64,000 bases of DNA from positions 62,001-126,000 of the IMG/VR virus record IMGVR_UViG_3300032088_001800. The stretch is one strand, 5' to 3'. This DNA comes from an uncultured virus (IMG/VR IMGVR_UViG_3300032088_001800) (Duplodnaviria > Heunggongvirae > Uroviricota > Caudoviricetes). A model generated the notes under the pieces. That model saw nothing but the letters and a program-made list of their open reading frames with translations, was not told the DNA's origin and did not search any database. Below are positions 1 through 64,000 of this stretch, piece by piece; positions within the stretch are counted from its first letter, which is position 1; each line of letters begins with the position of its first letter. The translations under genes and the position numbers were made by a program.

Positions 1-500
1 CAATGGGAGCTTTTGCTACAGCAATGTCAGCATTTTCTGGTTCTGGCATTGAAAATGTTTCTATTCCTAAAGCACTAGTTGATCGAATGGAAGATATGGC
101 AGCAATTACAGGAACTGGATTTACAACTACAGCAGAAGGCTTAACAGCATTAACCGCAGTACCTGGACTAGCAGCTACAATAACATCACTTAATTCACTT
201 GACGCAACTGACGTTCTAACGTATAATGAAGCTATGAAAGATTTAGTTGAAGTATTAGGAGAATTAAATACCGAACTTGCTAAAGATAATCAAATTGGTT
301 TTGGTACTGGAACTAATGCAGGTGATGTTGTTAGTAAATTAGATTCAATTGGCGGATCCAGCTCAGGAAGCAATCAAGCACTGAATCAGTTAAATAGTAC
401 TATGCAGCAAGTATTAACAGTATTAGAAGAAACATACGTATTAGAAGAAAAACAAAATACAAATATCAAAGGACTAAACGGAAATTTAATCCGAGGTTAA
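1..500 (+). CDS. C-terminal fragment of a helical Ala/Thr/Gly-rich virion protein (tape-measure/baseplate-hub-like); 5' truncated
   Basis: Open from the window edge; amphipathic helical composition; lies directly upstream of the portal gene. Confidence 0.35.
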   Translation, partial: MGAFATAMSAFSGSGIENVSIPKALVDRMEDMAAITGTGFTTTAEGLTALTAVPGLAATITSLNSLDATDVLTYNEAMKDLVEVLGELNTELAKDNQIGFGTGTNAGDVVSKLDSIGGSSSGSNQALNQLNSTMQQVLTVLEETYVLEEKQNTNIKGLNGNLIRG

Positions 501-511
501 TGGAGTCATAA

Positions 512-2269
512 ATGAGTTGGAAAAAACATTTTACACCTGTCGCAACTGGTGACAATATGGGAGGCAGTTATAGTCCTCTCGGAGGTGCGTCCAACGGAAG
601 CAATCCAGGTCCTGCACGTACTAACTATTCAAGTTACTTACCAGATGTATATGTAGGAACTCCAAACAGAGTTGAACGTTATGGTCAGTACAACACAATG
701 GATCAAGATTCAGAAGTTAATGCTGCACTAGATATTCTTGCAGAATTTTGTACCCAAGAGAATAAACAAAACAAAACTCCATTTATAATGGACTTCAAAC
801 AACAAGCTACTAATTCAGAAGTTACTATTATACAACAGTACTTGCTTCAATGGTGCAAGCTACAAAACTTTGATACTAAGATGTTCCGTACAATGAGAAA
901 TATTTTTAAGTACGGAGATGCATTTTTTATTAGAGACCCAGAAACCAAACGTTGGTTCTATGTTGATCCTGCTAACGTAACAAAAATTATTGTAAATGAA
1001 TCAGAAGGCAAAGAACCTGAACAGTATGTTATTAAGAACTTTAATTTAAATTTTAAAGACGCAGTAGCAACAACTCCACACACTACAGGCGGAAACATAA
1101 GTGGCGGCGGAGCAGGTTCTTATCACCCGCAAGGCAATGCTAGAGGAATGGTAGGTCAACCGCAATCAAGTTTTACTGCAAGTAGATTTACAGAAGAAGA
1201 CGGCGAAATAACTGTTGATGCAAAACATATGGTTCATCTAAGTTTGTCAGAAGGTTTAGATCAAAACTTTCCTTTTGGTAACTCACTGCTTGAAACTATT
1301 TTTAAAGTATACAAACAAAAAGAATTACTTGAAGATGCTATTATTATCTATCGAGTACAACGTGCGCCAGAGCGCAGAGTATTCTACGTTGATGTGGGCA
1401 ACATGCCTTCACACCTTGCTATGCAGTTTGTGGAGCGTGTCAAAACGGAAATACATCAAAGACGTATCCCATCGGCGACAGGAGGCGGCACTAACGTCAT
1501 AGACAGTTCTTATAATCCTCTGTCAATTAACGAAGATTACTTTTTCCCACAAACTGCTGAAGGGCGTGGATCAAAAGTTGAAACACTACCAGGCGGTACT
1601 AACTTAGGAGAGATTGATGACCTTAGATATTTTACTAATAAGCTCGTACGCGGTTTACGAATCCCTAGTTCATACCTACCTACCGGCGCTGACGATTCAT
1701 CTGCGCAGTACAATGATGGACGAGTCGGTACTGCATACATACAAGAATTAAGATTTAATACTTACTGTGAACGTTTACAAAATCTTGTAGCTGAAGATTT
1801 TGATTTAGAATTTAAGCGTTACGTATTGGAAAAGGGTGTAAACATTGACACAGCAATGTTTGATCTAAGATTCCAACCACCGCAAAACTTTGCAGCATAT
1901 AGACAAAGTGAAATTGATAATGCACGTATTCCTACATTTACACAAATGAGTGCAATACCTTACGTTTCAAATAGATTTGCAATGAAACGTTTCTTAGGAA
2001 TGACAGACGAGGAGTTAGCAGAAAACGAACGCTTGTGGCGCGAAGAAAACGATGAAGCAATTGACCAGCCACCTACTGATGCAGGAACTGAACTAAGAAG
2101 TGCAGGAATTAGCGGAGCAGGTATGGAAGCAGACTTAGGTGCAGCAGAAGATGAATTAGACACTGGCGAAGCACCAATTGATGGCGGTGCTGGCGCAGGC
2201 CCAGAAACTGTTACAGCTGATCCAATTGGTGGAGCAGGCAATGACGCAACAACTGACCAAACTGTATAA
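512..2269 (+). CDS. gp20: T4-like portal vertex protein
   Basis: gp20 motifs LLEDAIIIYRVQRAPERRVFYVDVGNMP, EDYFFP, GRGSKVETLPGG, LGEIDDLRYF; GGAG RBS. Confidence 0.95.
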   Translation: MSWKKHFTPVATGDNMGGSYSPLGGASNGSNPGPARTNYSSYLPDVYVGTPNRVERYGQYNTMDQDSEVNAALDILAEFCTQENKQNKTPFIMDFKQQATNSEVTIIQQYLLQWCKLQNFDTKMFRTMRNIFKYGDAFFIRDPETKRWFYVDPANVTKIIVNESEGKEPEQYVIKNFNLNFKDAVATTPHTTGGNISGGGAGSYHPQGNARGMVGQPQSSFTASRFTEEDGEITVDAKHMVHLSLSEGLDQNFPFGNSLLETIFKVYKQKELLEDAIIIYRVQRAPERRVFYVDVGNMPSHLAMQFVERVKTEIHQRRIPSATGGGTNVIDSSYNPLSINEDYFFPQTAEGRGSKVETLPGGTNLGEIDDLRYFTNKLVRGLRIPSSYLPTGADDSSAQYNDGRVGTAYIQELRFNTYCERLQNLVAEDFDLEFKRYVLEKGVNIDTAMFDLRFQPPQNFAAYRQSEIDNARIPTFTQMSAIPYVSNRFAMKRFLGMTDEELAENERLWREENDEAIDQPPTDAGTELRSAGISGAGMEADLGAAEDELDTGEAPIDGGAGAGPETVTADPIGGAGNDATTDQTV

Positions 2270-2272
2270 ATA
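2265..2272 (+). promoter_or_regulatory. T4-type late promoter TATAAATA, 5 nt before ATG 2278 (leaderless)
   Basis: Exact T4 gp55 late consensus; no SD between promoter and ATG. Confidence 0.75.
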
Positions 2273-2277
2273 CTAAC

Positions 2278-2526
2278 ATGATACTTCGAGAACTATTTTA
2301 TTTTGATAAAGAAACAATTGATCCGGTAGACGATAAGTCTTATGAGCCGGAAAATGATTCATCACCTGTTAAAAAAGATGACACTCGCAAGACTAGACTT
2401 ACATTACGCCAAATCAATCGGGTTCGCAAAGCAAACGAATTACATACAGAGCAATCAAAGAATGATCTATTCTTTGTTAGACAAATGTATGGCATTGCTG
2501 CTAATGCTGAAGCCGGTGGGGTTTAA
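2278..2526 (+). CDS. Small hypothetical protein in the head module
   Basis: 82 aa ORF immediately after the portal gene; stop overlaps the next start (TAATG). Confidence 0.7.
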   Translation: MILRELFYFDKETIDPVDDKSYEPENDSSPVKKDDTRKTRLTLRQINRVRKANELHTEQSKNDLFFVRQMYGIAANAEAGGV

Positions 2527-3284
2527 TGGGTAAATTAGATAAGTCACAATACACAAAAGAGCAATGGAAAAAAATTAAAGCAGAGCGCAATGCTGCAAAG
2601 GCACGTTCACGAGCTGCTAAAGAAGTAGCAAAGAGAAATGCATTAATAGAAGCATGTGCTAAAAAAATTTCCAAAAGAATAAAAGATTCTAAATGTGCAT
2701 TTGTATTAGGCAATGGCGCAAGTAGAAAAGGAATAGATTTACATCTATTAAAAAGTGCAGGATGTGTATACGGATGTAATGCACTGTATAGAGAATTTGA
2801 ACCTGATTATCTAGTTGCTGTCGATACTAAAATGATTATTGAATTGCATAAAGCAGGGTATCAAAGAAATCACGAAGTTTGGACAAACCCAAACAAAGCG
2901 TATACTAACTATCACGGATTTAATTTTTTTCAACCTAGCAAAGGCTGGAGCAGTGGACCAACAGCATTATGGTTATCTAGTCAACATGATAACGAAGTAA
3001 TTTATATACTAGGCTTTGATTATAAAGGTCACGAAGACGGTAAACGCTTTAACAATATATACGCAGACACATTCAATTATAAAAAGAGTAATGATAGTGC
3101 AACATATTTTGGAAATTGGATGCGTCAAACTACTACTGTTATTAAAGAAAATCCTAAAAAAAGATATATAAGAGTAATAGAAGAGGAAGGATTTATTCCG
3201 CAAGATTTAAAAATCCTTCCTAATTTAGAACACATTTTTGTTAAGGATTTGTTAAAAATTCTCCAAGATCCTGATATTCTATAA
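2526..3284 (+). CDS. DUF115/MptE-like (Maf/sialyltransferase-like Rossmann fold) protein with a basic N-terminal helix
   Basis: Motifs AFVLGNGASR, VYGCNALYR, PDYLVAVD, SSGPTAL, IYILGFD. Confidence 0.6.
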   Translation: MGKLDKSQYTKEQWKKIKAERNAAKARSRAAKEVAKRNALIEACAKKISKRIKDSKCAFVLGNGASRKGIDLHLLKSAGCVYGCNALYREFEPDYLVAVDTKMIIELHKAGYQRNHEVWTNPNKAYTNYHGFNFFQPSKGWSSGPTALWLSSQHDNEVIYILGFDYKGHEDGKRFNNIYADTFNYKKSNDSATYFGNWMRQTTTVIKENPKKRYIRVIEEEGFIPQDLKILPNLEHIFVKDLLKILQDPDIL

Positions 3285-3331
3285 AAACGAGTCGTTTTGA
3301 GCCTATTTCTACGTACTTTTCTGTATAAAGA

Positions 3332-3338
3332 GTAAATA
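3332..3338 (+). promoter_or_regulatory. Late promoter variant GTAAATA for the core/protease/scaffold/capsid operon
   Basis: TAAATA core in the intergenic gap; leader has hairpin ACGCC-CTCGA-GGCGT and SD AGGAG. Confidence 0.6.
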
Positions 3339-3390
3339 TATTATGACAGCCCACGCCCTCGAGGCGTACATACATTTATAGGAGATGAAA

Positions 3391-4359
3391 ATGGCAGATC
3401 GCAGCAAATTTGAAGAAATGCTCGAGCGTCTTATCAATGAAGATAAGGATGGCGCAGAAGAGCTATTCCACGAGATTGTAGTAGAAAAATCACGTGACAT
3501 ATACAACAACCTACTAGAAGATGAAGCAGAAGTAGACGAGTCAGATGACGAAGTTGAAGAAGCTACTGACGAAGAAGTAGATGAGTCAGACGAAGATCTA
3601 GACGAAGCATCAGACGAAGAAGTTGATGAGTCAGACGAAGAAGTTGAAGAAGGTTTTGACCTTGACGAGTTCGAAGTAGAAGCTGACCCAATGGACGCAA
3701 TGATGGGCGGTGACGCAGGCGACGACATGGAAATGGATATTGACATGGGCGGCGACGACGAAGAAGGCGACGACGAAGGTGACGAAGGCGATGTTGAAGA
3801 TCGTGTTGAAGACCTAGAAGATGCGCTAGAAGATTTAAAAGCAGAGTTTGAAAAAATGATGGCAGGCGATGACGCAGGCGATGATATGGATGACGAAGGC
3901 GACGACGAAGGCGAAGAAGAAGCAATGGCTTTTGAAGCTGACGAAGAAGTCGAAGAAGCTGCTGATGAAGAAGTAGAAGAAACAACTGATGAAGAAGTAG
4001 ACGAAGCAGAAGAAGAAACTGAAGAGTCAGAAAAATCAGCTGGTGAACAAATGCGCGAATACGTAGAAAAAGTAAGCGCAACAATGGGTGACAATGGTGT
4101 TAACAACAAGTCAGCACACGCAAGCCCAAATCACATGGGAGACGGTACCTCAGCTAACATTCTAAATGGCGGCGAAGATAACGGTGGCGGTGACCATGCT
4201 GGTCTAGCAGATATTAATGCTAAAGAAGATGACGCAGGCAACATTAACAAGCCAGGCGGAAAAGCATCTAAAGCAGGAAAATCAGAGCCAGGCCACGGGG
4301 CTGAGAAAAAAGGTAAGCCCGAAGCAGCAGCTGATAAGAAATCATCTATCGGCAGCTAA
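3391..4359 (+). CDS. Highly acidic prohead core/scaffold-like protein (ATG 3391 fits the SD better than 3385)
   Basis: Extreme D/E content with repeated EEVDESD/EEVEEA units; lies between portal and protease like T4 core proteins. Confidence 0.65.
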   Translation: MADRSKFEEMLERLINEDKDGAEELFHEIVVEKSRDIYNNLLEDEAEVDESDDEVEEATDEEVDESDEDLDEASDEEVDESDEEVEEGFDLDEFEVEADPMDAMMGGDAGDDMEMDIDMGGDDEEGDDEGDEGDVEDRVEDLEDALEDLKAEFEKMMAGDDAGDDMDDEGDDEGEEEAMAFEADEEVEEAADEEVEETTDEEVDEAEEETEESEKSAGEQMREYVEKVSATMGDNGVNNKSAHASPNHMGDGTSANILNGGEDNGGGDHAGLADINAKEDDAGNINKPGGKASKAGKSEPGHGAEKKGKPEAAADKKSSIGS

Positions 4360-4377
4360 TAGAGTAAGGAACTTAAA

Positions 4378-5001
4378 ATGATGAACTTACGAGAGCATTT
4401 GACATTCGACGCAGCTAGAATGGTCGTTGAATCTGCTAATGAAGGGAAAGACCTTTATATGAAAGGTATTATGATACAGGGCGGTGTGCGTAATGCAAAC
4501 CAACGTGTATATCCTGTAAATGAAATTGGCAGGGCTGTCAAAACCCTCAATGATCAAATAACGAACGGATTTAGTGTTCTTGGCGAAGTTGATCATCCAG
4601 AAGGCCTTAACATTAACCTAGACCGTGTTAGTCATATGATATCCGAAACTTGGATGGACGATGCAAACGGTTACGGTAAACTTAAAATTTTACCAACTCC
4701 AATGGGACAACTAGTAAAGACAATGCTCGAAAGCGGCGTCAAACTAGGTGTCTCATCTAGGGGCTCTGGTAACGTTTCTGAAGACGGCAGTAACACCGTT
4801 TCAGATTTTGAAATTATCACTGTGGACGTTGTGGCTCAGCCTAGCGCCCCTGGTGCATATCCAACACCTATTTACGAACATCTAATGAATTCACGTGGCG
4901 GATATCAGGCATACGAATTAGCTCAGGCAACTAAACACGACGACAAGGCACAAAAGTATCTAAAGGAATCACTGATCAACATGATCAGTAAACTCCAATA
5001 A
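4378..5001 (+). CDS. gp21: Prohead protease
   Basis: NANQRVYP, LGEVDHP, GVKLGVSSRGSG, DVVAQPSAPGA motifs. Confidence 0.95.
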   Translation: MMNLREHLTFDAARMVVESANEGKDLYMKGIMIQGGVRNANQRVYPVNEIGRAVKTLNDQITNGFSVLGEVDHPEGLNINLDRVSHMISETWMDDANGYGKLKILPTPMGQLVKTMLESGVKLGVSSRGSGNVSEDGSNTVSDFEIITVDVVAQPSAPGAYPTPIYEHLMNSRGGYQAYELAQATKHDDKAQKYLKESLINMISKLQ

Positions 5002-5015
5002 ATTAGGAGAACGTA

Positions 5016-6125
5016 ATGATAGATGCACTGAAACACCTCTTTGAAAACGATGTAGTTTCCCAAGAGATCAGGGCTCAAATCGAAGAAGCATGGGAAGCAA
5101 AGATTCGCGAAAATAAGTTAGCTGCTACAGCTGATTTACGTGAAGAATTTGCTCAGAAGTACGAACATGACAAATCTACAATGGTTGAAGCTATTGATAG
5201 TATGTTATCTGAAAAACTTGCTGAGGAAATTCAAGAATTTGCTGAAGATCGCAAGCAACTCGCAGAAGCAAAAGCAAAATACGCTATTGCAATGCGTGAA
5301 AATGCAGATCTTCTAAAAGATTTTGTTGTAGGTCAACTACAAAGCGAAATCAAAGAACTACATGCAGACAAAGCAGCAATGCAAGAAAACTACACAAAAC
5401 TCGAAGAGTTCGTAGTCGAGTCCCTATCAAATGAAATTGCAGAATTTTATGAAGACAAAAAAGACTTAGCTGAAACAAAAGTACGTTTAGTACGTGAAGC
5501 TAAGACACACTTTGCTAAAGTCAAAAAGAACTTTATCGAAAGAAGTGCTACAGCAGTTTCTGAAATGGTTGGTAAATCACTTAAAGGTGAAATGGCAACT
5601 CTTAAAGAAGATATTGAAGCAGCACGTAGAAACGACTTTGGTCGTAAAATATTTGAAGCATTTGCAAACGAATATAGCATTTCACATTTAAATGAAAAAG
5701 GTGAAACTGCAAAGCTAATGAAAGTTGTTGAATTGAAAGATAAACAACTAGCAGAAGCAAAAGCATTTGCTACAAAAGCTAAAACACTTGCAGAAACAAC
5801 AAGCAAAGAGAAATCACGCTTAGTTGAAGCCGCAAAGCGTGAAAAAATTATGAACGATTTGATTTCGCCACTAGGCAAAGATCAAAGAGAGATTATGACA
5901 GACTTACTGGAATCTGTACAAACTGATCGTTTACGTAAACAGTTTGACAAGTATCTACCATCGGTTATCGACAGTGGAAATGCTCCAGCGAAGCAGAAGG
6001 CAGTTCTAGCAGAAGGCAAAACAATAACAGGCAACCGTGACGATGTGTCACAAACTAACGTTAGTAGAAAATCAGCAGACGATGGGAATGTCTTAGACAT
6101 CCGTCGATTGGCTGGCTTAAATTAA
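5016..6125 (+). CDS. gp22: Prohead scaffolding protein
   Basis: Long coiled-coil ORF between protease and major capsid genes; AGGAG RBS. Confidence 0.8.
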   Translation: MIDALKHLFENDVVSQEIRAQIEEAWEAKIRENKLAATADLREEFAQKYEHDKSTMVEAIDSMLSEKLAEEIQEFAEDRKQLAEAKAKYAIAMRENADLLKDFVVGQLQSEIKELHADKAAMQENYTKLEEFVVESLSNEIAEFYEDKKDLAETKVRLVREAKTHFAKVKKNFIERSATAVSEMVGKSLKGEMATLKEDIEAARRNDFGRKIFEAFANEYSISHLNEKGETAKLMKVVELKDKQLAEAKAFATKAKTLAETTSKEKSRLVEAAKREKIMNDLISPLGKDQREIMTDLLESVQTDRLRKQFDKYLPSVIDSGNAPAKQKAVLAEGKTITGNRDDVSQTNVSRKSADDGNVLDIRRLAGLN

Positions 6126-6135
6126 GGAGATAATT

Positions 6136-7308
6136 ATGTCAGAACTACTAGAAAGTCGCTGGCAGGATACCAAAACAGCTTTACTTGAAGGCCTATCAGG
6201 CAATAAAAAAGCAGTAATGGCTTCCACGCTAGAAAACACTCGCAAGTATTTGAGTGAAAGTGCAACAGCTGGTGCTACTTCCGCCGGTAACGTTGCTACT
6301 CTTAACAGAGTAATCCTACCAGTCATCAGACGTGTTATGCCAACAGTAATAGCAAATGAGCTAGTTGGTGTGCAGCCTATGACAGGTCCAGTGGGTCAAA
6401 TCCACACATTAAGAGTTCGTTATGCGGACACTTTCAACGCAGGTGCATCAGGTGCAACAGCAGGTGAAGAAGCTCTAAGCCCATTCAAAATTGCTGAATC
6501 ATATTCAGGTGCAACAGACGGCAAGGCTGCGGCAACAGCAGTACAGGAAGGACAAGCTGGAAACAGAATGTCAATCCAAATCTTGAAACAAACTGTAGAA
6601 GCAAAAACACGCAAACTAAGCGCACGTTGGACCTTCGAAGCAGCTCAAGATGCACAGTCTATGCATGGCATTGACGTTGAAGCAGAAATCATGGCAGCTC
6701 TTGCACAAGAGATTACTGCTGAGATTGACCAAGAAGTTATTGCTTCGCTACAAACACTAGCAGGCACAGCAGCTGAAACATACGACCAAGCAGCAGTATC
6801 AGGTACAGCTACTTTTGTTGGTGACGAACATGCAGCACTTGCAGTTCAAATCAACAGAGTGTCAAACTTGATTGCACAGCGTACACGCAGAGGCGCAGGT
6901 AACTATGCAGTGGTATCACCATTTGCACTAACTATCCTACAGTCTGCAACTACAAGTGCATTTGCACGTACAACTGAAGGCACATTTGAAGCACCAACTA
7001 ACACTAAAATGGTTGGTACATTGAACAATGCAATGAAAGTATATGTAAACACATACTCAGCAGATAACGCTGATGTACTAATTGGTTACAAGGGATCAAG
7101 TGAGTCAGACGCACCAGCGTTCTATTGCCCATATATCCCACTAATGTCAAGTGGTGTGGTACTAGACCCAGCATCATTCGAACCAGTCGTGAGCTTCATG
7201 ACACGTTACGGATATGTTGAGCTAACTAACACAGCTTCGTCACTAGGTAACGCAGCTGACTACTTAGGTAAAGTTGCTATTACTAATGGTAACGTTAGCT
7301 TTAGCTAA
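6136..7308 (+). CDS. gp23: Major capsid protein
   Basis: gp23 motifs GVQPMTGPVGQI, AKTRKLSARWTFEAAQD, EITAEIDQE, FYCPYIPL, FMTRYG. Confidence 0.97.
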   Translation: MSELLESRWQDTKTALLEGLSGNKKAVMASTLENTRKYLSESATAGATSAGNVATLNRVILPVIRRVMPTVIANELVGVQPMTGPVGQIHTLRVRYADTFNAGASGATAGEEALSPFKIAESYSGATDGKAAATAVQEGQAGNRMSIQILKQTVEAKTRKLSARWTFEAAQDAQSMHGIDVEAEIMAALAQEITAEIDQEVIASLQTLAGTAAETYDQAAVSGTATFVGDEHAALAVQINRVSNLIAQRTRRGAGNYAVVSPFALTILQSATTSAFARTTEGTFEAPTNTKMVGTLNNAMKVYVNTYSADNADVLIGYKGSSESDAPAFYCPYIPLMSSGVVLDPASFEPVVSFMTRYGYVELTNTASSLGNAADYLGKVAITNGNVSFS

Positions 7309-7327
7309 GTTTATATAGTAATACTAG

Positions 7328-7354
7328 AATAGGCGCTACGGCGCCTATTTTTTT
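7328..7354 (+). terminator. Rho-independent terminator after the capsid gene
   Basis: AATAGGCGC-TACG-GCGCCTATT stem with UACG tetraloop, then a T run. Confidence 0.9.
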
Positions 7355-7374
7355 GGCTAGAAATCTAAGTACTA

Positions 7375-7381
7375 CTAAATA
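7375..7381 (+). promoter_or_regulatory. Late promoter variant CTAAATA upstream of the porin-like gene
   Basis: TAAATA core between the terminator and the RBS. Confidence 0.55.
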
Positions 7382-7424
7382 CCCTGATACACATTCTTAA
7401 ACTAACATAGAAAGGTAATACACT

Positions 7425-8432
7425 ATGAAACAGATATTGATTACATTATCTGCAATATTTTCTATTATTGCAGCATCTGCTTACGCAGAAACAACAACAA
7501 CTCTTGAACAAAGAGTTGCTAACTTAGAAAAATCAGCACCTTCACTTCCGGCAGGTGTGTTTATTAACGGTGAAATTGAATTATACATTGATCCTGATAG
7601 TACAACAAATAAAACGGAAACTAATGCAGAAATATTTATAGGTCTGCAAAATGAGATCGACCATCCTGTTATTAATTGGGCAGGAGCAAGTACACGCCTT
7701 GATTCAAAATATTCTCTAAACAGAGCATTGGACAATACTATTGTTGAAAAACAATTAGGATTTGGAATTGCTGGTACAAGATTATATCTTGGCGAAACAG
7801 ATGCTCAACGTTTAGGTTTTGCAAAAACATCTAAAATTGGCGCACCATTAGTTATTACAGAGTTAAGTAGTAGAATTGACCATAATGAAAAGATTGTACT
7901 TACATTTGGTGGATGGAAAAACAACAACGAGTTTGAGTTTGACGAATATAGATTACAGCGTGATACGCCATACGGCGGAGTTGTAGCATACGATCCAAAT
8001 AATGAAGTAACATATGCAGGAGCAACAGTAAGTTTACTTGGTCTAGCTGATGTTTCTTATATGCGTATTGACAAAAAAGATGCAGTACTACAAGAAGGTT
8101 ATTCAATTGGCACTCAAGTACTTCGTAGATACGGAATACCTGTAGGACTTGGAGTTGAAGTATGGGACGATGGCAACACTGGACCATTTACTTCTGAAAG
8201 CAGAATTGACATGGGAATAATGTACAATGTCAATAAAGAATTCATGCTTACTGCACATAAAGTCAAAAATGACGATATTGGTACAGATGCAATGTACTAC
8301 GGAGCATTATATACTGTAGGCAATATCCAAACTGGATTGTATTTGCACCAAGTAGATAGAACAAACACATGGACCGGTCAAAGAACTGAATATGCTGATA
8401 GTATAAAAGCTACAATTAAATATTCTTTTTAG
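7425..8432 (+). CDS. Porin-like outer-membrane beta-barrel protein
   Basis: Sec signal peptide (..AASAYA|E), short coiled coil LEQRVANLE, alternating amphipathic strands, C-terminal SIKATIKYSF ending in Phe (BAM signal pattern). Confidence 0.7.
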   Translation: MKQILITLSAIFSIIAASAYAETTTTLEQRVANLEKSAPSLPAGVFINGEIELYIDPDSTTNKTETNAEIFIGLQNEIDHPVINWAGASTRLDSKYSLNRALDNTIVEKQLGFGIAGTRLYLGETDAQRLGFAKTSKIGAPLVITELSSRIDHNEKIVLTFGGWKNNNEFEFDEYRLQRDTPYGGVVAYDPNNEVTYAGATVSLLGLADVSYMRIDKKDAVLQEGYSIGTQVLRRYGIPVGLGVEVWDDGNTGPFTSESRIDMGIMYNVNKEFMLTAHKVKNDDIGTDAMYYGALYTVGNIQTGLYLHQVDRTNTWTGQRTEYADSIKATIKYSF

Positions 8433-8442
8433 AAAAAAAAGG

Positions 8443-8470
8443 TTGACATCTTATATATAGATGCTATTAT
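8443..8470 (+). promoter_or_regulatory. Sigma70-type promoter
   Basis: TTGACA (8443-8448), 16 nt spacer, extended -10 TGcTATTAT; A-tract upstream. Confidence 0.75.
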
Positions 8471-8476
8471 GTATAT

Positions 8477-8722
8477 ATAAGCTAGACGACGGTTTAGATT
8501 AGATAGTGCAAGGAACGGTGTTGCGTAGTGACACAACTTGGCTAGTAGCTGTAGTGGCAACATATGAGTGTAGAGATACAAAGATATGTTTTTGGAAGTA
8601 ACTATCCGATACTAGGCTCCTCCGAATTATGCGAGAGCTACTAGGAGGTTGTTGGTATTCTCAAAGTCCAACCTATCACATTATTATTAAAGGTCTACCC
8701 ACTAATGCGGTAGGCCTTTTTT
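8477..8722 (+). ncRNA. Candidate structured non-coding RNA of unknown family (~200 nt core plus terminator)
   Basis: Own promoter and terminator; no ORF with an RBS; nested helices 8502-8506/8673-8677, 8542-8550/8636-8644, 8559-8565/8584-8590, 8651-8655/8668-8672; GAGA tetraloop. Confidence 0.65.
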
Positions 8723-8727
8723 CTTTT
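8689..8727 (+). terminator. Rho-independent terminator closing the ncRNA
   Basis: AAAGGTCTACC / GGTAGGCCTTT stem followed by TTTCTTTT. Confidence 0.85.
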
Positions 8728-8741
8728 CTCTTAGACCTTTG

Positions 8742-8843
8742 ATAAATACTATTGTCAAATAGTGTGCCGCAAGGCGGACTTATGCTGTACCCACAGCGTA
8801 GCTCATAGAACGGGCATAGGACTACTTAAATAGGAGAAAACAA
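8742..8843 (+). promoter_or_regulatory. Late promoter ATAAATA (8742-8748) plus a structured 5' leader
   Basis: Hairpins GCC-GCAA-GGC, TATGCTGT-ACCC-ACAGCGTA and GCTC/GGGC before SD AGGAG. Confidence 0.6.
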
Positions 8844-9284
8844 ATGGGAAGACCACTTAATAAAAGATTTTTCGGAGCACCAACAACAGATGGATCTGAA
8901 ATCAAAGTACAATTTAATGACGGCTCTGGTTCAATGCCAGGATACATTGTTAACCAAAAAGGTTCAAAGCGTTTTAATTGTTCAAATGCCGGCGGAACAA
9001 AAACAGATCTTTGTACACTAGTAGATAAAGATTCAGCAGATATTCTAGCAGGCGAAATGACAATTACAGTAGACGACGACGGCACAGCACGTCAAGTTAC
9101 TAAGATTACAGGACGCAAAGTTACTTTAGATGACGGATCAATTACAACTTGGGACTTCACAGGTACTGGTGATACAGTAGCAATTGAAGAAGCTGGTACA
9201 GCCGTAGGCGCAGGTACTGACACAGTACTAGGTACAGATGATGACGTACTAACAGGTGCTGACGATACTGAAGGCGACGACTAA
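8844..9284 (+). CDS. Hypothetical virion protein with acidic C-terminal tail
   Basis: Late promoter, strong SD, T/D/G-rich beta composition. Confidence 0.6.
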   Translation: MGRPLNKRFFGAPTTDGSEIKVQFNDGSGSMPGYIVNQKGSKRFNCSNAGGTKTDLCTLVDKDSADILAGEMTITVDDDGTARQVTKITGRKVTLDDGSITTWDFTGTGDTVAIEEAGTAVGAGTDTVLGTDDDVLTGADDTEGDD

Positions 9285-9290
9285 AAATAA

Positions 9291-9315
9291 TGTAGGGGGA
9301 TTTATTCCCCCTACA
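9291..9315. terminator. GC-rich hairpin (terminator or mRNA-stabilising stem)
   Basis: TGTAGGGGGA-TTTAT-TCCCCCTACA perfect 10 bp stem; T-rich tail only on the minus strand. Confidence 0.6.
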
Positions 9316-9333
9316 CTTAGCTAGGATTACATA

Positions 9334-10335
9334 ATGTCAAGATTTCTTAAAGTACCAAACGGTGATTACAAAATACAAGTACAAGATCAAGGATCTATTG
9401 TATTAGATACAGGCTTTCAAACAGGCCAAGTTCGTATCACTGGAGATCTTGTAGTTGAAGGCGACACAACAACTGTACAGTCTGAGAACATGAGTGTTAG
9501 AGATAACATAATTGTTATTAATGACGGAGAAGCAGGTGTAGGTGTTACATTAAATGAAGCAGGATTAAGAATTGATCGAGGTAGTTTAGTTGATGCATTT
9601 ATGGTGTTTGACGAAGACTTAACATGGACTGATCCAGTAACAGATAGTTTAAGAGAAGGTGCGTTTGTTTTCAAAGATGTAAACGGCGGAGCAGTTGGCT
9701 TACGATGTAATAGTATATCAACAGGCGGCGGCGACTTATACTTAATTAATTCAAGTACTGGTGTTGTTAGTGTATCAGGTACAAACAACTATGAAAATAA
9801 TGTTACTGACGATGACCACCTTCCTAATAAGAAATATGTAGATGATGAAATTATTAATGCGTTTGCTACAGTATTCCAAGCAAGAATTGGTGAAGGGTCT
9901 GTACTTCCTTCGTTTGTCGAAGTTGAAGATAACGAAGACACAACACTTCCAAGTGTTGTAAAGATTGGACTAGACGATGTTGTTGTAGCAGAGTTCTACC
10001 GCAACAGAATAGAATTAAACGATTTAAGAATCGAAGGAACAAAACTAGAAACAGTTAACTCTAATGAAGACTTAGTACTTTCTACACCAGGATCAGGCGT
10101 AGTACGAGTACAAGACGTACTAGAGATATCGTCAACACCTAGTATTGACGATCCAGATCAAAACTTATTACAAGCAGGTGTACAATATGAACCTAGCTTT
10201 CCGAGTAATGGTATTAGACTATATGTAAAAGAAAGAGAATTTGGCGGTAGCGGAGTTTTCTTCAAACATCAGGATCTAACTAGAGACGAATTAATAAGTA
10301 AGAATAGATCAATAGTTTATAGTATGATATTTTAA
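9334..10335 (+). CDS. Virion structural protein (baseplate/fibre-like)
   Basis: ITGDLVVEGDTTTV..DNIIVIN..AGLRIDRG fibre-type motifs; shares a beta repeat with downstream fibre genes. Confidence 0.6.
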   Translation: MSRFLKVPNGDYKIQVQDQGSIVLDTGFQTGQVRITGDLVVEGDTTTVQSENMSVRDNIIVINDGEAGVGVTLNEAGLRIDRGSLVDAFMVFDEDLTWTDPVTDSLREGAFVFKDVNGGAVGLRCNSISTGGGDLYLINSSTGVVSVSGTNNYENNVTDDDHLPNKKYVDDEIINAFATVFQARIGEGSVLPSFVEVEDNEDTTLPSVVKIGLDDVVVAEFYRNRIELNDLRIEGTKLETVNSNEDLVLSTPGSGVVRVQDVLEISSTPSIDDPDQNLLQAGVQYEPSFPSNGIRLYVKEREFGGSGVFFKHQDLTRDELISKNRSIVYSMIF

Positions 10336-10345
10336 AGGATAAAAG

Positions 10346-10723
10346 ATGGCAATTAGCAGTGTAGCAGTAGCAAATACAGATACAGATTTAATACTTGTAC
10401 CAGATCCGGTTGCAGGATGGGATCCTGCAACATCACCTGAACCTACAATAAGGTATGCAATTACAACTATTATGGTTTGTAATACTTGGGTACCTAATCC
10501 AGTTCATGAAGAAGATGGTATAACAAATTTTGATTTGCATCTTGTTAAAAGAGATGAACCAAAGAGTGACACAAATAAGATTATAAATGCTTTACAATTA
10601 CCTGCAGGTGAAACATTTACTTTTGATTCAGAAAAAATAATTCTAGAATCAGGTGATAAAGTAGTTATAGTAGGTGAATCGCCCACTAATCTAAGTGCAA
10701 CGGTAAGTTACTTAGAGGTATAA
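10346..10723 (+). CDS. Small virion protein; paralog of 18968 and 33822
   Basis: Shares (C)N..LP.....EK.I..G.K....SY.E pattern with 18968..19297. Confidence 0.55.
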   Translation: MAISSVAVANTDTDLILVPDPVAGWDPATSPEPTIRYAITTIMVCNTWVPNPVHEEDGITNFDLHLVKRDEPKSDTNKIINALQLPAGETFTFDSEKIILESGDKVVIVGESPTNLSATVSYLEV

Positions 10724-10724
10724 A

Positions 10725-11234
10725 ATGAGATTAATTAAAGCACAAAGCACAAATTTAAGAAGTATCCGAGGCAAAGGCGTTAGGTACGATATAAATGACC
10801 AAGTTATTATGGATTCAAAGACTGGTATGCTTGTGCCTAAAGGACCTGAAAGAGATAGACCTTTTTATCCTGAAAATGGATTTGTTAGATATAATACAAA
10901 TACAAGTCAATTAGAAGCATATCAAAACGGTGCTTGGAGAAATATTAAGTTTAAAGAACCTAATCAAGATCCTGGTATTGTACAGCAGTCATTAGGTGTC
11001 GGCGACGAAGTTGAAACAGACTTTGGACCATTAAACAGTGCTGATGCAGACTTTCCTGTGCCAGCTGCTGCACAAAATGTCTTAGTATTTGTTGAAAACG
11101 TATTCCAAATTTCAACAACAAACTATATACTGGTTCAAAATCCAGCAGGAAAAACACCAGGATGGTATATTAGGTTTAGCACAGCAGTTCCATTCGGAAA
11201 ACCAGTTACTGTACTACATAACTTTGACAAGTAA
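10725..11234 (+). CDS. Virion structural protein
   Basis: VPKG...RP....GFVRYNT....EAY..GAW repeat shared with neighbouring fibre proteins. Confidence 0.6.
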   Translation: MRLIKAQSTNLRSIRGKGVRYDINDQVIMDSKTGMLVPKGPERDRPFYPENGFVRYNTNTSQLEAYQNGAWRNIKFKEPNQDPGIVQQSLGVGDEVETDFGPLNSADADFPVPAAAQNVLVFVENVFQISTTNYILVQNPAGKTPGWYIRFSTAVPFGKPVTVLHNFDK

Positions 11235-11238
11235 AACC

Positions 11239-11246
11239 TATAAATA
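11239..11246 (+). promoter_or_regulatory. Late promoter TATAAATA
   Basis: Exact consensus, followed by SD AGGAG and ATG 11265. Confidence 0.8.
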
Positions 11247-11264
11247 CATTGTATAGGAGTTAAT

Positions 11265-14200
11265 ATGTCACAGTCTGGTAGAATAAGTGGCGGCGTTCTA
11301 AGAGCCAACATTGAAATTAATGAAAATAATGCAGGAAAAGATTTTCTAAATTTTAAGAATTCTGGCGCAAGCACAGCAGTATTACACATAGATCCACTAA
11401 CAAGTAGGATTGGTGTAAATATGGAAAATCCATCTCGTCCGTTAGAAGCTCCTGTTAAAATTCGTACTACACATCTTGATGCAGATACAATGTATTTGCC
11501 TAACTTTACTATCGACGGCAACATTACAAATAATATAGGCCCAACTACATACATTGGTGCTGCAACAAAAATTGTTAGTAGTAGTATTGCTGTTGCTGAT
11601 CTAATAATAGATAATCAAGAAATTAGAAGTAGACTTACTGATAGTAATATTAATTTACAACCTGGTACTGGCGGTACAGTAAATGTATTCAATGATGTTA
11701 ATGTATTTGGATCACTAAATGCAACAGGAAACATTTCACATGCAGGTAGCTTAATATTTGGTGATAATCTTGCTGAAGACACAGTTGCATTTGACGTTGA
11801 CGTAAACAGTGATCTTATACCTGATGCTTCTAGTACATATAATTTAGGAAGTCCAACTAAACGTTGGGGATCTGCTCATATTAATTTACTTAATGGCGAT
11901 GCAATCCGAGCAGGATCAATATCAACAAATATTGTAAACAGTGAATTACGTCCAGGAAATATATTTTATGTTTCAATAAACGGCGACGATACTAATGTAG
12001 GTGATCATCCTCAAGGTCCATTTAGAACATTAACTCGTGCATTACAAGCAGCAGACTCAAGTGCAGGCGGACCGGTTAATATAAAAATAACACCTGGAGA
12101 ATACCAAGAGCAATTACCATTAATAATTCCTCCTAATACTACAGTTGCAGGCGCTGACTTAAGAAATTGTATAATATCGCCAGCAGCAGGATACACTGAT
12201 AAAGATGTATTCTTACTTGACGATAGTACAGGGGTAGAAAATTTAACTATCAAAGATTTCTTTTATAATAGCGGAAATAACACCGGACATGCCTTCAGAT
12301 TTAGAAACGGCGGCGCAGTCACTACTAGATCTCCGTATGTTAGGAATTGTACAGTAATTACAGCAGGTAGTGTTACGTCAGTTAGTGATCCAAGAGGTTA
12401 CGATCAAGGCGATGCAGGACGCGGTGCATACATTGATGGTGCTGAATTAGATAATGCAAGTATAAATGCTGCATTATTGTTTCATGCTGCAACATTTATT
12501 ACTCCAGGAGTCGATGCTGTAACAATGACAAACGGTTGTAGAGTCGAATGGTTAAACTCATTTACTTACTTTGCAGCAAAAGGATTACGAGCAGTTAGAG
12601 GTTCAACAGGTAGAACTAGTACAGATGGTAGCACAGTTGAATACGGAGCAGAAGTAAGAGCAATTGGTTCTGCAAACGTATACGGCGGCATTGGTGCTGA
12701 AGCAGACGGTGATGGTACAATAATGTATCTTATTAATCATAACTTTGCATACATCGGTGTTGGTAAAGATATTACAAATGATGCTACACTTGTTGATTCG
12801 TCTCAAGTAGCATTACAGCTTAATACTGGTAAGATATTCTATAGTGCTACAGATCAAGTAGGTAAATTTAATGTTGGTGATGATTTCTTTGTAGATTTAG
12901 ACAAAGGTATTACAAATATTGACACTTCAAATGTGAATTTTGATGGATTAAATAGCCTTGCTATACAAGGAACCAATAGTAGAACATTATTAAGTTCAGA
13001 AGCTGTAGATACTGGCAATTTAAGACTTGCTGGTAACACATTATTTTCTTTATCAGGCGATGTAAATGTTACTGCGGCAACTTCAACAACTAATTTACAA
13101 AATAATGTAAGTATGAAAAAAGACTTGTCAATGACAGGCGACTTTACTATTGATGGGACATTAATAACTTTTGGTAATCAGTTTCAAGACACAGTTACAT
13201 TTAATGTAGACATTGATCAAAATCTTAATCCTGATAACACACAAGAACATATATTAGGATCTTCTAGTTACAGATGGAATGTTGCATACCTAAGTAAAGC
13301 AGAATTAGATGGTATACAAATTTTTGATAACCAAATAACTACTAAAGATACTAATGCAAATTTAGAACTTCTTAGCAACGGCGGGTCAGGAGTTGTATCG
13401 TTGGAAAACGTTACATTTAGAGATAATGTTATTAGTACGTATGCCGGAGATCTAAATTTAAATATCACAACTGATTTCCTTGATATACAAAGTGAAAAAT
13501 TTGTACTATCTAATGGTACAACAGCTCAACAAATTAGTAATCAGTCTGCATTAAGATTTAACACACAAACAGGATTGTTTGAAGGATACGGCGATGGTAG
13601 GATTACATTTAGAGGCGTATACTCAGATGATCAAAGAACAAAAGTAGTTGCACACAAAACAAATAATACTTTAAACTTCTATGTTAATAATATAGAAGTT
13701 GGCGAAGTTAATGCAATGGGTTTAGAAATAAACGGATTACAAAGTGACGGAATATTAATTAACGATAACGTAATTACTACTAACGAAACTAATGCAAATT
13801 TAGAACTACGCAGAACAACAAACGAAACTATACGATTAAATGATCAAGAATATATTAGAGATAATATAATTACAAATAATAATCCTGCTGGGGCAATGAT
13901 ATTAGGTACTACAGATAACGGATTTATAAAGTTTGTAGGTACTACAGGTACGTTCCTTAGTACAAGTGGTCAAGTTTCAATAGATGATATATCAGCAGTA
14001 AGTATTGCTACAAATACTGTTACTGGATCTAATATTTTTGCAACAACAGCTGGTGGTGTAAGTATACAATCTGCAGGAACCGGAGTAGGTGATAATGGAG
14101 GGTTTGCAACTAACACACACTATCTATTTACAAGTACATCTAATACTAGCATAGAAACAAGCGAACTTGATCTTACTAACTTTAGCGGAGCTTCTTTGGA

Positions 14201-15086
14201 AGGTAAAGTTATTGTTGGCACAGGATCAAATGGTAGACAGCGTCCAGAAAATTTAGAAACATTGTTGTTCCAATGGTCAGATGATAACACAAATTGGCAA
14301 ACTATAGGAACTATTGCATCAGGAGCAACAGCAGCAGAACAAGCTGATTGGTCTGACTTTGAAGTTAGAGTACCATTAGACGTATTTGGACTTGCTATTC
14401 CTGCTGCAAATGGATCTATAACAACATCTGAAATTGGAAGTTCGTCAAATGCAAGCAATCAAACCTTTAGATTAAATATTGAAGACTTGTTAGGATTTGA
14501 ACCTGATAATGCAACTATTACTTCAATTGAGTTTAGAGGTGACTTTGGTGATAATACAGAATATGTTGATGTAACAATTAACGGTGTAACATATAGAATA
14601 GGCGAAACAGAAGATGCAGGTGACAGTGCAGTATTTTTGCCAAGCACCAACGGAACAAATATTGATATAACTAGTTTGCTTAATGAAGTAGATTTTCAAA
14701 CAGGATTTGAAGTTAGTGTAAATCCGTCTAGCGATATTAGTTTTGATACTGTAGGTATTGGAGACTGGTGGCAACTACGATTTAATATTGATGCGACAAG
14801 AGATGAAGTAAGTACAGATATATCACAAGTTAAATTTAGATTGTTTGAAAACGTTACATCATTAGATGATGGCGATAATTTTGGGGTTACTGATTTATCA
14901 CTTAGATATTCTACTGATGAAAGTGTTAGTCCTGAAATTGGTGCAATAAGATTTAATATAGGTTCTAAGCAACAAGAAGTATACAATGGTACAATATGGA
15001 TACCAGGTACTGGTCAAGAAGAAGATCCTGTAACTAATGAAGTTATGGAAGATCTTAGTAACGAATGGACGTTAATCCTAGGCTAA
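11265..15086 (+). CDS. Large tail fibre/baseplate protein with DUF1565/beta-helix-like region; paralog of 15232
   Basis: IFYVSINGDD...PFRTLTRAL..PGEYQE, RSPYVRN motifs and repeated NANLEL..G.G.V units. Confidence 0.7.
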   Translation: MSQSGRISGGVLRANIEINENNAGKDFLNFKNSGASTAVLHIDPLTSRIGVNMENPSRPLEAPVKIRTTHLDADTMYLPNFTIDGNITNNIGPTTYIGAATKIVSSSIAVADLIIDNQEIRSRLTDSNINLQPGTGGTVNVFNDVNVFGSLNATGNISHAGSLIFGDNLAEDTVAFDVDVNSDLIPDASSTYNLGSPTKRWGSAHINLLNGDAIRAGSISTNIVNSELRPGNIFYVSINGDDTNVGDHPQGPFRTLTRALQAADSSAGGPVNIKITPGEYQEQLPLIIPPNTTVAGADLRNCIISPAAGYTDKDVFLLDDSTGVENLTIKDFFYNSGNNTGHAFRFRNGGAVTTRSPYVRNCTVITAGSVTSVSDPRGYDQGDAGRGAYIDGAELDNASINAALLFHAATFITPGVDAVTMTNGCRVEWLNSFTYFAAKGLRAVRGSTGRTSTDGSTVEYGAEVRAIGSANVYGGIGAEADGDGTIMYLINHNFAYIGVGKDITNDATLVDSSQVALQLNTGKIFYSATDQVGKFNVGDDFFVDLDKGITNIDTSNVNFDGLNSLAIQGTNSRTLLSSEAVDTGNLRLAGNTLFSLSGDVNVTAATSTTNLQNNVSMKKDLSMTGDFTIDGTLITFGNQFQDTVTFNVDIDQNLNPDNTQEHILGSSSYRWNVAYLSKAELDGIQIFDNQITTKDTNANLELLSNGGSGVVSLENVTFRDNVISTYAGDLNLNITTDFLDIQSEKFVLSNGTTAQQISNQSALRFNTQTGLFEGYGDGRITFRGVYSDDQRTKVVAHKTNNTLNFYVNNIEVGEVNAMGLEINGLQSDGILINDNVITTNETNANLELRRTTNETIRLNDQEYIRDNIITNNNPAGAMILGTTDNGFIKFVGTTGTFLSTSGQVSIDDISAVSIATNTVTGSNIFATTAGGVSIQSAGTGVGDNGGFATNTHYLFTSTSNTSIETSELDLTNFSGASLEGKVIVGTGSNGRQRPENLETLLFQWSDDNTNWQTIGTIASGATAAEQADWSDFEVRVPLDVFGLAIPAANGSITTSEIGSSSNASNQTFRLNIEDLLGFEPDNATITSIEFRGDFGDNTEYVDVTINGVTYRIGETEDAGDSAVFLPSTNGTNIDITSLLNEVDFQTGFEVSVNPSSDISFDTVGIGDWWQLRFNIDATRDEVSTDISQVKFRLFENVTSLDDGDNFGVTDLSLRYSTDESVSPEIGAIRFNIGSKQQEVYNGTIWIPGTGQEEDPVTNEVMEDLSNEWTLILG

Positions 15087-15108
15087 CGTAGCCCTTTTCT
15101 TTATTTTT
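15081..15108 (+). terminator. Weak terminator overlapping the stop of 11265..15086
   Basis: GGCTA-ACG-TAGCC followed by CTTTTCTTTATTTTT. Confidence 0.5.
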
Positions 15109-15109
15109 G

Positions 15110-15231
15110 ATAAATATTATTAATGCAACGTATGACCAATACTTGCAGGGACAAACTGTGGTTAGCCAGCAAAGAACCGTAAGGGTGAGAATTAGGCTAG
15201 AGGGACAGGATCCCCGTATTGAGGAGAAAAG
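15110..15231 (+). promoter_or_regulatory. Late promoter ATAAATA (15110-15116) plus a structured 115-nt leader
   Basis: Nested pairings GGGA/TCCC, CTGT/ACAG, TTAGCC/GGCTAG and GTAA tetraloop; SD GAGGAG. Confidence 0.6.
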
Positions 15232-18200
15232 ATGGCTGTTGGTCGCATATCCGGTCCGCTCTTGAAGCAAAACTTACTTCGTGAAGGAGTAGACTTAGCT
15301 TTTGAGACTGACTTACTTTATCTAGATGTGAATAACAACCGCATCGGTATTAACAAAACAAATCCTCAATTCGATTTAGATGTTAATGGTATAGTACGCA
15401 CCCCCACTGTTGAAGCAACAACATTCGCCGATATAAGCGGCGTTCAATTCTCTGGTGATACAATATCTACTACAAATAGCACACTTACAATCGGTACAGG
15501 CGACAATGTAGTATATCAAAACAGATTAGAAATTGATGACATTAATTTAGAAAATAATGTTATTAGTACAGACAATACAAATGCAAATATAGAATTTAGA
15601 CCAAACGGAACTGGTAGTGTCGAAGTACATTCTGACATGAACGTAACAGGTAACATATTTGCAACAGGAAATATTACAGCAGACGGCGAAATTACTATTG
15701 GTGATGCTGATACAGACTTCATTACATTTAATGCTGAAGTAAACAGTAATATTATACCAGACATAGATAACACATACAGCTTAGGTAGTGATCCTGATCT
15801 AGGAGGTAAGCAATGGGGTGATGTCTATGTGCAAAATTTCTTTGCAGGAACAATTGATACAACTGGATTAATAGTTGACGGCATAGATTTAAATCTACGC
15901 CCAGGCAATACAATCTTTGTTGCAGAAAATGGTGATGATGCTAGTTCAGGTGATCATCCACAAGCACCATATGCTAGTGTAGCACAAGCATTAACAACAG
16001 CAACAGCAGGTGATACTGTTTATATTATGCCTGGTGTTTATACAGAAGTGTTTCCACTTACAATACCTACAGGTGTAAATGTACACGGACATAGTTTGAG
16101 AAGTGTTACAATACAACCAACTGCTGGTACAGTAACTAATGATGCGTTTATTCTAAATGGTGAAACTACAGTTGAAGAATTAACAATTACAGGATTTAAT
16201 TTTGATGCCGGCAACAACACAGGTTACGCATTTAAGTTTAATTCAACATTCCAAGTAAACAGCAGATCACCTTACATAAGAAACGTAAGTGTTATTACAA
16301 CAGGTACAACAACTACAGCGGAAGATCCAAGAGGATTTAATACAGGTGATGCAGGTAAAGGTGCATACTTAGACGGAAGTTTAGCAACGCCTGCAAGTAA
16401 AGAAGCAGCATGTTTATTTCACGCTGTAACATTTATTACTCCTGGAGTTGATGCTGTTACATTTACAAATGGTGTTAGAATAGAATGGCTAAACTGCTTT
16501 ACATATTTTGCTAATAGAGGCGTATACTGTGTTGATGGCACAGACGGAAAAGCAAGTGTTGGCAAAACAGCACTTCGTGTTAGTGATTTAACAGGAACAA
16601 TTACACAAGGCGAAACTGTAACATATTATGATACAGACGGAGTAACAGTATTAGCAACAAGCACAGTCGAAAGTGTTGATGCAGATAACAAATTTTATGT
16701 AAGTGGAAAAGTTACAGGATTTGAAACAGCTGAAGAACGCCCAGGAAAACAAGTTACCGCAAACGGTGACGCACAACTTGACACATCTATCAAAAAGTTT
16801 GGTACAGCAAGTTTACAAGTTGACGGCACTGGTGATTATGCAAGTATACAGCCACAAAATGATTTTGGTTTTGGAACTGGCGACTTTACAATTGAAACTT
16901 GGATTTACCTTCCTTCAACACCTGCAACCAACAATGTATTAATAGATTTAAGAGCAGCACTTGATAGTGACGTTGCTCCAATGCTTAAAACAAGTAATGG
17001 ATCTCTTTATTACTTTACTGACAATGCAAATAAGATTACAGCAGCAGGCGCAATATCAGCAACAACATGGCATCATATTGCTTTAACACGTAACGGCACT
17101 GATACAAAATTATTTGTAGACGGAACACAAGTAGGTACAACTTACACTGATAATAATGATTACGGAACTGCTAAACCATTAACAATTGGTGCAGCACATG
17201 ATGCATCTGATGCAACAACAGGTCATTTTGATGATGTTAGAGTTATAAAAGGTACAGCAATATATACTGCAAACTTTACTGCACCTACAGTAAATTTATA
17301 TGCAACTCCTACTACAGTATTATTACTTAGATTTAACGGAGTTGATGAGTCTACAACTTTTGAAGATGAAGTAATTTACGCACAAGATATTAGATTTAGT
17401 GGCGGTGCAACAGCAACTAGAATTACACTTGCAGATTACACAGATTTCGGCGCAGAAGTTAGAATGATTGGTAGTGCAAGTGTATATGGTAACTATGGTA
17501 TTTGGGGCGACGGTCCAGGGGTTATTGTATATGCAATTGGACAAAACTTAGCATACATTGGTAACGGCAAAGAAGTTACTAACGATGCAACAACAGTTAT
17601 ACAAGCAAACGAAGTAGTTGAATTAAACAATGCAAAAGTAAGATACAACTCAGTTGACCATAAAGGCGACTTTAGAGTAGGCGACTTGTTCTACGTTAAC
17701 CAAGAAACTGGCGTAATAACATTTACAAGTTCTAACTTTAATGTATCTGCTGGACAAGGACTTACTTTCACAGATGGCGGCAACACTACATTTGTTGACG
17801 GCAATAGAATTGACACAGGTAATTTAAGACTTAGTGGTAATACATTAGAAAGCCTTTCAGGAGACGTTAACGTAACTGCTGCAAGTGATCAAATTAATTT
17901 AAACAATAATGTTAATATTACAGGAAACTTAGATGTTACTGGTAATGTTACAATTGGCGGCGACATTACAATTGGTGATGAAGCATCTGACGCAATAGAA
18001 TTTATAGCTGGCATAAACAGTGATATTGTTCCTGCACAAAACAGTACATATAGCTTAGGTACTCCTAGTAGAATTTGGAAAAATATTTGGGCTAATCAAG
18101 CAGAAATAGACGATATAAGAATCACACAAAATTATATTACTACTACAGCAACAAACGCTAACTTAGAATTAAGATCAAGTGGTACAGGTAGTATAGTAAT

Positions 18201-18963
18201 TGATAACTTGACTGTAGACGACATTACAGTTTCAAGTACATCAGATATAAATTTAGCAGCAGCAAGCGGATATGTAAAAATACAAACTACTGGTGCTATA
18301 AAACTTCCAACAGGTACTACAGCAGAAAGACCAGCAGTTGAACCAGGCATTGTAAGATTTAATACACAGTTGAACAGATTTGAAGGTTACGATGGAAGTG
18401 ACTGGATACAACTAAATGGTGTTATTGATCTTGATGGTGATACACAAATTAGAGCTGAACAAACACAAGGTGCAAATGACAATATTATAAGATTTGATAT
18501 TGCAGGCACTACTGTAGCAGACCTTAATGGAACAAGATTAGCAGTTCCAAGATTAACCGTAGATGACATCGAAATCGACACTAATGTGATAACTACAGTT
18601 ACAACAGATACAGATTTAGAACTAAAGGCACAAGGAACAGGCAGCGTATTATTAGAGAATTTTGCATTTGATGATAACAAAATTACTAATACAGTTACTG
18701 ATAGTATAACACAATTTGTTAGCACAGGTAACGGGTACGTAAAAATTGATGGCACCAACGGTGTTGTTATTCCGGTAGGTACAAACCTTAATAGACCGGC
18801 CCCAGCTTTCACAGAAGTTGGTATGTTAAGATTTAATACGTCAGATGGACGAGTTGAAGCATACGACGGATTGCAATGGGGTTCAGTTGCTGGACAAACA
18901 GGTGCTATTACAACAATTGACGCAGGTTTCTTAGCAGTAGAAACAGTTTTATACTTAGGATAA
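15232..18963 (+). CDS. Large tail fibre protein with an inserted LamG/concanavalin-like domain
   Basis: Paralogous to 11265; FGTGDFTIETW...WHHIALTR....KLFVDG...GHFDDVRV LamG-like motif at about 16750-17370. Confidence 0.75.
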   Translation: MAVGRISGPLLKQNLLREGVDLAFETDLLYLDVNNNRIGINKTNPQFDLDVNGIVRTPTVEATTFADISGVQFSGDTISTTNSTLTIGTGDNVVYQNRLEIDDINLENNVISTDNTNANIEFRPNGTGSVEVHSDMNVTGNIFATGNITADGEITIGDADTDFITFNAEVNSNIIPDIDNTYSLGSDPDLGGKQWGDVYVQNFFAGTIDTTGLIVDGIDLNLRPGNTIFVAENGDDASSGDHPQAPYASVAQALTTATAGDTVYIMPGVYTEVFPLTIPTGVNVHGHSLRSVTIQPTAGTVTNDAFILNGETTVEELTITGFNFDAGNNTGYAFKFNSTFQVNSRSPYIRNVSVITTGTTTTAEDPRGFNTGDAGKGAYLDGSLATPASKEAACLFHAVTFITPGVDAVTFTNGVRIEWLNCFTYFANRGVYCVDGTDGKASVGKTALRVSDLTGTITQGETVTYYDTDGVTVLATSTVESVDADNKFYVSGKVTGFETAEERPGKQVTANGDAQLDTSIKKFGTASLQVDGTGDYASIQPQNDFGFGTGDFTIETWIYLPSTPATNNVLIDLRAALDSDVAPMLKTSNGSLYYFTDNANKITAAGAISATTWHHIALTRNGTDTKLFVDGTQVGTTYTDNNDYGTAKPLTIGAAHDASDATTGHFDDVRVIKGTAIYTANFTAPTVNLYATPTTVLLLRFNGVDESTTFEDEVIYAQDIRFSGGATATRITLADYTDFGAEVRMIGSASVYGNYGIWGDGPGVIVYAIGQNLAYIGNGKEVTNDATTVIQANEVVELNNAKVRYNSVDHKGDFRVGDLFYVNQETGVITFTSSNFNVSAGQGLTFTDGGNTTFVDGNRIDTGNLRLSGNTLESLSGDVNVTAASDQINLNNNVNITGNLDVTGNVTIGGDITIGDEASDAIEFIAGINSDIVPAQNSTYSLGTPSRIWKNIWANQAEIDDIRITQNYITTTATNANLELRSSGTGSIVIDNLTVDDITVSSTSDINLAAASGYVKIQTTGAIKLPTGTTAERPAVEPGIVRFNTQLNRFEGYDGSDWIQLNGVIDLDGDTQIRAEQTQGANDNIIRFDIAGTTVADLNGTRLAVPRLTVDDIEIDTNVITTVTTDTDLELKAQGTGSVLLENFAFDDNKITNTVTDSITQFVSTGNGYVKIDGTNGVVIPVGTNLNRPAPAFTEVGMLRFNTSDGRVEAYDGLQWGSVAGQTGAITTIDAGFLAVETVLYLG

Positions 18964-18967
18964 CACA

Positions 18968-19297
18968 ATGGCAACATTTTTTAGAAATAACGTAATAAAA
19001 GAAATTGGCACAAAGCCTGTAGAAATTCTACAGACAACGCCAGCAAACAGGGCAACAGTGATTGGACTAAGTTTAACAAATTTAACTACTAGTTTTGTTT
19101 ACTGTAGTGTATTAATACAGGATGATACTAGTGTTACTGGTTTCTACTTAAAAGAAACATTGTTGCCAGCAAACACAAGTTTGCGAGTAGTATCAACAGG
19201 TGAAAAATTAATTATTGCACCGTCAAACAAATTACTTGTACAAGCAAGTGTAAACGATTCAATTGATTGCGTATTAAGTTACGTAGAGATTACATAA
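18968..19297 (+). CDS. Small virion protein
   Basis: Paralog of 10346 and 33822; in the tail operon. Confidence 0.6.
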   Translation: MATFFRNNVIKEIGTKPVEILQTTPANRATVIGLSLTNLTTSFVYCSVLIQDDTSVTGFYLKETLLPANTSLRVVSTGEKLIIAPSNKLLVQASVNDSIDCVLSYVEIT

Positions 19298-19307
19298 GGA
19301 AATAGAT

Positions 19308-19688
19308 ATGTCATATTATGTAGGTAACAATCCACAAGACGTAGTAAACGGAATTATTAAACGTTATTTCTACGGTATGCGCAGAAACGATGACGGAGAA
19401 CTATTTCTAGTTAGATCCGATCAGTTACAAGGCGGCGAAGAACAAACAGTTACAGTTAACGATCTTGGAACAGCAGATGGAAACTTTCCAGACTTTGAAG
19501 AAGGTATTGATTTCTTAGACGGTATTGATGAAGATCATAACTTTCTTTATGAAAATTTAAGATATCCTCAAATTAAATGGGATGGTAGATCAATATTGTA
19601 CTACGTTGATCCAGCAGATGGTCAACTTATATTAAGAATTAGTGAAGGATATGAGTATCCGCAAAATATTTCAGCAGAAGGATACTAA
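19308..19688 (+). CDS. Hypothetical virion-associated protein
   Basis: 126 aa ORF with AAGGA RBS, tightly packed in the tail operon. Confidence 0.6.
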   Translation: MSYYVGNNPQDVVNGIIKRYFYGMRRNDDGELFLVRSDQLQGGEEQTVTVNDLGTADGNFPDFEEGIDFLDGIDEDHNFLYENLRYPQIKWDGRSILYYVDPADGQLILRISEGYEYPQNISAEGY

Positions 19689-19699
19689 GGGGTTTTTAA

Positions 19700-22600
19700 A
19701 TGGCAGAGTTTAATTTAGAAAGATTTAAGTATAACTGGACAGGTGATTGGACACCTTTCATAAGTTATAAAAGAGATGACGTTGTAAGACATGGCGCAAA
19801 ATCATATGTATGTGTTGTAACACACACAGCTGACGCAAACTTCTACGTTGATTTAGATTACATATTACCTAATTCAAATCCACCGGTATCACAGCCAAAA
19901 TGGAAAGTAATGACAGACGGTAAATCAACATTTGTTGGTGACTGGACAATTGGTAACGAGTACAGATTAGGTGATGTTACATTATATTCAGGTACATTAT
20001 ATTATTGTGTAGTTGCGCATACTGCTGCTGAGTTTGGAGCTGAAATAACAAACTGGAGCGTGTTAGCAATAGGAAATAAATTTGTAGGACCTTGGGCTCC
20101 AACAACATATTACGGTCCAAATGCACTAGTAAAGTACAACGGTATTGTTTACAAGTGTTTAGTAGGACATTTAAGTCAAAGTGCTTTAATTGGTATTGAA
20201 GACGAATTTGGTGATGACTCAGCAGGTAAATGGGAAGTGTTCTTAGACGGTGTTGAATTTGTAGGAAATTATGCTGCTGGAACAAGGTATAGAAAAAATG
20301 ATTTAGTTAAGTATGGTAGTTCTATTTGGAAATGTACAGTAGGACACAGTGGTGCTAACCCAATTGACAACAGATACTTTAATGTAGAATTTCCAGGACA
20401 AAACACAGAAGGCGAATGGAACGCAGATAATAGTTATCAAGAAGGAGATTTAGTAAGATCCGGTGGTAACGTATACCTAGCTATTACGTCTACAACAGGT
20501 GAAAAACCAGACTTTATTGATTCAAGTTCGACTTGGTTAAAAGTTTCACACTCTAACAACTTTAGAGGCGACTGGGACGCAACTGCAACTTATTCAACAG
20601 GTGATTTAGTACGTAGGGGTGGTGAATTATTTAGATGTGTAAGAAACACACTTAATGACGGTTCGACACTTGATTATTTAGACGATAACGATTGGGAACT
20701 TGTAGTTCCGTCACAAAATTGGAAAGGTCCTTGGACACAAGACACAACTTATGGTAGAGGCGATATTGTTAACTTCTTTGGTAACACATATTATGCTTCT
20801 CAGTCACACTTATCAACAGATAACAACTTTCCGGGCGATAACGGTAGTGGATTTAACTATTGGGACTTATTAGTACAGTCTGGTAACACAGTTGGTATGA
20901 ACAATACAGGTGACTTACTAACTTATAATCTTTCACGTAGATTACAAGGTGACGGGTCAACATTTGATGTAACTAACGTACCTATCGGTGAACGTCAACA
21001 AGTACTAATGGTAGACGATAATGAAACATTAGGTTATGAATATTATTCTAAAGCATCAAACCAACTATATGTTTCACTTGACGGTATTGACGACGAAACT
21101 GATACTTTAAGAGGATCAATACATTTACCATTTAGAACAGTTAAGTATGCAGCTGAATATGCTGATAAAAACTTTAATGGCGAGCTTTGTAAAATATTTA
21201 TTAGTACAGGTAGATTTGAAGAAACCCTGCCTATTATTGTACCAAAGAATTGTGTAATTATGGGAGACGAACTTCGTTCAACAACAATTGCTGCAGGCTC
21301 ACCTGATCCTGACTTAGCAGTCGATCTTTCTTACAGAAAAACAGTTATTGCTAGATTAAGAGCAATTATGCCAAATATGCTGTCAGGAGGCGAATTTGAA
21401 AAAACTCCAGGCAATACATTTGATTTTGATAATACATTCCCTGCATCAGATTCTACAAACACTAATAACTTACAAGTGTTGCTTGATACATATGACGACT
21501 ATTTAGACTTTTACATAGGAAGTATAGGTAATGTTGCAGATACTGAAGGTAACAACGGCGCCGAAACGTCAACTGAAGTTGGTTATGCTCGCGATATTTT
21601 ATTAAACAATAGAAACTTTATAATTGGCGAAGCAACAGCTACTATGGATAACTTTAGAGCAGATGTTACAAGTGCTAATGGTTCAGAAGATTGGCTAATT
21701 GGTGCAACAGGTAACTTGACTGTAGGGTTACCTATCAAATTTGCAGATACAATTGGCGGCCTAGAAGCAAATGTACGTTACTATGTACACAGCATTATAG
21801 ATAATATTACTTTCAAAGTATCGAAGCGTGTAGGTGATGACCCAGTTGATTTAACAAGTGAAGTTAAAACAGTACAGCAATATTACGATTATAAAGCACA
21901 GCAAGTTACATTAGACATAAGTCTATTAATTGAAGCACTAAGATATGATTTATTATATCCAGGAAACTATAAAACAAAACTAGCTGCAAGATATTACACA
22001 AATGATATTTTAGGTAGTAACTTAGAAGATATGTTCTACTTTAGAGATGCAACAGGCATGAGACAATGTACTATTGAAGGTCTTAAAGGTGTACTTAATC
22101 CTCCAGGAGTATTTGAATTTTACCAACGTCCGACAGCTGGTGCTTATGCATCACTAGATCCAGGTTGGGGACCAGAAGATGAGCGTTGCTGGATTATGAC
22201 TAGATCACCTTATATACAAGGTGTAACAACATTAGGTACAGCATGTATTGGCATGAAAGTTGACGGAGCATTACACAACGGTGGTAATAAGTCAATGACA
22301 GCTAACGACTTTACACAAGTATTAAGTGATGGTATTGGAGCATGGATTGATAATAATGGTAGAGCAGAACTTGTGTCCGTATTTACATATTATAATCAAG
22401 TTGGATACTTAGCTACACAAGGCGGAGTTATACGTGCAACAAACGGTAACAACTCATATGGTAGATACGGAGCAGTAGCAGAAGGTATTGATCCAAACGA
22501 AATTTCTAAAACTGCAACAGTGTTTAACAGAAATCAAGACGCACAAGTAAGTGCAGTGTTCGCTGGCGAAGTTAGTGACTTTATTCTTAACTTAGAATAT

Positions 22601-25465
22601 AGTAACGCAGGTCAAAACTATACAAATGCCAATGTTGCATTTACTGGTTCAGGAGCACAAGCAAATGCTGTATTTGAAGATATAAGAGATGGCGGATTAT
22701 TCGAAGCAAGATTGCTTACACCACCAGATTCAGGTAGCGCCGGCGGCAGTGGATATACACTTGAAGGTAACAACGCACAAGATGGTGACGAAACTACTAT
22801 TACTCTTGCAACAGCAGATGATAATGACGCAGCAGCGTATACAGGGCAGCGAATTCTTATTACATCAGGCGTAGGTACAGGACAGTATGGATATATACAA
22901 TCTTACAATTCAGTAACAAAAGTAGCATCTGTTTATAAAGAAAGTAATGATGAGCCAGGTTGGGATCATGTTGTTGCAGGTACTGAAATTGCTAGTGAAC
23001 TTATAAGCAGTACAACATATAGAATTGAACCAAGATTAACTGTAAATGCTCCTGCCTTTACAGCAGAACAAAAATTTATTCCAGGAAACGGTAACTGGGT
23101 AGATGTTGCCTTTGGCGGCACAACTGAAACTTTCTTAGATATTGCAGGCGAATTTGGTACAGGAGAAACTACTGATGTAGTTGCACAAGTTGCTAGATTT
23201 AATGTTACAAAGACAGGACAAAGTTACGTTGTAACATTAAGAAACGGTTTTGATGGAGCAGGATATGCTGTAGGCGATACTATTACAATTGTTGGCGCAT
23301 CAGTTGGCGGTACAACACCACTTAACAATATTGTAATTACTGTCACAGAAATATCAAATGATAGTACAAACAGTATTTCAAACTTTACAACAACAGGTAT
23401 AGGTACAGAAGGACGGTTTGTATCAGTACTTAAAAGTTCACTAAGTGCAGCATATTCTAGTAATGGCGGAGACTCGTGGTCACCAGCTGACTTGCCTGAT
23501 TCAGGAGACTGGACAGCAGTAGCAGCAGGAAACAACAGATTTGTTGCAATTAGAGATGCATCAGCAAGAATGGCATATAGTTTAGATGGCATAAATTGGA
23601 CTAGAGGATTCTTACCACAAAACAGAGAATGGATAGATGTAATATATGCAAAGAATAAATTTGTTGCTATTGCAGCAAACTCTCAAGATTATGCAATATC
23701 AGAAGATGGCATAACTTGGACTGAGCAAGTATTTCCAGATGTTACTTCCGGAGGAGTTGGTGACTCAACAGCAACACAATGGCAGTCAATTACATACGGA
23801 AAAAATAAGTTTGTAGTATTATCAAATGCTGATAATGTAATTGCAACATCGCCGACAGCTGGTACAGGATCATGGACAGTTTACGAAGATGCACTTCCGG
23901 TAGTTACTGATTGGCAAAGTATTGCATACGGTAACAACCGTTATGTTGCTATATCAAGAACAAACAGTGAAGCAGCATATAGTTTTGATGGCGAAACATG
24001 GACATCAGCAACTATGCCAAAACAAGACGGATCATCACATCATAACTGGACTAAAATTAGATACGGACAAGGCATATTTTTTGCAGTAGGTGATACAGGT
24101 AGTAGAGATGTTGGACGGGACCCGACTTTTGGTGAAACTACATTTGCAGCAACATCTGAAGATGGAATTATATGGACCAACAGAGAACTACCAAGCCCAA
24201 GACAAAAATATAGATCATGTGCATTTGGTTCGTTTGAAGGCAGAGGCAGATGGATGCTAACAGCTGAGAATGACATTGGTGACGGAACATGTAGAGTGTT
24301 TACTGGTTGTAGAGCAAAATTGAGAGCTAATATTAATACTGGTGTGTTTAGTGAAATTAAAGTTTGGGATCCAGGTAGTGGGTATACAGCAGAAGATCCT
24401 GCTGTAATAACAATAGTTGATAACGCATTTTCAGTTGCAGTATTAACAGAAAACAGAATAGGCAACGGCGTTCTTGCACAACCTAGCTTTGTATTTAGAG
24501 GTTTTGGATATAGAACATCTAGCACACGAGCAAACATAAGTGGTGACGGTTTTGCAGATATTATTCCAATTGGTGCAGATATAGTTGTAGATAATTTAGA
24601 CGTATATCCAGGACCAGGTGCACAGTTCTTGTTTGCAAGTATTCCAGACTTAGACACTGCTAACGAAGACGACTTAAAGATTTTCACAGTACAGCAGATA
24701 ACACCACTTGGTGCTGATGATAATGGAAAATTAAAAGCAGGAATAAAACTTACACCTATTATAGAAAACTTAGACAGTCTTCAAAACGCTACTGTAATAA
24801 CAATACGTGAACGTTATTCACAGTGTCGTATTTCAGGACACGACTTCTTAGATATCGGAACAGGAAACTTTATAATAACAAACTATCCAGATGTTTATTC
24901 AGACGGTGCTTACTTTGTTGCTGCACCTGAAAACGAAGTACAAGAAGAAAACGGTGGACGAGTGTTCTATACAAGTACAGACCAAGATGGTAACTTTAGA
25001 GCAGGTGAGTTGTTTAGTGTGCAACAGGCAACAGGTATTGTTACAATTAGTGCTGAGTTCTTTGACTTAGATGGGTTGAGTGAATTAGCACTAGGCGGAG
25101 TTAGACTTGGTGGTTCGGGTGCTGTTGTTAGAGAATTCTCAACAGATCCAAACTTTACTGAAGATAGTAACAACGTTGTTCCGACACAACGAGCAATAGC
25201 AACATTCTTGCAAAACAGACTTAGCCAAGGTGGTAGTGCTCTTGAAACAGGAACACTTATTGCAGGTGTTACACGTCTAGGTAACAAAGGAACAGAGGAC
25301 CAGTATATTGACACTACAACTGGTATTGAAATATTATTACCGAGAAGAATGGTAATTGATAAAGGAGCAGAGATTAGCGGAACAATAGTTAAGCAAATGA
25401 TCATTCTAAGCGAAAGCGGAAATGACTTTAGCATTGACAATGACTTTAGTGACGGTAGTTTTTAA
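19700..25465 (+). CDS. Giant tail protein: N-terminal Trp/Tyr (CBM5/12-like) repeats, beta-helix region, BNR-like beta-propeller
   Basis: Repeats G.W.....Y...D.V.YGG..Y.C...H; S.DG..W / W..IAYGNN.FVA propeller repeats. Confidence 0.75.
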   Translation: MAEFNLERFKYNWTGDWTPFISYKRDDVVRHGAKSYVCVVTHTADANFYVDLDYILPNSNPPVSQPKWKVMTDGKSTFVGDWTIGNEYRLGDVTLYSGTLYYCVVAHTAAEFGAEITNWSVLAIGNKFVGPWAPTTYYGPNALVKYNGIVYKCLVGHLSQSALIGIEDEFGDDSAGKWEVFLDGVEFVGNYAAGTRYRKNDLVKYGSSIWKCTVGHSGANPIDNRYFNVEFPGQNTEGEWNADNSYQEGDLVRSGGNVYLAITSTTGEKPDFIDSSSTWLKVSHSNNFRGDWDATATYSTGDLVRRGGELFRCVRNTLNDGSTLDYLDDNDWELVVPSQNWKGPWTQDTTYGRGDIVNFFGNTYYASQSHLSTDNNFPGDNGSGFNYWDLLVQSGNTVGMNNTGDLLTYNLSRRLQGDGSTFDVTNVPIGERQQVLMVDDNETLGYEYYSKASNQLYVSLDGIDDETDTLRGSIHLPFRTVKYAAEYADKNFNGELCKIFISTGRFEETLPIIVPKNCVIMGDELRSTTIAAGSPDPDLAVDLSYRKTVIARLRAIMPNMLSGGEFEKTPGNTFDFDNTFPASDSTNTNNLQVLLDTYDDYLDFYIGSIGNVADTEGNNGAETSTEVGYARDILLNNRNFIIGEATATMDNFRADVTSANGSEDWLIGATGNLTVGLPIKFADTIGGLEANVRYYVHSIIDNITFKVSKRVGDDPVDLTSEVKTVQQYYDYKAQQVTLDISLLIEALRYDLLYPGNYKTKLAARYYTNDILGSNLEDMFYFRDATGMRQCTIEGLKGVLNPPGVFEFYQRPTAGAYASLDPGWGPEDERCWIMTRSPYIQGVTTLGTACIGMKVDGALHNGGNKSMTANDFTQVLSDGIGAWIDNNGRAELVSVFTYYNQVGYLATQGGVIRATNGNNSYGRYGAVAEGIDPNEISKTATVFNRNQDAQVSAVFAGEVSDFILNLEYSNAGQNYTNANVAFTGSGAQANAVFEDIRDGGLFEARLLTPPDSGSAGGSGYTLEGNNAQDGDETTITLATADDNDAAAYTGQRILITSGVGTGQYGYIQSYNSVTKVASVYKESNDEPGWDHVVAGTEIASELISSTTYRIEPRLTVNAPAFTAEQKFIPGNGNWVDVAFGGTTETFLDIAGEFGTGETTDVVAQVARFNVTKTGQSYVVTLRNGFDGAGYAVGDTITIVGASVGGTTPLNNIVITVTEISNDSTNSISNFTTTGIGTEGRFVSVLKSSLSAAYSSNGGDSWSPADLPDSGDWTAVAAGNNRFVAIRDASARMAYSLDGINWTRGFLPQNREWIDVIYAKNKFVAIAANSQDYAISEDGITWTEQVFPDVTSGGVGDSTATQWQSITYGKNKFVVLSNADNVIATSPTAGTGSWTVYEDALPVVTDWQSIAYGNNRYVAISRTNSEAAYSFDGETWTSATMPKQDGSSHHNWTKIRYGQGIFFAVGDTGSRDVGRDPTFGETTFAATSEDGIIWTNRELPSPRQKYRSCAFGSFEGRGRWMLTAENDIGDGTCRVFTGCRAKLRANINTGVFSEIKVWDPGSGYTAEDPAVITIVDNAFSVAVLTENRIGNGVLAQPSFVFRGFGYRTSSTRANISGDGFADIIPIGADIVVDNLDVYPGPGAQFLFASIPDLDTANEDDLKIFTVQQITPLGADDNGKLKAGIKLTPIIENLDSLQNATVITIRERYSQCRISGHDFLDIGTGNFIITNYPDVYSDGAYFVAAPENEVQEENGGRVFYTSTDQDGNFRAGELFSVQQATGIVTISAEFFDLDGLSELALGGVRLGGSGAVVREFSTDPNFTEDSNNVVPTQRAIATFLQNRLSQGGSALETGTLIAGVTRLGNKGTEDQYIDTTTGIEILLPRRMVIDKGAEISGTIVKQMIILSESGNDFSIDNDFSDGSF

Positions 25466-25492
25466 GGAAAAATGAGCAATCAACATATTAGG

Positions 25493-25499
25493 ATAAATA
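25493..25499 (+). promoter_or_regulatory. Late promoter ATAAATA
   Basis: Intergenic, followed by GGAG SD and ATG 25518. Confidence 0.7.
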
Positions 25500-25517
25500 C
25501 TTTGAGCGGAGTAGAAA

Positions 25518-27542
25518 ATGGCAGAATTTAAACTAGGTAGAATTAGGTTTGTCTGGAAAAACAATTGGACAACCAGTACCACATACTATAAAGACGATGT
25601 TGTCTTTAACGGCGGCAGAATGTATATTTGTGTCATTGGACACGAAAGTCAGGCAAACTTTTATAGTGACTTTGACGTTGTTCCGCCAAAATGGAATATT
25701 GTCAGTGATGGATTTCAGTGGAAAGGTGACTGGTCAACAGGCACAGCATACATCTTTAATGACATTGTAAAATACGGCGCCCGCTTGTATGTAGCAACAG
25801 CAGTACATACATCACAAGCATCTGCTGATGACGGATTAGAAGCTGATATTGGAAACTGGGATGTCTTTGGCGAAGGCTTAGACTTCAAAAGTACATGGTC
25901 AGTAAGCACAAAATATAAAATAAACGACCTAGTTAAATATGGTGGCTATTCATATGTATGTATTACTCCACATACATCGTCAGCAACAGCATCGCTTGGT
26001 TTAGAAGCAGATCAATCTAAATGGTCCGTTCTTAATGCAGGTATTGAATACAAAGGTAACTGGCAAGGTTCTGCAACAAGATATAAAATAAATGATGTTG
26101 TTAAGTACGGTGCAAGTCTTTGGCTTGCAACAACTGCTCATTCAAGTACTAATAACTTTTCAACAGATGAGTCAAATTGGACACAGTTTGTTCAAGGTTT
26201 CCAATTTGAAGATGATTGGGATACTTACAAAGTTTACCAAAAAGGTGATGTTGTTAGATACGGTGGTAATCAGTATGTAGCATTAGAAAACCATACAGGA
26301 TCACGTCCAACAGATGAAACAGATGATCCTAATAACTGGCAGCTATTTACAGAAAACTTTAGATTCTTAAACGCTTGGGGCGAAGACTCAACTAACCAAG
26401 ATTATAAAGTTGGTGAAGTTGTTAAGCACGGCGGATACACATACTTGTGTATTAAAGACAGTAATAACAATGAACCACCAGACGCAACATATTGGACAAG
26501 ACTAAACAGTGGCTTTAATTGGAAGGGCGCATGGGTAGATGATTCACGTTATATATTAGGTGATGTAGTACGTTACGGATCAAGCAGTTATGTTTGTGTA
26601 AATGCACACTGGTCAGAAGGTGATGACTTTTCAACAGTACAAGTTGGCGCAGGCGGAGGCGGAAATGAAAATTCACGTCCAGACCTAGACGCAACAGGTA
26701 CATACTGGAACGTTCTAACAGTTGGTAGTGAAGCAGAATTCCTAACTACAAAAGGCGACTTGGTTTATTACGGCGGTGCAGGTCCAACAAGATTACCAGT
26801 AGGCAGCGAAGGACAAGTATTACGTGTAAGCGACGGAGCAATTCCAGAATGGTCATACTTGGGCGCAACAGACGATGTTTACTATGTTGCACCACATGGT
26901 GTTGATAAGCCTGCTCCAGATGCAGGACGCACAATTGATAAGCCTTTCAAAACTATTAGATATGCATGTGAAGCAATTGAAAATGGATCAAGAGTTCCAG
27001 CAGTTGCACGTATGTTAGAATTAAACAGACAATTTATAACAAGAGAAATTGTTGAGTGGACAGATTATCAAGTAACAAATGACATTGCTCCTTTCACAGC
27101 AGCATTTACATATGCACAAGAAAAATGTGAAAGAGATATGGGTTTCATTGTTGACGCCTTTATATATGATTTAACACATGGCGGAAATGTAAAATCAAGA
27201 GAAGCAGCATTACGTTATGTAAGAGATCCAGGAAAATTTTATGCACTTGGTCAAGAAGCAGAAACTGTAGCTAGTATTAACTACGGCATTGCATTGATAC
27301 AAAAAGTGCTTCTAGGTGAAGCACCAGCAGTAAATTACCAAACAACAAACGGTGATAATTCAACAGCAGTAGTTGCACAGTATTTTGATACTAACTTTAC
27401 TAGCTTAGATACACTAGAATATAACGGAGCCGGAGGCTCTACAGGAACAGCATTGGGCGTTAACGCATCTATCCAAGATCCAGATGCAACTGGTAGTGGC
27501 GGCTACGGCGGTGGCGACAATGACGGCGGAGGATACTACTAA
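25518..27542 (+). CDS. Tail protein; N-terminal half of a split paralog of 19700 (Trp/Tyr repeats plus first phycobiliprotein-like repeat)
   Basis: MAEFKLGRIRFVWK vs MAEFNLERFKYNWT; same repeats; ends in a Gly-rich tail. Confidence 0.75.
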   Translation: MAEFKLGRIRFVWKNNWTTSTTYYKDDVVFNGGRMYICVIGHESQANFYSDFDVVPPKWNIVSDGFQWKGDWSTGTAYIFNDIVKYGARLYVATAVHTSQASADDGLEADIGNWDVFGEGLDFKSTWSVSTKYKINDLVKYGGYSYVCITPHTSSATASLGLEADQSKWSVLNAGIEYKGNWQGSATRYKINDVVKYGASLWLATTAHSSTNNFSTDESNWTQFVQGFQFEDDWDTYKVYQKGDVVRYGGNQYVALENHTGSRPTDETDDPNNWQLFTENFRFLNAWGEDSTNQDYKVGEVVKHGGYTYLCIKDSNNNEPPDATYWTRLNSGFNWKGAWVDDSRYILGDVVRYGSSSYVCVNAHWSEGDDFSTVQVGAGGGGNENSRPDLDATGTYWNVLTVGSEAEFLTTKGDLVYYGGAGPTRLPVGSEGQVLRVSDGAIPEWSYLGATDDVYYVAPHGVDKPAPDAGRTIDKPFKTIRYACEAIENGSRVPAVARMLELNRQFITREIVEWTDYQVTNDIAPFTAAFTYAQEKCERDMGFIVDAFIYDLTHGGNVKSREAALRYVRDPGKFYALGQEAETVASINYGIALIQKVLLGEAPAVNYQTTNGDNSTAVVAQYFDTNFTSLDTLEYNGAGGSTGTALGVNASIQDPDATGSGGYGGGDNDGGGYY

Positions 27543-30360
27543 TGGCTACAGTATTTGAAAGAGTACAATCGCTCGGTGAAATAATTACCGATGCAGTAAC
27601 AGCAGGTGTGGATACTAATGTACCACCCAGAGAAATTAGGAACAGTTTAGTAAAAGTAGCAACAGGTACTTATACTGAAGTGCTTCCGATACGTGTTCCA
27701 GCAGAAACATGTATTATAGGTGACGAATTACGTTCAACTAACGTACAACCTAGAAAAGCAACAAACGCTACACTAACTCCTAGAAAGGACTTTAGATTTA
27801 GCCATCATGCATTAAACAGACTTACTGAAATTATTGGTGATGTTGTAGACGGTACCTCCGTAACGCCAACATCAGGAAATAACGTAACTCAGTTTGCACA
27901 ATTTCCATTAGGTCAGCCTGCAGAAAGAGATTCTGCAGAAATGCTTTCAAAAATACTAATAAGAAATATTGACTCTTCATTACAAACACAGCTAGGAAGA
28001 GAAATTCCAGCAAGTGCTTCAACAGATGGAGATTTTCAAAAAGCAGCTGACATGATTAGTACAAACAAAGAGTTTATACAACAAGAAGTTATTGCTTACA
28101 TTAAAGACCAGTATCCAAACTTAGATTATAGTAGAACATCATGCAAAAAAGATGTTGCATTTATTTCAGATGCAGTTGTATACGACTTAGTATATACAGG
28201 TAACTGGCAAAGTATTCAAGCAGGTCTTGCATATTATGACGGTAGTACAGGTAATCTACAAATTGATAGTGAAGAAAAAACAGCAACTATTGCTGCATAT
28301 ACACACTTAAAAGATGTATTAAAGCAAATAGGTAGAAGTACAGCAGTTAGTCCACAGTACTCAACAGGTGGCGCAGCTCAGTTCTTAGGCGATGGCGGCT
28401 CAGTTGCAGCGTCAACAGCTATTGACGGCTTAGTAGATGATATTATTACAATAATTAATCTAGGACCTGACAATGCTCCAACAATCACATATCCAAATGT
28501 AGCAGGCGTTGCAGCAGGACTTACAGGTGCTTCAACAACATTACTTACAAAGTATACAGATATTAAAGAAGGTGCTATTGACTTTATAAGCAAAAACTTT
28601 GGTAGCTTTAGATATAATGCTACAACTTGTCGTAGAGACTTAGGACGCATACTTACAGACGTTGCACTAGACGTTGCATTAGGTACAAACTATAATGCAG
28701 TGTTCAACGGTATTTCATATACACGCCCTGTAAATGCATATAACTTGCAAACACAGCGTACAGAAACTTCAGGTGCTATTAGATTTGCAAAAGGTCAAGC
28801 AGGCGCAGCATTAACTGATTCAACTGCACTTAGTAGAAGTAACGCAGCATTTGATGAAATATTAGATATCTTAGACAATAGTTCAATTTACACAACTGGA
28901 GCAGTACCAGGTGACGGACTTGCAGATGCACTAAGTTTACCAACAGGATTAAGTTCAGCAGATCAAACAAATGCTGCTGCACAGCTAGATGCTAACAGAG
29001 TGTTTATTGCAGCTGACGTTAATGCTTATGTAGCAGCTACATATCCATCATTAACATATGACGCAGCAAAATGTGCAAGAGATGTAGGATATATATTAGA
29101 TGCTTTAAGATATGATATATTATATGGCGGAAACAGTGCTTCAATAAGAATTGCTCAATCATACTTTGGTAGTACAGGTGCAGCTTACCCAGCAGGTCAA
29201 ATTACTGAAACAGCAGCAGCTTATACACATATGAAAAGTATCTTAGATGATATCATTGAAGAAACATCTATTACTCCGCAAACAGGTAATACTGAAACAC
29301 AAAACACTGCAGGAACAGCAGGTACTGGTACAGAATCTACTACTGCTCAAAATAATTTACAAGTTACAATTGATGCAATTACAGCAGGTAACACAGATAG
29401 TTTACCTACAACAGTATTTCCAGACTTAGCTACACTAGGTGTTAGTGGAACATTACAAACTGAGAAAGCTGCTATAGATACAGCACAGCCTACTATTATA
29501 CTTGATACAATACAGTATATTAATACAACATACAGTGACTTTAAATACAACCAAGCTAAGTGTATGAGAGATATTGGATTGATTCTTGATGCTGCTCGTT
29601 ACGATTGGCAGCTAGGATCTAACTTTGCAGGTATGGTTGCAGCAATGAGTTATTTGCGTAGGCCAAGTGCAAAAGTTAGAGATGAACAAAAAGCAGCTTC
29701 ACTAGCATCATTTAAATATGCAAAAGAACAAGCAAAATTAAATGTAGGTGGTGATGCAACAGCTATTGCAGGATTAGAAACTACATTTGAATGGATTGAT
29801 AATGTATTATTTGGTGGTTCAAACGAAGGTTCAAATAGACAAACTGATGAATTTAATGTATATGCAGCAAGACGTCAATTAGAACTTAATAAAGAATTTA
29901 TTAAAGAAGAACTAACAACTAAAGTTAACAACTTCTTTAAAGGTACAAGTAGTGAAATTGGCGCAGCAAACATAATTACAATTTCAAGTACTAACTGGTT
30001 GCACTTAGGTATGGAAATTAAGTTTGATAGTATACTTACAGGTGTTCCTGAAATAGTCGAAGGTCAAACTTACTATGTACGTACAATTGTTGACGGTACA
30101 CACTTTACAATATCAGAAGCATACGGCGGCGCCGAACTTACACTTAATCAAAGTACTACAGGTACAATGAATATACTTCCAGTATACGAATACAACGCAA
30201 CATTATGTAAACGTGATATTGATTCATATATTGACGCAATTAAAGAAGATATGACATGGCCAGCTAATTATCGTAGAGATTATACAGATAGTATTTCTTG
30301 TGTATATCCAGGTATATATAAAACACGTTATGCAGCTAGATACTATGTAAATAGTGTAAT
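27000..30360 (+). repeat. Six protein-level helical repeats with Y-x4-C-x-[RK]-D, phycobiliprotein/globin-like
   Basis: Cys codons at 27126, 28142, 28628, 29072, 29561, 30206; spacings within the second ORF are 162, 148, 163 and 215 aa. Confidence 0.7.
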
Positions 30361-33300
30361 TGGTTCGCAAGAAGAAGATTTCTACTACTTACGTAACGGT
30401 ACTGGTATAAGACTACAAACGCTTCAAGGACTAGACGGCGACCTAAGTCCAAACAATGACTTTGGCACTAAACGTCCAACAGCTGGTGCTGTTTGTTCGT
30501 TAGATCCAGGTTGGGGTCCAAATGATGAAGATGTTTGGATTATTTCAAGATCACCATATGTACAAAACTGTACAACATTTGGTAACGCAGCAGTTGGACA
30601 AAAAATTGACGGTGCGCTACACAATGGCGGTAACGACTCAATTGTTAGTAATGACTTTACACAAGTTATTAGTAACGGTATTGGTGCATGGATTACAAAC
30701 AACGGTAGAGCAGAGCTTGTGTCAGTGTTTACATATTATGCACACATTGGCTACCTTGCAGAAAACGGCGGCAGAATACGTGCTACTAACGGTAACAACT
30801 CATACGGGTCGTTTGGTTCTGTAGCAGAAGGCGTTGATCCTTTTGAAACACCAATTACAGGTATTGTTGATAACAAGTCACAATATAACGCAACTGTTGT
30901 TTCAGTAGAGAGTGATGCAGATAAACTGTTTAGCTTTGAATATTCGCATATGGGTAGTGACTATACTGTAGTTAACTATGATATATTTGGACCAGGTGAT
31001 GGCGAAGTTATTGAAGGTGACGAATTCCGTGACGATGGTGTGTTTAATGTTAGAATACTTGATTTAGATGATTCAAGTGGCGAACTAGGAGGTAGTGGTT
31101 ATGTAAACGTACAAAACACTGCACAGTCTGGTACTACAACATCACTTACACTTGCAGCTACAGACGGTAACATTTCGAGTGCTTATCCGGGTATGAAAGT
31201 ATTTGTTACAGGTGGTAATGGTGTTGGACAACATGCTATTGTTAAAGCATACAACTCAGGATCTAAACAAGCAGACGTTGTTAGAGAAACTGAAACAGTC
31301 TTAACAGCAGGTAGTTTTGTTACCAGTGATTTGTATAGAATTGATGAACTAGGTACAACAGACTTTACACTAATAAGTAGTTTAACAAATCCACAGCCAG
31401 GACAGATATTTTCAGCAACAGGTGCAGGCGCCGGCGACGGTAAAGCAACTAAGGTAGTTGATGGTTGGGATCATCATGTTAAAGGAACAACAATCGTTGC
31501 TCCAAACAGTAGTTCAACATATGTTATTGAACCACAAGCATTCTTTGATGCACCAACTGCTCCAAACGCAACAACAGCAGATAGAGCTCAATCAAGAACA
31601 TTTGAAGATACAGTTTATGCAGAAACTGCAAAACTTTATAGCGCAGTAGGAGTTACAACTTACAGTGGTACATTTGGAGCTGATGCTACATTTAATATTA
31701 CTAGAAACGGTAGCAAGTACTTTGTTGATATTGCTGGCGGCGGTAGAAACTACGCAAGATTAGAAACTATTACTCTTGCTGGTACAAGCATGGATGGTGC
31801 TACACCAGCAAACGATATTACAATTACAGTAACATCAGTTAACTCAGCAACAGGTGCAATAACAGGCATTGACTTTGCTGGCTTTGGTAGAGCAGGACAA
31901 TTTGTAAGTGTTACAGCAGGCGCTGAAGTACAATTAAGTGTCGACGGTACAACATGGACAGAAGTTACACTTCCAGGAGCAGCACCAACTGGTCAAGTAA
32001 GAATTGCAACTGGTCTTATATTTGATGGTAGTTCGTTACTACGTGATAGTGCTACAGTTATTGTTGCACAAACAAGTACTAATGCTAATAACATTTGGTA
32101 TGCTACAGACGATTTAACAAGTTGGACAAATACTACACTAACTGGTGCTACTATTAACCAACCAATTGATATTGCGTTTGGTAGTGGTAAGTTTATGGTT
32201 GTACATGCAGGTAGCGACAGTCACTTCTTTAGTGAAGATGGCGGCGTTAACTGGACAGAAAAAGCAAGCACACTTCCTGCAACAGGTTATGAATTAGTAA
32301 CTTATGGACAAGGTAAGTTTGTTGCAGTTGATAAAGTTACAGCAAATGTAGCGTATATTGATCAACTACAAGCAACACTATCAGGAACTTGGCAGATACA
32401 GACACTTCCAAATGCAGATAACTGGGCTGATATTGCTTATGGTAACAATAGATTTGTAATTGTAAGTAATAACAATAATAGAGGTGCATTAAGTGTAGAC
32501 GGCGGAGATACTTGGTCAGAGATTACACTACCATCAGGAGCGTACAGTAGTATTGCTTACGGTCAAGGTGTGTTTGGAGCTACTAGAACAGATAGTACTA
32601 ATGTTGCATATTCTGAGTTTGGTAACGAATGGCAAGAAATATCTGTTGGAGACAACAGTGGTCCAATAGCATTTGGTAATCCGCAACGTACAGGTGTGTT
32701 TAGTGTTAATGGAACTGGCGCAGGAACTACCCACAATTTACTTACAATTGGTTCAAGAGCTAGAGGTAGAGCTGGCGTAGCAAGTGAAAAAGTATTTGAA
32801 ATTAGACTAACAGATCCAGGTTCAAACTATTTAGGTGCAGAAGCTCCAGAAGCATACATATATGATCCAAACAACATTTATGATGTTGTAGTTGAAACAA
32901 GAGTTGGCAAAGGTGTTGTTGGACAACCTAGCTTTGCTAATAGAGGATCAGGATTTATTAGTGCAAGTGCAGAAGTTAATGCTGCAAGTTCAAATGGTGT
33001 TGCAGACTTCTTCCAAACAGGTACATTTGTTGCTGTAAGAAGACTTACTGAAAGACCAATTGCTGGTTCAAACGTTGTATTTGGTAGCTTACCAGACAAG
33101 ACATTTAAACTAGTTAATATTGTATCGTTTGTAGGCGATGAGCCAGGAACATATACAGCGTTCTTAAACTTATCACCACAGATGTCAGTAGTAGATGCTC
33201 CAGTAGATGGCGATAGTGTAACACTTAGAATACGTTACTCACAAGTACGTCTAACAGGACATGATTTCTTAGACATTGGTACAGGCGGATTTGAAACTAC

Positions 33301-33802
33301 TAATTATCCAGGACTTCCTACAATAGACCCGGATCAAACAACAGAAACAAGAGTTGGCGGCGGCGGACGGGTGTTCTTTACAACAACTGACCAAGACGGT
33401 AACTTTAGAGCAGGTGATTTGTTCAGTATTGAACAGTCAACTGGTATTGCAACGTTGAATGCTGATGCATTTAACATTGCTGGTCTCCAAGAACTTTCAC
33501 TAGGTGAAGTTACACTAGGCGGTGCTTCAGCAAGCATTAGCGAGTTCTCAACAGACCCATTCTTCACTGCTAACAGTGATACAGTTGTGCCAACTCAACG
33601 TGCGATTAAAGCGTACATTGAAGCACAAATTGGTGGCGGTGGTGCGTCACTTAACGTTAACAGTGTAACAGCTGGTGAGATTTTCATTGCAGGTAATACT
33701 ATTACAACCATCACTGACCCAGTGATAAATATACAAGCGAAGATGAATTTCCAAGGCGGGGTAGTTGGACTACCAATAGCATATAATTACTTCTTAAGAT
33801 AA
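27542..33802 (+). CDS. Giant tail protein; C-terminal half of the split paralog (five helical C-x-[RK]-D repeats, beta-helix, beta-propeller)
   Basis: Colinear with the later part of 19700 (GDELRST, SLDPGWGP, RSPY.Q, GHDFLDIGTG, TDQDGNFRAG); own SD GGAGGA. Confidence 0.75.
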   Translation: MATVFERVQSLGEIITDAVTAGVDTNVPPREIRNSLVKVATGTYTEVLPIRVPAETCIIGDELRSTNVQPRKATNATLTPRKDFRFSHHALNRLTEIIGDVVDGTSVTPTSGNNVTQFAQFPLGQPAERDSAEMLSKILIRNIDSSLQTQLGREIPASASTDGDFQKAADMISTNKEFIQQEVIAYIKDQYPNLDYSRTSCKKDVAFISDAVVYDLVYTGNWQSIQAGLAYYDGSTGNLQIDSEEKTATIAAYTHLKDVLKQIGRSTAVSPQYSTGGAAQFLGDGGSVAASTAIDGLVDDIITIINLGPDNAPTITYPNVAGVAAGLTGASTTLLTKYTDIKEGAIDFISKNFGSFRYNATTCRRDLGRILTDVALDVALGTNYNAVFNGISYTRPVNAYNLQTQRTETSGAIRFAKGQAGAALTDSTALSRSNAAFDEILDILDNSSIYTTGAVPGDGLADALSLPTGLSSADQTNAAAQLDANRVFIAADVNAYVAATYPSLTYDAAKCARDVGYILDALRYDILYGGNSASIRIAQSYFGSTGAAYPAGQITETAAAYTHMKSILDDIIEETSITPQTGNTETQNTAGTAGTGTESTTAQNNLQVTIDAITAGNTDSLPTTVFPDLATLGVSGTLQTEKAAIDTAQPTIILDTIQYINTTYSDFKYNQAKCMRDIGLILDAARYDWQLGSNFAGMVAAMSYLRRPSAKVRDEQKAASLASFKYAKEQAKLNVGGDATAIAGLETTFEWIDNVLFGGSNEGSNRQTDEFNVYAARRQLELNKEFIKEELTTKVNNFFKGTSSEIGAANIITISSTNWLHLGMEIKFDSILTGVPEIVEGQTYYVRTIVDGTHFTISEAYGGAELTLNQSTTGTMNILPVYEYNATLCKRDIDSYIDAIKEDMTWPANYRRDYTDSISCVYPGIYKTRYAARYYVNSVIGSQEEDFYYLRNGTGIRLQTLQGLDGDLSPNNDFGTKRPTAGAVCSLDPGWGPNDEDVWIISRSPYVQNCTTFGNAAVGQKIDGALHNGGNDSIVSNDFTQVISNGIGAWITNNGRAELVSVFTYYAHIGYLAENGGRIRATNGNNSYGSFGSVAEGVDPFETPITGIVDNKSQYNATVVSVESDADKLFSFEYSHMGSDYTVVNYDIFGPGDGEVIEGDEFRDDGVFNVRILDLDDSSGELGGSGYVNVQNTAQSGTTTSLTLAATDGNISSAYPGMKVFVTGGNGVGQHAIVKAYNSGSKQADVVRETETVLTAGSFVTSDLYRIDELGTTDFTLISSLTNPQPGQIFSATGAGAGDGKATKVVDGWDHHVKGTTIVAPNSSSTYVIEPQAFFDAPTAPNATTADRAQSRTFEDTVYAETAKLYSAVGVTTYSGTFGADATFNITRNGSKYFVDIAGGGRNYARLETITLAGTSMDGATPANDITITVTSVNSATGAITGIDFAGFGRAGQFVSVTAGAEVQLSVDGTTWTEVTLPGAAPTGQVRIATGLIFDGSSLLRDSATVIVAQTSTNANNIWYATDDLTSWTNTTLTGATINQPIDIAFGSGKFMVVHAGSDSHFFSEDGGVNWTEKASTLPATGYELVTYGQGKFVAVDKVTANVAYIDQLQATLSGTWQIQTLPNADNWADIAYGNNRFVIVSNNNNRGALSVDGGDTWSEITLPSGAYSSIAYGQGVFGATRTDSTNVAYSEFGNEWQEISVGDNSGPIAFGNPQRTGVFSVNGTGAGTTHNLLTIGSRARGRAGVASEKVFEIRLTDPGSNYLGAEAPEAYIYDPNNIYDVVVETRVGKGVVGQPSFANRGSGFISASAEVNAASSNGVADFFQTGTFVAVRRLTERPIAGSNVVFGSLPDKTFKLVNIVSFVGDEPGTYTAFLNLSPQMSVVDAPVDGDSVTLRIRYSQVRLTGHDFLDIGTGGFETTNYPGLPTIDPDQTTETRVGGGGRVFFTTTDQDGNFRAGDLFSIEQSTGIATLNADAFNIAGLQELSLGEVTLGGASASISEFSTDPFFTANSDTVVPTQRAIKAYIEAQIGGGGASLNVNSVTAGEIFIAGNTITTITDPVINIQAKMNFQGGVVGLPIAYNYFLR
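33725..33731 (+). promoter_or_regulatory. Possible late promoter ATAAATA inside the 3' end of the giant tail gene
   Basis: Consensus match 90 nt upstream of ATG 33822. Confidence 0.4.
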
Positions 33803-33821
33803 GAAAATGGAGACATAAAAA

Positions 33822-34142
33822 ATGGCAAACGGAAGATTAGGAGCAGCAGATCTTGCAGCAGGCGTAGACACAAGTGTTTATACTGTACCAGAAACAACTT
33901 TCTCAGTTGTTACTGTTGCTTTTTGTAATAGAAGCGCAAGTCCAAGAAACATTAGACTTGCAATGGCAACATCAGGAACACCAACAAATGCAGATTATTT
34001 AGAATATGATGTAGAATTGTTGGGTTACGGTGTTGTTGAGAGAACAGGTATTGTTGCAGATACAGGTAAACAAATTGTTGTCAGATCAGATGACGCTGAC
34101 GTTACTTGCATTGTAATGGGACTTGAAACAGCAACAGAATAA
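33822..34142 (+). CDS. Small virion protein
   Basis: T.VYTVP....VVTV.FCNR pattern; related to 10346 and 18968; GGAG RBS. Confidence 0.6.
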   Translation: MANGRLGAADLAAGVDTSVYTVPETTFSVVTVAFCNRSASPRNIRLAMATSGTPTNADYLEYDVELLGYGVVERTGIVADTGKQIVVRSDDADVTCIVMGLETATE

Positions 34143-34152
34143 GGACAGTAAC

Positions 34153-34494
34153 ATGGGTAGAAAAACACACCAAGGTGCAGTAGGCGCAGGAAAAGTTCAA
34201 AAATTTCCAAACGTTGATGCTTCTACAAGTGTAGCAGCAGATGTTAATAAAACATACTGGGTTGATACGAGTTCAGGAGGTTTAACATTAACACTTCCTT
34301 CAGTTCCAGCAAAAGGCGATGCTGTTCGAATTTTCGACGCAGGTTATACTTTTGATACAAACAACTTAACAGTTGCACGTAACGGACAACTAGTTATGGG
34401 ACTCGACGAAGATCTAACAGTTAATACTCAAGGCGCTGCATTTGATCTAGTATACTATAATCCCAGCCGCGGCTGGAGAATCTATACAACTTAA
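34153..34494 (+). CDS. Tail fibre module resembling T4 gp34 proximal repeats (start reassigned to ATG 34153)
   Basis: VDTSSGGLTLTLP..P..GD.VRIFD...TF.TNNLTVARNG...DL......F.LVY.....GW; AAGGA SD before 34153. Confidence 0.65.
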   Translation: MGRKTHQGAVGAGKVQKFPNVDASTSVAADVNKTYWVDTSSGGLTLTLPSVPAKGDAVRIFDAGYTFDTNNLTVARNGQLVMGLDEDLTVNTQGAAFDLVYYNPSRGWRIYTT

Positions 34495-34508
34495 GGAACG
34501 CAACTAAT

Positions 34509-35462
34509 ATGGCTTTATATTCAGCATTTAAAAAGATCGACTCGTTCGCTGTTGTAGACCTACAGATTCAAACTGTAGATATCGAAGCTGATACAGTACA
34601 ATCAGCTAAGATAGCTGACGGTGCTGTTACAGCAGCTAAGATTGCTTCAGGAGCAGTTACATCAGATAAATTGTCTGCTTCATTAGATCTTAGTTCAAAA
34701 ACAGTTACTTATAGACCAATTGTAAATAGTGACTTGTCTAGTAGTGCTGGTATAACAAGTGGTAAACTTGCAGGCGGAGCTGTTGTTGCTAACTTAGGTT
34801 ATACACCAGTAAACAAAAGTGGCGACACTATGACTGGTAGACTTAATACTACATCAGGTAGTGCAAGTTCGCCAGCTATTAGAGGTTCAAGTGACGGTAA
34901 CACAGGCATTTATTTTCCGAGTGGTGATAATATGCGCTTTAGTGTTAATGGCAATGATGCAATGCAAATTGATAGTAGTGCTAGAGTTAGATATCCTCAA
35001 AAGCCAGCTTTTGCTGCTGTAGGACGACCAGGATGGTTATATTCTAACTCATATGGCGGTACAGGTTATAGAGAACTAAATTCAATTATGAATTGGGAAG
35101 TAAGCCATCAGTATGGAGGTTCAAACTATAATACTAGTAACGGACGCTACACTGCTCCTGTAGCGGGCTGGTATCACTTCTCAACTATGTGGTATTTACT
35201 TAACAACTCTAACGGTACTAACAGTTACATACATGCATTTATTAGTAGAAACGGACAACAAGGTACAACACCAACAGGTAGAACACCTTATACAATAAAC
35301 ATGCACGGTAACAGAAATAACTACGACGACGGTGCAAACTATAATAGTGTATTGTATTTAAACTCTGGACAATATGTAAGTTTGTATGTTCGTTGGCATG
35401 CAAACGGCAACTCAAGACACCACGCAGGTCACCATATCTTTAGTGGACATTTGGTAGGATAA
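34509..35462 (+). CDS. Fibre protein with C-terminal C1q/TNF-like head (paralog 1)
   Basis: GAVTAAKIASGAVT repeats, LGYTPVNK.GD.M, PAF...NGRYTAPVAGWYHFS...YLNSGQYVS...FSGHLVG. Confidence 0.75.
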   Translation: MALYSAFKKIDSFAVVDLQIQTVDIEADTVQSAKIADGAVTAAKIASGAVTSDKLSASLDLSSKTVTYRPIVNSDLSSSAGITSGKLAGGAVVANLGYTPVNKSGDTMTGRLNTTSGSASSPAIRGSSDGNTGIYFPSGDNMRFSVNGNDAMQIDSSARVRYPQKPAFAAVGRPGWLYSNSYGGTGYRELNSIMNWEVSHQYGGSNYNTSNGRYTAPVAGWYHFSTMWYLLNNSNGTNSYIHAFISRNGQQGTTPTGRTPYTINMHGNRNNYDDGANYNSVLYLNSGQYVSLYVRWHANGNSRHHAGHHIFSGHLVG

Positions 35463-35466
35463 AGTA

Positions 35467-36393
35467 ATGGCAGTATATAATACATTTAAGAAAATTTCAA
35501 CAAGAGCTGTTATTGACGGTGAAGTTGAAAATGCAAAGTTAGCAGACGGCGCAGTTGGCACAACAGAACTTGCTAGTAGTGCAGCACAAACAGTTGAAAT
35601 TAATAATGGAGCAGTAACAACTGGTAAACTAGATTCAACTCTTGATATTAGTGGTAAAACTGTAGTATATAGAGCAATGGTTGATGGAGACTTTGCAAGT
35701 GGTGCTATTGCAGGATCAAAACTTGCAAGTTCTGCTTCTGTAGACAACTTAGGGTATACACCAGTTAATAAAGTTGGTGACACAATGTCCGGGCAAATTA
35801 TTTACGATAATGCTAACTATGTTGCTAGTTCGGGCGCTACAACAAGTGGACTTAGATTTAGTGCAGATAATATTGAAATAAGATCAGGCGGTAATTTAAA
35901 ATTCCAATTTGACGGAAGCGGTAGACCATTAGAAGCTGATAGACCAGCTTGGGTAGCTAGTGGTAACGGCGGCTGGAGATATGCAAACTCTTACGGAGGT
36001 CCAGGCGGTTGGAGAGAACTTGACAATATGAGTTACCAATATAGTACCAGCGGTGGCATTACAACAAGTAATAACAGCCGTGTTACAGCTCCTGTAGCAG
36101 GTTACTACTATGTGTATCTACAAAGTTATTTTTATAATAACAACAATAACTCCAATGGTTATACACACTGGAATATTAGTAAGAACAGCTCCATTGGCAC
36201 ATCAACAACAGGCCGAGTGCCTCACACAATTTTCTCACATGGTGTTAGAAACAACTATACTCCTGGTATTATGTGCGGAATCGTAACATATATGAATGCC
36301 GGACAATATGTTTCGCCACAACCATATTGGGGCGGCAACCAAGGTAGACACCACGGAGACCACACACAGTGGTGCGGATATTTGATAGGATAA
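35467..36393 (+). CDS. Fibre protein with C-terminal C1q/TNF-like head (paralog 2)
   Basis: Colinear with paralog 1; TAPVAGYYYV, YMNAGQYVS, GYLIG. Confidence 0.75.
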   Translation: MAVYNTFKKISTRAVIDGEVENAKLADGAVGTTELASSAAQTVEINNGAVTTGKLDSTLDISGKTVVYRAMVDGDFASGAIAGSKLASSASVDNLGYTPVNKVGDTMSGQIIYDNANYVASSGATTSGLRFSADNIEIRSGGNLKFQFDGSGRPLEADRPAWVASGNGGWRYANSYGGPGGWRELDNMSYQYSTSGGITTSNNSRVTAPVAGYYYVYLQSYFYNNNNNSNGYTHWNISKNSSIGTSTTGRVPHTIFSHGVRNNYTPGIMCGIVTYMNAGQYVSPQPYWGGNQGRHHGDHTQWCGYLIG

Positions 36394-36396
36394 AAC

Positions 36397-37332
36397 ATGG
36401 CATTATATGATACATTTAAAAAGATTGACGCACATGCACTTGTAGATGGAAGTTTACAATCAGAAGATATTGGTGCAGCACAAGTTACAGATACTAAAAT
36501 TGGATCCAATCAAGTTGGTACAGATCAATTAGGTGACGGTGCTGTTTCAGGAACACAGCTGGCTGGTAGCATTGATATATCAAGCAAAACAGTTACTTAT
36601 AGAACTGTTACAAACGCCGATATATCAGGAAGTGCAGCTATTGCAGGTTCAAAACTTGCAGGCGGCGCAGCAACCGGTAACTTAGGATATACTCCTATGA
36701 ACAAAGCTGGCGACCAAGTAACAAACCTAAGGTTATCAAACGGTTCAGCAGGCACAACATCATTAGGGCCAAGTGGAGATAACAATACGGGTATTAACTT
36801 TAGCGGTAATGATACTATATTGCTTACAGGTGGCCAAGAAGCTATGCGTACTAGAGGAAACAATGTTACTAGAGAACGTTCTCCAATGTTCCACTCAACA
36901 GGTACTAGTGGTTGGAGATATAATAATTCATACGGAGGCTATGGCTGGAGAGAATTAAACGGAAACTTTGGCTGGAGTTCATACCAACGTGGCGGTACTA
37001 ACTTCCAAAACGGTAATGGTAGATTTTATGCACCTGTTGCAGGATTTTATCAATTCCAATTCCAAACATATTGTCGTAACGACACAAACGCTACTTCTGG
37101 ATATGTACACTTCAGTTTTGGTAAAAACGGTAGTGTTGCTATGCACGGCGGTAGAGCACCACACGGTATTTGGAGACACGGCGGTAGAAACAACTATGCG
37201 CACGGATTGTATGCAGATCTAGGAACATATATGAATGCTGGTCAATATGTAAGCGTTTGGATATTCTGGCGTAACTCACAAACAAGATTCCACGGCGGTC
37301 ATAGTATCTTTAACGGATACCAAATTGCATAA
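36397..37332 (+). CDS. Fibre protein with C-terminal C1q/TNF-like head (paralog 3)
   Basis: Colinear with paralogs 1 and 2; GRFYAPVAGFYQF, YMNAGQYVS, FNGYQIA. Confidence 0.75.
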   Translation: MALYDTFKKIDAHALVDGSLQSEDIGAAQVTDTKIGSNQVGTDQLGDGAVSGTQLAGSIDISSKTVTYRTVTNADISGSAAIAGSKLAGGAATGNLGYTPMNKAGDQVTNLRLSNGSAGTTSLGPSGDNNTGINFSGNDTILLTGGQEAMRTRGNNVTRERSPMFHSTGTSGWRYNNSYGGYGWRELNGNFGWSSYQRGGTNFQNGNGRFYAPVAGFYQFQFQTYCRNDTNATSGYVHFSFGKNGSVAMHGGRAPHGIWRHGGRNNYAHGLYADLGTYMNAGQYVSVWIFWRNSQTRFHGGHSIFNGYQIA

Positions 37333-37335
37333 ATA
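37329..37335 (+). promoter_or_regulatory. Late promoter ATAAATA
   Basis: Overlaps the stop of 36397; followed by AAGGA SD. Confidence 0.6.
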
Positions 37336-37354
37336 CTTATAAGGACGATAAACA

Positions 37355-37597
37355 ATGAGAAACATTACTTTTGAAATAACAGATATGGAGTATAAGGTTC
37401 TAGCAAACCAAGCACTAGACCCAGAAGGTTGGGTAGAGAATGCTGTAGGTCATGTAGTAGAATTAGCCAAAGATGAAATGGTTAATCTCGAAATGGCTAG
37501 AATGTGGGAAGACCCTAATACAACACAAATGACAACTAATAGAGATGAAATTGTAGCAAACTACGGTGGATCTTTACTAGGTAACCCGAATAGCTAA
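37355..37597 (+). CDS. Small acidic protein, possible fibre chaperone; paralog of 37613
   Basis: ITFEITDMEYKVL....DP vs FTVQISDADYKAL....NP. Confidence 0.55.
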   Translation: MRNITFEITDMEYKVLANQALDPEGWVENAVGHVVELAKDEMVNLEMARMWEDPNTTQMTTNRDEIVANYGGSLLGNPNS

Positions 37598-37612
37598 TAG
37601 GAGAGAGATAAC

Positions 37613-37960
37613 ATGGCCCATTCATTTACAGTACAAATAAGTGATGCTGATTACAAAGCTCTTTGCTACGTAACAGATAACCCAAATCAATACTGTGACG
37701 ATAAAGTTACAGGATACATTCTAGAAATGGTAGACAGTGTTGCTGACGCATTGGTTAGAGAAGAATTTTCAAAACCAGGCACACGTAATATACCTGCTAC
37801 AAAAGAAGGTGTTATTCAAGCAGCTACACTAAAAACAGCAGCACAACACCAAGCAGATACAACAGCAAAAATGGAACGTATGATGATAGATCCAGATGAC
37901 ATTGATGAAGATGTTGATGGCACAGGTGCATCATCTATGTACATACCAGAAGGTATTTAA
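37613..37960 (+). CDS. Small acidic protein, possible fibre chaperone
   Basis: AGGAG SD; similar to 37355; stop overlaps the convergent halogenase stop (TTAA). Confidence 0.55.
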   Translation: MAHSFTVQISDADYKALCYVTDNPNQYCDDKVTGYILEMVDSVADALVREEFSKPGTRNIPATKEGVIQAATLKTAAQHQADTTAKMERMMIDPDDIDEDVDGTGASSMYIPEGI

Positions 37961-39516
37961 TATATAAATCGTTCTAAATAATTATAATGAGATAGGCTCT
38001 TATCACTAATACTTTGGTAGAGTCTATTTTTTTGACTTACAGTATTTTCCCAATTTTTTGATGTAACTAACGGACTTCCTGTAACAAAACTAGTCCAGTC
38101 AACACTCAACGGGTTATGTGAATAATAATGCATGCCTACTAGTATATCCGGCAATCCAGCACTATCATTAGATGTAGTATGATTTACAGTATAATTATGA
38201 GCAAGATCAATGCTTTCATCTGAATCAATACTTATATTTTCTGTAACATGTTTCCAATATTTTGTATCCTTACGGCTACTAGCAATGTAGTGGTATGCTA
38301 CAAATTCTTTAAATGTATCTAACATATTAGCACAAAAATAATTAAAGTTTTTTACTTGTAAACTTCCTACGTTATCATTGTACAGTGTCTCGCATAATGC
38401 AAGTAACATTTCCTGTGTACTAAGTAACCCAGTTGATTCTAACGGTTCAATAAACCCATATGCAAGTCCAACTCCAACAACATTGTTCTTCCAACAAACA
38501 TCGTGTCGTCCATTTTTGATTTTAACTAATCTAAAATTAAGTTCGTTAGGATTTTTTCCTAACTGTTGTATATATTGCTTGTATTCTATTAATGCATCAT
38601 CTTCGCTAATAAAGTCAGTACAAAATACATAGCCGCTGCCGGCTCTATGATATAAAGGTATATTCCAAATCCATCCATTATTATATGCAGTACAATTTGT
38701 TACATTTTCTATTTCAGCATCTTTATCATCATATGGTAAATGACAAGTCCAAGCTCTGTCATTAGGTAAATGGTCCTTAAAACTTGTAAACGGAACCTTC
38801 ATTGTTTGTTCAAGCAACAAACTTCTAAAGCCACTACAATCTACAAATAAATCTCCGTGTATAGTATGATTGTTACACTTTAAACAATGTATGTTGTTGT
38901 CATGCAATTCAACATCTTGTATAGTGTCTTGAATATAATTTACACCTTTTGGTATACATACCTTTTCTTTTAGAAATTCACCAAACGCTGCTGCATCCAT
39001 ATGATATGCTGCATCTTTGGTAAAGTTAAAGTTACCAACCTTTGTAGCTGGTATTTTATTATCGTATACAAATGGCATTATACTGTAAAAAGTGTCGTAG
39101 TAATCTTTAATGGGCAAGTCTTTATTGTATGCTTTTTTGATCATCCAATCGTCAATACCTCGACTGTTAGAAAAATCTTTATCACCAAACGGATAGTAAA
39201 ACGTTTCGCCTTTTTTGTAAAAATCAGTAAATTGTATTGCAAGTTTGTATGTAGCATTACAGTAAGGCATCCAGTCTTTGTCTTCTAATCCTAACAGATT
39301 AAAAAATAGATTAATACTACCTAATGTAGACTCTCCTACACCTACAGTTGGTATATCAGGAGACTCAATTAATGTAATGTGTTTATTTGGAAATCTAGTA
39401 CAAAGAATAGCGGCGGTCATCCATCCAGAACTACCGCCGCCAACTATTACTATATTATTCGGATTCGTCTTCAATTTCCTCAATGTCTCCGTTGTCTTCA
39501 ACTTCAACTGGTTCAA
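37957..39516 (-). CDS. Flavin-dependent (tryptophan halogenase family) halogenase B; true start possibly TTG 39474
   Basis: GGGSSGW FAD motif, TVGVGEST, ATYKLAI (catalytic Lys position), GWIWNIPL, GFIEPLESTG. Confidence 0.9.
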   Translation of the reverse strand: MNQLKLKTTETLRKLKTNPNNIVIVGGGSSGWMTAAILCTRFPNKHITLIESPDIPTVGVGESTLGSINLFFNLLGLEDKDWMPYCNATYKLAIQFTDFYKKGETFYYPFGDKDFSNSRGIDDWMIKKAYNKDLPIKDYYDTFYSIMPFVYDNKIPATKVGNFNFTKDAAYHMDAAAFGEFLKEKVCIPKGVNYIQDTIQDVELHDNNIHCLKCNNHTIHGDLFVDCSGFRSLLLEQTMKVPFTSFKDHLPNDRAWTCHLPYDDKDAEIENVTNCTAYNNGWIWNIPLYHRAGSGYVFCTDFISEDDALIEYKQYIQQLGKNPNELNFRLVKIKNGRHDVCWKNNVVGVGLAYGFIEPLESTGLLSTQEMLLALCETLYNDNVGSLQVKNFNYFCANMLDTFKEFVAYHYIASSRKDTKYWKHVTENISIDSDESIDLAHNYTVNHTTSNDSAGLPDILVGMHYYSHNPLSVDWTSFVTGSPLVTSKNWENTVSQKNRLYQSISDKSLSHYNYLERFIY

Positions 39517-41158
39517 AGATTGTATCTTTTAGGTATTGATAATGCGATGGTGCATCTTCAGCAAGCATATCAATGTATTGTTTCTTTTGATCCCAGTAAT
39601 CTTGTGTCTGTTGTGAGAACATTTCAGGTACTTCACCGTTACGTGCTATCAACAAGTTTTCAAGAACGCCTAATTGTGTAGGGTTTGCAGGAAGGTTATT
39701 CATACCTACAAATATATCCGGAACGCCGCCCATATACGGATCACCTGGTAGATCGTGTGATTGTAACATTCTATTTGCCATTTCAGCCATATTAGTATGT
39801 ACATCGTCATACTTTAAATCATCTACAGTAGCGTCCATTCTTACCCACTCTGTACATTGTCTCCAATATTCAGTATCTCTTCTTCCACTAAGTGTAAAGT
39901 GGTAACCTACAAAGTTTCTAAATCCATTCATAATTTGTCTATTAACAATGTTGAATTGATCTTTGTAAACTCTGTTAACTATAGGCTTGTGCAATGTTTC
40001 GCATAACCTTAATAGTACTTCTTGTACACTTAACAGTCCAGTTGATTCTAATGGTTCAATAAACCCATATGCAAGTCCAACTCCAACAACATTAGTCTTC
40101 CATGCTGTTCTATGGCAACCGTTTTCTATTTTAATATGTTTAAACTCTAACTCGTCAACATTTTTTTCAAAGTGCATATAATCAGTATTTTTTAAATATT
40201 CTTTAAAATGTTCTAATGCATTTTCGTGATTTGTTGGACCAAGAGTACCGTCATCGTTCTCTTGTTTATCCATATACATTTTACTATCGTATACATATCC
40301 TGTACCAATTCTATTATATAGAGGAATATTCCATACCCAACCATTATCAAACGCAGTACAGTTAGTAACGTTTTCCATTTCAACTTCTTTATCGTCATAT
40401 GGCAAATGACAATGCCATGCATAATCATTTTTCAATACATCTCTAAATGAATCGTAAGGAACGTTTAATGCACCTTTTAGTAGCATTGATTTGAACCCGG
40501 TACAGTCTAAATATAAATCAGCATCGATAACATCGCCATTGGATAATTTAAGTCCAGTTATATACTCTTCACCGTCTATATTAACTTCTGTAATATCTTC
40601 TTTAATGTGTACTACACCGTTTGGTAAACAAATTTTATCTCTTAAATAGTTACCAAATTTTGTAGCATCCATGTGATAAGCAACATCAGAACTAAAGCTA
40701 AATCCTGGTAATTGTCCGTCGGCATTATCATATACTTTGTTTTTGTATATCAACGGCATAACACTATAAAAACTTTCGTAGAAGTCATTATTAGGCGTTT
40801 CCGGATTTAATGTTTTCTTAACATACCAATCAGTTAGTCCTTGTTGCGTATTCTGTGTATCTTTAATACCAAACGGATAATAAAATGCTTGGCCTTTTTC
40901 ATAGAAGTCTGTAAATTTAATACCAAACTTATATGTTGCATCACATTCTTTCATCCAGTCTGTATCTTTTAGACCTAGTGCATCCATGAAGCTGTTAATA
41001 GTTCCAAGTGTTGATTCCCCTACTCCTACAGTTGGTATATCAGGAGATTCAACTAGTGCAATTTGCATGTCTGGAAATTGCTTTGACAGCATTGCAGCAC
41101 TCATCCAACCAGCAGATCCGCCACCGGCAATAATTATTCTTTCAATCGGTTTTCTCAT
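39455..41158 (-). CDS. Flavin-dependent (tryptophan halogenase family) halogenase A
   Basis: GGGSAGW, TVGVGEST, ATYKFGIKF, GWVWNIPL, GFIEPLESTG. Confidence 0.92.
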   Translation of the reverse strand: MRKPIERIIIAGGGSAGWMSAAMLSKQFPDMQIALVESPDIPTVGVGESTLGTINSFMDALGLKDTDWMKECDATYKFGIKFTDFYEKGQAFYYPFGIKDTQNTQQGLTDWYVKKTLNPETPNNDFYESFYSVMPLIYKNKVYDNADGQLPGFSFSSDVAYHMDATKFGNYLRDKICLPNGVVHIKEDITEVNIDGEEYITGLKLSNGDVIDADLYLDCTGFKSMLLKGALNVPYDSFRDVLKNDYAWHCHLPYDDKEVEMENVTNCTAFDNGWVWNIPLYNRIGTGYVYDSKMYMDKQENDDGTLGPTNHENALEHFKEYLKNTDYMHFEKNVDELEFKHIKIENGCHRTAWKTNVVGVGLAYGFIEPLESTGLLSVQEVLLRLCETLHKPIVNRVYKDQFNIVNRQIMNGFRNFVGYHFTLSGRRDTEYWRQCTEWVRMDATVDDLKYDDVHTNMAEMANRMLQSHDLPGDPYMGGVPDIFVGMNNLPANPTQLGVLENLLIARNGEVPEMFSQQTQDYWDQKKQYIDMLAEDAPSHYQYLKDTIFEPVEVEDNGDIEEIEDESE

Positions 41159-41769
41159 AAAGCATTCCTTTTTTCTTCTTCAACATCAGATAGCCAATTA
41201 AATGCTACTGTAATTCTTGTTTCATTAGTGGTATTTAACTGAACTTGGTGTTCTAACCAGCCAGGAAAGAGTATAAGCATGCCAGGCGATGGTCTAAACC
41301 ATTCATACTCGTGTACTTGTTGTCCTGCAGGAAATAGTCCCTGTTTAGCTTGTGGTACAGGATTCTTTAATCCTATGTCACCATCTTCGCCTGATGTTTG
41401 ATAATAGTATACGCCACTAATAAAGCTATCACTATGCGAGTGCCATTCTTGTCCTTGGCCTTTACTTGATTTATTAACCCAACTATGTGCCATAAAGATA
41501 GGTTTTCCAATAAAGGGTTGAATCTCTTGACAATATGCATATGTATGTTTCTTAACATATTCATGTAGATTAGTTAATTTAAAATCAGCAATTGTATTTT
41601 TGCGTGAATTAATATTAGTTTGAATATCTTCTAACCATCCATCTGGTCTTTCAAACTTGTCTTTGTTTATTTCATCTAATGCACCTTTAATTTCATTTTG
41701 TACTAAAAAGATTTCTTCAATTTTAGGCGTATGAAAATAAACCGGCGTAGGAAACATATTTCGTATCAT
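41155..41769 (-). CDS. 2OG-Fe(II) oxygenase (TIGR02466-like)
   Basis: SWVN..WHSH..ISGVYY...LILFPGWLEHQV..RITVAFN. Confidence 0.85.
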   Translation of the reverse strand: MIRNMFPTPVYFHTPKIEEIFLVQNEIKGALDEINKDKFERPDGWLEDIQTNINSRKNTIADFKLTNLHEYVKKHTYAYCQEIQPFIGKPIFMAHSWVNKSSKGQGQEWHSHSDSFISGVYYYQTSGEDGDIGLKNPVPQAKQGLFPAGQQVHEYEWFRPSPGMLILFPGWLEHQVQLNTTNETRITVAFNWLSDVEEEKRNAL

Positions 41770-42461
41770 TTGCCTTTATCCTGCATTAGTTTTTTGTATT
41801 TGTAATATTGACCTGAAAATGTAAATGCATATGTACTATGCTTTAACTGCCATTCCATACCATCAACTACATGATGATGCAATACTATTTTTTTATCTGA
41901 CAAAGGCATAACATGTGCTAAAGGTTCACCAGCATTAATTGAAAAATTATTAGGATATAATTTTTTTTGTGCAAGTACATTTATGTTAGTAGTATGTTGG
42001 TACTTGTATTCTACAATACCAGTTGGAACCGAATACTTAGCTGTATCATTTTGCCAAAATGGTTGTGTCCATATAAATTGAACACCTGTCTTTTCTCTTA
42101 TACGCCATGGACTAATAATTTTCATGTGTCCATAATCTTTTAGTGCTGATCCCCATTGTGAAGGTTCGTGATTTTCAGCTTCACTTTCGGGTACTGCACG
42201 TGGTGTACCATTTACTACTTCTGCATAAAATTCTCTATGCGCAGGAATAATAAATCCTTTTCTAAATAGATCAGCCACTCCAGGACAAGTTTTCATTGTA
42301 CCTCTTTGTGGTCCTTTGTACTCTACAGTAGTAGATAACTTTTTATACCATTCGGGTAAGAACTTTATTGCAGGAGCAATTGGAAACAAATCAACAATCT
42401 CCTGCTGGTATGTAAAGCAGTCAAGATGTATTTTGCTAGGGCGTCTAATAATATTGAACAT
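41766..42461 (-). CDS. DUF6065-like / dUTPase-fold-like protein (paralog 3)
   Basis: P.PA.KFLPEWYK..TMKTCPG..D...GFII; PTGIVEY; INAGEPLAHV. Confidence 0.5.
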   Translation of the reverse strand: MFNIIRRPSKIHLDCFTYQQEIVDLFPIAPAIKFLPEWYKKLSTTVEYKGPQRGTMKTCPGVADLFRKGFIIPAHREFYAEVVNGTPRAVPESEAENHEPSQWGSALKDYGHMKIISPWRIREKTGVQFIWTQPFWQNDTAKYSVPTGIVEYKYQHTTNINVLAQKKLYPNNFSINAGEPLAHVMPLSDKKIVLHHHVVDGMEWQLKHSTYAFTFSGQYYKYKKLMQDKGK

Positions 42462-42466
42462 ACTAA

Positions 42467-42473
42467 TAATTAC
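42467..42473 (-). promoter_or_regulatory. Late promoter variant GTAATTA, 5 nt before ATG 42461
   Basis: Same TAAnTA-N5-ATG geometry as other sites; no SD. Confidence 0.5.
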
Positions 42474-43153
42474 CTATAATTTTTCTTTTGATGAAAGAAT
42501 TTGGCGTATGTTCCGTGCCATACTTTCTTTATGAAATGAGAGTAAACAGTTTTGCCTAAGTAGTCATCGTATACAATTTCAGACTTCCAATTGTCACGTT
42601 TAAATGGCATAGCAATCATTAATGGATCACCTGGGTCAGCTACAAAATCTTGTTTAGCATAACCAACAAAATTTACACTATCGTCATGTGTATCGGTATC
42701 AACTACACTAGGAAACATTACATAATCTTCATTCATATTATAGAAAGGTTGAAAAAACAATGTACTATAGCCAGGCGGAGTTCTAACCATCCAAGGTTGG
42801 TTAAATTTAATATAATTATGATTGTCGCCCTCAATCTTAATAGGACATTGTTCGTGCGGATGAGCTGACACATAATCCTTCATAGGACACATATACTCAG
42901 TATCTCTTCTTCCGTTTTCATTTAATACTTTAAAGTCTGTTTGATGTGAATGCCGCAAGACATAACCAGTAGTAAGGTAATCTAATACTGGAACACATTT
43001 CTTAATTGTAGGTACTGCATGTTTTTCTTGACCATGCATTATTTCGTTTGGTATTTGTTTGTACCAATCAGGAATTATTTTTGAAGCAGGTAAAGGCGGA
43101 TAAAGATCCACGATAGTTTTGTCGTAACAAATAAACTTTATTATGTTATCCAC
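42470..43153 (-). CDS. DUF6065-like / dUTPase-fold-like protein (paralog 2), GTG start
   Basis: PASKIIPDWYK, TIKKCVPVLD..GY, TPPGYS.LF, PSVVDTD, PGDPL...PFKR. Confidence 0.55.
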   Translation of the reverse strand: MDNIIKFICYDKTIVDLYPPLPASKIIPDWYKQIPNEIMHGQEKHAVPTIKKCVPVLDYLTTGYVLRHSHQTDFKVLNENGRRDTEYMCPMKDYVSAHPHEQCPIKIEGDNHNYIKFNQPWMVRTPPGYSTLFFQPFYNMNEDYVMFPSVVDTDTHDDSVNFVGYAKQDFVADPGDPLMIAMPFKRDNWKSEIVYDDYLGKTVYSHFIKKVWHGTYAKFFHQKKNYR

Positions 43154-43155
43154 TA

Positions 43156-43803
43156 TTATTTAAATTCCTTTTTTGCATGAAACAATTTCTTGTATGCACC
43201 TGTAATATATTGTAACACATGACTACTGATATTGTCAACTAAATTTACTTGTGATGTCCAAGGATCTCTTTTAAACGGAACTACTTGTGCAAGTATATCA
43301 CCTGGACTAATTTTTAAATTTTTGACATGTGCTTCTACTACTACTGATAGTACATAATCATGTTTATCAGTGTCAATTATTCCTGGTAGAACTGTAAAGT
43401 TAGTTATGTCTTGATAGTGTGGATGAAATATCATACAACTGTAACCTGGTGGTGTTTTGATAACAAAATCAGTTTCTATTCTTGCATAGGATTTTTGTAT
43501 AACTTTTGTTTTTGGAAATGCGGTATTAGTATATATGCTAGGGTGTTTACGCATCTGTGGTCTTGTGTTAACACTACTAATTTCTCTTCCCTTTACAAAA
43601 TCTTTTATTTTTTCGTCAACATCATATTCATATGTGCTTCGAATCATATATCCGCTATTAATAAAGTCCATAACAGGTGGACACGAATATATAGTATCGC
43701 GAGGTTCTATATTGCTATTATACCAATCAGGCATACTAGTACTTGCAGGTATTGGAGAGAAATATTTTGCTGTTTCACGGTCTGTTATAAATTCAATTTT
43801 CAT
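43156..43803 (-). CDS. DUF6065-like / dUTPase-fold-like protein (paralog 1)
   Basis: PIPAS..MPDWY, CPPVMD..GY, TPPGYS, LPGIIDTD, ISPGDILAQVVPFKR. Confidence 0.55.
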   Translation of the reverse strand: MKIEFITDRETAKYFSPIPASTSMPDWYNSNIEPRDTIYSCPPVMDFINSGYMIRSTYEYDVDEKIKDFVKGREISSVNTRPQMRKHPSIYTNTAFPKTKVIQKSYARIETDFVIKTPPGYSCMIFHPHYQDITNFTVLPGIIDTDKHDYVLSVVVEAHVKNLKISPGDILAQVVPFKRDPWTSQVNLVDNISSHVLQYITGAYKKLFHAKKEFK

Positions 43804-44492
43804 TTTTTTCTTACTCTAATATTTCCAGATACAGTAATTCTAAAGTCGTCACTTTGATAAAACGGATACACTTGGTGATACATCTTAGCTGGGAATACAC
43901 AAATTCTACCTTCAAAAGATTTATCAACAGGCAAATCTAATGTTCTTATTGCTCCGAGACTATTACTAAAGACAAACTCAAATTTTCCTACTCTATCTTT
44001 ACTTGCACTATATGCTTGCATACCTAATTGGTCGTCAAAGCTATAAGGTACTTGAGTCCAGACTACAAAACTTAACAACCCAGTGTGTAAGTGTAAAGGT
44101 AAAAATTCAGTAGGGCGTTGATAATTTATCCATAAACGCTCTACGTACAACTCAGCTTGTGAAAATTCATCTATATCACTAATTAGTAATTCGGCCTCAA
44201 TGTCAGGAAATGTTTCTATATAAGTTTGAGATAATTTTAATAACTCTGCTTCAAATGCCTTCCTACTAGTTGTAGGCTCTGTAAAGAATAATTCTTTAGG
44301 TATATCGTCTTCAAACATCTTTAGCAAGTCGTGTTTACGTTTTCCTGAAGACTCTACTATTTTGTCAATGCCCCCAATGGCATCTTTCTTCAGCATTTGA
44401 AATACAAAAGGATTTAAATCTGCCATATAGATACCTGTTTGGTAATCTATTAATTCATTATTATACTGCGGTTTGTTACCTTTTAGTAGCAT
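43800..44492 (-). CDS. 2OG-Fe(II) oxygenase
   Basis: LWINYQ..EFLPLHLHTG.LSFVVW...ICVFPAKMYHQV..RITVSGN. Confidence 0.8.
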   Translation of the reverse strand: MLLKGNKPQYNNELIDYQTGIYMADLNPFVFQMLKKDAIGGIDKIVESSGKRKHDLLKMFEDDIPKELFFTEPTTSRKAFEAELLKLSQTYIETFPDIEAELLISDIDEFSQAELYVERLWINYQRPTEFLPLHLHTGLLSFVVWTQVPYSFDDQLGMQAYSASKDRVGKFEFVFSNSLGAIRTLDLPVDKSFEGRICVFPAKMYHQVYPFYQSDDFRITVSGNIRVRKK

Positions 44493-45121
44493 TAATATCC
44501 ATCCGTATCATTAGGTGTTTTCAACATTAAGTTAGTTGCAATAGTAACTCTTAATTTATTTTCTTTATGTGCTGGGCTAGAATGTTTTAACCAACTAGGA
44601 AACAAAATTATATCTCCTTCTTCTACTTTAGGCTGTTCTCTTTCGTGCAAATACATTTCAGGTAAGTATGCAAGATCCTTTGTAGGACAAAAAGATCTTA
44701 AATTTTGATTATCAGGATTAAAGAATATAGTTCCTGCATCTTCTTCTTCTAAATGAGTATAATGCACATAACTCCAACTAATTGTACTACTACCGCCTAC
44801 GTGATCATGTTTCCATTCGTTTTGATTATCAGTACTAAAGTTATACCATGACCGTTGACGTAAATTCCATTCATTCATATTAAAGCCTATATGTGTTAAT
44901 GCTTTGTTTATATCAGGCAAAAATAAGCTATGTATAAATTTCCAGTTTACCATAGCACCAGTACCCGGAATATAATCAGTAAAAATACTTTGTGATCCGC
45001 CGTTAGGTTCACTCTTTTCAAATGCAGGAAGTACAAACTTCATAAGATGTTCTTTAATTTTATCATGGTTACTACATTTAAATTTATATACATGCTGTGG
45101 AAATAAAGGTAAGTGTTCCAT
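44492..45121 (-). CDS. 2OG-Fe(II) oxygenase
   Basis: SWYN..HDH..SYVHY..EGDIILFPSWLKHS..RVTIATN. Confidence 0.8.
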   Translation of the reverse strand: MEHLPLFPQHVYKFKCSNHDKIKEHLMKFVLPAFEKSEPNGGSQSIFTDYIPGTGAMVNWKFIHSLFLPDINKALTHIGFNMNEWNLRQRSWYNFSTDNQNEWKHDHVGGSSTISWSYVHYTHLEEEDAGTIFFNPDNQNLRSFCPTKDLAYLPEMYLHEREQPKVEEGDIILFPSWLKHSSPAHKENKLRVTIATNLMLKTPNDTDGY

Positions 45122-45720
45122 TATCGATCCATCCTAAGTTGCTTATTAATTTTAGTATTAAACATAAAACTTATTCCTATTGAAACTCTCCAGTTTTGCG
45201 TCGGAGTATGTGCTTGATGTAAGTATCTTCCTGGAAACAACACAATCTTTCCTTGCTTATACGTTGATCTACAAACTTCAGTAGTTGGATTCTTATTAGA
45301 CTGATAGAATACTGTATCACCGTCGCTGTCAGTGGCATAGTAAACAGCAGTCCAAATAAGTTCATTGTCTGTAGAGTCTACGTGCTTTTCAGGACTCTGT
45401 CCAGGTAACTGTCCGTTCACAGCAATTCTTTGCCAACCTTCAAATGTACCTTCTGGATCTACTGTAGGAAGTATATTGTATTTAATAGCATCACATACGT
45501 TCATTACTACATGTGGCTTCTGCGTATCATGATTACTTTCTAAAAGATATAACATCTTTCCAAAATAAGGCTTACCATCAGATAATGTATTTCCGTGGTG
45601 CCCGTATTCAAAACCAAACTGAGTAAATTGCTCTTGCCCTGCTTTTATCATCCACTCTGGAAATATTTCAAATTCATATATATTTTGTTTTTCTGCTAAC
45701 GAATTTTTTAAATTAAACAT
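45121..45720 (-). CDS. 2OG-Fe(II) oxygenase (HxD...H, prolyl-hydroxylase-like)
   Basis: NGQ..HVD..TAVYY..GDTVF..GKIVLFPG.YLHQA..RVSI. Confidence 0.8.
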   Translation of the reverse strand: MFNLKNSLAEKQNIYEFEIFPEWMIKAGQEQFTQFGFEYGHHGNTLSDGKPYFGKMLYLLESNHDTQKPHVVMNVCDAIKYNILPTVDPEGTFEGWQRIAVNGQLPGQSPEKHVDSTDNELIWTAVYYATDSDGDTVFYQSNKNPTTEVCRSTYKQGKIVLFPGRYLHQAHTPTQNWRVSIGISFMFNTKINKQLRMDR

Positions 45721-46333
45721 TTGTTTCCTCGTGTGTATATAAGTTTAGTGCTACTGTTGCACGTAACTTTTCAGATGTTTGTGCGCCAACACTATGTGGT
45801 ACAAATGAAGGAAAAAATATTAAGTCGCCTTCTTGAACTTGTGGTATATGTAACCTCTTCCAATCATACGGTAAATTATTAGAATTTTTTGTCATATGTG
45901 AATTACCGTAGAATGCATACAACGGATTCTTAAATACTGTTGGTGTATGTTCGTCTTTGTCATATATTACATAATGTATTGCACTATATACACAACTAGG
46001 ATAGCCACCCATATGGTCATGTTCTTCTTGCATTTGACCTTTACTACCTACATTGTACCATGCATGGACACGTTTGTTCCAACTTATGTTCTTGTTAAAG
46101 CCTGCCTTTAAATGAAACTTTTCTATATCTGTATTATAGAACTTTAAAAATTCGTCATCTAATTTATCTGCACCTGGAAAATAATCACTATAAAGATTTA
46201 ACTGTTCTGCATTAGGTGATTTAGGTAAGTTAGGAATAATAGTATCAGCAAAGTATTCCTTTACTAACTTTTGATTAGTAGCTTTTGCTGTGTAGATAGG
46301 TACATCAAACATACCATTTCGAAGTAACATCAT
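45713..46333 (-). CDS. 2OG-Fe(II) oxygenase (start probably ATG 46333, an ATGA overlap)
   Basis: AWYN..EHDH..SAIHY..EGDLIFFPSFVPHSV..RATVALN. Confidence 0.8.
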   Translation of the reverse strand: MMLLRNGMFDVPIYTAKATNQKLVKEYFADTIIPNLPKSPNAEQLNLYSDYFPGADKLDDEFLKFYNTDIEKFHLKAGFNKNISWNKRVHAWYNVGSKGQMQEEHDHMGGYPSCVYSAIHYVIYDKDEHTPTVFKNPLYAFYGNSHMTKNSNNLPYDWKRLHIPQVQEGDLIFFPSFVPHSVGAQTSEKLRATVALNLYTHEETNV

Positions 46334-47013
46334 CGGTCGTTCCAATCAGGAGTTACACTTAATAAACTTTTTGGTTGTGTATATTCATAATGTTCTATAA
46401 AGAATATTATAGATAATCTTTGTTCGCCGTTATTAATAACATAATTATTAGGTCTATGAAAAATACTGCTATCATATGCAATTAGTCGATTATACACATT
46501 GCCACATTTGAGAGTTTCTTTGAAATGACTATGGTTATCTTCTAAATCTTGTTTGTATTGCTGTGTAATTTCTTTACTTAAATTAAATTTATTTCTAGAA
46601 GTTATATCAGGAGTAGAAAAATTTCTATTAGATGTTTTTGCAAACATACTAGTACCTGCTTGCATATCTAACAGACCTTGATTCAAATATATAACACCAG
46701 CTACTTTTACTGGATCGTTGTGTATCCATCCTGCATTACAATCAGGGTCATCATATACATCGTTTTTATGGAATCTAATATCTATTTTAAGATTACGCAT
46801 TCCGATAAATATTTCGTCAGCAATACGCTTTGCAAGGTAAGTACCAAAACTTGCGCATTCTTGATTAATTTCAAATAGATTTTTTGTACGTGTACCAGGA
46901 TGCACTGGAGACTTTATAAAGTCCAGTTTATTAGCTAAATCAACAACTTTATCAGGGTTATTGAAGAAGTTATCTTGAGACCTAAAGAAATTAGAAAAAT
47001 GATGTATGTGCAT
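46330..47013 (-). CDS. 2OG-Fe(II) oxygenase, DUF6445-like (start reassigned to ATG 47013)
   Basis: DNFFNNPD.V..PGTRT, GWIHND, AGVIYLN..GTS, NVYNRLI.Y...FH, RL...FF. Confidence 0.75.
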   Translation of the reverse strand: MHIHHFSNFFRSQDNFFNNPDKVVDLANKLDFIKSPVHPGTRTKNLFEINQECASFGTYLAKRIADEIFIGMRNLKIDIRFHKNDVYDDPDCNAGWIHNDPVKVAGVIYLNQGLLDMQAGTSMFAKTSNRNFSTPDITSRNKFNLSKEITQQYKQDLEDNHSHFKETLKCGNVYNRLIAYDSSIFHRPNNYVINNGEQRLSIIFFIEHYEYTQPKSLLSVTPDWNDR

Positions 47014-47018
47014 ATATC

Positions 47019-47025
47019 TACTTAT
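47019..47025 (-). promoter_or_regulatory. Late promoter variant ATAAGTA driving the oxygenase/halogenase cassette, 5 nt before ATG 47013
   Basis: Minus strand reads ATAAGTA-GATAT-ATG. Confidence 0.55.
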
Positions 47026-47057
47026 GCTTCGGGCGGTGGGTTGTAAATGTTTTTTGA

Positions 47058-47064
47058 ATAAATA
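47058..47064 (+). promoter_or_regulatory. Late promoter ATAAATA, divergent from the cassette promoter
   Basis: Consensus followed by AGGA SD and ATG 47089. Confidence 0.7.
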
Positions 47065-47088
47065 CATTAGTAGAAGCAGGAAAATTAA

Positions 47089-48630
47089 ATGGCACAAACA
47101 ATCAGTAACAGCATACGCATTATTCCACGCGATGAGAACTTCCTAAACAGAAACGTAGGGGCAAGCGGTGAAATTTTCTATAACAGAGATGAAAACACGC
47201 TACGTTTATATGACGGAAATACCCGTGGAGGATATACAGTTGCAAGCACAGCTAACCTGTCGACTATTACAGGTACAGCAGGTGTAGCAAGTTTAGAATA
47301 CACAACAACAATTGATAATAACGGAGTTAGTAACAAATACGTGTTTAATAACGTGTCGGCTCCTGAATTACAATTAGTTATAGGTTATACATATGTTTTT
47401 GATCAAAGCGATCAAACAAACGAATACTATCCAAATCCAGACGGCGGAGTTAATAATCAACACCCCCTTTCGTTTAGTGAAACACCAAACGGAGAACTAG
47501 CATTTGGAGCAGTTTATGAAAACAATGTTAAATATCAACTAGATGGTAAAGAAGTTACTCAAGAAATATACAAAGGCACTAAATTTGCATCAGCAGCTGA
47601 CCGCAGAGTATTTTTGCTTGTAACTAAAGATACGCCAACTACGTTATACTACTATTGTACAAGACACCAAAATATGGGCAACTCAATTAGTATTGTTGAA
47701 CCAGGTGCAGGCAGCAGTAGTGACGAATCAGCAAGTATTGCAGTAGGTGAAAATGCTCCATCGAGTCCAATAGTAGGAAATATTTGGTTTAATAATTCAA
47801 CCGGTGTGTTATACATTAGAGCAGATGATGCTTCTGGAGACGAGTATTGGATACAACCTAGTGTACCACAAACAGATGCATTTACACAGTTTACGGTTGA
47901 TACTGACACACTGGCACCAACAGATAGCGCAGATGAAATTACATTTGTAGCAGGAGCAAACGTTACACTTACTGCCGATGCTGTTGCAAATACAATCGAA
48001 ATAGCAGCAACCGGCGGTGGCGGCGGTGGCGGCGGCGGCGATGTAGTTGATGATACAGCACCACAACTAGGCGGCGACTTAGATCTTAATACAAGTGATA
48101 TTACTGGCACAGGTAATATTAACATTACGGGAGCAATAGCAGCTTCAACATCAGTATCAGCTCCTAGCTTCGTAAATACAGGCGTAGGCGGAGCATCAGT
48201 TACTAGTGCAACTACTTTATCAATTGCAGCACCAGATGGTATTGTTATAAACGGCGAAATAGACCTCGGTGTAATACTTAAAAGTTCAGAAAAACTTAAT
48301 ATGAAAACTTCAGCTACAGGTGTAGTTGAACATGATTATGATACTGGAGCAGTTTGGTATCATTCAAGTTTATCAGGAAACTTTACTGCAAATTTAACAA
48401 ATATACCAACAGATGATAATAGGGTTATAGTTGTAACATTATTAATATCGCAAGGCGGAACACCTTACTTACCTACAGCTTTACAAATTGACGGAGCAGC
48501 ACAGTCTATCTTATGGTTAGATGCAACTACACCTTCTGGCAACGGCGGACAGTTAGATTCAGTTACATTTAGTCTAATTAGACAATCAGCAAGCTGGAAC
48601 GTAATTGGCGCATTAACAACATTTGGATAA
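47089..48630 (+). CDS. Tail fibre protein with a cupredoxin-like domain
   Basis: GEIFYN....LRLYDG.T.GG N-terminus; Y.FDQSD..N..HPL.FS...LYYYCTRHQNMG; PQLGGDLDLN; poly-Gly linker. Confidence 0.7.
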   Translation: MAQTISNSIRIIPRDENFLNRNVGASGEIFYNRDENTLRLYDGNTRGGYTVASTANLSTITGTAGVASLEYTTTIDNNGVSNKYVFNNVSAPELQLVIGYTYVFDQSDQTNEYYPNPDGGVNNQHPLSFSETPNGELAFGAVYENNVKYQLDGKEVTQEIYKGTKFASAADRRVFLLVTKDTPTTLYYYCTRHQNMGNSISIVEPGAGSSSDESASIAVGENAPSSPIVGNIWFNNSTGVLYIRADDASGDEYWIQPSVPQTDAFTQFTVDTDTLAPTDSADEITFVAGANVTLTADAVANTIEIAATGGGGGGGGGDVVDDTAPQLGGDLDLNTSDITGTGNINITGAIAASTSVSAPSFVNTGVGGASVTSATTLSIAAPDGIVINGEIDLGVILKSSEKLNMKTSATGVVEHDYDTGAVWYHSSLSGNFTANLTNIPTDDNRVIVVTLLISQGGTPYLPTALQIDGAAQSILWLDATTPSGNGGQLDSVTFSLIRQSASWNVIGALTTFG

Positions 48631-48633
48631 CAT

Positions 48634-51600
48634 ATGCCTAGACTCACAGATTTAGCACAGCTCGGAACTATAACGTTAACATCACCTGGAGGCGGCATTG
48701 AGCCTCCAACACCTGGTGCTCCTTATTATAATCTTACTAGAACAGCATTAAGTGTAACTGAAGAATCAGATACATTTGACATTACACTATCAACAGCAAA
48801 CGTAGCTTCAGGAACATCAGTACCCTACACAATTACAGGCGTAAGTAGTGCAGATATAGATAGTGTAAGTTTAACAGGTAACTTTACAGTACCTGACTCT
48901 AATTTCCAGGTATCAAGCTACAACAATACGGTGCCAATTAGCGTAGATATTGATGTTACTGGTAACATACCAAGCGGTACATATGTAAGTAGTGGTACTA
49001 TAGAGTTTGACGGTCAAATATTAGCTGTAGACAGTGTATCGCTTACAGGTACTACGTTAACTATAAACTTACCATCAAACTTTTCTACTGAACCAACAGC
49101 TGGTGAAAATGTTGTTGTGCAAGGATTAATTTATTCGTCAGGCTTTTGGCCACAAGTAAGTAGCAGTATTACATTTACAACAACACCAGATATAACAGAA
49201 GAAGGTAACGAATTATTTAATTTATCACTAGACAGTGGTGCAGATAGTGTTTCAGTAACAATTCAAGATACTAGTAAACCTACTTATTCATTAACCGGTT
49301 CAAATAATGTAAACGAAGGCGCAAGTGCTGGATACTTACTTACTACAACAAATATAACTGATGGTACACTAGTACCTTATACAATCACTGGTGTGTCTAG
49401 TGCAGATATAGATGGTGCAAGTTTAACAGGCAACTTTACAATTACCAGTGGGCTTGCTACGTTAAACTTAACAATAACAGAAGACCTAACTACAGAAGGA
49501 AATGAAATACTTACACTTTCATTGGACAACGGAAAGTCTAGTATACAAACTGTAATTAACGATACAAGCGTAGAACCATTACCAATAACTTATGGATTAT
49601 CGACAACATCAAATAGTGTAAACGAAGGCGATAGCTTTACAATTAATTTAAGTACAACTAACGCTGACATAGGCACTGCTATACCATATGTAATATCTGG
49701 AGTAACTACTGATGATATCAGCGGAGCAAGTCTTACTGGAAACTTTACAACTGAAGCAGACGGATCCGATAGTATTGAATTTACTGTAGCAAACGACTTA
49801 GCAGCAGAAGGTCTTGAAACCTTTAGGTTAACTGTAGATAATGAAAATACACTTGTTGATGTTGACATTGTTGATACTAGTATTCCTACATTTAGTGTTA
49901 CTGCAAACAAAACTTATGTTCCAGAAGGCGAAACAATAATCTTTAGTATGATTGGAACTGGGGCGTTAACTGGCGATAGTGTTTCTTATGGAATTACAGG
50001 AATTGATAATAGTGACATTTCTGCAGGCGCATTAAACGGAACTGTAAACTTTAGTTCTTCAGGCGGCAACACTTACATTGCACAAGTTACACTAACAATA
50101 GCAGCAGATACTACAGCAGAAAACTTAGAAACTATAACATTTACAATGGACTCGGTAACTACAAACGGGGCTGTGACTGGATCTCCAGTACTTAATGTAG
50201 TCGTAACAGATAGCAGTTCAACAGTAAGTACATTTCATGATAGAATACAATTTAGTAACAACAATATAACTTTATCAAAAACTTGCTATAGTGCTGAAAA
50301 AGAAAAATTCGTTGTAGGTACTGCTACTGTAGGTTCGGCTATATGGGGCGTTATAATTAAATATTCGCCAACTAACGGTTTAGAAAGATGGCATAGATTT
50401 AGAGTAAGTGGATCAAATACTTACTTTACATCATGTGCTTATGACGATACTCAAGATAAATTATTTGTAGTAGGCTATACAAACGACGGACAAAATAATG
50501 CAATTGCTCTTAGATTTGATAATAATCTAGTAGAAGATTCAGATAGATTTATATCAGGTACTTCAGGTGATAGTGGATCTGTAACACAAGCAGCATATTA
50601 CGATTGTGATGTAAATAATGCAGGACAATTGTTTGCAGGTGGACAAGCCAGTGACGGTAATGGTACAGGGGGACTTTTATCTAAATTTACTTGGGGTAGT
50701 TCGATTACACACGGAAAGTTAGACTCTTCTTCGGGTACATATAATATTGAAAATGTACTAATATCACCAGCTGGTGTAGTACTTGGTGGATTTGCTTCTA
50801 TAATATATCCAAAGATTACTGTAATTAGTACATCACTTGATTCGGTATTAAGCAACTATAGATTTGTTTATTCTAACAGAGGACGATATCCTTATGCAAA
50901 TTGTCGAATAGCAAAAAGTAGTTCAGGAACAAATTATATCTATATGCCTACTAACCAACCTAGTGGTACGTATGCCGGGCACGGATTTGTAAGAGCAACA
51001 AACTCATCAGGATCTACATTTAGCTCATCAACTATGGCTACAGCAAACTTTACAACAAGTTCAACTGATTATCTTAGAAGTTTTGTGCAAGTTGATTCTG
51101 CAGGAGACGAATTCTTTGCTGCTACATTTGGCAATGATATATTTGTAACCAAAGACAATACATGGCAAGGAAAGTTTACTCCGGGAACAGGTTATACTGA
51201 TATTAATGCATACGACTTTAATCTTGACGCAGATGAAAATTGGTGGTTAGCAGGAAGTCAAACAAGTACCTCAGGACGTATTGATGGATTTGTGTTACAA
51301 AGTTTAAACGGATATGCTCCTAGTTCACAAATTGGTGATTTTAATATTGATGATACTGTTAACTACAGTAGGGGAGCAACTGCACAACGTCTTACTACGG
51401 ATACAAGTTATAGAATTACTAGTGTAGGATCAGTACCATTTGGATCTAATGGCACTGGATACACATCAGGGTATGCAACTACAAATAATGTTTTTCAAAC
51501 AGATATAAACAATATTACTGTAACAAGAGAAACAACCATTTGGGTCGGCACAGCTACATACAGTTTATCAAGATCAGCGACATCTATCAATGAAGGTCAA

Positions 51601-53769
51601 AGTGTTACAATAACACTAACTACTACAGAAGTTGATGACGGAACATTAGTTCCGTATGCAATCACAGGTATAGGTGCTAGTGATTTATCAAGTGGTGCAA
51701 TTACTGGTAACTTTACTGTTAATAGTAATACTGCTGCCTTAACATTTACAACATCACAAGATGTAACTACAGAGGGCACAGAGAATATGACTCTCTCATT
51801 GAGTAATGGACAAGCTAGTGTTATTGTACAAATTAACGATACAAGTGCAGGACCTGATACGTATTATCTAGCATCTGCTGCTTTACCCGATGGCTATAAC
51901 GGTGGTAGAGGTCTATTAGCAGAAGCAGATATAGGAGAAACTAGCAGTTATAAAGGTTGGAGTTATTGGACATGGATTAGCCCGCAAGATCCTTATGATA
52001 ATTACATATATGCAGACGATCAAAACGGTGAAAATATATGGCGTATAGAAATTGATCGTCTACTATTTAAAATGACACAAGATGCTAATTATTTGTATTT
52101 TATACATTATTCAGAAAACGCCCGGGCTGATAGAACTGTAGGCGACAGATTTACAATAATGAAAGTTGCTAAATCTGATGGAGAAATTGTTTCTAGAAGA
52201 ACATTTAGAAACGGTTCAAACTTTGGCACATTCCAAGACCCAAATTACGGACGTATGACGCCTATGGATATGTCATATAATTCTACAACAGGCGATATTG
52301 GTTTTGCATTTCTACTTAGTAACGAAAACACGGACAACAGTGCCAATGGTATGACAGGAGAGTTTGCTGCACCTAGATTGGGTATGACTACTATTGATCC
52401 TTCTAATCTATCAAACGGTACTGTCTATATGAAACGTATGTCATGGGGCTCATTTGGCGGTACATCTGTATATACATTATATAGGTATGATGGTTGCACT
52501 CTAATACCTAGAGGAAACTCAGGTTACACACTTTGTATGAACGGCGGATATAACACAGATGATCAAGGTTTAGAGTCAAGGATTTGTTTTGTAAACTATA
52601 CATCAGCAGGCGCATACTCAAGTAATAGAGTGTTAACAGGAGTCGGAACAAACGTTGACGATTACACTTATTCAGAACCTTATATTGGTACTACCGGTGA
52701 CTGGAGTATGATAATGTCTGATGCCACTTATATTTCTAATGTAGGATCAGTTGTAGTAACTGGCATCTTCTTTGGCGACTCGCAAATCTCAGCTGCTACT
52801 GATGTTCCTTTCTTAGTTGAATATTATCCTGATACAAATGCCATTACATCTTTCAAGAGAGCTAGAGGCGGCGTGAATTCATCTTTTAAAGATTATGACT
52901 ATAACATTACATATCTCAATCATAATCATACACGCGGTGGACCGAGAATACAATACGATTCTACTACAAATCAATTATGGACAGCTTGGAGTGAACGGTG
53001 TAACGATCCTCAGCTAACATTTGATTATGATGACGTACCTAACACAAGTTATTTTATTATTAGATTACTAGGATGGTCCGGCTCATGGAGTACAGCACAA
53101 TACTACCATTCATGGACTGTGAACAGGCAACACGCATTTTTTGCGAGATACAACGATCTTAGTTATTTTAATTCTAGCAATGAGTACGAAACTGTAGACA
53201 CTGTTTATGCCAGCTCAAATTTTGTACATAGCTTAATAGCCGGAGCAACTAGCGCAGGTGATCCGTTTATAAGATTACATTATTCTTGCCATAATGGTAG
53301 CCCATTTCGAGTTATCAACCAAGTTGCAAAGATACCTTCGGGAGGTTTTGGAGTTACAGGAGGAAATACTGTAACTTTTTATGCCGATAATGCTAATGAT
53401 AAGACATGGGATTCTGGCTTCAATATACAAACATCACAAACTACTGACGCAGGCCCAACACTAAATGCTGTTAGGTATAGATTTTTAGGCTCTGGCGATC
53501 CTCATTTTATGAACGGTACTAGTATAGACGTAGATGATGTTTGGGTAGAAATTACTGACTCTAATATTAATACATCTAGTGCTAATCCATCAAATTACGG
53601 AACTATACAAGGCATGGTATTACAAAGTCAATCTTTGGATAATCCAACTATCGTATGGCTCGGTGCTGCATCAGGAGCAGATGCTGTTCTAGGCGGAAGT
53701 TCATGGCATTTGGTAAACGATATTAATACAATATATAGGCTAGGTAACTTTGTACCTTACACAGGATAA
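48634..53769 (+). CDS. Large fibre/spike protein with Calx-beta/Ig-like repeats and propeller-like regions
   Basis: About five repeats Y.L....VNEG....L.TT...GT.VPY.ITG....DI.G..LTGNFT...EG.E...L.LD.G......I.DTS. Confidence 0.7.
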   Translation: MPRLTDLAQLGTITLTSPGGGIEPPTPGAPYYNLTRTALSVTEESDTFDITLSTANVASGTSVPYTITGVSSADIDSVSLTGNFTVPDSNFQVSSYNNTVPISVDIDVTGNIPSGTYVSSGTIEFDGQILAVDSVSLTGTTLTINLPSNFSTEPTAGENVVVQGLIYSSGFWPQVSSSITFTTTPDITEEGNELFNLSLDSGADSVSVTIQDTSKPTYSLTGSNNVNEGASAGYLLTTTNITDGTLVPYTITGVSSADIDGASLTGNFTITSGLATLNLTITEDLTTEGNEILTLSLDNGKSSIQTVINDTSVEPLPITYGLSTTSNSVNEGDSFTINLSTTNADIGTAIPYVISGVTTDDISGASLTGNFTTEADGSDSIEFTVANDLAAEGLETFRLTVDNENTLVDVDIVDTSIPTFSVTANKTYVPEGETIIFSMIGTGALTGDSVSYGITGIDNSDISAGALNGTVNFSSSGGNTYIAQVTLTIAADTTAENLETITFTMDSVTTNGAVTGSPVLNVVVTDSSSTVSTFHDRIQFSNNNITLSKTCYSAEKEKFVVGTATVGSAIWGVIIKYSPTNGLERWHRFRVSGSNTYFTSCAYDDTQDKLFVVGYTNDGQNNAIALRFDNNLVEDSDRFISGTSGDSGSVTQAAYYDCDVNNAGQLFAGGQASDGNGTGGLLSKFTWGSSITHGKLDSSSGTYNIENVLISPAGVVLGGFASIIYPKITVISTSLDSVLSNYRFVYSNRGRYPYANCRIAKSSSGTNYIYMPTNQPSGTYAGHGFVRATNSSGSTFSSSTMATANFTTSSTDYLRSFVQVDSAGDEFFAATFGNDIFVTKDNTWQGKFTPGTGYTDINAYDFNLDADENWWLAGSQTSTSGRIDGFVLQSLNGYAPSSQIGDFNIDDTVNYSRGATAQRLTTDTSYRITSVGSVPFGSNGTGYTSGYATTNNVFQTDINNITVTRETTIWVGTATYSLSRSATSINEGQSVTITLTTTEVDDGTLVPYAITGIGASDLSSGAITGNFTVNSNTAALTFTTSQDVTTEGTENMTLSLSNGQASVIVQINDTSAGPDTYYLASAALPDGYNGGRGLLAEADIGETSSYKGWSYWTWISPQDPYDNYIYADDQNGENIWRIEIDRLLFKMTQDANYLYFIHYSENARADRTVGDRFTIMKVAKSDGEIVSRRTFRNGSNFGTFQDPNYGRMTPMDMSYNSTTGDIGFAFLLSNENTDNSANGMTGEFAAPRLGMTTIDPSNLSNGTVYMKRMSWGSFGGTSVYTLYRYDGCTLIPRGNSGYTLCMNGGYNTDDQGLESRICFVNYTSAGAYSSNRVLTGVGTNVDDYTYSEPYIGTTGDWSMIMSDATYISNVGSVVVTGIFFGDSQISAATDVPFLVEYYPDTNAITSFKRARGGVNSSFKDYDYNITYLNHNHTRGGPRIQYDSTTNQLWTAWSERCNDPQLTFDYDDVPNTSYFIIRLLGWSGSWSTAQYYHSWTVNRQHAFFARYNDLSYFNSSNEYETVDTVYASSNFVHSLIAGATSAGDPFIRLHYSCHNGSPFRVINQVAKIPSGGFGVTGGNTVTFYADNANDKTWDSGFNIQTSQTTDAGPTLNAVRYRFLGSGDPHFMNGTSIDVDDVWVEITDSNINTSSANPSNYGTIQGMVLQSQSLDNPTIVWLGAASGADAVLGGSSWHLVNDINTIYRLGNFVPYTG

Positions 53770-53773
53770 TATT

Positions 53774-55348
53774 ATGGAAAAAGAATACATTGTAATTGTT
53801 AAAAAAGGAATAGACCTAGAAGTATTTGATGCTGAAATGGCAGCAAATCAAGGACACGGCCCTATTCCTAACAGGCAAGTTGTAATTGCTAACCCTAGAC
53901 ATGCATCTAAGCGCATGACACATTGGATGCTTACTGACGAAGAAGCAAATGAATTACGCAATGACCCGAGAGTACTTGAAATAGAAATACCACCTGAATA
54001 CCGTAATGACATTGAAATTGGGCTAAATGCTTCACAAAGTTTTAACTTTAGCAAAACTACACAACCTGTTAACACAAATGCAAATTGGGGATTACGTAGA
54101 ACTAATAGTGCTACAAACAATTACGGATCGTCAAACGATCCTGATACACAAGTTTACGAATATGCACTTGACGGCGCAGGTGTAGATATAGTAATTCAAG
54201 ATACTGGAATACAAGCAGATCACCCTGAATGGGAAGATGCTAACGGTGTTAGTAGATTGCAACAAATTGACTGGTTTACTGCTAGTGGATTACCTGGCGC
54301 AATGCCAACTAATCATTATACTGACTTTCATGGACACGGTACTCACTGTGCAGGCGGCAGTGCAGGCAAAACATACGGCTTTGCCAAAGGTGCAGCAATA
54401 TATGCAATGAAGGTTGACGGTTTACAAGGACCAACTGATCCTAATGGCGGCATATCAATTGCAGATTGTTTTGATACAATTAAAGAATGGCACAACAACA
54501 AAACAAATGGACGCCCGACTATAGTTAATATGAGCTGGGGATATAGCGGTACTCGTACACAAACAAACCCAACAGGCGGCACCTATAGAGGAACACCCTG
54601 GACTTACAATGCAGAAACTGGTAACGAACTTTGGGCAGCATATGGTATTGTCCCGCAATTAAATAGCGGCGGCCTTGTAGCTAGACGTATACCAGTAAGA
54701 GTAGCATCAGTTGATACTGATATAGAAGAACTTATTGATGCTGGTGTACATGTTGTTATTGCAAGCGGAAATTCATATTACAAGATTGATGAGCCTACAG
54801 GCGATGATTATAACAATCAGGTAGATTTAGGAAATGGTAACGAAACTTATCACCGAGGTAGTAGTCCTTATTCAACAGAGGCATTTATAGTAGGTAATAT
54901 AGATAGTACTACTACAAGCATTAGCGGAACACCAAGAGACAAAACAGCCGGAAGTAGTTGTAAAGGTCCTGGAGTAAATATTTGGGCACCAGGAACAGAT
55001 ATAATAAGTTCAGCTAGTGGAACAACAGTTTTTGGCGCTTCAACAGGTGCCTACGATGATAACTTTAATCTAGCAAACATAAGCGGCACAAGTATGGCAG
55101 CGCCACAAGTTGCTGGATTGGCATGTTTGCATTTACAAGTAAAACCTAAACTAACACCAGCTGAATTGTTTAATAGAATTGTTGCTGATACAAAGGCAGA
55201 AATATACGATACTGGACTTGATAACGATTATAGTGCATTTTCAACATCAATTATGGGATCTGCAAATAGAATGCTTTACAGTAAATATGGTATACAACCT
55301 ATTACTGTTGCAAGTAATATAACTAACACAAACGTAAATACAGGATAA
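53774..55348 (+). CDS. Subtilisin-like S8 serine protease (start reassigned to ATG 53774)
   Basis: Catalytic triad motifs VIQDTG, HGTHCAG, SGTSMAAPQVAG; oxyanion ASGN; N-terminal propeptide. Confidence 0.92.
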   Translation: MEKEYIVIVKKGIDLEVFDAEMAANQGHGPIPNRQVVIANPRHASKRMTHWMLTDEEANELRNDPRVLEIEIPPEYRNDIEIGLNASQSFNFSKTTQPVNTNANWGLRRTNSATNNYGSSNDPDTQVYEYALDGAGVDIVIQDTGIQADHPEWEDANGVSRLQQIDWFTASGLPGAMPTNHYTDFHGHGTHCAGGSAGKTYGFAKGAAIYAMKVDGLQGPTDPNGGISIADCFDTIKEWHNNKTNGRPTIVNMSWGYSGTRTQTNPTGGTYRGTPWTYNAETGNELWAAYGIVPQLNSGGLVARRIPVRVASVDTDIEELIDAGVHVVIASGNSYYKIDEPTGDDYNNQVDLGNGNETYHRGSSPYSTEAFIVGNIDSTTTSISGTPRDKTAGSSCKGPGVNIWAPGTDIISSASGTTVFGASTGAYDDNFNLANISGTSMAAPQVAGLACLHLQVKPKLTPAELFNRIVADTKAEIYDTGLDNDYSAFSTSIMGSANRMLYSKYGIQPITVASNITNTNVNTG

Positions 55349-55351
55349 ATA
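55345..55351 (+). promoter_or_regulatory. Late promoter ATAAATA (second copy GTAAATA at 55334-55340)
   Basis: Consensus before AAGGA SD and ATG 55368. Confidence 0.6.
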
Positions 55352-55367
55352 TAAAAAAGGATTAATT

Positions 55368-56210
55368 ATGGCTAAATTTGATTTTCCAACATCACCAAGT
55401 GTGAATGACGTATATACATCAAATAATACAACTTGGCAATGGGACGGAACAGCATGGAATGTTGTGACTACATCAGCACCTTTAGCGGCACAGAATGTTT
55501 GGACAACAATTAATTCAGATAGCGGCCAAACAAGTGCTAATACTACAAGCGATGAACTTACTATTACAGGCGGAACTGATATAGGTACTGCTATAGTAGG
55601 AGATGTAATTACAATTAACTACACAGGTTCAGGCGGCGGTGGAGGCGGAAGCAGTTATACAAACTCTGATGTTGATACACACTTGAATACATCTTCAGCA
55701 AGCACCAATGAAATACTAAGCTGGAACGGCAGTGACTATGCATGGGTAGCTGACCAAACTGGTAGTGGTGGCGGTGGTGGCTCTAGTACATTTAGTGGTA
55801 CTACTGATGCTACAGCAGCAGGACTAAATGTTGCTAAAATATATGAACCTGCTATAGCTATGTTACGAGTTGATAATGTAGGAGCAACTTCTTATACTTT
55901 TGAACCGCATTATTTAGGTAATAATCCTACAATATATGCACTAAGTGGCACAACAATTGCATTTGATTTGACTAATGTTGGCGGACATCCTTTTGAAATA
56001 CAAGACGGATCAGGAACAGCATATAACACAGGTGTTGTTCATGTCAGTACAACAGGAACAGTTACAACTGGTGCAGCAGCCCAAGGTAATTCAAGCGGGG
56101 TGTTATATTGGAGAATACCAGAAACACTATTTGGATCATATAGATATCAATGCCAATCTCATGTTTCAATGGTTGGTGCAATTAGCCTTAAAAGACTAAG
56201 CGTTATTTGA
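55368..56210 (+). CDS. Short fibre protein with a C-terminal cupredoxin-like domain
   Basis: FPTSP....Y......WQWDG..W N-terminus; GHPF...YRYQCQSHVSMVG. Confidence 0.7.
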   Translation: MAKFDFPTSPSVNDVYTSNNTTWQWDGTAWNVVTTSAPLAAQNVWTTINSDSGQTSANTTSDELTITGGTDIGTAIVGDVITINYTGSGGGGGGSSYTNSDVDTHLNTSSASTNEILSWNGSDYAWVADQTGSGGGGGSSTFSGTTDATAAGLNVAKIYEPAIAMLRVDNVGATSYTFEPHYLGNNPTIYALSGTTIAFDLTNVGGHPFEIQDGSGTAYNTGVVHVSTTGTVTTGAAAQGNSSGVLYWRIPETLFGSYRYQCQSHVSMVGAISLKRLSVI

Positions 56211-56474
56211 TTTACTATAATCGTCAAGCAACTTTCTAGCTTGAGCTCTTATAATATTCATCTGTGTTCTTGGCTCTTGCATCAAAGCAGGCGTAATATG
56301 ACCATTAGGATTAGTAGTATGACCGACATCAATCATGTCAACTAATTCAACTAACTTGTCAGTAAGCATATTTAGGTCTGCTTTAATTTTTTGATCTTTA
56401 ACTTTCTTTGCAGAATCTCTAAGCGTCTTTACTTCTTGTATATGCTTAGAATGTTTTTGTAATTTAGGTAACAT
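56196..56474 (-). CDS. Hypothetical helical protein
   Basis: 92 aa; last gene of a minus-strand operon; GGA SD. Confidence 0.55.
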   Translation of the reverse strand: MLPKLQKHSKHIQEVKTLRDSAKKVKDQKIKADLNMLTDKLVELVDMIDVGHTTNPNGHITPALMQEPRTQMNIIRAQARKLLDDYSKSNNA

Positions 56475-56476
56475 CT

Positions 56477-56833
56477 TTATTCCTTAACTCCTGAGGGCAC
56501 AATATAAAATTCATCATTCTCTACACTATTACTTACTTCTGATATACTACTTTGAGCATTTAGTGCAGTAAGCTGGTAGGGCTTATTTGTATTTATATTA
56601 AATGTAGAGCCTTCTGTTAGTTCAATATCGTACATTTGACCATCTGCTGTATCAATATGCCTTAATTGAAATGTACCTGAATTTACAAAAAACGTTTTCA
56701 ATGTATTGTTATGATATTGCATAGGTGTTCTACTACCTGCTTCTTTAAACACTAAAATCTTACCTTTGTATAATTCAGTATTTGCCCAAACTATTTCATT
56801 ACCCCATTCATGTTGTACAACATTGCCGTCCAT
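56477..56833 (-). CDS. Cupin-fold protein (mannose-6-phosphate isomerase type II C-terminal-like)
   Basis: WG.E.VW.....Y.GKIL......MQYH....TFFV.SG; metal ligands partly degenerate. Confidence 0.65.
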   Translation of the reverse strand: MDGNVVQHEWGNEIVWANTELYKGKILVFKEAGSRTPMQYHNNTLKTFFVNSGTFQLRHIDTADGQMYDIELTEGSTFNINTNKPYQLTALNAQSSISEVSNSVENDEFYIVPSGVKE

Positions 56834-57267
56834 TACAAATATCCTATTAATTTAAAAACTGTATCTAATTTTGTTAAGTTTGTTTTGCTAGTAAGTGTAT
56901 TTCTTAATCCGTGATGTAATGGCTTAGGCCATTTTCCTAATTCGACCCAAGCATAACCATTGTGTTCACTATTAAGTACAGGTAAAAACTCGTTGTCAAT
57001 AACACACAAATATGTATGAAACAAGAACATTTCGTCATTAGATATAAATGTTTCTAATGGAATAGTTTTTTTGATTTCAGGCAACGACCCTATTTCTTCT
57101 ACAATTTCTCGCTGTAGTCCTTCCCAAGGTGTTTCTACACCTTCGTTGGTTCCGCCAACAAGTCCCCACATATTACTACGTTTACCGTTAGCTCTATGTA
57201 GAAGTAAGAATCTTTTTGTAGATAACGAATAGAATAGTGCTCCGCTACAGATTATTTTTTCACTCAT
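56833..57267 (-). CDS. NUDIX hydrolase
   Basis: Nudix box GGTNEGVETPWEGLQREIVEEIG; LNSEH..YAW. Confidence 0.9.
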   Translation of the reverse strand: MSEKIICSGALFYSLSTKRFLLLHRANGKRSNMWGLVGGTNEGVETPWEGLQREIVEEIGSLPEIKKTIPLETFISNDEMFLFHTYLCVIDNEFLPVLNSEHNGYAWVELGKWPKPLHHGLRNTLTSKTNLTKLDTVFKLIGYL

Positions 57268-57272
57268 AAAAA

Positions 57273-57279
57273 TAATTAT
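57273..57279 (-). promoter_or_regulatory. Late promoter variant ATAATTA, 5 nt before ATG 57267
   Basis: Minus strand reads ATAATTA-TTTTT-ATG; no SD. Confidence 0.5.
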
Positions 57280-58697
57280 CCGTAGAGGTCTACTCTCCAG
57301 CTTCCTATTGGATATTCACCGTCAACACTTGCAAACCAAGATCCGTTGCTAAATCGGTATTGAACACCAGTAGTTAAATTTGTAGTATAAGAAGTTTCAG
57401 TAACTTCACTAGAATCAAATACTATACTCCAATTCGTGCCGCTCCATTCAACTATATCATTAGCATCGGCTACAAAATTAACACCACCAGCATTTTGCCA
57501 AGCAGCAGGACCTTCTGTATTATCAGCGTCACCTATAGATTCTAATAATAGTATACGTGTTCCGGCTACCTTTACTGAAGTAGGATTAAATGTAAGAGGA
57601 TCAATAATATAATCAATACTTGTACGGTCGCCATTTGGACCACTTATAACAGTATCGTCTGGAAAACTATCTTCGTCCCAATTAATAATTAATTTAGTTT
57701 CGTCTAGTGTGTTAATACCTATAGTACCTGTAATTAGTACATTAGTATCTTTGTTAGTTAAGAAAATTCTAGAAATATCTGCTTTATATGTTCCTGGTAA
57801 GTTTTCAACTAATCCTCGCCAACTGTATTGACCAACAGCACCTCTTGCAATAATTTGTGCTACGTTTCCAGATACATATACACCCATTCTTTGATAGTTA
57901 GTATTGGCCATTTGATCAGCAACTTCTGTAGTAGTTTTTGTACCATAATCACCAGTAGTTGAGCCTGGCGTTGGAAAGTCGTCGTAAGCTGATAGTTCTG
58001 GAAAACTTTCACCTAAATCAATAGTACCTTTATTTTCATCAAACATACTTGTAATAATATTTGTAATAGCACCCATACGTTTAACTTTTGCTGGAGGACT
58101 AATATAAATTGGCGCACTTAGTGTAAGTGTTGCTATATCAATTTCGCTGTCAACTCCAACTGGAATACTTCTATTTGTAAATTGTAAGTTTTCTAAATTT
58201 ACAACTGATAAACTTGTCCAGTCTATATAATTATCTGTAGTTTGTATTTCCAAACTAGGATTAAATAATACTAATATTTGTTCTAGTATTTGTAACTTTT
58301 GATCAGTATTACTAGTCCAAATATCTACATTGACACGTAGTAAATATGGTGTCGGCATAATTCTTTCTATAGTAAAACTTTTGCCTTTGTAATTATCATA
58401 TTCTTCATTTTCGTCATTGTATGCACGTTCAACTATATTTGTTTTTCTAACATAGGTTGCATCTGCAAGTCTGTCTCTATCCATTTCAAGTGCAGTAATA
58501 TAAACTGCCATACGTGGCGCACTAGGTAATTTATTTTCACTATTATCTCTAATAATATTTGAAACTTGTCGTGTAAGATCACCGTACATAACAGGTACTT
58601 GCTTTAATGTACCATCCATGTCAATTGAAAAATTACTACATAGTCTAATTACTTGTGTAATATATCTTCTAATTTGTCCGTCATAAAAATGCAGCAT
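57276..58697 (-). CDS. gp15: Tail terminator / sheath stabiliser, gp15-like, with C-terminal extension
   Basis: HFYDGQIRRY, VPVMYG, PRMAVYIT..D.DR, PTPY.L...IW....QKLQILEQIL.LFNP. Confidence 0.7.
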   Translation of the reverse strand: MLHFYDGQIRRYITQVIRLCSNFSIDMDGTLKQVPVMYGDLTRQVSNIIRDNSENKLPSAPRMAVYITALEMDRDRLADATYVRKTNIVERAYNDENEEYDNYKGKSFTIERIMPTPYLLRVNVDIWTSNTDQKLQILEQILVLFNPSLEIQTTDNYIDWTSLSVVNLENLQFTNRSIPVGVDSEIDIATLTLSAPIYISPPAKVKRMGAITNIITSMFDENKGTIDLGESFPELSAYDDFPTPGSTTGDYGTKTTTEVADQMANTNYQRMGVYVSGNVAQIIARGAVGQYSWRGLVENLPGTYKADISRIFLTNKDTNVLITGTIGINTLDETKLIINWDEDSFPDDTVISGPNGDRTSIDYIIDPLTFNPTSVKVAGTRILLLESIGDADNTEGPAAWQNAGGVNFVADANDIVEWSGTNWSIVFDSSEVTETSYTTNLTTGVQYRFSNGSWFASVDGEYPIGSWRVDLYG

Positions 58698-59860
58698 TAG
58701 TTATCCGCCTTTGGTTTAAGTGCTTTTGATAAACTCTGTCTTTCTTCAATTGTTTCACCATTAATGTCATTTGTAGCTTCGTTGTTAATAAATTGTGTTT
58801 TGTAGGTATTTCTTACAATCTCATTGCTCATTGTCATTCTTACATCTTGTGCTTGATTAACCCATTTTCTGCCATCATATCTAAATAATCTATTTGGCAA
58901 GAAGTCTGACCTTAAAAAATAGTCGCCTTGTTCAGCTTGCCGTGGAAATTGTATACCCATACCGTAAGGAGCTCCGTTTGGCGCATCTTTTGTGCCTAAC
59001 AAATAGCCACTATATCCTGCTCTATCTGGACGATCAGTAACTTCAGATGCATCAGTTGAAATATTACTTGCATCTAAATCAGCATCGTCTGCTGTCTTAA
59101 GATTAACAGTACCGTCATCATTATATGCAACAGAATAGTAATGACTTATATCATACCCACTAAGTGGAGCATCTGCTTCTGCTTGTTGTACTACAGCATT
59201 ATTAATTTGCATCTCTTTTTCATATGTTGACAGAACATCTCTAAGAGTATTGCCGCCTGGCTCCTCTTCATTAGCAGGTAAGTCTAATATATCTTTAAAT
59301 TCTTGTCCATCGTATATTTGCTTTAATTTAAGTCTATATAGATGCGGATACCAAGTTGGCGAAAAGCCTTCTGCTGCACGATTAACATCTTCAACTACAT
59401 AGAATCTTTTAAGTGCAACACTATAATCATTTTCTGCGTATTCGTCCTTCAAATGCGGCAATTCGATGACATCACCTGACATAATTTTCCTACCAAGGGT
59501 CTTTACACTACTGTTAATGTGTATAGTCATCATCAATGTATCATTACTTAGAAATAATCCAAATTGACTTAAATCAAAGTCAATATCTTGAACATTGTAA
59601 ATAGCTCGCATTTCATAAATATCCGGATCATATTTTCTATCTCTATTTTCAAGAAATAATAGATCCTGTATATTAGATTCTGATGACTGATCATACCTTG
59701 GTTGGTCAGCAGTTGCATCTGATTCATCAGGGTTTGATGCTCCAATATACTTGTGTATATTGATATCTGTACCACCAATAGTAAACATCTCTAGAATTTG
59801 ATTATCTAGAAATTTGTAATCAGCGCCACGTTCGGGTTTGTATAATGATAGTCTTGGCAT
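58697..59860 (-). CDS. gp14: Neck / head-closure protein, gp14-like (start reassigned to ATG 59860)
   Basis: DLLFLENRDRKY, LSQFGLFL, LGRK...GDVIELPH; sits between gp13-like and gp15-like genes. Confidence 0.55.
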   Translation of the reverse strand: MPRLSLYKPERGADYKFLDNQILEMFTIGGTDINIHKYIGASNPDESDATADQPRYDQSSESNIQDLLFLENRDRKYDPDIYEMRAIYNVQDIDFDLSQFGLFLSNDTLMMTIHINSSVKTLGRKIMSGDVIELPHLKDEYAENDYSVALKRFYVVEDVNRAAEGFSPTWYPHLYRLKLKQIYDGQEFKDILDLPANEEEPGGNTLRDVLSTYEKEMQINNAVVQQAEADAPLSGYDISHYYSVAYNDDGTVNLKTADDADLDASNISTDASEVTDRPDRAGYSGYLLGTKDAPNGAPYGMGIQFPRQAEQGDYFLRSDFLPNRLFRYDGRKWVNQAQDVRMTMSNEIVRNTYKTQFINNEATNDINGETIEERQSLSKALKPKADN

Positions 59861-59865
59861 ATACA

Positions 59866-59879
59866 TATTTAGCTAAATA
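59866..59879. promoter_or_regulatory. Back-to-back divergent late promoters forming the palindrome TATTTAGCTAAATA
   Basis: CTAAATA on each strand in the 35-nt gap between divergent neck genes. Confidence 0.7.
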
Positions 59880-59895
59880 CTAATGGAGAATATAT

Positions 59896-60654
59896 ATGTC
59901 GAATTTAGTAACTCAGAAACAAGAAGTGTTTGATTATGTTAATGCCTTCCTCGGAGGTGGCATGATTGATGTCGAACTTGATCCAATACATTATGAAACA
60001 GCTTTGCAAAAGGCATTGAGTCGCTTTAGACAGCGTTCAGATAATTCAGTAGAAGAATCATACTTGTTTATGCCCACAGTGGTAGACCAAAATGAATATA
60101 CATTGCCGCATGAAGTAATGGAAGTACGAAAGTTATTTCGTAGATCAATTGGTTCACGAACCGGCGGCGGAGATGGCGGTAGTTTATTTGAACCCTTTAA
60201 CTTAGCATATACAAATACATACTTGCTGTCAGGATCTAAAATGGGAGGTCTAGCAACATATGATATGTTCTCTCAACACCAAGAACTAGTAGGTAGAATG
60301 TTTGGATCATTTATTGAGTTTACTTGGAATAATACAACTAAAAAATTAACATTACTACAACGCCCTAGAGCAGAAGAAACGCTACTAATATATGCATACA
60401 ACTTACGTCCTGATTCAGAATTATTAAACGACTATCTAGCAAAACAATGGATTAAAGATTATACATTAGCAGGCTGTAAATATATGTTAGGCGAAGCACG
60501 TAGTAAGTTTGCTACTATTGCTGGACCACAAGGTGGTTCTACCTTAAACGGAGAAACACTCAAAGCAGAAGCACAAGCTGAAATGGAAAAGCTAGAACAA
60601 GAAGTAGGACTAGCAGTTGCAGGCGGAACTGGATACGGATTCTTAATCGGATAA
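59896..60654 (+). CDS. gp13: Neck protein, gp13-like
   Basis: LGGGMIDVEL...Y..AL, WIKDYTLA.CK..LG..RSKF....GG.TLNG..L..EA. Confidence 0.75.
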   Translation: MSNLVTQKQEVFDYVNAFLGGGMIDVELDPIHYETALQKALSRFRQRSDNSVEESYLFMPTVVDQNEYTLPHEVMEVRKLFRRSIGSRTGGGDGGSLFEPFNLAYTNTYLLSGSKMGGLATYDMFSQHQELVGRMFGSFIEFTWNNTTKKLTLLQRPRAEETLLIYAYNLRPDSELLNDYLAKQWIKDYTLAGCKYMLGEARSKFATIAGPQGGSTLNGETLKAEAQAEMEKLEQEVGLAVAGGTGYGFLIG

Positions 60655-60659
60655 AACGG

Positions 60660-60688
60660 TTGACATACTGGCTTATGTAGTATATACT
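60660..60688 (+). promoter_or_regulatory. Sigma70-type early/middle promoter
   Basis: TTGACA (60660-60665), 17 nt spacer, TATACT (60683-60688). Confidence 0.8.
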
Positions 60689-60716
60689 GTAAAGTATATT
60701 CAATAAGGAGTCGTTA

Positions 60717-61262
60717 GTGTTACCCAAACTATTAGTCGTAGGACATGGCCGTCACGGCAAAGATACTGTATGCGAAATGCTAGAAGCATACGGATACACA
60801 TTTCAATCATCAAGTAAATTTTGTTCAGAACTTTTTATCTATAAAGATTTAAAAGAACAATACGGGTATGCCAACGAAGAAGAATGTTATACAGATAGAC
60901 ATAATCATCGTACTGAATGGTACAATATGATACATAATTATTGTAGTGATGATTTAGCAAAGTTAGGACGTAACCTATTTGCTAAACATGACATTTATTG
61001 TGGACTACGAAACAAGCGTGAATTTTTTGCAATGCAAAATGAAGAAATATTTGATTATGCTATATGGGTAGATAGAACAGACCATTTACCTTTAGAAAGT
61101 TATCAGTCAATGAGCATTGAACAATGGATGTGTAATTATACTATTGATAATAATGGTACGTTAGATAGACTAGAAAAAAATGTTGATACACTAATCAAAA
61201 CAATATTTAAAAATCAGGGCGTAAGTCTCCCTGTTTCCACACAGCTCCCTCTTTTTGTATAA
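60717..61262 (+). CDS. P-loop kinase, deoxynucleoside monophosphate kinase-like (GTG start)
   Basis: VVGHGRHGKDT P-loop; G.R...E; IWVDR; IDNNGTL..L; AAGGAG SD. Confidence 0.7.
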   Translation: MLPKLLVVGHGRHGKDTVCEMLEAYGYTFQSSSKFCSELFIYKDLKEQYGYANEEECYTDRHNHRTEWYNMIHNYCSDDLAKLGRNLFAKHDIYCGLRNKREFFAMQNEEIFDYAIWVDRTDHLPLESYQSMSIEQWMCNYTIDNNGTLDRLEKNVDTLIKTIFKNQGVSLPVSTQLPLFV

Positions 61263-61542
61263 CACGCTGACAATTAGCACAAACTGTTTTTAAATTACTA
61301 GGTCTACAATTATTAAGATCACCGTCTATGTGGAACACATTAAACTGTTCTTGGTGCTTACTTGTATAACTACATTTTTCACAAATGTTCTTTTTGATAT
61401 AACCTTTTTGTTTCCATTTAGGTATGCCGTGACCTATTCCGTTACGCAAGCAAGTTTCGCACAACTTACGATAATATACTTTATTGTGTTTTTTATAATT
61501 TATTGCTGCCGGACGTTGCCCGCATTTACATAATGGACGCAT
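61207..61542 (-). CDS. Zn-finger/HNH-like protein
   Basis: CKCG..CETC, CEKC..FHIDGDLNN...NLKTVCANC; the terminal His position is Gln. Confidence 0.7.
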   Translation of the reverse strand: MRPLCKCGQRPAAINYKKHNKVYYRKLCETCLRNGIGHGIPKWKQKGYIKKNICEKCSYTSKHQEQFNVFHIDGDLNNCRPSNLKTVCANCQRVIQKEGAVWKQGDLRPDF

Positions 61543-61547
61543 ACTTG

Positions 61548-61554
61548 TATTTAC
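61548..61554 (-). promoter_or_regulatory. Late promoter GTAAATA, 5 nt before ATG 61542
   Basis: Minus strand reads GTAAATA-CAAGT-ATG. Confidence 0.6.
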
Positions 61555-61611
61555 CTCACCTTTTCGATACCTTTTTCGGTGTGATTATAGCACTGATTTG
61601 TTCAAGACGTG

Positions 61612-61618
61612 CTAAATA
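61612..61618 (+). promoter_or_regulatory. Late promoter CTAAATA for the tail sheath gene
   Basis: Consensus upstream of AGGAG SD and ATG 61655. Confidence 0.65.
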
Positions 61619-61654
61619 CATGTAATACAACAACCGTCCAATAGGAGAATCAAT

Positions 61655-64000
61655 ATGGCATTAGTATCCCCAGGTGTAGAGGTCAATGTAATCGACGAGA
61701 GTTTTTACACTCCGGCGGCTGCAGGCACCGTACCAATGATATTTGTTGCAACGGCAGCTGACAAAGTTAAAGGCAGTGGAGCTGGTGTAGCAGAAGGTAC
61801 AAGCGCAGCAAACCAAGGTAGACCTTACCTAATAACAAGTCAAAGAGAGCTTGTGGAAACATTCGGAGATCCGTTGTTCTACTCAGACAATAACGGAAAT
61901 ATGATCCACGCAGGTGAACTTAACGAATACGGACTTCAAACAGCGTATTCACTACTAGGCGTAACAAACAGAGTTTACGTATGTAGAGCAGATATTAACT
62001 TATCAAAACTAGAAGCAAGTGCAACAGCACCAGGCGGTGATCCGCTTGATGGCACTTACTGGTTTGATACACTAAACACAAATGTTGGTGTTAAAGAATG
62101 GAACGGCGCTTCCATTACATCAACAAATGGACAAAGCTTCAGTTCAGTAGTACCAACAATTATTGTTGAAACTAGCAAAGTAGTAGACTATGCAGGCGGC
62201 GACTATACACCAAAAACATCAGTAGGTGCAGTAGGTGATTATGCATTAGTTGCAGTTACAACTGTAAACAGACTATGGTACAAAAACAATGCTGGTGCAT
62301 GGGTAACAGTTGGTGGTGATGCATGGAGAGCAGCATGGGCATCTATTAGAGGCACAGTAAATACTCCAACAGTACCAAGTGGTGTAGATTTAAGTATCGA
62401 CGGCGAAGCAGTAACAACTACAGGTACAACAGTAACACAATTAGCAAGTGATATTAATTCAAATTCAAACCTAGCAACAGCAGGTGTTACAGCAGCAGCA
62501 GTTGACGGTGCATTAGAAATTTATACTAATAACAATTCAGTAGATATTGATGCATCACCGGCTTCAGATGCTGGACTATTAACAGCAGTTGGCTTAACAG
62601 CTGGAACATATTATGCTCCATTTGTTACTGAAGCACCACATACATCGGTTCCAGAATATAAATCAACAGATTCAAATCCAAGACCGACAGGTTCTATTTG
62701 GATGCAAACAACTGCTCCTAATTCAGGTGCAACGTTTACTGTTAAACAGTGGAATGATGATACTAAACTTTGGTCAACTATTCCAGCACCATTGTATGAC
62801 ACAGCAGCAGGTGCTCTTGCAGCACTAGACAAAACAGGCGGTGGCAAGAATCTTGCAATAGGCGATCTATATGTAAATGTAGACGTTGCAGACACAACAC
62901 CAATTGATGCAACTTACAAAATTTTCCGTAGAGCTGCTACAGGCGCAACGAAAATACAAAGTGCAAAAATTGCAGCACAACTATCTGGCGCAAGTGTTAG
63001 CTTTACAATGGCTGAATCCATTATAGGCTCAGCAACTTTAAGTAGCGCAAAAACAATATCATTTACTGGAAGTGGCGCAAGTGCTGATGCAGACGATATG
63101 GCTGGCGCTATTAACAGTGCAGGATTTGTAAACATAACAGCAAGTGTTGATGCACAAAATAGAGTTGTAATTTCACATGCTGGTGGCGGCGAAATGAAAC
63201 TTGTAGATACAAGTGGTGATCTTGCAGTAGCAGGATTTGCACCATATGACGTAAACAATGCAAGTACAACAACAATTAACCTAGACTATGCACCAGGAAC
63301 TGACGATACTACAAATCCAGAGCAGTATGTTGCTAGTAACTGGCGTACATTATCTTATACAGCAGACGACGATGCACCAACAGCATTAGCTGCACAAGGT
63401 GAGTTATGGTATAGTTCAGTAGTTGATGAAGTTGATATTTTGTACCACAATGGTACTACTTGGGTAGGATATGCAGACTCAACAGCATTTCCAACAGCTA
63501 ACTCAACAGGGCCATTAGTTACAGCTAGTGAACCAAAAACACAATCAGATGGTTCTGCACTAGTTGCAGGTGATCTTTGGATTGACACAGCAGACATTGA
63601 AAACTTTCCAACAATGTATCGTTGGACAGCAGCAAGTGAATGGCAGTTAATTGACAAAGCAGACCAAACAACTGAAAATGGTGTGTTATTTGCAGATGCT
63701 CGTTGGGCAGATGCAGGCGCTGATTCGGACGCAGCTTCAATTGAAGAGCTAATGGCATCTAACTACTTAGATCCAGATGCACCGGATCCAGCACTATATC
63801 CAAAAGGTATGTTGTTATGGAACCTACGTAGAAGCGGATTTAACGTTAAGCGTTTTGAGCGTAACTATGTTGATGTTTCATTAACTAACGATCGTGCAGC
63901 AGACGAGTCAATGGCTACTTATTATCCACACCGTTGGGTAACAGACTCTGGTAACCAACCAGATGGTTCAGGAACATTTGGACGTCACGCACAGCGTAAG
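61655..64000 (+). CDS. gp18: Contractile tail sheath protein with large insertions; 3' truncated and missing from the ORF track
   Basis: Hand translation gives MALVSPGVEVNVIDESFYTP...ITSQRELVETFGDP...ELNEYGLQTAYS..VYVCRA, a typical sheath N-terminus; appears open to the window end. Confidence 0.85.
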   Translation, partial: MALVSPGVEVNVIDESFYTPAAAGTVPMIFVATAADKVKGSGAGVAEGTSAANQGRPYLITSQRELVETFGDPLFYSDNNGNMIHAGELNEYGLQTAYSLLGVTNRVYVCRADINLSKLEASATAPGGDPLDGTYWFDTLNTNVGVKEWNGASITSTNGQSFSSVVPTIIVETSKVVDYAGGDYTPKTSVGAVGDYALVAVTTVNRLWYKNNAGAWVTVGGDAWRAAWASIRGTVNTPTVPSGVDLSIDGEAVTTTGTTVTQLASDINSNSNLATAGVTAAAVDGALEIYTNNNSVDIDASPASDAGLLTAVGLTAGTYYAPFVTEAPHTSVPEYKSTDSNPRPTGSIWMQTTAPNSGATFTVKQWNDDTKLWSTIPAPLYDTAAGALAALDKTGGGKNLAIGDLYVNVDVADTTPIDATYKIFRRAATGATKIQSAKIAAQLSGASVSFTMAESIIGSATLSSAKTISFTGSGASADADDMAGAINSAGFVNITASVDAQNRVVISHAGGGEMKLVDTSGDLAVAGFAPYDVNNASTTTINLDYAPGTDDTTNPEQYVASNWRTLSYTADDDAPTALAAQGELWYSSVVDEVDILYHNGTTWVGYADSTAFPTANSTGPLVTASEPKTQSDGSALVAGDLWIDTADIENFPTMYRWTAASEWQLIDKADQTTENGVLFADARWADAGADSDAASIEELMASNYLDPDAPDPALYPKGMLLWNLRRSGFNVKRFERNYVDVSLTNDRAADESMATYYPHRWVTDSGNQPDGSGTFGRHAQRK

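Follow-up and report, generated by a model that had tools for sequence, protein, structure and literature searches.

The window analysed here, a stretch of 64,000 nucleotides, belongs to a 135-kb IMG/VR virus record and carries T4-type head genes. Pfam/PHROG matches identify the portal protein gp20 (512-2269), the prohead protease (4378-5001) and the major capsid protein gp23 (6136-7308). These are followed by a 335-aa ORF (7425-8432) and, after a gap of 411 nt that lacks a credible ORF, by a 146-aa ORF (8844-9284), neither of which belongs to a Pfam or PHROG family. The original prediction had labelled the upstream 335-aa gene a porin, a name that was not confirmed (0 Pfam and 0 PHROG matches). 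For the downstream 146-aa protein, Atlas scores of at most 0.86 provide a lead only. The capsid protein is nearest (67-71% identity) to those of jumbo phages such as Vibrio phage 2.275.O, GAP32, CBB and PA5oct. A pelagimyophage identity for the window's phage was rejected, as the capsid points to jumbo phages and the cultured Pelagibacter phage Mosig shares only a subfamily of the RNA described below.

The intergenic gap contains a candidate RNA gene bounded by transcription signals, all on the + strand. A sigma-70-type promoter (8443-8470) combines the -35 element TTGACA (8443-8448) with the -10 element TATTAT (8465-8470), separated by a spacer of 16 nt and accompanied by an extended -10 TG at 8462-8463. 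With 11 of 12 consensus matches in addition to this TG, the near-consensus promoter expected from the earlier inspection was confirmed, and it places the predicted transcription start near 8477. A strict version of the motif (TTGACn, 13-15 nt, TGnTAnnnT) occurs at only two sites on both strands of the 64-kb window, 8443(+) and 43238(-). At the other end of the gene, an intrinsic terminator (8692-8727) is formed by the arms GGTCTACC (8692-8699) and GGTAGGCC (8709-8716), followed by a T6 run (8717-8722) and CTTTT. Folding bore out its strength (-16.2 kcal/mol, z = -5.15, 0/200 shuffles as stable). A consensus terminator scan was blind to this hairpin because its loop spans 9 nt and the scan allows a maximum of 8.

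Downstream of the terminator lies ATAAATA (8742-8748), a late-type promoter candidate that we take to resemble the T4 late promoter TATAAATA. It precedes a freshwater-2 RNA (Rfam RF02980; 8763-8846; 70.3 bits, over its cut-off) that includes the RBS and ATG of the 146-aa gene. Freshwater-2 was the sole RNA listed by a gathering-threshold Rfam scan of the window, and ARAGORN found no tRNA or tmRNA there.

Relation to the manA RNA family

The predicted RNA extends over about 246 nt from the putative start to the T-run (8477-8722), with its core at 8482-8682. Compared with the Rfam manA model (RF01745), this core matched model positions 1-192 with 43.3 bits (E 1.7e-9), and it was the sole manA match in the 135-kb record (E 4.1e-11 at record scale). 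The match is missing from the gathering-threshold scan because its score lies under the manA cut-off of 55.2 bits; as the gathering score is a curation threshold rather than a structural feature, this shortfall was not treated as excluding membership. The Rfam comparison proposed at the outset thus returned an end-to-end match to a known family, at a sub-threshold score.

To place the window RNA among its kin, relatives were gathered with a 16-nt block invariant among the close relatives, which matched at least 120 IMG/VR contigs. Among the matches listed, 142 occurrences gave 90 with full flanks and 70 distinct sequences, from which five chance matches without likeness beyond the pattern (L068, L080, L084, L094, L100) were dropped to leave 65. 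The core and its architecture are therefore common to at least 65 distinct IMG/VR relatives. When 20 subfamily representatives were compared with Rfam, 15 were identified as manA at E <= 0.01 (29.7-64 bits) and six reached at least 55.2 bits; no manA match was obtained for L071, L093, L095, L097 and L115. One representative is 100% identical to the cultured Pelagibacter phage Mosig EXVC030M, which carries a single manA of 64 bits. In a further relative, L005, the equivalent site ahead of freshwater-2 and the same 146-aa gene is occupied by a manA that scores 79.3 bits.

The 65 relatives, L005 and Mosig connect the window RNA to manA members above the cut-off. Because scores across the relatives fall both under and over 55.2 bits, the predicted RNA is a divergent branch of a continuous manA family that straddles the Rfam threshold. 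It does not constitute an unrecognised RNA class, as had been supposed, since both the Rfam match and the relatives identify it as a divergent manA member. A phage collection searched with the window RNA region and with the L005 manA returned no match to either, and the literature searched contained no account of a pelagiphage manA or of manA forming a stand-alone gene with a terminator.

Conserved helices and covarying loops

While the folding energy of the whole stretch is unremarkable when taken alone (z = -1.76, 11/200 shuffles as stable), the relatives provide comparative support for the manA consensus secondary structure. From a MAFFT alignment of the 65 relatives, made blind to structure, RNAalifold recovered the manA helices, with changes on both sides in 19 of the 31 predicted pairs. 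When the structure was mapped onto the 15 closest relatives, 95.4% of cells were paired and 25 of 65 base pairs showed changes on both sides. None of 500 shuffles reached any of five measures, and slid controls were 34-42% paired. The covariation analysis among homologs that had been suggested thus supports the nine-helix manA fold.

The fold starts with a 5′ hairpin, P1 (8482-8497; CTAGAC/GTTTAG, loop GACG), in which 91.1% of cells are paired and three of six pairs change on both sides among close relatives (helix 1). The multibranch core is closed by P2, in which GATAG (8502-8506) pairs with CTATC (8673-8677), equivalent to GGGaG/CuCCC of the Rfam consensus. This closing helix had been recognised from the single sequence and belongs to the manA fold; being invariant in the relatives, it accords with the structure rather than gaining support from covariation, and its 5′ side lies within the search pattern and its 3′ side outside. 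P3 (8509-8540) comprises an outer CAAG/CTTG helix (8509-8512 / 8537-8540) and the hairpin GTGTTGC-GTA-GTGACAC (8518-8534). In the 65-relative alignment the outer columns 32-35/63-66 are invariant and columns 42-44/56-58 covary.

The P5-P6-P7 junction is closed by P4, in which CTAGTA (8542-8547) pairs with TACTAG (8610-8615); each pair of columns 68-72/139-143 shows both-side changes in 4 to 37 of the 65 sequences. Within the junction, P5 (8548-8558; GCT-GTAGT-GGC, with L5 at 8551-8555) is paired in 100% of cells. P6 (8559-8590) consists of AACATAT/ATATGTT and an inner TGTA/TACA capped by a GNRA-type GAGA loop (8573-8576), with both-side changes in 5/7 and 3/4 pairs (helices 8 and 9). P7 (8592-8609) is the hairpin TTGGA/TCCGA with the loop AGTAACTA. 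The 3′ portion of the core contains P8 (8619-8648; CCTCC/GGAGG with an inner GC-GAGA-GC), in which four of five pairs change on both sides (helix 11), and P9 (8651-8672; GTTGG/CCAAC, loop TATTCTCAAAGT). At P9 (columns 187-191/204-208), both-side changes affect pairs 188/207, 189/206 and 190/205 in 11, 38 and 4 of the 65 relatives, respectively.

Several of these elements had been drawn from the window sequence before relatives were available, and their fates differed. The hairpins GTGTTGC/GTGACAC and GTTGG/CCAAC and the GAGA-capped AACATAT/ATATGTT helix are all preserved through compensatory changes. A proposed 9-bp helix CTAGTAGCT/AGCTACTAG, with its extension AACTT/AGGTT, is unsupported: it competes with the covarying P4, since CTAGTAGCT/AGCTACTAG and CTAGTA/TACTAG are mutually exclusive. 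Taken as a set, the 9-bp helix, its extension and a proposed pseudoknot (8521-8529 with 8626-8634) left 77.7% of cells paired, compared to a shuffle mean of 77.2%, and 152/500 shuffles reached this value. The pseudoknot itself fared unevenly, with the outer four pairs (8521-8524 with 8631-8634) preserved for the most part and the two central ones holding in only one of 15 close relatives.

In the available text of an unreviewed cryo-EM preprint from 2026 (10.64898/2026.07.01.735769), manA RNAs form pentamers, decamers and a 60-mer cage in vitro. The contacts described there are either the kissing loops L5-L7′ and L8-L9′, or L5-L7′ and L3-L8′ together with a GNRA contact of L6, and the in vitro self-assembly into pentamer-based closed oligomers is reported for five manA constructs other than the window RNA (10.64898/2026.07.01.735769). 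The loop numbering used here follows from counting the nine helices in order; the GNRA-type loop (GAGA) on the sixth helix fits the account in the preprint.

To examine the loops across the family, helix lengths between terminal loops were compared for own and permuted partners (2000 permutations). Among ten loop pairs, complementarity specific to the cognate partner was found only for L3-L8, L5-L7 and L8-L9 (each 0/2000; permutations were made on unique loop combinations, which controls shared ancestry only in part). For L5-L7 the cognate mean was 4.55 compared to a non-cognate mean of 3.69 (0/2000). Whole-hairpin duplex energies proved a noisy measure, differing by no more than 0.9 kcal/mol. 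In the window RNA, TAGT of L5 (8552-8555) is complementary to ACTA of L7 (8601-8604), and GAGA of L8 (8633-8636) to TCTC of L9 (8659-8662). Across the family L5/L7 takes the forms GGUA/UACC, UGU/ACA, UGC/GCA, UAU/AUA and UAGU/ACUA, and L8/L9 appears as ATGA/TCAT in L040, L041, L078 and L073 and as CAGA/TCTG in L046, L076 and L125.

The L5-L7 complementarity characteristic of manA, which Weinberg et al. 2010 marked with a query as a pseudoknot, is therefore present in the window RNA and its relatives, where the equation with the published L5 and L7 follows our helix count. By the same count, the covarying pairs L3-L8, L5-L7 and L8-L9 would correspond to the kissing contacts in the available text of the preprint. 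Read at the level of sequence, this covariation shows that selection acts on the loop contacts; it is blind to whether pairing occurs within or between molecules. By analogy with the assembled manA RNAs, the RNA would most likely act by homo-oligomerising via the kissing pairs L5-L7 and L8-L9, and possibly L3-L8.

A stand-alone gene, a leader or a 3′ tail

The promoter accompanies the RNA throughout its known range. A loose promoter motif was found at constant spacing to the RNA core in 65/65 relatives, and the strict motif in 52/65, compared to 22/7,902 control windows; the promoter is kept across unrelated upstream genes and phage lineages. A terminator follows 10-18 nt past the core in 35/65 relatives, with stem sequences that are unrelated to one another, and is present in 13 of 15 window-type sequences (the exceptions being L040 and L120). 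Promoter-to-terminator bracketing thus occurs in the window and 34 further distinct relatives, and 28 of the 65 have no terminator close behind the core.

Two loci lacking the RNA are informative about how the parts relate. In L045 and L051 a block equivalent to 8433-8671, encompassing the promoter and the RNA through P9, is missing, such that the upstream gene runs directly into CCTATCAC (8672-8679), the terminator and freshwater-2. Here CCTATCAC is a relic, the rest of the RNA being gone. Because these two loci lack the block, the cassette is dispensable; because they keep the terminator without the RNA, the terminator also ends the upstream operon. Freshwater-2 is likewise separable from manA: by motif check the two occur together in the window and 19 of 64 further distinct relatives, and freshwater-2 without manA is found in L045, L051 and loci where blastn shows no manA-like sequence.

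The surroundings of the RNA vary among phages. In L041 and L042 the terminator and freshwater-2 are separated by an inserted CHAP-domain gene, and in L011 a cold-shock-like gene lies behind the cassette. In the cultured cyanophage S-CREM1 a canonical manA scoring 96.6 bits is flanked by tRNA-Leu and tRNA-Asn at distances of 1 and 0 nt, and tRNA processing probably releases it there. Rfam classifies manA as Cis-reg, and a 5′ UTR position is its typical context rather than a structural criterion; neither the window RNA nor that of S-CREM1 occupies such a position. Among the 28 relatives without a terminator, 21 have the late-promoter motif TATAAATA within 6-11 nt of the core. At L095, the one locus compared with Pfam, this motif is followed by gp32 (E 1.7e-9), and the others look similar among the matches listed. 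In Mosig the RNA ends 23 nt upstream of a rubrerythrin gene. Given the terminator-less relatives and the Mosig layout, the manA family also serves at the head of early messages.

Assembled sequencing contigs offer a further view of the locus. Of 23 runs listed, 20 contain part of the stretch, 14 of which are recorded as RNA. Contigs of relatives (7-11 differences; four runs compared) span 8473-8684 and 8477-8684, and RNA-library contigs extend into other flanks that include promoter-like letters; being assembled, such contigs are uninformative on ends, strand and level.

We consider that 8443-8727 is best explained as a self-contained, divergent manA RNA gene whose product acts as a stand-alone early RNA or particle rather than as a leader, with a probability of roughly 60%. 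This reading follows from the promoter being fixed in 65/65 relatives and the terminator having no alternative pairing, from L045 and L051 keeping the terminator without promoter or RNA, and from the next gene having its own late-type promoter and freshwater-2. On this model, host RNA polymerase would transcribe the RNA early in infection from about 8477 and would stop in the T-run near 8722, releasing a discrete transcript about 246 nt long that begins and ends in a hairpin. Late read-through from the operon of gp23 and the 335-aa gene probably carries the RNA as a 3′ tail that ends at the same terminator. The RNA would not gate the next gene, and would act as a free particle. The central proposal made from the window alone, a self-contained, structured non-coding RNA with an early-type sigma-70 promoter, is thus supported at the sequence level.

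The principal alternative is a riboswitch or other cis-regulatory leader, in which a ligand or factor would set read-through past the terminator into freshwater-2, the 146-aa gene and the tail genes. Transcriptional riboswitches usually consist of a complex conserved fold with a terminator directly behind it, and the available text of Weinberg et al. 2010 (PMC2864571) rates manA a likely cis-regulator and possible riboswitch. The 21 of 65 relatives that lack the terminator and have TATAAATA nearby, with gp32 behind it in L095, and the Mosig RNA ahead of rubrerythrin would also suit a leader. However, the arms of the terminator show no sign of taking part in a switch. Across the 35 relatives with a terminator, neither the RNA as a whole nor its 3′ part showed cognate complementarity to one or the other arm (604 to 1838 of 2000 permutations reached the observed value), while the two arms of one terminator, used as a positive control, gave 0/2000; no covarying antiterminator or anti-antiterminator was thus evident. 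The core and the stem are separated by an A/T-rich linker of about 12 nt, and neither the core nor the manA match overlaps the terminator. No expression platform, that is, no terminator competing with the fold, was found, and the literature searched contained no report of a ligand for manA. Moreover, L045 and L051 retain the terminator in the absence of the RNA, the downstream gene is served by a late-type promoter and a conserved leader of its own, the gene behind the cassette varies (146-aa, CHAP-domain or cold-shock gene), and S-CREM1 encodes a canonical manA inside a tRNA array. We therefore regard a regulatory leader as unlikely.

Somewhat less likely again is a 3′-end element of the upstream late operon, in which the RNA would form a structured tail, serving as a stabiliser or processing signal, and the sigma-70-like motif would be secondary. 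No terminator lies between the stop codon (8430-8432) and the promoter, L045 and L051 have the same terminator immediately behind the upstream gene, and RNA-library contigs run upstream through the promoter letters (with loose ends before 8473 and 8477), although DNA carry-over would look identical. Against a 3′ element, the near-consensus promoter stands at constant distance in 65/65 relatives despite unrelated upstream genes, and the family is found behind different genes, in a tRNA array and ahead of gp32. To our knowledge, the manA fold is also far more complex than that of known 3′ stabilisers. A small protein encoded by a 26-codon ORF (8564-8644) was rejected and has next to no probability. 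Its frame is open in the window and the close relatives (5 to 32 codons across 15), but it lacks a Shine-Dalgarno sequence, its start column is ATG in only 19/65 relatives, and the 24 translations listed vary in length between 5 and 41 codons. Conservation following the codon structure of this ORF had been named as evidence that would count against an RNA; variability across codon positions in the close clade is instead flat (0.457/0.582/0.523), and the changes in P6, P7 and P8 are compensatory at the RNA level. An ATG ORF of at least 20 aa preceded by a Shine-Dalgarno sequence was found inside the RNA in 0/65 relatives, and in the window the roughly 246 nt between promoter and terminator contain no RBS-supported ORF, as originally described.

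Returning to the stand-alone RNA gene, three kinds of function had been suggested for it. A structural role fits best, given the self-assembly in the available text of the preprint and the loop covariation, and evidence was found for neither a decoy or anti-defence RNA nor a ribozyme-like one. A broader and tentative proposal is one that we hold to be possible though rather less likely than not: that manA RNAs are the subunits of purposeful RNA-only phage particles, produced early as discrete abundant RNAs from cassettes, tRNA arrays or early messages, with the covarying loops being the contacts seen by cryo-EM, and are not gene switches. If so, a pentamer-based cage would be the form under selection in infected cells, and might serve, for example, as a scaffold or as a sink for a host factor.

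Comparison with known systems

As an RNA, the window element is deflationary, since its family was catalogued in 2010. What is added concerns how the manA family is read, and makes it testable whether a riboswitch candidate that has been an orphan for 16 years may instead be a self-assembling phage RNA particle. Two cultured phage-host systems carry manA, namely those of Pelagibacter phage Mosig and Synechococcus phage S-CREM1.

The window RNA resembles the manA motif in its full-length covariance match and in its nine helices in order, including the closing stem, the P5-P6-P7 junction, P8 and P9. It shares the conserved blocks GUG after P2, the L5 and L7 loops, UUG-GGUAU and UCC-CCUAUCAC, as well as the L5-L7 complementarity, and like other members it derives from an aquatic-sample phage with T4-type structural genes. 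It differs in its score (43.3 bits, under 55.2), in having GUAGU/ACUA at L5/L7 in place of the consensus GUGGU/ACCA, and in an extended, GAGA-capped P6 and a rebuilt P8. Furthermore, it is located in a promoter-to-terminator cassette among the late structural genes of a jumbo-phage-like genome, rather than in a 5′ UTR.

Freshwater-2 is also a catalogued motif of aquatic metagenomes and occupies the same intergenic region, but it stands apart as an element with a late-type promoter of its own and includes the RBS and ATG of the 146-aa gene. Terminating riboswitches share with the window RNA a complex fold, followed by an intrinsic terminator and positioned downstream of a strong promoter, whereas the window terminator neither overlaps nor covaries with the fold and exists alone in some relatives. 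ROOL and GOLLD are structured non-coding RNAs of phages and prophages that are often located near tRNA genes and assemble into closed homo-oligomers. These RNAs measure several hundred nucleotides, compared to fewer than 250 for manA. The manA of S-CREM1 also lies in a tRNA array, and the likeness drawn here is one of mode of action.

Freshwater-2 leader and flanking signals

Downstream of the manA cassette (sigma-70-type promoter, divergent manA-family RNA and intrinsic terminator), the window contains a freshwater-2 RNA (RF02980; window 8763-8846) that scored 70.3 bits, exceeding the family cut-off, and that encloses both the ribosome-binding site and the ATG of the 146-aa ORF. Approximately 15 nt 5′ of this RNA lies ATAAATA (window 8742-8748), which is similar to the T4 late promoter motif. 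The block TTGATAAATACT..GTCAAATAGTGTGCCGCAAGGCGGACTTATGC (window 8742-8846 region) is kept in many relatives, whether manA is present or absent. At relative loci L041/L042, the manA terminator and freshwater-2 are separated by an inserted gene (about 3807-4325) for a lipoprotein-like product of 172 aa that bears a CHAP domain (PF05257, E 2.4e-7); this gene is itself preceded by a late-type motif, CTAAATA.

On the plus strand, the 146-aa ORF is immediately followed by a strong G+C-rich hairpin of 12 pairs (window 9289-9317). This hairpin was called as a minus-strand terminator and may act as a two-way terminator. Across the 64-kb window, the strict form of the sigma-70 promoter motif with its extended -10 has just one further copy, at 43238 on the minus strand, within the 3′ portion of ORF 43156-43803(-) and 5′ of ORF 42470-43153(-).

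Other RNA elements in relatives

Glutamine riboswitches (RF01739) were detected near the manA cassette at seven relative loci (L046, L052, L055, L059, L067, L081 and L097), with scores of 43-58 bits, above the cut-off. At L046 the riboswitch (3528-3574) is followed by a small ORF (~32 codons) and then the manA promoter. L045 has neither the riboswitch nor manA. Two of these relatives, L055 (2011-2389) and L059 (2030-2404), carry a permuted (two-piece) tmRNA gene of alpha-proteobacterial type (123-129 bits), which hints at an alphaproteobacterial host for their lineage; their upstream 335-aa gene shows 56-57% identity. Sub-threshold cspA-thermoregulator matches (cut-off 78 bits) span a cold-shock-protein gene plus its leader in L011 (1514-1962; 50 bits), directly 3′ of the manA cassette, and in L055 (3548-3922; 26 bits), 3′ of the terminator of the 335-aa gene.

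The S-CREM1 tRNA array

In Synechococcus phage S-CREM1 (L193), ARAGORN also predicted a tRNA-His (L193 669-740) that has no annotation in record OP535465. The array of this phage (OP535465 9300-11300) comprises six tRNA genes interspersed with a wcaG RNA, a manA RNA and an abiF-motif match, with tRNA-Leu and tRNA-Asn directly adjoining the manA RNA.
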